This document shows, piece after piece, positions 1-32,000 of a stretch of DNA of 32,000 nt; positions within the stretch are counted from its first letter, which is position 1, and each line of letters opens with the position of its first letter. The notes beneath the pieces are model-generated. The model had not been told where the DNA came from. It ran no database searches and was given only the letters and a program-made list of their open reading frames with translations. The translations under genes and the position numbers were made by a program. Source of the DNA: Alteromonadaceae bacterium (lineage in GTDB: Bacteria > Pseudomonadota > Gammaproteobacteria > Enterobacterales > Alteromonadaceae); contig JABXHM010000052.1 in the NCBI GenBank assembly GCA_013373625.1, forward strand, positions 1 to 32,000, in the 5' to 3' direction.

Positions 1-110
1 CCGTTGGTTCGACAACATGGCAGGACAGCCATGTTGCACAGCCGCAGGCTGCCCGTAGGGTGAGCGCCATGGGCGGCGCGAGTGAATCCCTCATTCTCCG
101 TCACACACCG
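1..110 (+). other. GC-rich cluster of stem-loops cut by the window edge; possibly the 3' part of a structured RNA or a REP-like extragenic element
   Basis: Perfect 9-bp hairpin CAACATGGC-aggaca-GCCATGTTG (13-36) with AGGA in the loop. It is followed by CAGCC-gca-GGCTG (39-51) and GCGCC-atgggc-GGCGC (64-79). The segment is clearly more GC-rich than its surroundings, and no convincing reading frame runs through it. Confidence 0.3.
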
Positions 111-143
111 AAAAGCCGGCACTTGTTGCGGATTTTTTATTTT
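111..143. terminator. Weak putative bidirectional terminator between the GC-rich element and the 3' end of the kinase gene
   Basis: An A-run (111-114), an imperfect 5-bp bulged stem in GCCGGCAC-TTGT-TGCGGA (115-132), then TTTTTTATTTT (133-143). The stem is poor, so this is tentative. Confidence 0.3.
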
Positions 144-181
144 CGGCGATACACTGTATGACTAACTTTTGATCTTACAAA

Positions 182-2194
182 CTAAACAATGTGTTCGAGT
201 ACGCTTTGTATCGCATCGATTTTCACTGGCTTTGACAAAAACATATCCATACCGGCTTCTGCACAGGCGTGTTTGTCGGCATCTGACGTGTTTGCTGTTA
301 ACGCGACGACTTTGCAGTGTTTCGCAATGAGCGATTTCTTTTTTAATTGCTGCGTTGCTTCAAAACCATCCATCACGGGCATAATACAGTCCATAAAAAT
401 CACATCATAAGATTTGGTTTGGCATTTGAAAATTGAATCTTCTCCGTCTACTGCAAAGTCAGGTTTAACGTTAAATGCTTGCAGTAAAGAGTCCATGACT
501 AAGCGGTTTATCTCATTATCATCTACAACTAATACGTTTAACCCTGATGCATCCGTGTAGTTTTCAATTGTAATAATCTGACTTTGAGGCGGAGAAGCGA
601 TTACTGGTGTGGTGAGGTTTACCGTAAACATAGAGCCTCTACCTAAATCACTGTTTACGTCAATCGTTCCGTTCATTAACGTTACCAGCTCTTTTACAAT
701 AGATAGTCCTAAGCCGGTTCCACCATATTGCCGGCCGATTCCTTTTGGTCCTTGTGAGAAGGGTTCGAACAGGCTTTTGAGGGTCTCTGAAGACATGCCA
801 ATTCCGGTATCGGCTACTTTAATTTTCAGCTTGCATGAATCGCTTTGCCGAGTGGTTGATACCCATAGTTTTACGGTGCCCGACGCGGTAAATTTAACAG
901 CGTTATTAAGCAGGTTTGCCACTATTTGCCGTAGTCGGGTGGAGTCAAAATGAACCCAAAGATCATCCTCTATTAAGAGTTGGTGAGTTAAATTCACTGA
1001 CTTGGTATCACAAAGCGGGGCATACAGAGACACCAGATCTAAGAAGACTTGCTTTAAAGCAAAGTCAGAGGGTTCTAAGCCCATATCTCCATAAGTTAGC
1101 TTGGAATAGTCTAATACTTCATTAATAATATCTAACAATAAATCACCACATCGTAAGGCGATGGTGAGCTTTTCATTCCGTATAGTAGAATCTTTCATGT
1201 CAAGCGCAGCGGTCAACATGCCAATTACACCATTTAATGGTGTTCGAAGTTCATGACTGACTTTAGCGAACAGGTTGGTTCGTTGCGCCAGCAGTTCCTG
1301 GGCAGCTTGTTTTTGCTTTTCCAGCTCCAGGCGCTGTTTAACAGAGTCTGTTACATCTTGTATAGTGCCAAACAAACGAATGCATTTTCCGTCTATAAAA
1401 TCAGCTTGCCCTTTTGTTATGACCCAAATGGTATTGTGGTTAGCCGTAATGAGTTGAGACTCAATGCTGTAAGGCGCACCCGTTGCTTTTGCATGCTCCA
1501 TAGCTGCTGTTATAGTTTGTTGATGTTCACCTTCTTTGTAAAAGCTAATTGCGCTGTCCAGAGTCGGTAAATAATTACTTGGTACTTCGTGTAGTACTTT
1601 GGCAGATCGGCTCCATTTTAGCTCTTCGCTAGTAAGGTCATATTCCCAGGTACCTATTTTTGCGACCTCTTCTAATCGTTCCAATAGCAGGTTTTTACTG
1701 TGTAAGATTTGATAGGTTTGGTTGCGCTGCAATTCAGCCCCAATCCAACGGGCTATCAACTCTATAAAATCGATATCCTCGATGCTGAATGGCGATGTTT
1801 TAGGTGACGATGATGAGAAATTTATCGTGCCATACACGTCGTACCCATTATAAAGAGGCGCGCCAATATAGGTTTCTTCCTGCAAATTTTCGACATTCAA
1901 ATGTTTTATGCCGGTTGGTGATTCTGCTGAGAAAAAGCTGGTGGTTTCATTGTTTTCGATCGTGACGGAGCAAAGCGTACTGGGCAGCTCATATCTTCTC
2001 CCGGCTTGTAAATCAAAAGTGTTAGGGGTAACAAAAACGACGGTATAGAATCCATTAACGACTCTGCTTACTACGCCTAGTTCAGCGTCAAGCACCTGAA
2101 GACCAAGTGACAATAAATGCTTTACTTTTTTGTCAAAAGAAGTCGACTGGTCTGTGACGATAGTATGAAATGTCTGTAAATAATGTTTGTGCAT
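182..2194 (-). CDS. Cytoplasmic hybrid sensor histidine kinase (GAF-PAS-HisKA-HATPase_c-REC)
   Basis: 670-aa ORF with an ATG start. H-box SHELRTPLNG; ATPase boxes DTGIGM and GGTGLGLSIV; C-terminal receiver (VLVVDDNEINR, IFMDCIMPVMDG, SKPV). The N-terminus is GAF-like and is followed by a PAS-like segment. No hydrophobic TM stretch and no HPt domain are visible. Confidence 0.9.
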   Translation of the reverse strand: MHKHYLQTFHTIVTDQSTSFDKKVKHLLSLGLQVLDAELGVVSRVVNGFYTVVFVTPNTFDLQAGRRYELPSTLCSVTIENNETTSFFSAESPTGIKHLNVENLQEETYIGAPLYNGYDVYGTINFSSSSPKTSPFSIEDIDFIELIARWIGAELQRNQTYQILHSKNLLLERLEEVAKIGTWEYDLTSEELKWSRSAKVLHEVPSNYLPTLDSAISFYKEGEHQQTITAAMEHAKATGAPYSIESQLITANHNTIWVITKGQADFIDGKCIRLFGTIQDVTDSVKQRLELEKQKQAAQELLAQRTNLFAKVSHELRTPLNGVIGMLTAALDMKDSTIRNEKLTIALRCGDLLLDIINEVLDYSKLTYGDMGLEPSDFALKQVFLDLVSLYAPLCDTKSVNLTHQLLIEDDLWVHFDSTRLRQIVANLLNNAVKFTASGTVKLWVSTTRQSDSCKLKIKVADTGIGMSSETLKSLFEPFSQGPKGIGRQYGGTGLGLSIVKELVTLMNGTIDVNSDLGRGSMFTVNLTTPVIASPPQSQIITIENYTDASGLNVLVVDDNEINRLVMDSLLQAFNVKPDFAVDGEDSIFKCQTKSYDVIFMDCIMPVMDGFEATQQLKKKSLIAKHCKVVALTANTSDADKHACAEAGMDMFLSKPVKIDAIQSVLEHIV

Positions 2195-2284
2195 ATTTCT
2201 CTCAACTCACAGAGATGGATAAAACTATTGCTCTGTGTGAAAAATTAGCAGCCCTTAACGTCTTAACCCTCACTCTAATGCTAA

Positions 2285-3217
2285 TCATGGGGTTATATTC
2301 AGCTGTTTTTGCGTTTCATTTAACAATTCTTCCAATGTCATATTGGGCTGTTTCTCTGCGACAGCTGTTTTAAGGGTTAGCCCCTCAGCGAGCGAGGCAT
2401 CATGTAACTTTTGCGCAATCAAGTTTCTTACCTTATTGGCTGTGGCAAATGTAGTTTCTCTGCAAGCATTGGTTACCAGCGAACAAAAAGTATTTTGGTC
2501 ATAACGACAAACCAGATCTGAGCTGCGGTACTCCAGATTAAAAGTGTCAGCAATAATGGATAATACAGCTGTGTAAGGCGACAAATGTTGTAGTGCTTCG
2601 AGTCCGTCAATTTCAATAATTGCTGCCGAAACAGGCAGGTTAAGCTCATCACAAACCGGCAAAATTATGTTGCCAATTTCTAAGAAGCCCGATTGATTAT
2701 GAAAACCCGTTTCATCGTCTACTTTAGTCAGTTGATTTTCGATTAACTCAAGTTGTGCAACGGCGGCGAGATCGTAGAGTGTTTTACGAAAAGTATCGGA
2801 TAAGGTTCTGGGCTTTTGGTCGATCAGGCACAGCGTGCCTAGTCGGTGTCCATTTGGATGAACGAGTGGGCAGCCAGCGTAAAAACGGATGTGGGGCTCA
2901 CCTGTCACTAGCGGATTATCAAAAAAGCGATGATCTTCTGTTGCATTTTCGATGATGAAAATGTCGTCATGTTCAATAGCGTGTCCGCAGAACGAAATGT
3001 CACGCTCTGTCTCACACGCCGACAAGCCTGCTGATGACTTAAACCACTGTCGGTCTGTATCAATCAGCGACACCAGTGCAATTGGGACCTGGAAAATACG
3101 TGACGCTAATTTTGTTATTCTATCAAAACGCTCTTCCGGAGGCGTGTCCAATATATTTAAATTTTGCAGGGTCTTAATTCTTTCATTTTCATCGGGTAAT
3201 TGTGGTGCTGTAATCAT
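2285..3217 (-). CDS. GAF domain protein with a degenerate GGDEF domain (RYDQNTF in place of RxGGDEF)
   Basis: The N-terminus has a typical GAF signature (ILDTPPEERFDRITKLA, PIALVSLID, RQWFKS, IRFYAGCPL, GTLCLID). The C-terminal domain aligns by eye with GGDEF, but the active-site motif reads DQNTF (nt 2486-2500). The ORF-track start is TTG at 3223. ATG at 3217 has AGGA 7 nt upstream and is preferred. Confidence 0.8.
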   Translation of the reverse strand: MITAPQLPDENERIKTLQNLNILDTPPEERFDRITKLASRIFQVPIALVSLIDTDRQWFKSSAGLSACETERDISFCGHAIEHDDIFIIENATEDHRFFDNPLVTGEPHIRFYAGCPLVHPNGHRLGTLCLIDQKPRTLSDTFRKTLYDLAAVAQLELIENQLTKVDDETGFHNQSGFLEIGNIILPVCDELNLPVSAAIIEIDGLEALQHLSPYTAVLSIIADTFNLEYRSSDLVCRYDQNTFCSLVTNACRETTFATANKVRNLIAQKLHDASLAEGLTLKTAVAEKQPNMTLEELLNETQKQLNITP

Positions 3218-3636
3218 TGGCAATCCTGATGCGAAGCTGATTGTACCTGTATAACTTTGTATCGTTGATTTCTGTACAGCGGCAGCAAATACTCAAGGCG
3301 GCACGCCTTACATGAAGACTGTAGTTATAGTCAGGCTTACTTGTTAGCAGTTCCAGTACGTTTAAAGTTCTATATAGAAAGTGTAGGCAAGATTAAAGGT
3401 AACGCTAATTCTGTTTCGTTTATGCGCTTGAGTACTACGAACAGTTGATGAGGGACTCAGTTTGTGACGTCTTCTGTTTACCCTGATAATCAAATGCCGA
3501 TTAACACTTACCTTTAGTGTAAATATTGATTATTATGGTCAGTCGCGGGCACAGGAAATGGTGCAATAAACTAATAGTTTTAGTCGGGCAGGGTATTGGA
3601 CTTTTTCATAAATATAGTAGCCAAAGTGAGTAACAC

Positions 3637-4275
3637 ATGATCAAGATAGCGTTAGTAGATGATCATGACCTGGTGAGAACGGGGATCAGACGCATTCTGG
3701 AAGATGTTGCCGACTTCAAAGTCGTATGTGAAGCGAAAGACGGTGAATCTGCGGTAAGAAATTGCCGAAAGCTGGCGCCAGATGTGGTGTTAATGGATTT
3801 GAATATGCCGGGCATTGGCGGGCTTGAGGCCACGCGTCAAATTTTACGTATAGGCGAAAACACCAGAGTAATTGGCTTGTCTATGCAAAAAGAAGATCCT
3901 ATCCCGTCCCAGGTAATTCAAGCCGGTGCGTTCGGTTTTTTAACCAAAGATGCCGAACCGCAGGAAATGATCAATGCCATTTATAAAGTCGCGGCCGGTC
4001 AAAAATACTTAAGTCCGGAAATTGCCCAGCGCATTGCGATGAGTAAAATTAATCCTGATAACGATAACCCGTTTTCTGATTTGTCGGGGCGTGAACTGGA
4101 TATTGCTATACGAATTACCCGCGGTCAAAAAGTCCCTGATATTGCCGAACAACTCCACATAGCGGCAAAAACCGTCAACACCTATCGTTATCGCTTGTTT
4201 GATAAACTTGAAATCAGCACCGACGTAGAGTTAACCCATCTGGCATTACGCCACAAACTCATTGAATTGTCTTAG
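3637..4275 (+). CDS. uvrY: Two-component response regulator UvrY/GacA (REC + LuxR-type HTH)
   Basis: 212 aa, collinear with E. coli UvrY (ALVDDHDLVRTGIRRILED, VVLMDLNMPGIGGLEATR, KTVNTYRYRLFDKL, ELTHLALRH). It sits immediately upstream of uvrC, as in enterobacteria. Confidence 0.93.
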   Translation: MIKIALVDDHDLVRTGIRRILEDVADFKVVCEAKDGESAVRNCRKLAPDVVLMDLNMPGIGGLEATRQILRIGENTRVIGLSMQKEDPIPSQVIQAGAFGFLTKDAEPQEMINAIYKVAAGQKYLSPEIAQRIAMSKINPDNDNPFSDLSGRELDIAIRITRGQKVPDIAEQLHIAAKTVNTYRYRLFDKLEISTDVELTHLALRHKLIELS

Positions 4276-4291
4276 TTGTTGACTGGTCTGA

Positions 4292-6109
4292 ATGACAGAA
4301 TTTGATTCCGCCGCATTTCTTAAATCATTAACGCATCAGCCGGGTGTATACCGTATGTATAACTCGGCAGATGAAGTCATTTACGTGGGTAAAGCGAAAA
4401 ACCTGAAAAATCGGGTGTCGAGTTATTTTAAACAACAAGTAGATAGCCCTAAAACCCGCGCGCTGGTAAGCCAGATTGCCAGTATGGATGTCACGGTAGT
4501 TAATAGCGAAACCGAAGCGTTCCTGCTCGAAAACAACTTTATTAAAAAGTACCGTCCGCGTTATAACGTGCTGTTACGTGACGATAAGTCTTATCCGTTT
4601 ATTTTTTTATCGGCACATGAACACCCTCGGTTGGATTTTCATCGCGGCCCGCAAAAGCGCAAAGGCGAGTATTTTGGACCTTACCCCAGTGCCGGCGCGG
4701 TACGGGAAAGCCTTCGTTCGATGCAAAAGTTGTTTCCGGTGCGCCAGTGCGAAGACAGTTATTATCGGGCCCGGAGCCGTCCGTGTTTACAATATCAAAT
4801 GCAGCGTTGTTCAGCCCCTTGCGTTGAGGGCTACGTGAGTGATGAAGAATACGCCGAACAAGTACAATTGCTCAGAATGTTTCTTAAGGGTAAGAATCAG
4901 CAGGTGATTAACTCCCTCGCTGATAAAATGGAAACTGCCAGCGAAACACTTAATTTTGAAGCGGCTGCGCGTTATCGTGATCAAATTACAGCACTACGAA
5001 AAGTACAGGAGCGCCAGTGGGTCGCCGGTACACAAGACGAGATGGATATATTTGGTTTTGCCTACAAAGCCGGTATGGCGTGTATACAGGTGATGTTTAT
5101 TCGCGATAGTCAGTTGTTAGGGAGTAAGGCGTTTTTTCCAAAAATTCCGTCGACCACTACAGAAAATGAAATTTTCGAAGCTTTTCTGCTGCAGTTTTAT
5201 CTCGCGGGCAACAAAATAATTCCTAAGCAAATTGTGCTACCCCAGGCGCTTTCAGATGAAACGGCAATAGCCGATTTACTTCATCAGGAAGCGGGTCACA
5301 AAGTACGTTTTTATCGTGGTGCCCGTGAAGAAAAGCGCCAGTATCTGCAACTGGCTCAAAATAATGCACAAAACGCCCTCGACGCTCAGTACGGCCAGCA
5401 AAAGTCGGTGTTTGCCCGTTACATTGACCTGGAGTCAGCACTTGAGTGGGAATCACCCATACAGCGGATGGAGTGTTTCGATATCAGTCATACGTCTGGC
5501 CAGCAAACCGTTGCATCTTGTGTTGTGTTTAATCGGGATGGGCCGCTTAAAAGTGATTATCGACGTTATAATATCGAGGGTATTACTCCAGGCGATGATT
5601 ACGCTGCCATGGCTCAGGCGCTGAAACGCCGGTATAAAAATGTACAAGACGGCGAAAAAATTCCAGACATCCTGTTTATTGACGGGGGTAAAGGTCAATT
5701 GTCACAGGCTGAGGATTTTTTTGCTGACTGGCCTCACGATAAAAAACCATTATTAATTGGGGTCGCCAAAGGAACAACCCGAAAACCCGGACTAGAGACG
5801 CTGATTTTAGCCGATAGCCACGAAACCATTCCGCTCAATGCAGACCGTCCGGCGCTGCATTTAATACAACATATTCGCGATGAGTCACACCGATTTGCAA
5901 TTAGCGGCCACCGCAATCGCCGTCAAAAGGTAAAAAATACCAGTACACTTGAGTCGATCCCGGGAATTGGTGCTAAGCGACGCCAGGCACTGCTGAAATA
6001 TATGGGCGGCTTGCAGGGGCTTAAACGTGCCAGTCGCAATGAGATTGCCAGTGTGCCGGGGATCAGTGACGAGCTGGCCGAAACCATATACGATCATTTA
6101 CACGCTTAA
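4292..6109 (+). CDS. uvrC: Excinuclease ABC subunit C
   Basis: 605 aa. GIY-YIG N-terminus ([20 protein letters not shown]), a UvrBC-interaction region and a C-terminal HhH ([13 protein letters not shown]). Length matches E. coli UvrC. Confidence 0.97.
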
Positions 6110-6203
6110 AAATTGTTTTATAGTAGAACAAGGTTTGGCAGTTTCTTAAAACGCCATATCGTGTGACAATAGCGCTAACGATAAGGATAACCCTGAGTAG
6201 TTT

Positions 6204-6773
6204 ATGTGGACGATCCCAAATGTAATTACCTTAATCCGGGTAGTTCTTATTCCCATTTTTGTATGTGTATATTTTCTTGATTGGCGCTGGGCGCACGAAA
6301 CGGCTGCATTTATTTTTTGGTTTGCCGCAATCACAGACTGGTTTGATGGTTACCTGGCCAGAAAACTGGAGCAGTCAACACCTTTTGGCGCGTTTGCCGA
6401 TCCGGTTGCGGACAAACTCATTGTAGCCGCAGCATTGCTGATGATCACACATTCTTATGATTCGGTGTGGATAACCATTCCGGCAATATTATTATTGATC
6501 CGCGAAATCTATGTGTCGGCACTCAGAGAGTGGATGGGCTCCCAAGGCGTGCGCGATACGGTGCAGGTGTCTTTTATTGGCAAAGCGAAAACCACCGCAC
6601 AAATGTTAGCCCTGATCGGTTTACTGTCGGGACTGGAAACGTTTATGGGCGTTACCATTTACTGGGTTAGCCTGGGATATATTTTGTTATATATCGCCAC
6701 ATGGTTGTCAGTTTGGTCAATGATTAGCTATACAAGAGCAGCCTGGCCACATTTGGCAGCAACTAAAAGATAG
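6204..6773 (+). CDS. pgsA: CDP-diacylglycerol--glycerol-3-phosphate 3-phosphatidyltransferase
   Basis: 189 aa. CDP-alcohol phosphatidyltransferase motif DWFDGYLARKLEQSTPFGAFADPVADK. Collinear with E. coli PgsA, and the uvrC-pgsA-tRNA synteny is conserved. Confidence 0.95.
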   Translation: MWTIPNVITLIRVVLIPIFVCVYFLDWRWAHETAAFIFWFAAITDWFDGYLARKLEQSTPFGAFADPVADKLIVAAALLMITHSYDSVWITIPAILLLIREIYVSALREWMGSQGVRDTVQVSFIGKAKTTAQMLALIGLLSGLETFMGVTIYWVSLGYILLYIATWLSVWSMISYTRAAWPHLAATKR

Positions 6774-6853
6774 CTTTTTGCCATGCAAATGACGTATTTA
6801 TGAGCAAACGATTCAAAATTGATGAAAATAGCGGCGAATGGTATTTTTTGTAG

Positions 6854-6881
6854 TTGACACATTCGTTGGGGCAGGTAGAAT
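6854..6881 (+). promoter_or_regulatory. Putative sigma70 promoter of the tRNA Gly-Cys-Leu operon
   Basis: TTGACA (6854-6859), a 16-nt spacer, TAGAAT (6876-6881), then a GC-rich discriminator GCCTCCC. An A/T-rich stretch lies upstream. It is about 110 nt upstream of tRNA-Gly. Confidence 0.5.
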
Positions 6882-6995
6882 GCCTCCCACATTCGAAGCA
6901 GGACATACTGATTAGAACGAAACACCGCTTGAAAGAGCTATTACCTAACGGTAAAAAGTGTAACGAACTAAACAGCATATCAGGCAAAAAATGAT

Positions 6996-7071
6996 GCGGG
7001 AATAGCTCAGCTGGTAGAGCACAACCTTGCCAAGGTTGGGGTCGCGAGTTCGAATCTCGTTTCCCGCTCCA
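6996..7071 (+). tRNA. glyW: tRNA-Gly (anticodon GCC)
   Basis: 76-nt cloverleaf folded by hand. Acceptor GCGGGAA/TTCCCGC, anticodon loop CTTGCCAAG, T-loop GGTTCGAATCC-like (GCGAGTTCGAATCTCGT), encoded CCA. Confidence 0.95.
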
Positions 7072-7128
7072 ATTTTTCGAATGGTTTGCGTTTGCTTTAA
7101 GACGGCCTACGTCACAACGCAACTTTAA

Positions 7129-7202
7129 GGCGGAATGGCAGAATGGCTATGCAGCGGATTGCAAATCCGTGGATCTCGGTTCGACTCCGGGTTCCGCCTC
7201 CA
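7129..7202 (+). tRNA. cysT: tRNA-Cys (anticodon GCA)
   Basis: 74 nt. Acceptor GGCGGAA/TTCCGCC, anticodon arm GCGGATTGCAAATCCGT identical to E. coli tRNA-Cys, T-loop TTCGACT, encoded CCA. Confidence 0.95.
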
Positions 7203-7277
7203 TTACTTTGTAAGTATTAGTTTTTAAGTAAATTCAGGGCAACCAAGCCCGCACCAGCACATCACGTGCAACCCTAA

Positions 7278-7364
7278 GCCCGGGTGGTGAAATTGGTAGA
7301 CACAAGGGATTTAAAATCCCTCGCTGGTAACAGCGTGCCGGTTCAAGTCCGGCCCCGGGCACCA
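7278..7364 (+). tRNA. leuZ: tRNA-Leu (anticodon TAA), long variable arm
   Basis: 87 nt. Acceptor GCCCGGG/CCCGGGC, anticodon arm AGGGATTTAAAATCCCT, variable arm CGCTGGTAACAGCG, T-arm CCGGTTCAAGTCCGG, encoded CCA. Near-identical in layout to E. coli leuZ. Confidence 0.95.
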
Positions 7365-8135
7365 TTTCCTCAGTAATCCCTTATAAACACCAGACCAGCA
7401 CTCATTTTAATCTATTGATAGCCACATCCGAATCGGTAAGCGGCACACGCAGTGGTGCATCACTCTAATTCTATAATTTAAAAATGCCTAAAATCACAAG
7501 CTCTTCTCGATAGCATTTCCATTTTGCTGTGGAAGACCGCTGTATTGCCGTTGTTGCGTGTAAATCATCACAATGCAACGAATTTGGTGTAGCTATGAAG
7601 ATAAGGCTTTCGCCATGGCCTTGAGTAAGCTGTAGTGTACTTGCTCCACTAAGTCTAAAAAGCCAGGTGGCTTCTTTTCCATGCGCTGTGCGGGCATAGT
7701 TTTCATTCAAATAAAGCGAATGAGTTTTTGTTGGGTTTCGTACTGTCTCTATACAGAGTAAGCATTGCAACTACGCACCAAGAAGTGTAAAAAGCTAACG
7801 CGAGAAAAACCTGCTCTTCAGGAGCGAATGAACTAGCTACAATTTCGTTTTATTCAAATAGGTAAACCGAGCGAGCGAACATTGAACTATAAGTTACGAG
7901 ACAAGTATAGACATGAATACCTAAACCAACACTGGTCAGAGTCTAGAAAGAACCAAGGTCCTAAATCGACTAATGGTGCAAGCAACGACAACGTTTAATC
8001 ACATGGTTTACTGAATTGTCTGCAGCCTGTTGGGTACAGAAAGCGGGCAGCATAATATAAAAATCTGCTCAGGAGATTGGCGCTATTTCAGGGGTAAAGC
8101 TCAAAATTTGAACGGATTTTTACAGAAGGAAATAG

Positions 8136-8867
8136 ATGAAGAATTTAAAAAACATAAACCTCATGGATAGAGTGGAATTGAAAATAAATGGGTTTATAAA
8201 GAAAAGGCTTCATGAGACATCAAAGCAAGTTAAATGGGTTTCTTACCACATACCAAAAACAGCAGGAACTTCGTTTAGATTAAGTTTAGAAAGCGCTTAT
8301 GGTGCAAGAAGAGTCTTTGGAGTGTATGCCGATTCAGGGGCAAAGGAGATGTCCCGAGCTGAGCAAATATGGTTACCTAGAAGCGCGACTGTATTGCATG
8401 GCCATTTTAAAGCATTGCCAAAACACGGAGTGCTTTTCCCCAATGCAAAGCGCCTTGTCTGGCTAAGAGATCCAATTCAAAGGTCTTGGTCTTTACTTAA
8501 TCATACTCTGGACATTAGTAACAACGATAATGTTTACGGTTTTATAAAGAACAAGTTTATCGACAAAGGCATTTCTGACAGAGAAGAAATATTTTTGTCA
8601 CTCTTATCAGACAAAGAAAGTAAAAAGTTTTTTCATGCATATAGCCTTTTCTTTAAGACGGTTGGTAAGGATTTTTTTCACTTTGTCGGGAATTCAAATG
8701 ATTATGATGATGAATTGAAGCGCTTATCAAATCTGATGGGAATCAGGTTAACCCAAAACTATTTAAATGAAAGCAAAGTTAAGCGAAAAGCGCCAGAGGT
8801 GCCGAGAGCATTGCACAAGTACTTTGATGATGAGTACAAGGTCTATAACTTATTTTGCAAAAACTAA
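8136..8867 (+). CDS. PAPS-dependent sulfotransferase family protein (Sulfotransfer_2/3-like)
   Basis: 243 aa. 5'-PSB loop HIPKTAGTS (nt 8247-8273) and a 3'-PB-like motif LRDPIQRSWS. Good SD (AAGGA) upstream of the ATG. AT-rich codon usage. Confidence 0.75.
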   Translation: MKNLKNINLMDRVELKINGFIKKRLHETSKQVKWVSYHIPKTAGTSFRLSLESAYGARRVFGVYADSGAKEMSRAEQIWLPRSATVLHGHFKALPKHGVLFPNAKRLVWLRDPIQRSWSLLNHTLDISNNDNVYGFIKNKFIDKGISDREEIFLSLLSDKESKKFFHAYSLFFKTVGKDFFHFVGNSNDYDDELKRLSNLMGIRLTQNYLNESKVKRKAPEVPRALHKYFDDEYKVYNLFCKN

Positions 8868-9227
8868 CATTTATTTGCCATAAAGCTGGCGCTACAGTGT
8901 TTACCTTCTTTGTACCACAGTTGCGATCACTGTAGCCAGTAGGTACTTTGGGTGCTGTGAATATTCAACTTTGTCTATCAGGGTGGGCAGCGCTTTGCTC
9001 CAACAGCTCATCACAAATGGTTGCAGAGCGCTCATTAAATACCGTAATGAGTCAATTTTTGGTTTTGTTAACTATACGTCGCCAGGTAAGAATTCAAATT
9101 AGAAACTGCCACCAAATTGATTATGTACTACCGCGTTTTTATCGTAGTTTCTGCGTCGCAATTTCGGTCGGGCCGAGCTATGCGCAGTCTGATACGGTAA
9201 TGCAGAGTCTGATTAACCGGTGATCTT

Positions 9228-10073
9228 ATGAATTTACAACGATTATTGCATTACATTCAAAACAATCATGATCAGGTTATCACGCTTGATGAACTGGCTG
9301 TTTTGAGTGGCTATAGCCCTTATCATTTTCAGCGATTATTTAAAGCTGAGTATGGTATCGGTCCTGGCAGGTTAGGAGCGCTATTGCGACTTCATCGGGG
9401 ATATTACCTTCTCAGATACCGGCCCTGGCTTAGCGTTTTAGAGGTTGCGATTGAATGTGGTTACAGCAGTAGTGATGGCTTTAGCCGGGCGTTTAAACGC
9501 ATAGCGGGTTGTACGCCGTCTAACGTGCGTCAACAGGGCGAAGCGATACCAGAACCTTTATCTAAGCTTTTAAATAAATATATCAAGGAAACCACTATGA
9601 CTGATACGCCTTCGGTGGAAACGGTAAACCTTACTGAAATTAAAGTATGTGTCTTGCGCCATAAAGGTAATCCACGGGCTTTACCAGGCACGCTCCAAGA
9701 ATTTATTAGCTGGCGTCGCGAAAATCGGTTGCCGCCCGGTAAGTTTCGGACCTTTAATTTTCTTTGGCACGATCCTGCTAGTGTTAGTCCATCAGAGTAT
9801 ATTTTCGACCTTGCATGTGAGATACCGGCGCGCGAACTCACTAATACTGCTGACAAACAATTTGTCAGTATTCCTCAGGGACGCTACGCCAGGGTTGTTG
9901 TAAAAGGGACCGATAGCCTGATTGAATCATCGATTGATTACCTGCTGAATAACTATCTTGTTGAAAATAATGAACAAGCTGGTGATTTTCCTTTAATTAT
10001 CGAACGCATAAAATTTTATCCGGAAGTTCCTCACCACCAAGCAGAGTGCAATGTTTTTCTACTATTAAAGTAA
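9228..10073 (+). CDS. AraC-family transcriptional regulator with a C-terminal GyrI-like effector-binding domain (Rob/SoxS-like architecture)
   Basis: 281 aa. N-terminal double HTH (ITLDELAVLSGYSPYHFQRLFK, IECGYSSSDGFSRAFKR). The C-terminal ~150 aa have the GyrI-like small-molecule-binding pattern (VETVNL..IKVCVLRHKG, GRYARVVVKG). Confidence 0.85.
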   Translation: MNLQRLLHYIQNNHDQVITLDELAVLSGYSPYHFQRLFKAEYGIGPGRLGALLRLHRGYYLLRYRPWLSVLEVAIECGYSSSDGFSRAFKRIAGCTPSNVRQQGEAIPEPLSKLLNKYIKETTMTDTPSVETVNLTEIKVCVLRHKGNPRALPGTLQEFISWRRENRLPPGKFRTFNFLWHDPASVSPSEYIFDLACEIPARELTNTADKQFVSIPQGRYARVVVKGTDSLIESSIDYLLNNYLVENNEQAGDFPLIIERIKFYPEVPHHQAECNVFLLLK

Positions 10074-10470
10074 AAGTTTGCAAGAGGTCGCATCGCTTTG
10101 TCTAATCAGGAGCGAGTATTAATCAATACGTTGCTGCTACATATACCAGTTGATACCCGGTTAAGTGTTACACGCCACATTCTCATAATCCCATTCTGAA
10201 AAAACAGTACACATCCTGATAAAGTTATAACGGTATGTGTTGCTATTGAGTATGAGTAGATAGTGACCCTTTATGCTTGCAAGGGCATAGTCAGCCTCAA
10301 AGTTTTTGCATAGTACAGACAAGTGCGTTAGTTTGTTGCGGTTTAGAAATAATGTTGTTAATTCAGATGCTTCCACAATAACGTGATACCGTTAAAAAGG
10401 TAATACATACTGTTTGTATTCAAGCACTGTTGTTTTTGAACGTTTTTTCAAGTCATATAAGGAGAATTAA

Positions 10471-11769
10471 ATGACAAAAGTTTATGTGGGAATTAGTGCT
10501 GACATGATGCATCCAGGTCATGTCAATGTTATTCGTGAAGCTGCCAAGCTCGGAGACGTTCTGATTGGTCTTCTTACCGACCGCGCGATTGCGTCGTACA
10601 AACGCCTTCCTTTTTTAGATTACGAACAACGCAAGGCGGTCATTGAAAATATGAAGGGTGTGACTGAAGTTATTCCTCAGGAAACCCTCGACTATCGCCC
10701 TAACCTGAAGAAACTTAAGCCAGATATCGTTGTTCATGGTGACGACTGGAAAACCGGAGTACAGGCAAAGGTGCGCCAGCAAGTTATTGATACGCTTGCT
10801 GAGTGGGGAGGTAAGCTTGTAGAAGTGCCATATACACCTGGCATTTCATCTACCCTCCTGAATAAAGCTGCCAAAAGCCAGGGGACAACCCCTGATCGCC
10901 GTCGAAAACAGTTGCATAGGTTGTTGCAGGCTAAAGATCTTGTACGTGTTATCGAAACGCACAGCGGTATATCGAGTTTAATTGCGGAAAACCTCGAAGT
11001 TGAGGTGAACAACCAAAAGCGTTCATTCGATGCGGTTTGGTCTTCGTCACTGACAGACTCAACGAATAAAGGTAAGCCGGATATAGAGGCGGTAGACACC
11101 ACTGACAGAGCAAATACGATTTCGTCTATCTTTGAGGTGACTACCAAACCAATGATTTATGATGGCGATACTGGTGGTAAACCAGAGCATTTTGCTTTTA
11201 CCGTACGTACCCTTGAGCGTCTTGGTGTTTCTGCAATAGTCATTGAAGATAAAACCGGGCTCAAAAAGAACTCGTTACTTGGCAACGATGTAGCGCAAAC
11301 ACAAGATTCAATATTAGAATTCAGTGAAAAAATTGCTACCGGGAAGAAAGCGCAGGTAAGCCAGGACTTTATGATTTTTGCGCGTTGTGAAAGTCTGATC
11401 CTTGATAAAGGAATGGATGATGCAATTGAGCGGTGTAAGGCTTATCTGGAAGCGGGTGCGGATGGCATTATGATCCACTCCAGAAAGTCTGATGGCGCGG
11501 AAATCCTGGAATTCTGTGAAATTTATAAGACGTTTGGCGCTGGCAAACCACTCATCGTGGTGCCGTCTTCATTTGATCGAATTACTGAAACTGAGTTTGC
11601 AAAGGCCGGCGTTAATATTGTTATTTACGCTAACCACATGTTGCGCGCAGCGTATCCTGCCATGTATGAAACAGCCAAGAAAATTCTGGTAAACGAACGT
11701 GCGTTCGAAGTTCGGGATGACTGTATGTCGATAAAAGAAATTCTCGAAGTAATACCGGGAACTGCCTGA
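10471..11769 (+). CDS. pepM: Bifunctional cytidylyltransferase / phosphoenolpyruvate phosphomutase (Fom1/AepX-type fusion)
   Basis: 432 aa. N-terminal ~135 aa: CTP-transferase fold with HPGH (nt 10510-10521) and the GISST (RTxGISTT-like) motif. C-terminal ~285 aa: isocitrate-lyase superfamily fold with the PEP-mutase-diagnostic EDK-X5-NS motif ([11 protein letters not shown], nt 11245-11274). Strong SD (AAGGAG). Confidence 0.92.
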
Positions 11770-12893
11770 TGTTAAAGCCGGAAAACTATCTGAACGACCT
11801 TACTAATGCCGGTATAGAATTTTTTGCAGGTGTGCCTGATTCTTTATTAAAGCAGATTTGTGCCTGCATCACCGATAAATTGCCCGCTAATAACCATATC
11901 ATTACTGCGAATGAAGGGGCTGCCATTGGACTCGCCATTGGCCATCATATTGCTACCAATGGTGTGCCGCTGGTCTATATGCAAAATTCGGGGTTGGGGA
12001 ATATTGTTAATCCAGTTATGTCGTTAGCTTCTCCTGAAGTCTATGGTGTGCCTATGGTTATGCTTATTGGCTGGCGTGGACAGCCGGGCATAAAAGACGA
12101 ACCACAACACGTGCACCAGGGACGAGTAACGGAGGCGATGCTTGCGTCTATGGAAGTGCCAGTGTGGGTGTTGTCTAAAGATCCCGATACTGCTCGTAAC
12201 CAGACAAATGAGGCTGTGGCTACAGCCCGTCGTCTTAACGCTCCGGTAGCCATCCTGGTTGAAAAGGGGACCTTTGATAGTTACAGCATGAGCAATGAAA
12301 AGCCGGCGCTCACGCTCAAACGCGAAGACGCTATCATTGCAGCGGCAGCTCAGGTTGAAGACAATGGTGTCATAGTTTGTACCACCGGGATGCCATCACG
12401 TGAATTGTTTGAGTATCGGGCCCGTGAGGCGGCTGGACACCAGCGTGATTTTCTAACAGTGGGAGGAATGGGCCATGCCAGTCAAATTGCACTCGGGATT
12501 GCCCTGAAACAGCCATCCCGTCCTGTTTACTGTTTTGATGGGGATGGTGCAGCCCTGATGCACATGGGTTCATTAGCTGTTTCTGGACAAAGCGGTTGCA
12601 GTAATTTTGTCCATATCGTGCTTAATAATGGTGCTCACGAAAGTGTCGGAGGGCAGCCTACAGTTGCTTTTAAAATTGACCTGCCTGCCATTGCTAAAGC
12701 GTGTGGTTATGTCAGTGCTGTTAGCGTTGACTCAATAGAATCACTGGAGCAGGCGATGGTAGAGGCGAAAGAGGCAGCAGGGCCGTCTTTTGTAGAAGTT
12801 AGGGTATTACCCGGACACCGCAGCGATATAGGGCGTCCTACCACTACGCCTGCCGAAAATAAAAAGGCGCTCATGAAGCATCTTCAAGCCTAA
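11769..12893 (+). CDS. ppd: Phosphonopyruvate decarboxylase (TPP-dependent)
   Basis: 374 aa. GVPDSLLK, ANEGAAIG, MQNSGLGN and GWRGQPGIKDEPQH are typical of Ppd/AepY/Fom2. TPP-binding motif GDGAALMHMG...NNGAHES. The start overlaps the pepM stop by 1 nt (TGATG). Confidence 0.9.
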   Translation: MLKPENYLNDLTNAGIEFFAGVPDSLLKQICACITDKLPANNHIITANEGAAIGLAIGHHIATNGVPLVYMQNSGLGNIVNPVMSLASPEVYGVPMVMLIGWRGQPGIKDEPQHVHQGRVTEAMLASMEVPVWVLSKDPDTARNQTNEAVATARRLNAPVAILVEKGTFDSYSMSNEKPALTLKREDAIIAAAAQVEDNGVIVCTTGMPSRELFEYRAREAAGHQRDFLTVGGMGHASQIALGIALKQPSRPVYCFDGDGAALMHMGSLAVSGQSGCSNFVHIVLNNGAHESVGGQPTVAFKIDLPAIAKACGYVSAVSVDSIESLEQAMVEAKEAAGPSFVEVRVLPGHRSDIGRPTTTPAENKKALMKHLQA

Positions 12894-12909
12894 GTAAACG
12901 GAACATAAA

Positions 12910-14052
12910 ATGAGTGTCAAATACACCGAAGGGCTCGGTAGTCTGGCAAAACTACCAGGTATTATTAAAAAGTACGGCGCCAGAAAAACACTGCTGGTCA
13001 CGGGGCGTCATTCTTACCAGGCCTGCGGTGCCGCAGCAATTGTTGACCCATTGGTCGACGAGCTGAACATCGTGCAATTCTCGGACTTTTCGGTCAATCC
13101 CAAGTTTGAAGAAGCAATGCGCGCAACGCATTTGGCTCAGACAGAAAGCGTTGATTTAATTGTCGCGATTGGTGGCGGTTCGGTGATGGACATGGCAAAG
13201 CTTGTTAAAGCATTTTTAACTGCGCCTGAACACGCTGAGGAGCTGACCAGGGGGGCAAGAACAATGTCTGGTGCCGGGTTGCCACTCATTACGGTTCCAA
13301 CAACGGCTGGTTCCGGGTCCGAAGCTACACATTTTGCTGTTGTCTATATTGGTCATGATAAATTTTCTCTGGCCTCTAAATACTTACTTCCGGAAAACGT
13401 TATCCTTGATGGTCGGCTACTCTCCTCTGCCAGCCCTTACCAACGGGCTTGCAATGGTCTCGATGCATTGGCGCAAGCTATTGAAAGCGCCTGGGCTGCA
13501 GGTTCAACAGAGGAAAGTCGTCATTATTCCTTTTCGGCTATCGAAAAAGTAATCAATCAGCTAAAGCCAATCGTCGACGGTACAGCCAGTGAGTTGGACT
13601 TTCAGGACATGCTTGTCGCGGCAAATTTAGCGGGGCGCGCTATCAATATTGCTAAAACGACTTCTGCACATGCGTGGTCGTATGGGATTACTGGTCATTA
13701 CGGCCTGCCACATGGCCATGCTGTCTGGATGACATTGCCAGCTATTTTTGGTCTTCATGTGAAGGCTGCCCGGGAGAATGAAAACATCACCGACCCCAGG
13801 GGAAGTCAGCATTTTAAACTCATTATGTATCGTATTATGGAATTATTAGGCATCAAAGATGAAAGCGCTGCGGAAGAGTCGCTGCGTAACTACCTCCACA
13901 GTATTGCGGTTGACACTATGCTTGAAGATATTGGAGCCGAAACCGTTGAACAGCGCAGCTTTTTGTCTAAACAAGTCAATATGCAGCGCATGTCCAACAA
14001 TCCGGTTGGGCTTTATCAAGCTCAGATCGATCACATTTTTCGTTTAACTTAA
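12910..14052 (+). CDS. Iron-containing (group III) alcohol dehydrogenase, predicted phosphonoacetaldehyde reductase (FomC/PhpC-like)
   Basis: 380 aa. Fe-ADH signatures GGGSVMDMAK and the His cluster HAWSYGITGHYGLPHGHAV. The functional call rests on its position directly after pepM-ppd, the same context as FomC/PhpC/DhpG. Confidence 0.7.
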   Translation: MSVKYTEGLGSLAKLPGIIKKYGARKTLLVTGRHSYQACGAAAIVDPLVDELNIVQFSDFSVNPKFEEAMRATHLAQTESVDLIVAIGGGSVMDMAKLVKAFLTAPEHAEELTRGARTMSGAGLPLITVPTTAGSGSEATHFAVVYIGHDKFSLASKYLLPENVILDGRLLSSASPYQRACNGLDALAQAIESAWAAGSTEESRHYSFSAIEKVINQLKPIVDGTASELDFQDMLVAANLAGRAINIAKTTSAHAWSYGITGHYGLPHGHAVWMTLPAIFGLHVKAARENENITDPRGSQHFKLIMYRIMELLGIKDESAAEESLRNYLHSIAVDTMLEDIGAETVEQRSFLSKQVNMQRMSNNPVGLYQAQIDHIFRLT

Positions 14053-14074
14053 AGTTAGTATTGCTTTGTTCAGG

Positions 14075-15892
14075 CTAATCTTTTAGTGGCCAGGGCCATT
14101 CGTAAAACCGATCTGAGATTCCCCAGCCAGTACCGTATAATTCCAGTAAAAACTGTTCGGGATTGGCGGGAACCGGAACTTTATGGTCATAGAGCGCTAT
14201 ATTCTCTCTGCCTTCAAAAAACTGTTTGTCGATGCCTTTTATCTTCATTTTTTGCATATGCAAATGGACTTGATTGTTATTAAACCAATAGGGAAAGACA
14301 TCGATCATAATATTCGACGCAATATCGTATACATGTACATTAAAAGTATGGCTTTGACCGTATTTAATTCTGTATTTCTTATCGTCGAGCTTTGAAATCA
14401 TTTCCTGGCGAAGGGCCATTACGTCGCTTGTGTCGATTTCTTTATCTGTTAACTCAATAAGAATATCAACATCATCATCATGTTCTATAAACCCATCGTC
14501 TCTGCATGCTCCAAGCAGGGTTCCGTAGCCAAGGCAAGGTTTATAACCCAGCTCGGTAAGTTCAGCCATCAGGGAGGTTAAAACATTCATAACCTTGGGT
14601 ACATTATTGGTCAGTACGCCTTTTATAGCCATGGCATGTTTTGTAATCTGAACCAGTGGTAGCTGTTGCTTGCCACGTAATCTATTCAGAAAACCCTCGA
14701 ACAATAAGACTGATTTTTTACTCGGCAATAGCGCTGAGTATGCGGTAAGACTGTAACTCAATGAGTTCTTTGTTTCTGCGACTACTATGACAGCTAGTAA
14801 CTTTAGCTCTTCCTCAAGTGGTTCGGCCTGCAGTTGAGTAATCTGCCAAGTAGATATTAGCTGTTTTAAAAAATACAGATCTGCATATTCAACAGTATCT
14901 AGTCCGTCGTAATATTTTGATATCAGTTTATTCAGCAAGGCTATTCGCATGTCAGCAGCGTTATTCGCTGTTTTACTGATAACTGCATCACCTAAATGTC
15001 TTACTATCTGATACTTGAGATATTTGCGATTAATTGTGTCGTTGAGTGCACTGTATATTAACTCTGATGACTGATCATTGGTTTGTGCATACACCGTTAG
15101 GTGTTTTGCTCTTAAGCCATACTTATCCATACGGTTTTGTATGACTAACCAAGAAACGTAAACCTCATCCTTAAACGTAATGTCAAACCAAGGGTTGGAC
15201 TCTCGGGCTGAGTGAAATCCTTTGTCGATTAATACTCGACTCAGGTCTTTATCTTGCTTTACATTTGAACTGGCGGTGACTTGTACATTACCGTCAGGCG
15301 TATAAAGTTCTCCGTTTTCATTGTAAATCTTAATACCTGCAACATTTAAATAAGCTTGGTCGTTATTTATAGCAACCCGAATTGAGCGAACTTTTTTATG
15401 TATTGAAACATTTAGTGGGGTATGCTTGCCGCCACCAAAAAAGCCCAGAGAAGGAAAAATTTGGGTGAAATTTGCGTGCTCCAGTTTTTGTGTTGTAGTG
15501 AGTCTGGCTAACAGCGATGAACACAATACGGAGCCAAGCTCAGTCACTGATTTGTTGTACAAGGTTACGAACAAAAAATGGCTTTTGTGCCGTTCAATGA
15601 CTGACCTGTCAACACAGAGGTTAAATGTATACTGGTGTAGTTTACCGTTGCACTCGTCATTACTTGCATCTGATACTTCCATGGCGAGGAGTTGGCTGCC
15701 AATTGTCGCGACGATTACCGTTGGTTGATCCGGTCGAAGGCTACAGACGCCTGAAAGTAGCAACTTATCGTTACTCTCCTCGACGTCGAGCAAAATAGCG
15801 GTTTGTTGAGCGGCGGCTGTATTAAGAATAGGCAAGCGAGAGGTTAAAAATATTGAGTGTGTCTTTTGGTTTTCACCGGGTATAGCTGACAT
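14075..15892 (-). CDS. LicD-family phospho(no)transferase with a ~430-aa N-terminal extension that includes a discoidin/galactose-binding-like module
   Basis: 605 aa. C-terminal LicD domain (about nt 14093-14590): GYGTLLGACRDDGFIEHDDDVDI, with DDDVD at nt 14465-14479, and LYGTGWG near the end. A middle segment (about nt 15053-15400) shows a pattern like F5/8-type-C or fucolectin folds (ASSN...HSARESNPWFDITF...VIQNRMD...RAKHLTVY). There is no signal peptide or TM. It converges on the ADH gene with 22 nt between the stop codons. Confidence 0.8.
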   Translation of the reverse strand: MSAIPGENQKTHSIFLTSRLPILNTAAAQQTAILLDVEESNDKLLLSGVCSLRPDQPTVIVATIGSQLLAMEVSDASNDECNGKLHQYTFNLCVDRSVIERHKSHFLFVTLYNKSVTELGSVLCSSLLARLTTTQKLEHANFTQIFPSLGFFGGGKHTPLNVSIHKKVRSIRVAINNDQAYLNVAGIKIYNENGELYTPDGNVQVTASSNVKQDKDLSRVLIDKGFHSARESNPWFDITFKDEVYVSWLVIQNRMDKYGLRAKHLTVYAQTNDQSSELIYSALNDTINRKYLKYQIVRHLGDAVISKTANNAADMRIALLNKLISKYYDGLDTVEYADLYFLKQLISTWQITQLQAEPLEEELKLLAVIVVAETKNSLSYSLTAYSALLPSKKSVLLFEGFLNRLRGKQQLPLVQITKHAMAIKGVLTNNVPKVMNVLTSLMAELTELGYKPCLGYGTLLGACRDDGFIEHDDDVDILIELTDKEIDTSDVMALRQEMISKLDDKKYRIKYGQSHTFNVHVYDIASNIMIDVFPYWFNNNQVHLHMQKMKIKGIDKQFFEGRENIALYDHKVPVPANPEQFLLELYGTGWGISDRFYEWPWPLKD

Positions 15893-16331
15893 CAGTTAAC
15901 AAGTTCCTTGTCCAACCCGTTAATAAACTTCAAAATCCAGTATAATCATAGATTTACATGATCTAACGAGTCGTTTGTGATTGTTTGTAATAAAAAATAC
16001 ACAATACCGTTATTTATATTAGAAATCTATTATCACGTAAAAGATCGCCACCGACTCCTGCGAAATGGTAATCAATAAAGACTGGTTGTTTCTTTATTAA
16101 AAAAAACACTGGTTTACAAACCTGAGTGCTACGCAAGATCCCATTCATAATGCTGTGTTGATGAAGTAATTGACAGAACCCAGTATTCAACGCTTTTTGC
16201 TAAATTTCGCGCCTCTGATTTTTATGGCATAATTAAAATCTGTTCAAGTTTTCGTATATTTCTGCAGCCGTTTTCTTAGGGCGCACTTAATACAGTGTGA
16301 ATTTATTTTGTTAAATGAAGAGGGTATAGCT

Positions 16332-17168
16332 GTGTCGCGACTCATTTCGGTAAACGATATCAAACCTGATGACTTATCTTCATATGTTGTGTTGTTTGCG
16401 TCGATGACCAACCCGGTGACGGGAAAAGCTGATGATCCCAATGAGGGTTTTTTGCCCGGTGCAATTAAATTTGATTTGGATGGCGAGGGTAGCGATCACA
16501 GTTCTGCTTTGCCACATACATTGCCAGCGCCCGAATCATTAGCAGTTCTGCTAGGTCAGTTGGGTGTTTCAAACCACAGCAATATAATTGTCTATGACAA
16601 CTTGGGAATGTTTAGTGCCCCTCGTCTATGGTGGATGCTCAAAAGTCTGGGCCATAAAAATGTGGCAGTGCTAAATGGCGGTTTACCCGCATGGAAAGTC
16701 GCAGGCTACCCGGTAACATCGACGTTATCATCCCGCCCACCGGTTAGTTACCAGCCTGTTGTCACCACAGGTTGGTTTTGTAACAGCGACGCCGTATTAA
16801 AAGCTATTGAAGTCGCTACGCCACTTATTTTAGATGCGCGTAGTGCAGGGCGCTTCAATGGCATTGCGCCTGAACCCAGAGAAGGGTTACGCAGTGGTCA
16901 TATGCCGGGGGCCTTCAATGTGCCCTTTAATGACTTGCTTGACGTTGGTCTGGCACTTAAACCTGTTAGCACTTTAAAACAGTTTTTTAAGGAGCAAGGG
17001 ATCGACATAAGCCAACCATTGTTATGCTCTTGTGGCTCTGGTGTAACAGCTTGTATTGTGGGGCTTGCCGCATTAGAAGCGGGCGCGAAAAGTGTAACTG
17101 TATATGATGGCTCTTGGTCAGAATGGGGCGGTGAGCACGCGTTTCCGGTGGAGACATGCAATGCATGA
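16332..17168 (+). CDS. sseA: 3-mercaptopyruvate sulfurtransferase (tandem rhodanese)
   Basis: Collinear with E. coli SseA (LPGAIKFDL, SDHSSALPHTLP, FSAPRLWWML, RSGHMPGA, active-site CGSGVTA, YDGSWSEWG). The ORF-track start is TTG at 16308 with no SD. GTG at 16332 follows AGAGGG and matches the E. coli N-terminus better, but the start remains uncertain. Confidence 0.88.
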   Translation: MSRLISVNDIKPDDLSSYVVLFASMTNPVTGKADDPNEGFLPGAIKFDLDGEGSDHSSALPHTLPAPESLAVLLGQLGVSNHSNIIVYDNLGMFSAPRLWWMLKSLGHKNVAVLNGGLPAWKVAGYPVTSTLSSRPPVSYQPVVTTGWFCNSDAVLKAIEVATPLILDARSAGRFNGIAPEPREGLRSGHMPGAFNVPFNDLLDVGLALKPVSTLKQFFKEQGIDISQPLLCSCGSGVTACIVGLAALEAGAKSVTVYDGSWSEWGGEHAFPVETCNA

Positions 17169-17883
17169 TGTGTATAAACCGCGCGTTGTCGTGCTCACGG
17201 GGGCCGGCGTATCGGCTGAGTCTGGAATAAAAACCTTTCGTGACAATAATGGTTTATGGGAAAACCACCGTATTGAGGATGTCGCAACGCCTGAGGGCTT
17301 TGCTGCGAATCCCGATTTGGTTTATCAGTTTTACAATGATCGACGTGCACAATTGCAGGCACCGGATGTTACGCCCAATCAGGCGCATAAAGCGCTGGCT
17401 GAACTGGAGTCTGCGCTTGGTGAACAATTTTTACTGGTCACACAGAATGTTGATGATCTGCATGAACGTGCCGGAAGTGAGCGGGTGCTGCATATGCACG
17501 GTAAACTGCTGTCGGCACGCTGTTGCAACACGGGTAAAACGACGCAATGGTTAGACAGTTTCGATGCTCACACTGAATGCCGCTGCTGTTTTCCTGGCGC
17601 TCAGGTGCGCCCGGATATCGTCTGGTTTGGTGAAGTTCCCATGCATATGGACGAGATTATTCTAGCGCTGGCCAAAGCTGATGTGTTTATTGCAGTGGGT
17701 ACGTCAGGTCAGGTATATCCTGCAGCAAATTTCGTGGCAATGGCTGCAGACAGTGGTGCCAGAACCATCGAAATAAACCTTGAACCGAGCCAACAAAACA
17801 GTCTGTTTGACGAAAAAATTGTTGGTAAAGCAGGTAAGGTCTTACCTGAATTTGTTACCCACTTTATACGCGATTATTGCTAA
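17161..17883 (+). CDS. cobB: NAD-dependent protein deacylase (sirtuin CobB, short form)
   Basis: GAGVSAESGIKTFR, QNVDDLHERAG, HG, Zn-ribbon cysteines (CC...C.CC), VWFGE, GTSGQVYPAA. ATG at 17161 (MHDVYKPRVVVLTGAG) overlaps the sseA stop by 8 nt (ATGCATGA). The ORF-track start at 17104 would add 19 non-conserved residues inside sseA. Confidence 0.9.
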   Translation: MHDVYKPRVVVLTGAGVSAESGIKTFRDNNGLWENHRIEDVATPEGFAANPDLVYQFYNDRRAQLQAPDVTPNQAHKALAELESALGEQFLLVTQNVDDLHERAGSERVLHMHGKLLSARCCNTGKTTQWLDSFDAHTECRCCFPGAQVRPDIVWFGEVPMHMDEIILALAKADVFIAVGTSGQVYPAANFVAMAADSGARTIEINLEPSQQNSLFDEKIVGKAGKVLPEFVTHFIRDYC

Positions 17884-17895
17884 CAGGTAAGGTTC

Positions 17896-18522
17896 ATGGA
17901 ATATTTCAGTGAGTTTATCACGATTGCGTTGGTGCACTTAGTGGCCGTAGCCAGCCCCGGCCCCGACTTTGCTATTATTGTTCGCTACAGTGTTAGCTCT
18001 GGCAGGCGCCTCGCAATGTATGCCAGTATCGGCATAGGACTTGGCATATTACTCCATGTTGCCTACTCATTGGTGGGGTTAAGTGTCGTTATTAAAACCA
18101 CGCCCTGGCTTTATTCAGCTATTAGTTATTTGTCTGCCGCCTATTTGCTGTATTTAGCTTACGGTGCTCTGCGAAGTGGTCCCTCTGATTCTGCGGCAAC
18201 TGTTACAACTGATATAAAAAATAAGCCCATGACTGCAAGAAAGGCGCTGCTTAGTGGTTTTTTAACCAATGGGCTCAACCCTAAAGCCACCTTATTCTTT
18301 TTGTCACTCTTTACAGCCATTATCAATATAGAAACACCCGTTGAAATAAAAGCCTTGTATGGCCTGTATCTGGCATTTGCTACCGGCGTGTGGTTTTGTT
18401 TTTTGTCTTATTTACTGAGCACGTCAAAGGTTGCACGGTTAATAGGTGATAAAGGTTATTGGCTGGACCGGCTTATGGGTGTCGTTTTGGTTGCGTTGGC
18501 TGTCCGGCTGGTTACGTTGTAA
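17896..18522 (+). CDS. LysE/RhtB-family amino-acid exporter
   Basis: 208 aa, about 6 hydrophobic helices, N-terminal ASPGPDF motif typical of the LysE/RhtB family. SD AGGTAAGG upstream. Confidence 0.85.
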   Translation: MEYFSEFITIALVHLVAVASPGPDFAIIVRYSVSSGRRLAMYASIGIGLGILLHVAYSLVGLSVVIKTTPWLYSAISYLSAAYLLYLAYGALRSGPSDSAATVTTDIKNKPMTARKALLSGFLTNGLNPKATLFFLSLFTAIINIETPVEIKALYGLYLAFATGVWFCFLSYLLSTSKVARLIGDKGYWLDRLMGVVLVALAVRLVTL

Positions 18523-18608
18523 AGATCAGGCGCGTAAACATTTGGTGATTGGGTTCAACTGCTCCGCAGTGGTATACTCGCCCGCGACTAATTTAGAGAG
18601 AGATTCCC

Positions 18609-19355
18609 TTGAGCATTAACCGCGAATTGTCAGGCAATACTGATAATCTCCAACGTGCATTGGCTGGCCAGTACAAGTTTGATGTAAAGGCTTTGTTTAG
18701 TAACAGCCTGGCACAATATAAGAATAATTTAAACCTGCTGTTAAGTGCGACGGGCGTGCTTATGGCTATTGGTATATCAGCGACGTTTTTACTGTTTAAC
18801 TTACTTGAATTGGATATGACATCTGTTGAAAGTATGCAAAGCAGTAACGCGGGTATGTTAGACATTATCATGCTGATAATAATGTCCCCGTTGCTGGTCG
18901 GTTTTCGCATGATAGGCGTTAAAATCGCAGCAGGAGAAAAAGTCCGGATAAACGAGTTGAGTCAGTATTTTTCTTTCATACTGGTTCTGGTGGCCGCTAA
19001 TTTGCTGATCAGCTTATTGGTACAGGTTGGCCTGAGTTTGCTTATATTGCCCGGTATCTATGTGTATATGGTTACGCAGTTTGCTGTGGTTCTGCTGGCT
19101 AACCGTCGAGCAGGGTTATTACAGTCTATCGTTCTCTCGACTCGCGTTGTAAACCGCTATTTACTCCCATTCACGTTGATTTTATTGGCCTTCCTGATGA
19201 TGTTTTTACTGGTATTCGTTACCATTGGACTGGCGATGTTATGGGTTGGCCCAATGTATTCACTGGTAATGGGACGGTTGTATGTAGACCTGTTCGGCTA
19301 TGGTGACCCTGCCACGACTGACACAAAAACGAGAGACTCTATACTCGATGCATAA
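18609..19355 (+). CDS. Multi-pass inner-membrane protein of unknown function (YciC/DUF975-like topology)
   Basis: 248 aa with about 5-6 hydrophobic segments. TTG start preceded by GAGAGAG. The stop overlaps the next gene's ATG by 8 nt. Confidence 0.65.
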   Translation: MSINRELSGNTDNLQRALAGQYKFDVKALFSNSLAQYKNNLNLLLSATGVLMAIGISATFLLFNLLELDMTSVESMQSSNAGMLDIIMLIIMSPLLVGFRMIGVKIAAGEKVRINELSQYFSFILVLVAANLLISLLVQVGLSLLILPGIYVYMVTQFAVVLLANRRAGLLQSIVLSTRVVNRYLLPFTLILLAFLMMFLLVFVTIGLAMLWVGPMYSLVMGRLYVDLFGYGDPATTDTKTRDSILDA

Positions 19356-20139
19356 ACGGGAAACCAGCAAGATAATATTGATAGCGATAGCCATTATGGC
19401 GTTTGTTGTGATCATTGCCTGGATGACAAGTACGCGGGAACCTGACATCCTGGACGTACCAGAATCGGAACAAGCTGAAAAGCCGGTACCTGATTTTAAA
19501 GCAATTGAAGACTCCACAGAAAAAAAACTCGCATTTTTTGCTTATCTCAAACCTGAGGTAGAGAAGCAAAACAACTACCTGCTGAGTTTGCGCCATTATT
19601 TACAAACACTGCAAAGACAACTCAATGCTGGCAACCATCTCACCGAAGATGACAATGAACGGCTTATCTGGCTGGCCCAAGAATACCGCGTTGATGAAGA
19701 TATTCCAGCAGAACAACAAATTGCTGCTTTGCTCAATAAAGTCGATATTTTGCCGTTAGAAATGGTACTGATGCAGGCCGCAAATGAGTCGGCGTGGGGG
19801 ACGTCACGGTTTGCGCAAGATGGCTACAACTTTTATGGTTTGTGGTGTTACCAAAAGGGCTGTGGCTTTGTGCCTTCACGAAGAAATAGTGGTGCCACAC
19901 ACGAGGTAGCCAAGTTTTCTAACTTATCGCTTGCGACCTATACCTATATGCGCAACATTAATCGTCACGAGGCCTACAGTGAACTGCGTCATATCCGGGC
20001 TTCACTGCGCCGCGCGCAGTTACCGGTGACCGGCCTGGCGTTAGCAGAGGGTTTAATGAACTACTCCGAACGCGGCGCGGCGTACGTTAATGAGCTGCAA
20101 AGCATGATCCGCTTCAACCAAGAGTTAATGACCGAATGA
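19348..20139 (+). CDS. bax: Bax-like protein with a glucosaminidase (muramidase-type) domain and an N-terminal membrane anchor
   Basis: The AANESAWGTSRFAQDGYNFYGLWCY motif marks the mannosyl-glycoprotein endo-beta-N-acetylglucosaminidase fold. N-terminal anchor IILIAIAIMAFVVIIAW. ATG at 19348 gives an ATGCATAA overlap with the upstream stop. The ORF-track start at 19300 lies inside the upstream gene. Confidence 0.8.
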   Translation: MHKRETSKIILIAIAIMAFVVIIAWMTSTREPDILDVPESEQAEKPVPDFKAIEDSTEKKLAFFAYLKPEVEKQNNYLLSLRHYLQTLQRQLNAGNHLTEDDNERLIWLAQEYRVDEDIPAEQQIAALLNKVDILPLEMVLMQAANESAWGTSRFAQDGYNFYGLWCYQKGCGFVPSRRNSGATHEVAKFSNLSLATYTYMRNINRHEAYSELRHIRASLRRAQLPVTGLALAEGLMNYSERGAAYVNELQSMIRFNQELMTE

Positions 20140-20771
20140 TTCGTTTTTTATTAGTAATGCCGTTGCTTTTTGCGACACTGACATCCCACGCAGAACAAAT
20201 CGAAGTTGAATATAAACGATTTTATAGCCATATAAGTAAAATCGGCGATGACAGCACATCGGCGCTACAGTTTGCGTTTGGCTTCATGCATGTCCGCAAT
20301 AAAACGTTATGCCATATTCACAGCGCTACCATCGTAACGCAGAAAGTTGATATACCATTAACCGTTTCCCCCGAACAACGCTTTTTAGTGCCTAAAGAGA
20401 AGGCGCTTAAACTGGCCGATGCATCGATTGTTATCGATCTGGCGGAGGCGGCGAACCTATGTGATATGTCGGTTCAGCTAGAGACTACCGATAAGTATGT
20501 TAAACAGCAGTACAGCAGTGCAGATTTAGCCTTAATTAAAGCACAATACGATGCGTTTTTTGACGATATGGGCGGTTTTCTTTCCTTTATGATGCCTGCG
20601 GTAAGCGGCCTGAAAATTCAATTTGCAGATAAGAGCCTGAACCAAACGATAGTTGGCGCACCGCCTGTTACTAATGGCGCTTTAATTCTCGATAACTATT
20701 GGCTGGAGCAGGGAAAACCGCTCAATCTTCCTGTTAAACCGCTAAGAATAACTGCGTTGGCCGAAGAATAA
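20136..20771 (+). CDS. Secreted protein of unknown function (DUF2987-like)
   Basis: 211 aa with a signal peptide MIRFLLVMPLLFATLTSHA|EQ. ATGA overlap with the bax stop. I recall this protein type next to bax in Vibrio/Shewanella-type genomes, but I cannot verify that here. Confidence 0.6.
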   Translation: MIRFLLVMPLLFATLTSHAEQIEVEYKRFYSHISKIGDDSTSALQFAFGFMHVRNKTLCHIHSATIVTQKVDIPLTVSPEQRFLVPKEKALKLADASIVIDLAEAANLCDMSVQLETTDKYVKQQYSSADLALIKAQYDAFFDDMGGFLSFMMPAVSGLKIQFADKSLNQTIVGAPPVTNGALILDNYWLEQGKPLNLPVKPLRITALAEE

Positions 20772-20773
20772 AA

Positions 20774-21757
20774 TTAGTCCTCAAAAGGCAAGCGATGCTT
20801 GTCTTCGTTGGCTTCACTGTCAGATTCAGGGTTCGTGTTTAATGCTGATGGAGGCAATATCTCGTCCAATACCAATTGATAACGGATTTGCTCTGCCAGG
20901 CGCATCACCACTTTTTCACCGGTTTCACACATTTCTGCACAGCGGTGGAATTCCATTAACCCAATATCTGACAGCGGTGGCTCAATTAATATGTCTGGCG
21001 GCTCACCGGCGAGGCGTGAGCGTGTTACGCGGGCCTGCAAAATTTCCAGCGAACTGCTCATAACACTTAAAATACCAGGGGCTTGTTTACTGTTGTCTTT
21101 GGGTTCAGGGGAAAACCACTGACGTACAACGTCCTGGCTTTTCTTGAAAAAGTGTTCATTACGTTCTTGAGTTTCAACATGCCTGGCGGTTTCCCGGGCA
21201 ATTCGTAATGGCCTGAAATCAGCATTGAGATTGACTGCAATCACAAAGTCAGCACCTAACTGGCGACACAAATTTACCGGCACCGGGTTCACTACGGCAC
21301 CGTCTACCAGCCACCGATCCTGGTAAGCTATTGGCGAGAACAAGGCGGGGATCGCGCAAGAAGCCTGCACTGATTTACCCACATCGCCCGTGTTAAAAAC
21401 AACTTCACGACCGGAATACAGGTCGGTGGCTACACACGCAAACGGTTTTTCCATTGCCTCAAAGGTACTGGCACAAAAGTCACTTGATAGCTTGTCGAAG
21501 ACTTTCTGGCCGCTGGCAAGGCCACCGCGTCGAATTCCTATTCCCATCAGACTGAGCGTTTGCCACTCCGTTAGTGACGATGCCCACTCTTTAAGTTCAT
21601 TGAGCCGACCACTGGCATAGGCTGACCCCACATAAGCGCCAATAGAGCAACCGGCTACGACATCAATTTTAACGCCGAGCTTTTCCAGCGCCTGGATAAC
21701 GCCAATATGTGCCCATCCTCTGGATGCGCCGGAACCCAGCGCGATGCCGATTTTCAT
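20774..21757 (-). CDS. rssA: Patatin-like phospholipase (RssA family)
   Basis: 327 aa. Oxyanion GSGASRG, nucleophile elbow GCSIGA (GxSxG), catalytic DGA in LVDGAVVNP. Confidence 0.9.
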   Translation of the reverse strand: MKIGIALGSGASRGWAHIGVIQALEKLGVKIDVVAGCSIGAYVGSAYASGRLNELKEWASSLTEWQTLSLMGIGIRRGGLASGQKVFDKLSSDFCASTFEAMEKPFACVATDLYSGREVVFNTGDVGKSVQASCAIPALFSPIAYQDRWLVDGAVVNPVPVNLCRQLGADFVIAVNLNADFRPLRIARETARHVETQERNEHFFKKSQDVVRQWFSPEPKDNSKQAPGILSVMSSSLEILQARVTRSRLAGEPPDILIEPPLSDIGLMEFHRCAEMCETGEKVVMRLAEQIRYQLVLDEILPPSALNTNPESDSEANEDKHRLPFED

Positions 21758-21764
21758 AACATAC

Positions 21765-22694
21765 CTATTCAGTCAAATTAACGATGTTGATAGATTGCGC
21801 AGGCTGAACAGCGGTGTCTTGTGTTGTAAATTCAGGGGTATCAAAGGCTATATCACCATCTGGTTCTGGCTGACCGCTCGCTTTAATTGCTTTGAAGTCG
21901 TGCAGCTTGCTGTCAGCAAGATGAGATGGTGTTATGTTTTGCATGGCCCTGAACATTGACTCAATGCGGCCTGGAAAGCGTTTATTCCAGTCCTGCAACA
22001 TCATTTTGATGTTCTGTCGCTGCAAGTTTTCCTGTGAACCACATAAGTTACAAGGAATAATGGGAAATTCAACCGCTGCGGAATATTTTTCAATATCGGC
22101 TTCGTTACAGTAGGCAAGGGGGCGAATGACCACATGTTTGCCATCGTCGCTGACCAGTTTGGGCGGCATAGACTTTAATTTTCCGCCATGAAACATATTT
22201 AAAAACAACGTTTCTAACATGTCATCTCGATGATGGCCCAGGGCTATTTTCGTTGCGCCGAGTTCAGTTGCCGTGCGGTATAAAATGCCGCGGCGTAAGC
22301 GGGAGCATAGTGAACAAGTTGTTTTGCCTTCAGGGATCTTGTCTTTAACAATCGAGTATGTGTCTTCCTCTACGATTTTGTAATCGACCGCCAGGGTTTG
22401 TAAATATTCGGGTAAAATATGTTCTGGAAAGCCCGGTTGCTTTTGATCGAGATTTACAGCCACTATCTCAAATTTTATGGGGGCAATGCGTTGCAGGTAA
22501 AGTAGCACATCGAGCATCGTGTAGCTGTCTTTACCCCCAGACAAACACACCATTACCTTATCGCCGTCTTCAATCATGCCGAAGTCGTCAATGGCTTTGC
22601 CCACATTGCGGCGTAAGCGTTTTTGTAATTTATTAAAGCTGTATTTTTGTTTGGATTGTGTAGCAGTAGAAGCGCTATTAACCTGTAAACTCAT
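21765..22694 (-). CDS. ttcA: tRNA 2-thiocytidine(32) synthetase
   Basis: 309 aa. [18 protein letters not shown] and the PP-loop CLSGGKDS match E. coli TtcA. Cys motifs [10 protein letters not shown] and CNLCGSQ are present. Confidence 0.95.
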
Positions 22695-22776
22695 TATATC
22701 CGATAACCCGTATTACGATACTTCCATTATACGTGAAGCGAATGGCAGGCGTCATCCTCAGCAAGTAAAAGAACGG

Positions 22777-22801
22777 AAAAAAGCCCGCTTTGCGATAGCG
22801 G
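22777..22801 (-). terminator. Putative rho-independent terminator after uspE
   Basis: On the minus strand: CCGCT-atcgcaa-AGCGG (22785-22801), followed by GCTTTTTT (22777-22784). It lies 21 nt after the uspE stop. The stem is short. Confidence 0.45.
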
Positions 22802-22821
22802 TCTGTCTTTCTTATAAAGTT

Positions 22822-23739
22822 TTAACTGATCGGGGTTTCAAATCCATCAGGTTTTATGGCCAGTACATCACAATTAAGCTCGTCAATAACATGTTCTGCA
22901 GTATTGCCAATCAGGGCTGCGGATAAGCCAACACGACCAACAGTACCAATGATCACCAGTTCAGCATCCAGGTCTCTAGCAATTTGCGGAATAACTTTCT
23001 CGGGGAGGCCTTCTTTCACGTGACAGTTATCCAGAGGAACTGAAAAACGCATGCTGTGACTTTCCATTTCTTGCAGATGATGATTTTTCACCGACGCGTT
23101 ATAGGTATCAGGGTCAAACTCAGGTACTTCTATTGCAATGTTGAGTGGCGTACCGGGAAAGCTGTTTGCTAAATGTACATGACCACTTAACAGCGTAGCG
23201 TAATCCTGAGCTATGGTAGTAAGGCGATCGTTAAGTTTTGCATGTTCCTGATCTTCGGTGCCAACGTTGACTGCGGCGATAATATTGCCATTTTGTGGCC
23301 AGTCATGTTCTTTTACCAAAAGAACGGGAGTAGGGCATTTGCGAATGAGGTGCCAGTCAGTGGGGGTGAAAATGACTGAACGTAAACTGTCATGCGAGCG
23401 CGTCGCTTTAACAACAATATCTGCTTTACTGGCAATAGCGAATTTAATGATGGCTTCATAAGGGCGATTATTCCATTCAACAGCTACCTCAATTGGACAG
23501 TCATAATCAGACAACTGCTCAGTTAACCAGTCGGTACGTTCTTTAACAACGGCTTGTCGCATTGCTTCGCGTTCTTCTCCGGACAACATGGTGGTCATCT
23601 CGTAGGAAAAATCATAGATGGTCATAAATGCTGTAATGGAGGCGCCTGTTTTTGAAGCCAGTTCCTGCGCGCGGGAAATGGCCGGCTGAGTATCACGCTC
23701 GGGCTCAATCACGGCGAGTATACGGGTATATTGGATCAT
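22822..23739 (-). CDS. uspE: Universal stress protein E (tandem Usp domains)
   Basis: Collinear with E. coli UspE (ILAVIEPERDTQPAISRA, IYDFSYEMT, two Usp halves, VIIGTVGRVGLSAALIGNTAEHV). ATG at 23739 is preceded by GAGGAG. The ORF-track start at 23754 is a TTG inside that SD. Confidence 0.92.
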   Translation of the reverse strand: MIQYTRILAVIEPERDTQPAISRAQELASKTGASITAFMTIYDFSYEMTTMLSGEEREAMRQAVVKERTDWLTEQLSDYDCPIEVAVEWNNRPYEAIIKFAIASKADIVVKATRSHDSLRSVIFTPTDWHLIRKCPTPVLLVKEHDWPQNGNIIAAVNVGTEDQEHAKLNDRLTTIAQDYATLLSGHVHLANSFPGTPLNIAIEVPEFDPDTYNASVKNHHLQEMESHSMRFSVPLDNCHVKEGLPEKVIPQIARDLDAELVIIGTVGRVGLSAALIGNTAEHVIDELNCDVLAIKPDGFETPIS

Positions 23740-23806
23740 AATGACGCTCCTCAAAAAGGTACATTATGAGTGTAAGTCGGGTTTCGCTGTTTCTCCAGTT
23801 TCTCTT

Positions 23807-23820
23807 TTGCGCAGGATCAA
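23807..23820. promoter_or_regulatory. FNR-like box upstream of uspE
   Basis: TTGCG-cagg-ATCAA matches the FNR consensus TTGAT-N4-ATCAA at 8 of 10 positions. It lies between the fnr stop and the uspE start, about 45 nt upstream of a CATAAT -10 candidate (23763-23768). Confidence 0.35.
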
Positions 23821-23847
23821 AGTCACCCTGAAAAAACAGCCAGTTTA

Positions 23848-24585
23848 TTAGCCAACAGTGGTGGAGGGGATATCCATGCTATGGAGTTTCTTATCCATGG
23901 CTTCAAAGTCGATAATTGTTATGAGTTTGCCATCAACCTCAATGATATTTTCCTTTTGGAAACGGGTGAGTAGCCTGGAAATAGTCTCAACCGTTAAGCC
24001 GAGATAATTGCCTATTTCGTTACGTGTCATGCTGAGGTTGAACTGTTTAGGCGAAAAACCGCGGTCTTCAAAGCGCTTTGACAGGTGTGCCAAAAAGTAA
24101 ATCAGGCGCTCTTCGGCAGTTCGCTTATTTAATAACATCATTAAATCATGGTCGTGTTTAATTTCGGCGCTCATAAAACTCATGATCTGATGTCGTAACT
24201 TGGGCAACTGAACAGACATTTGATCCAGCGTGTCATACGGAAGCTCACACACCATGGCGGTTTCAAGCGCCTGGGTATAGCTCGGGTGGGTACTTTCACG
24301 CAGGGCATCAAAGCCAATAATGTCGCCCGGAAAATGAAATCCGATGATTTGTTCTTCGCCATCCTTACTGGTTACAAATGACTTAAACGACCCCGACCTG
24401 ACAGCATACAGAGAATGAAAACTGTCGCCTGCTTTTACGAGCTTATCATTTTTATGCAGCGGCTTTTTGCGTTCAATAATATCGTCCAGAGAGTCCATTT
24501 CTGTTTTATTTAACGAAACAGGTAAACATAAATGACTAAAACTACAACTCTGGCAATGTATAGAAAATTCGGAGCCTTTTGACAT
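23848..24585 (-). CDS. fnr: Oxygen-sensing transcriptional regulator FNR (CRP/FNR family)
   Basis: 245 aa. N-terminal Fe-S cysteine cluster [11 protein letters not shown] plus the central MVCELP Cys. DNA-recognition helix [11 protein letters not shown] matches FNR's E--SR motif. Collinear with E. coli FNR. Confidence 0.95.
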
Positions 24586-24611
24586 AAAAAACGTTCCCTT
24601 GTGAGCTTAGC

Positions 24612-25280
24612 TCAATTAATACTATTTAGCGTACGATAAATCAAGAAAAGTGCATATACTATGAGGCCTGTTGCAACCAAAGTACGCGTCGTGTTTTGCT
24701 GTAGAAGCGTTATTATCCAGCCAGCACCAATACTGACGGATACCAGTGCAGGTAAAGTGCCAAGGCCAAACGCTGCCATGGTAAGTGCGCCTTGTAGTGC
24801 GTCACCCGATACCAGAGCCCAGGTTAAGGTTGAATATACCAGTCCACAAGGCAGCCATCCCCAGATAAACCCGTATGGATAAGCTGACAGGGGACTTTTA
24901 AAAGGCAGAAACCTTTTAGATAGGGGGCGAATGCGTTTCCATACCCCCTGGCCAAGCTGCTCTATTCGGGCTAGCCCACGCCACCATTGAGCCAGATACA
25001 AACCCATAGCAAGTAGCATTAATGCGCTTAATATCTGAAAGATAGCCAGACCATGCGCTACCGACGTTTGCGCTATCTGACCTAATCCGCCGGTAATACA
25101 GCCTGCAATAGCGTAGCTGGTTATACGGCCAAAATTATAGCTGAGTATATAGGGGAGCGAGGTTTTATTGCCTGGTATTGCAGCGCGCAGTGCGCCGGCG
25201 ATGCCGCCACACATACCTACACAATGCAGCGAGCCGGCAAGACCCACTATAAAAGCCGAAATAAAGCCAAAGTCATTCAT
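24612..25280 (-). CDS. DsbD_2 / TauE-SafE-like integral membrane protein with an HCxxMCGG motif, coupled to ccoS
   Basis: About 222 aa from ATG at 25280 (MNDFGFISAFIVGLAGSLHCVGMCGGIAG), with about 6 TM segments and a second WLPCG motif. The start overlaps the ccoS stop by 8 nt (ATGAATGA). The ORF-track start at 25409 runs through ccoS in another frame. Confidence 0.8.
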   Translation of the reverse strand: MNDFGFISAFIVGLAGSLHCVGMCGGIAGALRAAIPGNKTSLPYILSYNFGRITSYAIAGCITGGLGQIAQTSVAHGLAIFQILSALMLLAMGLYLAQWWRGLARIEQLGQGVWKRIRPLSKRFLPFKSPLSAYPYGFIWGWLPCGLVYSTLTWALVSGDALQGALTMAAFGLGTLPALVSVSIGAGWIITLLQQNTTRTLVATGLIVYALFLIYRTLNSIN

Positions 25281-25500
25281 TGGGAGGTACTGCGGTATCC
25301 GTGTCTTTCGCCTTCGCAGTAGCGGAGCTGGCTGGCGGCTTTTGGCGCTGTTCCTCAGGTAAGTCATCATCAAACAATATGCTATACCCCTGACGTTCCA
25401 GATCTTCAAACTGATTCGAGCGTACGGCCCAAAAAAAGATCCCTAAAGCCACTGCAACAATAATGATTGCCAGTGGGATCAAGACATAAATAATACTCAC
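25273..25500 (-). CDS. ccoS: cbb3-type cytochrome oxidase maturation protein CcoS/FixS
   Basis: 75 aa. GTG start after AAGGTAG. N-terminus MSIIYVLIPLAIIIVAVALGIFFWAVRSNQFEDLE is the canonical CcoS single-TM motif. Confidence 0.9.
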   Translation of the reverse strand: MSIIYVLIPLAIIIVAVALGIFFWAVRSNQFEDLERQGYSILFDDDLPEEQRQKPPASSATAKAKDTDTAVPPNE

Positions 25501-25509
25501 TTCGCTACC

Positions 25510-27891
25510 TTATTTGAGCAATCGCGTTGAGTTAGTAACCACAATGATACTACTTAATGACATACCGATCACGGCCATCCAGGGTAAAAGCAGGCCAGAT
25601 ACGGCAAAAGGTAAAATCAGTACGTTATAACCCAGTGCCCAAAACATGTTCTGGCGGATTTTATTACGGGATCTGCCCGCAATATCAAGCAGGACAGGTA
25701 CGGTCGACAGTGAGTCACTCAGTAGCACGACATCTGCTGCGTTGCGCGCAACATCATTGGCATTTCCCACCGCCACTGAAACGTCGGCACTGGCCAGAAC
25801 CGGTGCATCGTTAATGCCATCGCCAAGCATCATAACCTGCTCACCGGCGGCTTGCAGTTGTTGCACAGCACGGTATTTTTGTTCTGGCGTTAAGCCTCCG
25901 GTGGCCGCTGTCAGTGGTAAATGTGCAGCCAGAGAATCAACATTGCGCTGGGTATCACCGCTAAGTAAAACCAGTTTATATTTGTGCAGCAAAGTCAGTG
26001 TGGCGGCGCTATCTGATTTGAGACTATCTGCGACCTCAAACGCTGCCACGCACTGGCCTTCGCAGGTCAGAAATACATTCGCTGCAATGGGCACTGACTG
26101 CGGGTTGGTGCCGGTGAATGTTGCCGAGCCCAGCTGCCATTGTTGATCGCTCAGTGTACCGCTAATGCCGCCACCTATGCTGACTTCAAAGTGACTCACC
26201 GCTAACAGGTTGTCGCATACAAAAGCGCGGCTGATAGGGTGCTCAGATCGTGCCTCAAGACTGGCAGCAACGGCGAATAGCCGGGATGGGTCCTGGCCAC
26301 TTACATACCAACTGTGAATAATGCCAAACTTTCCCTCAGTGAGCGTACCGGTTTTATCCAGGGCAATGGTATTGACAGTGGTTAGTTGCTCAAGTGCATC
26401 GGCCCGCTTTAACAAAATACCTTGTTTGTTTAACCTGGCCATTGCACAGGTTAGTGCAGAGGGGGTGGCTAATCCTAAAGCACAGGGGCAGGTGGCAACC
26501 AACACGGCAATTGCAATCCAAAAGGCATTATCACTGCCTTGCCAATACCAGTAACTATAGGTGGCAGCACTGATTAGCAGTACAGCGAATACAAAATAGC
26601 GGGAGAATTTATCGGCTAACTGCGCGGCCTTCGGCTTATTTGCCATCGCGGTGGATTGCAGGCGGATAATTTGATTCACCAGGGCGTATTTGAGTTGCTG
26701 GTGAACTTCGACCACGAGCGTACTTCTTTGATTTACTGTGCCACCATACACCATTGCACCGGCTGCTTTTTTTACCGGCTCAAACTCACCGGTTAGCATA
26801 GACTCATCAATGGCTGAACTACCTTCAATAATGCGCCCGTCGATGGGAACTGTCTCTCCGGGTTTCACAATGACTTTGTCACCTATTGAAAGGTGCTTCG
26901 CTAAGCATGCGGTAATATTGCCATCTGCGCTTAAACGCTGGGCGGTGACGGGTATGTACTGCATCATGTTAGCTGAGATCTGCGTGGCACGATGCCTTGA
27001 ACGGTGTTCTAAATAGCGGCTGAGCAGGAGTAAAAAAATGAACATACAAATCGATTCAAAGTACACATCACCACTTTGCAGTAAGGTGGCCTTTAAACCC
27101 GCAATATAGGTACCGAATACGGCAATAGTAACGGGCACGTCCATATTAACAGTGCGTGCGGATATCGCTTTAATGGCGCCCAAATAAAATGTACTGCCTG
27201 AATAAAACACCACCGGCGTTGTGAGCACCAGTGCAACCCAGTAAAAGTATTGTCGGGTTTCCTGTTCAATATTGCCGAACAGATCAAAATATAAGCCGGT
27301 CATTAGCATCATAACCTGCATGGTCATAAGCCCTGCGAGCCCTAGCTTTTTTAAAAACTGTTTTTGTTCACTCTGATAAGACGCTTCATGTTGATCAGGT
27401 TGAAAGGGGAGTGCTGTGTAGCCAATTTTTTTAAGCGCGTTCAGAATGCCGCTCAATTGTATCGCCTCGGGTATCCAACTGACTACAGCCCGACGTTCAG
27501 ATACATTTACTGCCACCTGGGCGATACCGGTGACGCGGGCCAGTTGTTTTTCGATTAGCCAGCCACAGGCGGCACAGGTAATACCTTCAACCGTGAGCTG
27601 AATTTCTTTTTGTGCGCCGTCATCGTAAACAAAATCCTCCTGTAACGCAGGATCGTCATACATTGATAGCTTTGACAAGGTGTCTGTTAAGTCAGCGTTG
27701 CCCTGAGCGGCAGGCTCGGTTCGAAACTGATAGTAATCTTCCAGACCGTTCTCGACGATTGCTTCTGCAACAGCCTGGCAACCCGGACAACACATTATGC
27801 GATCTTTGCCTAATACCACAGCATGATACTGGCTGTCGTTGTCTGCTGGCAGGCCGCAGTGATAACACTCAGGATTGGATGGGGTAGTCAT
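25510..27891 (-). CDS. ccoI: Copper-translocating P1B-type ATPase CcoI/FixI
   Basis: TCPCALGLATP (CPC), DKTGTLT and GDGINDAP. N-terminal CYHCG/CCPGC and the HMA-like GITCAACG. ATG at 27891 (MTTPSNPECYHCG) overlaps the ccoH stop by 1 nt (TAATG). The ORF-track start at 27951 lies inside ccoH. Confidence 0.93.
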   Translation of the reverse strand: MTTPSNPECYHCGLPADNDSQYHAVVLGKDRIMCCPGCQAVAEAIVENGLEDYYQFRTEPAAQGNADLTDTLSKLSMYDDPALQEDFVYDDGAQKEIQLTVEGITCAACGWLIEKQLARVTGIAQVAVNVSERRAVVSWIPEAIQLSGILNALKKIGYTALPFQPDQHEASYQSEQKQFLKKLGLAGLMTMQVMMLMTGLYFDLFGNIEQETRQYFYWVALVLTTPVVFYSGSTFYLGAIKAISARTVNMDVPVTIAVFGTYIAGLKATLLQSGDVYFESICMFIFLLLLSRYLEHRSRHRATQISANMMQYIPVTAQRLSADGNITACLAKHLSIGDKVIVKPGETVPIDGRIIEGSSAIDESMLTGEFEPVKKAAGAMVYGGTVNQRSTLVVEVHQQLKYALVNQIIRLQSTAMANKPKAAQLADKFSRYFVFAVLLISAATYSYWYWQGSDNAFWIAIAVLVATCPCALGLATPSALTCAMARLNKQGILLKRADALEQLTTVNTIALDKTGTLTEGKFGIIHSWYVSGQDPSRLFAVAASLEARSEHPISRAFVCDNLLAVSHFEVSIGGGISGTLSDQQWQLGSATFTGTNPQSVPIAANVFLTCEGQCVAAFEVADSLKSDSAATLTLLHKYKLVLLSGDTQRNVDSLAAHLPLTAATGGLTPEQKYRAVQQLQAAGEQVMMLGDGINDAPVLASADVSVAVGNANDVARNAADVVLLSDSLSTVPVLLDIAGRSRNKIRQNMFWALGYNVLILPFAVSGLLLPWMAVIGMSLSSIIVVTNSTRLLK

Positions 27892-28382
27892 TAAGGTACA
27901 AATCGTATTGCGCCACTTCGCGGTAAAGCAATTGTTTGCTGAACTTTCCATTGCTCATCGAGTGGCGATAAAGATACTTTCCACTTACCAGCGGTATCCT
28001 GCTCCGTATAGCCGCGATAAATACCGCTGGCGTCACGGGTCAGTAATATCGAGAAATCCTTATCTTCGAGGGTTACATGGTAAAAATTCAGTTTTAGTGC
28101 GTTTCCTGTAGCCGGGATACCACTATGAAATTCAAGCGCAATCTCTCCGCCATGAATGGTTAAATCGGTCATGATACGCAGGCGCCGTGCCGCTTCAACT
28201 TTTGCCATGCTGGCATTAATGGCCTTACCTTCTTTGTAATAATCATCCACTACCAGAGAATCTTCCGTGTTGGTAGCAAAGTAAATTACAAAATACCCGA
28301 CAATAAATGATGATGTGGGTACCGCAATCAGAAACCATGGCCAAAAGTACTTGTACCAGGGTTTCGTGTCAGTTGTTTCCAT
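27891..28382 (-). CDS. ccoH: FixH/CcoH-family cbb3 oxidase assembly protein
   Basis: 163 aa. N-terminal KPWYKYFWPWFLI followed by one TM, then VVDDYYKEGKAIN, which is characteristic of FixH-domain proteins. Located between ccoP and ccoI. Confidence 0.8.
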   Translation of the reverse strand: METTDTKPWYKYFWPWFLIAVPTSSFIVGYFVIYFATNTEDSLVVDDYYKEGKAINASMAKVEAARRLRIMTDLTIHGGEIALEFHSGIPATGNALKLNFYHVTLEDKDFSILLTRDASGIYRGYTEQDTAGKWKVSLSPLDEQWKVQQTIALPRSGAIRFVP

Positions 28383-28430
28383 TACCGCAATACCTAATGA
28401 ATGTTATGGAGAGGGGAGTATTTTCGCATA

Positions 28431-28458
28431 AAAAAGCCCCGTAAAAACGAGGCTTTTA
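28431..28458 (-). terminator. Rho-independent (bidirectional-looking) terminator after ccoP
   Basis: AAAAAGCCCCG-taaaaa-CGAGGCTTTT, with one mismatch in the stem and A-/T-runs on both sides. It starts 15 nt after the ccoP stop. Confidence 0.6.
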
Positions 28459-28472
28459 ATAATTAACGACAA

Positions 28473-29429
28473 TTAGTTAGACAAGCTGTAAACGTAAGTT
28501 GCTACAACATGAATTTTATCTTCACCAAGGGTTTTCTTAAACGATGGCATAACACCGTTACGACCGTAGGTTAAGGTTTCGGTAATGGCACGCTCAGAGC
28601 CGCCATATAACCAGGTATTGTCGGTTAGGTTAGGCGCACCAAGTGCCTGGTTACCTTTACCATCCATACCGTGGCACGCTGCACACACTGCAAACCGGGC
28701 TTTACCAGCTTCTGCAAGTTTATCGTGATTTTCTTCCACTTCACGGCCACTCAGACTTAGCACATAAGCAACGGTTTCTTTAATGCCTTGTTCGCCCATT
28801 GAATCAATCCACGCAGGCATTGCTGCATTACGACCATTGGTAAGGGTTTCTTTGATCTTGGCACCAGTACCACCATACAACCAGTCATCATCGGTAAGGT
28901 TAGGGAAGCCGGTATTACCACGTGCATCCGAGCCATGACACTGCGAACAGTTTTGCATGAACAGACGCTGACCCACTTTAACGGCTTCTTCGTTATTCAC
29001 CAATTCTTCAACCGGTACTTTTGCGTACGCTTCAAAAATTGGGTCAAACTTTTCAGCAGCATAATCGAGCTCACGATCATACTGTACTATTAAACCTTGT
29101 TCTTTAGCGTCGGCGCGAGCCTGCGCTGACTCTTCTAATGACTGAATGTTCTGGTTAGAACTTCTCCAGCCCCAAAAACCCTCGAATGCACCTAATCCAG
29201 GGTACAGCGCCAGGTAAAAAAAGCTCCATACAATAGTGATGTAAAACAGAATGGTCCACCATCTTGGCAGCGGATTATTGATCTCAACAATCCCGTCAAA
29301 TTCGTGTCCCATTGACTCGCCTTCCGGATGACCGGTGAAGTTCGTCAAATTCCAACGTAACAGCAAGTAACTTCCGACGATGGTTCCCAGTGTGATCACA
29401 GAGATCCAAATTGTCCAAAACATGCTCAT
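28473..29429 (-). CDS. ccoP: cbb3-type cytochrome c oxidase subunit III (diheme cytochrome c)
   Basis: 318 aa. N-terminal TM, FixP-type start region, two heme-binding sites CSQCHG and CAACHG. Confidence 0.95.
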   Translation of the reverse strand: MSMFWTIWISVITLGTIVGSYLLLRWNLTNFTGHPEGESMGHEFDGIVEINNPLPRWWTILFYITIVWSFFYLALYPGLGAFEGFWGWRSSNQNIQSLEESAQARADAKEQGLIVQYDRELDYAAEKFDPIFEAYAKVPVEELVNNEEAVKVGQRLFMQNCSQCHGSDARGNTGFPNLTDDDWLYGGTGAKIKETLTNGRNAAMPAWIDSMGEQGIKETVAYVLSLSGREVEENHDKLAEAGKARFAVCAACHGMDGKGNQALGAPNLTDNTWLYGGSERAITETLTYGRNGVMPSFKKTLGEDKIHVVATYVYSLSN

Positions 29430-29434
29430 GAGTG

Positions 29435-29605
29435 TTAACTCCCGCTATTCTTTTTTGATTCTTCTTTGTCTTCGTCTGCAAACACCAGATTGGCAGCTTC
29501 GTCGAATTTCTTCTTGTTGCGACTGCTGAATGCCCACCAAACGATGCCAATAAAAATGACGAAGACGATAACAGTAAAAATGCTGCCTACAATTCCTTGA
29601 TCCAT
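29435..29605 (-). CDS. ccoQ: cbb3-type cytochrome c oxidase subunit IV (CcoQ), 56 aa; absent from the ORF track
   Basis: Hand translation: MDQGIVGSIFTVIVFVIFIGIVWWAFSSRNKKKFDEAANLVFADEDKEESKKNSGS*. It has a single TM followed by a basic/acidic tail, as in CcoQ. The ATG is 1 nt after the ccoO TAA, and its stop is 5 nt before the ccoP ATG. Confidence 0.85.
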   Translation of the reverse strand: MDQGIVGSIFTVIVFVIFIGIVWWAFSSRNKKKFDEAANLVFADEDKEESKKNSGS

Positions 29606-29606
29606 A

Positions 29607-30212
29607 TTATTTCAGATATGTGCCAAGAGATTGTAGATAAGCAATAAGGGCTTCCATTTCGGTTTTGCCTTTTACTGCTGCCTGCGCGCCTTCAATGTCT
29701 TCTTCCGTGTAAGGGACGCCCAAACTTTGGAATACAGCCATCTTTTTAGCGGTGTCTTCACCGGTTAACGTGTTTTCTGCTAACCATGGAAAACCTGGCA
29801 TATTTGATTCTGGTACAACATCGCGCGGGTTCATCAGGTGAACACGGTGCCATTCATCGCTATAACGTTGACCAACCCGGGCCAAATCAGGGCCAGTACG
29901 CTTTGAGCCCCACAGGAATGGATGTTCCCATACTGACTCACCGGCTACCGAATAGTGACCGTAACGTTCGGTTTCAGCCCGGAAAGGCCGAACCATCTGG
30001 CTATGACAACCAACACATCCTTCACGAATGTATATGTCACGACCTTCGAGCTGTAACGCAGTGTAAGGCTCAAGACCCTCTACTGGCTCCATCACCTGTT
30101 GCTGAAACATTAATGGCGTGATTTGCACCAGTGCACCAAAACTAATGGCAATCAAAATTAAAACGGTGAGCAGGCCAACGTTTTTTTCTATTATTTCATG
30201 TGGATTACGCAT
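29607..30212 (-). CDS. ccoO: cbb3-type cytochrome c oxidase subunit II (monoheme)
   Basis: 201 aa. N-terminal [11 protein letters not shown] plus a TM, and a single heme site [12 protein letters not shown]. Confidence 0.96.
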
Positions 30213-30224
30213 ATGTACTACTCC

Positions 30225-31652
30225 TTACGCTGCCGCTGGTTCAGCAGCCAGGCTACCTTTCGGTGCACGGACTGTTTTGTAGGTGTTGTAAGCCATAATA
30301 AGCATACCGGCAACAACGAAGCAGCCGCCTACGAAACGAACAACATAAAACGGTTTAGACGCTTCCAACGACTCCACAAAGCTGTATGTCAGCGTGCCAT
30401 CAGCATTCACTGCACGCCACATCAGGCCTTGCAGTACGCCGGACATCCACATTGCGACGATGTATAATACAACACCGATAGTCGCAAACCAGAAATGCAC
30501 GTTTACCAGTTTGGTGCTGTACATCGCTCTTTGATTAAACAATACCGGGATTAGGTGGTAAATAGAGCCGATAGAAACCATGGCAACCCAACCTAATGCA
30601 CCTGAGTGTACGTGGCCAATCGTCCAGTCGGTATAATGTGATAACGCATTAACCGTCTTGATAGCCATCATTGGCCCTTCAAACGTCGACATGCCATAGA
30701 ATGATAACGACACAATCAGGAAGCGCAGAACGGGGTCTGTACGCAGCTTATGCCATGCACCTGAAAGGGTCATGATGCCGTTGATCATGCCGCCCCAGGA
30801 GGGCACGAATAATATAACTGACATCACCATGCCTAATGACTGAGTCCAGTCTGGCAGGGCAGTGTAGTGTAAGTGGTGAGGACCGGCCCAGATATACAGT
30901 GAAATAAGCGCCCAGAAGTGGACTATCGATAAACGGTAAGAGTAAACAGGGCGTCCTGCTTGCTTAGGCACGAAATAATACATCATACCTAAGAAGCCTG
31001 CTGTCAAAAAGAAACCAACAGCGTTATGTCCGTACCACCACTGCATCATCGCATCGACTGCACCGGCGTATATAGAATAAGATTTCATGAATGAAACAGG
31101 CAACGCCATGCTGTTACCAATATGTAACACCGCAACCGTTAACATAAAGGCGCCGAGGAACCAGTTTGCCACATAAATATGAGACACCTTACGAATCGCA
31201 AGGGTGCCGAAGAAATTGATAATGTAAGCCACCCAAACTAAGGCGATTAGAATATCAATTGGCCATTCCAGCTCTGCATATTCCTTACTGGTTGTGTAAC
31301 CAAAAGGTAATGTCAGTACGGCCGCAACGATCACTGCTTGCCAGCCCCAAAACGTAAACTGGGCGAGCTTATCGCTAAACAAACGAACCTGACAGGTACG
31401 CTGCACAATGTAATAGGACGTTGCGAACAATGCACAACCACCGAAAGCAAAAATAACGGCATTGGTGTGCAAAGGGCGGAGGCGAGAATAGGTTAACCAT
31501 GGAATGTCGAAGTTAAGAGCAGGGGCGAATAATTGCGCAGCAATAAATACCCCAAGGCCCATTCCCACGATACCCCAAATAATGGTCATAATGGTAAACT
31601 GCCGTACAACTTTGTAGTTGTAATCTGGCTGTGCTTGGCTTATTTCACTCAT
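30225..31652 (-). CDS. ccoN: cbb3-type cytochrome c oxidase subunit I
   Basis: 475 aa polytopic protein with the heme-copper His motifs [18 protein letters not shown] and [10 protein letters not shown]. Confidence 0.97.
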
Positions 31653-31831
31653 TGTAATGAATCTTCCACTTCTTTTTTAAAAAGGGTTTCCAACCGCGAT
31701 ACTGACGTATTTTCAAGAGAGGTTGCGGACTTCTCCTGAGCCTGAAGTTGTCGATTTATTGTCTACAGGCCAGTTGGTATCGCGGATAATAAAGTTTTTA
31801 ATAATAAAAAGATACCATAAACTGGGGTCGC

Positions 31832-31845
31832 TTGATCTTCGTCAA
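31832..31845. promoter_or_regulatory. FNR/ANR box upstream of ccoN
   Basis: TTGAT-cttc-GTCAA matches TTGAT-N4-ATCAA at 9 of 10 positions. It is centred about 186 nt upstream of the ccoN ATG, in the divergent intergenic region. Confidence 0.5.
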
Positions 31846-31881
31846 TAAAGAAAAATTAGCTTTTACAAAATAGTGATATAA

Positions 31882-32000
31882 ATGATCAAATTATTAACAT
31901 TTCAGCATGGCAAAATACAGCTCAAAACGCTCTTTACTGTGTGTTTATTCGTCAGCGTATCGATTGTTACAATCTTTTTAAGTTTGCCTGAGCGTCATCA
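31882..32000 (+). CDS. Possible 5' end of a membrane-anchored protein (partial, runs off the window)
   Basis: ATG at 31882, open for 39 codons to the window end (MIKLLTFQHGKIQLKTLFTVCLFVSVSIVTIFLSLPERH), with a hydrophobic segment. No clear SD, and too short for the ORF track. Confidence 0.3.
   Translation, partial: MIKLLTFQHGKIQLKTLFTVCLFVSVSIVTIFLSLPERH

Follow-up and report, generated by a model that had tools for sequence, protein, structure and literature searches.

Three of the four genes described here have close counterparts in the Fom1-Fom2-FomC system of fosfomycin biosynthesis in Streptomyces wedmorensis, which combines a bifunctional cytidylyltransferase (CyTase)-PEP mutase with the phosphonopyruvate decarboxylase (Ppd) and Fe-dependent alcohol dehydrogenase (Fe-ADH) steps. 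The CyTase activity of Fom1 is the cytidylyl transfer from CTP to 2-hydroxyethylphosphonate (HEP), as summarized in PMC6697681 (citing Cho 2017), and CMP-HEP is a transient intermediate of fosfomycin biosynthesis. In the Pnt pathway (PntC and a LicD-like enzyme), which follows the logic of the Lic phosphocholine pathway, a phosphonate is made, activated with CMP, and moved to a cell-surface glycan (PMC6697681). Fusions of PF01467 with Ppm constitute 23.6% of Ppm proteins, with LicD-like genes in their neighborhoods (Rice et al. 2019, PMC6697681), and tailoring of cytidylyl-activated phosphonates with LicD-like transferases has already been published (PMC6697681). A PhpC-like ADH branch after Ppd accounts for 8.5% of 434 ppm neighborhoods (Li and Horsman 2022, PMC8942020), and HEP has been detected in ester linkage to exopolysaccharide in Stackebrandtia and Glycomyces, as summarized in PMC8942020 (citing Yu et al. 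2014). With the Pnt logic, the inventory of the HEP branch, and the HEP-glycans of actinomycetes and marine DOM all published, the present locus is a further instance of an established type of system.

The locus is situated in a window of 32 kb, the whole stretch of DNA analyzed, which belongs to an 84-kb contig of an Alteromonadaceae bacterium. Four genes were confirmed here, namely, a CyTase-PEP mutase fusion (10471-11769, plus strand, 432 aa), Ppd (11769-12893, plus strand, 374 aa), a Group III (Fe/Zn) alcohol dehydrogenase (12910-14052, plus strand, 380 aa), and a LicD/FKRP-fold phosphotransferase (14075-15892, minus strand, 605 aa). The preliminary description presented the first three as translationally linked; this holds for the PepM/Ppd junction, where stop and start codons overlap by 1 nt (cTGATGtt), but not for Ppd and ADH, which are spaced by 16 nt. 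The coordinates agree with the reported convergence of the ADH and LicD genes, whose stop codons are separated by 22 nt. Being on the opposite strand, LicD is not co-transcribed with the cassette.

The CyTase domain of the fusion comprises residues 1-135 (10471-10875, plus strand), with PF01467 matched at residues 9-130, and is followed by the PEP mutase domain (10891-11769, plus strand), with PF13714 at residues 149-406. The latter matches PDB 1M1B (E 5.5e-41), and the fusion protein scores 407.7 bits on the PEP mutase model TIGR02320 (cutoff 319.55). These models are in agreement with the translation, in which the HPGH, GISST, and 10-residue EDK-X5-NS motifs are all present, as initially noticed. 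The CyTase domain is of the Fom1 type, sharing 89 of 132 residues (67%) with the crystallized domain of Fom1 (PDB 5X3D, E 9.8e-60) and scoring only 61 bits on TIGR01518, the TagD model; its predicted reaction is the formation of CMP-HEP from HEP and CTP. Close homologues at JGI are already annotated as [quoted passage not shown]. The assignment of Ppd is likewise secure, as the protein scores 486.6 bits on TIGR03297 (phosphonopyruvate decarboxylase), compared with the cutoff of 312.5.

The dehydrogenase matches PF00465 and PF25137, and its best NCBIfam match, TIGR03405, scores 169.7 bits, far under the cutoff of 423.7. Residues K151, T250, Y258, and R360, as well as the metal ligands D185/Q189/H254/H268, are invariant across 58 cassette-linked ADHs and occur at a constant offset of -6 from the residues predicted in PhpC to clamp HEP and to bind the metal (PMC13576164). 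The conservation of these residues, and of the gene, which is the third cassette member in 71 of the 80 related loci, supports the suggested FomC/PhpC type, and the enzyme is predicted to be a phosphonoacetaldehyde reductase with HEP as its product.

We propose, with a probability of roughly 55%, that the cassette makes CMP-HEP and that the convergent LicD moves the hydroxyethylphosphonyl group onto a polysaccharide assembled by genes elsewhere. PEP mutase would convert PEP to phosphonopyruvate, and Ppd would convert the latter to phosphonoacetaldehyde, drawing the unfavorable mutase equilibrium forward; the Fe/Zn-ADH would then yield HEP, from which, with CTP, the Fom1-type CyTase domain would form CMP-HEP. 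In the LicD step, CMP-HEP would give up its hydroxyethylphosphonyl group to a sugar hydroxyl on the polysaccharide with release of CMP, and the product would be a phosphonate monoester decoration, the polysaccharide genes being located elsewhere in the genome. We infer all substrates and products of this scheme, above all the pairing of LicD with CMP-HEP; for the enzymology up to CMP-HEP, the earlier proposal is upheld by the similarity to the Fom1 domain and by the conserved ADH with its PhpC-like HEP-clamp residues.

Under this scheme CMP-HEP would be the final donor. In contrast to the fosfomycin cluster, the window lacks Fom3 (B12 radical-SAM), Fom4/HppE, and FomD, and the genomic company of the cassette in related loci consists of polysaccharide genes and phosphotransferases, not of antibiotic tailoring genes. 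While the characterized PntCs are AEP-specific PF12804 proteins from clusters with an AEP (2-aminoethylphosphonate) transaminase, the CyTase of the window is of the PF01467/Fom1 type, with an Fe-ADH in place of the transaminase, and the predicted head group is uncharged HEP. The known HEP-phosphonoglycans come from actinomycetes, and their transferase and donor are undefined, whereas the window, from a marine member of the Alteromonadaceae, offers a specific candidate transferase.

The three-gene cassette was found in at least 583 genomes from many phyla. Among the 80 best related genome loci, all three genes are present in 71, with their order retained in 66. A gene for a CDP/CMP-type phosphotransferase-like protein is located within 7 kb of the cassette in 54 of the 66 cassette loci having at least 4 kb of flank; the observed kinds are TagF-like proteins (PF04464, 39 loci), YidC-sulfatase fusions (17), LicD (14), and CDP-alcohol phosphatidyltransferases (6). 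These genes sit in polysaccharide loci, among GT2/GT4, dTDP-rhamnose, and Wzx genes. Class-V aminotransferases (Aminotran_5) were not among the families with at least two matches in 117 representative neighbor ORFs, and AEP transaminases appear to be essentially absent around the cassettes. Conservation of the cassette and its genomic company are, like the family and fold assignments, direct observations, and gene content across the cassettes makes CMP-HEP as a glycan-decorating donor a well-supported general reading.

The LicD-fold protein is barely recognized by Pfam (21.9 bits, just under the LicD gathering score of 22.6, with a faint F5/8-type-C match), yet its membership in the LicD family is confirmed by homologues, motifs, and fold. 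About 30 homologues match it over the full length and carry LicD-family annotations, and the catalytic motifs GTLLGA.R, HDDDVD, and DVFPYW are intact. The top Foldseek matches of its AF2 model (pLDDT 86) are FKRP, with E 1e-6 and rmsd of 3.4-3.9 Å over about 170 residues. FKRP and fukutin, the CDP-ribitol:ribitol-5-phosphate transferases structurally related to LicD, have the same catalytic-domain fold and DxD-type metal site and a CDP-alcohol donor/CMP-release chemistry like that expected here; they differ in their N-terminal domains and are only 17-20% identical to the window protein, which is bacterial and cytoplasmic. The latter contains two N-terminal beta-sandwich domains, one of them discoidin-like, and a helical domain, and no membrane segment was found in it. 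The beta-sandwich domains probably bind carbohydrate, and the protein is predicted to transfer the HEP-phosphonyl group from CMP-HEP to a glycan.

Relatives of this LicD are encoded in exopolysaccharide loci beside a TagD-like glycerol-3-phosphate cytidylyltransferase in eight of eight loci examined, all eight without pepM, and the TagD-like partners score 127-160 bits on TIGR01518. In these Alteromonadaceae loci, found in this work, the gene for a LicD that is 30-49% identical to the window protein over the full length, and has its catalytic motifs and domain architecture, comes after RgpF and before a 151-aa TagD-like gene within a GT-rich locus, and the TagD + LicD module putatively decorates exopolysaccharide with glycerophosphate. 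Because of this pairing, the family elsewhere probably uses CDP-glycerol. It is conceivable, though on balance unlikely, that the cassette makes CMP-HEP while the adjoining LicD is an unrelated glycerophosphotransferase supplied with CDP-glycerol by a TagD-like enzyme encoded elsewhere, CMP-HEP being used by another transferase (TagF-like, CDP-alcohol phosphatidyltransferase, or LtaS-like) with its gene outside the window. The predominance of TagF-like genes over LicD near the cassettes points in the same direction, as do the opposite strand of LicD and its GC content, unlike that of the cassette. Since GC differs between segments of the region (0.37, 0.43, 0.45-0.49, and 0.41), LicD and the cassette could have become neighbors as a side effect of mosaicism in this variable region. 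A tagD-like gene may also be present elsewhere in the genome, the window covering 32 kb of the 84-kb contig.

On the other hand, the 32-kb window contains no RgpF, no TagD-like gene, and no other transferase, and LicD here adjoins the phosphonate cassette. Moreover, the two closest cassettes (82-83% PepM identity) have several LicD-like genes beside them, and in one of the two loci a LicD-like gene converges on the ADH, as in the window. Finally, all 27 homologues have an arginine (R585) before the YG motif, a residue invariant in the TagD-paired family, and the window LicD has leucine instead; leucine is the commonest residue at this position in cassette-linked LicDs, only one of 25 having arginine. 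The role of a HEP transferase originally ascribed to LicD stands in part: the LicD-like genes at the closest cassettes argue for it and the TagD pairing of the family elsewhere against it, and we infer the functional link in the window solely from adjacency.

As the preliminary description held, the window is devoid of an AEP transaminase, tailoring enzymes, and adjacent glycosyltransferases: Pfam scans of all its other ORFs of at least 120 aa revealed no aminotransferase, radical-SAM, cupin-type, or glycosyltransferase genes, and no acceptor glycan genes were found within it. Genes for MpnS, HEPD, or AEP transaminase could be present elsewhere in the genome. It seems improbable that HEP is only an intermediate, converted by an enzyme with its gene outside the window (e.g., methylphosphonate synthase, HEPD, or a hydroxylase) to methylphosphonate (MPn) or another final derivative, surface-bound or released. 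Marine microbes are known to make methylphosphonate from HEP via the same PepM-Ppd-Pdh steps (PMC8931226), MPn and HEP are both found esterified to polysaccharides in marine HMW DOM (PMC9381506), and the neighbors in related loci were assigned by Pfam, with no model for MpnS or HEPD among those scanned. However, all window ORFs of at least 120 aa are assigned otherwise, and most of the 80 loci have a full, compact cassette, which no additional conserved ORF of unknown family adjoins (the largest unexplained neighbor clusters cover at most four loci).

Even less credible is AEP as the product, with a transaminase encoded elsewhere, CMP-AEP formed by the CyTase, and a side role for the ADH. Among surface phosphonates AEP is the most common, and some AEPT-containing clusters likewise encode PF01467-PepM fusions (PMC8942020, PMC6697681), but the CyTase domain closely resembles the HEP-specific domain of Fom1, the ADH with its predicted HEP-binding residues is conserved in the cassette, and Aminotran_5 is neither prominent among the cassette neighbors nor present in the window. 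A small-molecule antibiotic pathway, fosfomycin-like or phosphinothricin-like, is very improbable: the early steps are shared with fosfomycin biosynthesis (PMC6697681), but no radical-SAM methyltransferase, epoxidase, HEPD, NRPS, ATP-grasp, or export gene was found in the window, and the cassette relatives are located in polysaccharide loci.

An AraC-type regulator with a GyrI-like ligand-binding domain (9228-10073, plus strand; PF12833, PF00165, PF06445) is encoded 397 bp upstream of the cassette and may regulate it. An ORF farther upstream (8136-8867, plus strand; GC 0.366) has no Pfam match and is named sulfotransferase family 2-like after homologues at 37-52% identity, some of which contain PF03567; within this variable region it may represent another gene for glycan decoration. 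A cluster of tRNA-Gly, tRNA-Cys, and tRNA-Leu (6996-7364, plus strand; ARAGORN), which follows the Pfam-assigned uvrC and pgsA genes, bounds the module-bearing variable region on its left side.

Positions 10471–15892, exactly the interval delimited in the preliminary description, hold three ORFs in the same direction and a fourth ORF converging on them. The stop codon of gene 1 overlaps the start codon of gene 2 by one base (TGATG), and genes 2 and 3 are separated by 16 nt; thus, the alcohol dehydrogenase (ADH) is encoded next to pepM and ppd. The stop codons of gene 3 and of the convergent licD-like gene 4 are 22 nt apart. In the proposed pathway, the PEP mutase (PepM) would convert PEP to phosphonopyruvate, phosphonopyruvate decarboxylase (Ppd) would yield phosphonoacetaldehyde, the ADH would convert the latter to 2-hydroxyethylphosphonate (HEP), and the cytidylyltransferase (CyTase) domain fused to PepM would activate HEP to CMP-HEP. 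Finally, LicD would release CMP from CMP-HEP and place the hydroxyethylphosphonyl group on a hydroxyl of a sugar in a polysaccharide that is made elsewhere. We assign a probability of roughly 0.55 to this whole chain, from PEP to the LicD-mediated transfer to a glycan, with all substrates predicted, whereas for the cassette alone CMP-HEP is a quite probable product. The weakest step is the pairing of LicD with CMP-HEP, since the genes lie on opposite strands and the LicD family is otherwise linked to TagD-like proteins.

Gene 1 encodes a protein of 432 aa, in which a PF01467 cytidylyltransferase domain (residues 9–130) is joined N-terminally to PEP mutase. The mutase scores 407.7 bits with TIGR02320, above the curated equivalog cutoff of 319.55, and its translation contains the catalytic motif EDK-X5-NS, which sets Ppm proteins apart from the isocitrate-lyase superfamily (PMC6697681). 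Gene 2 is a phosphonopyruvate decarboxylase (TIGR03297, 486.6 bits; cutoff 312.5). The best match of gene 1 among all PDB sequences is 5X3D, the isolated N-terminal domain of Fom1 (E = 9.8e-60; 89 of 132 residues identical), which a passage of PMC6697681 citing Cho et al. (2017) describes as moving the cytidylyl group from CTP to HEP. No other single line of evidence speaks as strongly for CMP-HEP, rather than CMP-AEP, as the activated product as this Fom1-like character of the CyTase domain. Judging by sequence, the domain is predicted to convert CTP and HEP to CMP-HEP and PPi, with HEP preferred to 2-aminoethylphosphonate (AEP).

The known PntC enzymes activate AEP with CMP and have LicD-like transferases in their neighborhoods (Rice et al., 2019, PMC6697681). 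We rejected a Pnt-type reading of the window, in which AEP is activated instead, because the CyTase domain is of the Fom1 type and no AEP transaminase (AEPT; class V aminotransferase) was found by Pfam among the window ORFs. The same search of the whole 32 kb gave no match to aminotransferases, radical-SAM enzymes, glycosyltransferases or other tailoring enzymes. A fosfomycin-like reading was also rejected, as the relatives of the cassette reside in polysaccharide loci and neither Fom3 (the B12 radical-SAM methyltransferase), the Fom4/HppE epoxidase nor FomD is present among the ORFs of the 32-kb window. As to MpnS, the ORFs of the 32-kb window, judged by size and family assignment, include no unassigned candidate of suitable length.

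Gene 3 has the group III Fe/Zn-ADH fold (PF00465, 132.2 bits; PF25137, 73.3 bits), and its best NCBIfam model, the phosphonate-associated Fe-ADH TIGR03405, gives 169.7 bits, far under the cutoff of 423.7. Great divergence is reported among PhpC-type enzymes (PMC13576164); the PDB contains no PhpC structure, and gene 3 matches generic group III enzymes only. The 2026 PhpC study predicts that HEP is surrounded by a Lys157/Arg349 clamp, Thr256, and the strictly conserved Tyr264, and that the metal is bound by Asp191, His195, His260, and His274; in sulfoacetaldehyde reductase, Gln replaces the second metal ligand (PMC13576164). The window ADH has K151, D185, Q189, T250, H254, Y258, and H268 at a constant offset of −6 from the PhpC residues, plus R360, as matched by this offset and not by alignment to the P. 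fungorum sequence. These eight positions do not vary among 58 cassette-linked ADHs, which supports a role of gene 3 as a phosphonoacetaldehyde reductase, its putative equivalence to PhpC resting on the offset.

The protein database contains at least 8000 homologs of the PepM fusion at E below 1e-30. The top 120 of these are 76–83% identical to the window protein and come mostly from marine metagenomes, and include Rhodobacteraceae MAGs; several of them are named [quoted passage not shown] by JGI. A genome scan with one genome per species yielded 583 relatives, and the best 80 of these, with identity of 63–81%, were studied. They span Bacteroidota, Campylobacterota, Desulfobacterota, Alpha- and Gammaproteobacteria, Pelagibacteraceae, Ignavibacteria, a CPR bacterium, and a Woesearchaeon. 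All three genes, the ADH included, are present in 71 of the 80 loci and retain the order PepM-Ppd-ADH in 66, the nine incomplete loci being mostly truncated contigs. Identity to the closest cassettes declines from PepM (82–83%) to Ppd (63–73%) and ADH (57–60%).

In one variant of the cassette, seen in loci from Campylobacterota and Desulfuromusa (L012, L015, L023, L026, L033, L056) and in viral loci, PepM keeps an identity of approximately 66%, whereas scores against the window Ppd and ADH fall to 60–170 bits for the second gene and 50–110 bits for the third; such loci may encode different downstream enzymes and perhaps yield a different product. The viral loci (L172–L201) are 30 IMG/VR viral contigs with a mean GC content of 0.34, some longer than 100 kb, that encode a Fom1-type CyTase. 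In 24 of the 30 it is fused to PepM, the domains being 50–66% identical to those of the window, and is usually followed by strongly diverged Ppd-like and ADH-like genes. A version of the cassette may be carried by phages or giant viruses.

Neighboring ORFs within 7 kb were clustered in the 80 loci, and the large clusters were annotated and used to build HMMs. At least one CDP/CMP-type phosphotransferase-like gene was found nearby in 54 of the 66 loci that have 4 kb or more of flanking sequence. TagF-like genes (PF04464), typically starting 0–40 bp from the ADH, were observed in 39 loci, genes for a YidC-sulfatase fusion in 17, licD genes in 14, and CDP-alcohol phosphatidyltransferase genes in 6. 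Other common neighbors encode GT2 and GT4 glycosyltransferases, dTDP-rhamnose enzymes, nucleotide-sugar dehydratases, DegT sugar aminotransferases, and Wzx flippases. Among 117 representative unclassified neighbor ORFs of 310–520 aa, no family with at least two matches in Pfam or NCBIfam was a class-V aminotransferase, and no AEPT equivalog stood among the NCBIfam matches in the top 25 families listed for them, a result compatible with a lone AEPT. The survey thus came out as the preliminary description had expected, this type of fusion residing in surface-polysaccharide loci in the company of an ADH and a phosphotransferase but not of an AEP transaminase.

The YidC-sulfatase proteins, about 1000 aa long and of unusual architecture, join a YidC/60KD_IMP membrane-insertase domain to a sulfatase (LtaS/EptA-like) domain, and their 17 loci are mostly of Bacteroidota (e.g., L036:14862–17870; also L009, L011, L014, L016, L024, L025, and L029, among others). 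The fusion gene follows the TagF-like gene and lies approximately 1.2–1.3 kb downstream from the cassette, and its product might be active at the external side of the membrane. In the closest loci from Alphaproteobacteria and Pelagibacteraceae (L008:8739–9632, L040:12380–13177, L088:7842–8666), small CDP-alcohol phosphatidyltransferase genes directly adjoin the cassette, which hints that HEP-phosphonolipids are made there besides, or in place of, phosphonoglycans.

Gene 4 encodes a protein of 605 aa that scores 21.9 bits with the Pfam LicD family PF04991, just under the gathering score of 22.6, and has a faint discoidin-type signal at residues 204–282 (Pfam). The LicD assignment is confirmed by homologs, motifs, and fold. 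About 30 full-length homologs, with 30–49% identity, all come from Alteromonadaceae-type genomes (Alteromonas, Paraglaciecola, Brumicola) or marine metagenomes, and most of them carry PF04991 in precomputed annotation. The LicD sequence has no match in PDB at E up to 1, so that a fold search was needed. The AF2 model, built with 28 sequences (pLDDT 86.2, pTM 0.82), has two N-terminal beta-sandwich domains (approximately 33–123 and 160–281), a helical domain (286–408), and a C-terminal alpha/beta domain. Its top 13 Foldseek matches in PDB are all FKRP, a CDP-ribitol:ribitol-phosphate transferase (E from 1e-6 to 3e-5, about 170 residues, rmsd 3.4–3.9 Å). The motifs YGTLLGACR (YGTLLGA.R), HDDDVD, and DVFPYW are intact and aligned to those of the LicD family, and neither the sequence nor the model shows an evident membrane segment. 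We predict that the protein uses a CDP- or CMP-activated donor to place a phospho(no) head group on a glycan. In the NCBI annotation of the MAG, LicD (P0001) has 535 aa and begins approximately 70 codons after the start of the longest ORF; as the beta-strands of the AF2 model are ordered from residue 33, the longer version may be the true one.

In all eight readable loci of its homologs, the licD gene is located inside an exopolysaccharide locus, together with genes for RgpF, GT2, GT4, and pyruvyl- and sulfotransferases and, in places, ABC/Poly_export or YjbH/GfcC genes. Immediately beside it, in seven of the eight, is a gene for a stand-alone 151-aa PF01467 protein, a 132-aa version of which is encoded 4 kb away in the eighth; pepM is absent from all eight, and no other member of this family of about 600 aa was seen beside a pepM cassette in these contexts. 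The metagenome scan returned mostly distant LicDs, only two of which (L141 and L169) adjoin a cassette. The small PF01467 partners are similar to TagD, the glycerol-3-phosphate cytidylyltransferase, with 127–160 bits over the full length of TIGR01518, just below its cutoff of 165.4; hence, the usual donor of the family is probably CDP-glycerol. The window LicD, a member of this TagD-partnered family, is situated outside the usual locus, beside a CMP-HEP cassette, and no TagD-like gene is present in the window. A derivation of the window CyTase from the TagD-like partner was rejected, as the two are of different subtypes, the window domain having only 61 bits on TIGR01518.

The window LicD deviates at seven of the positions with a conservation of 85% or more in 27 homologs. 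Position 585, directly before the conserved YG, is Arg in all 27 homologs and Leu in the window protein, and the cassette-linked LicD-like proteins elsewhere have Leu or another uncharged residue (such as Ser, Thr, or Asn) there, with Arg in 1 of 25. This correlation is suggestive of Arg585 loss as a mark of a donor change. Two or three divergent licD-like genes flank each of the two closest cassettes (L088 and L089), one of them converging on the ADH gene as in the window; their products belong to a different LicD subfamily, being about 22–28% identical in the catalytic domain. Very tentatively, and with more doubt than confidence, we suggest that a LicD whose family would usually place glycerol phosphate from CDP-glycerol on exopolysaccharides of Alteromonadaceae has been re-partnered with a horizontally acquired CMP-HEP cassette and has switched its donor, the loss of Arg585 being the mark of the switch. 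More broadly, this equally tentative proposal would make the cassette and its TagF-, LicD-, CDP-alcohol-, and LtaS-type transferases, in hundreds of genomes and some viral contigs, the genetic source of HEP esters on marine high-molecular-weight polysaccharides.

Fusions to nucleotidyltransferase domains were reported for approximately 60% of Ppm proteins, the share of PF01467 being 23.6% (Rice et al., 2019, PMC6697681), and 8.5% of 434 sorted ppm neighborhoods were assigned to the HEP branch (Li and Horsman, 2022, PMC8942020). HEP on a Stackebrandtia exopolysaccharide and methylphosphonate (MPn) in Nitrosopumilus are noted in a passage of the latter paper. As much as 20% of HMW-DOM phosphorus is found in HEP and MPn esters of polysaccharides (PMC9381506), natural HEP has been argued to be mainly polymer-bound (PMC13576164), and phosphonates fuel aerobic methane and ethylene production (PMC9381506, PMC13576164). 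As the Pnt pathway, the HEP branch, and polymer-bound HEP had all been published, the initial proposal of CMP-HEP as the end donor for LicD is a direct extension of published logic; its enzymology is well supported and its LicD link plausible, but its novelty was overstated. The elements that may be new are the explicit proposal for the donor, the spectrum of transferases around the cassette, and the re-partnered LicD. In the literature searched, "CMP-HEP" or "HEP-CMP" occurs in the context of fosfomycin only, plus one mention in Rice et al., and no published report linking TagF-type transferases to phosphonate cassettes was found.

The locus and the survey provide a concrete candidate for the attachment of HEP to glycans, that is, a compact CMP-HEP cassette with a named transferase, in a lineage with cultivable relatives. 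For donor specificity, a natural comparison is offered by one LicD family with two kinds of partner, TagD and a phosphonate cassette. Should the LicD link fail, the locus would be a further ordinary example of a phosphonate cassette that is very common.

The window belongs to the chromosome of an Alteromonadaceae MAG, in which the LicD is identical to HWE26_14010. The cassette is preceded by uvrC, pgsA, genes for tRNA-Gly, tRNA-Cys, and tRNA-Leu, a sulfotransferase-2-like ORF, and a regulator gene; the cassette and licD are followed by sseA, cobB, a LysE-family gene, further genes, and, at the end, cbb3 oxidase genes. The GC content across the variable region is uneven (0.366, 0.429, 0.451–0.493, and 0.408, vs. 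0.450 for the whole window), which suggests a mosaic origin. A search for att-like direct repeats flanking this region found none, and a promoter and terminator scan was uninformative, with fewer promoter-like sites than in shuffled sequences.

The sulfotransferase-2-like ORF (8136–8867, forward strand; 243 aa), identical to HWE26_13985, has the lowest GC content of the region (0.366) and no Pfam matches. Its homologs from Idiomarina, Psychrosphaera, Alteromonas, and Shewanella (37–52% identity) are named sulfotransferase family 2, some of them with PF03567, and it may be a second glycan-decorating gene of the same variable region; the gene context of an Idiomarina homolog gave no further clue. 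Directly upstream of the cassette lies a gene for an AraC-type regulator with a GyrI-like small-molecule-binding domain (9228–10073, forward strand), separated from the cassette start at 10471 by a long AT-rich intergenic region of 397 bp; this regulator could control the cassette. On the other side, the longest ORFs of the sseA-like rhodanese gene (16308–17168, forward strand) and the cobB-like Sir2 gene (17104–17883, forward strand) overlap by 65 nt, and their real starts are probably located downstream, since the gene calls on the source contig are shorter (278 and 240 aa).
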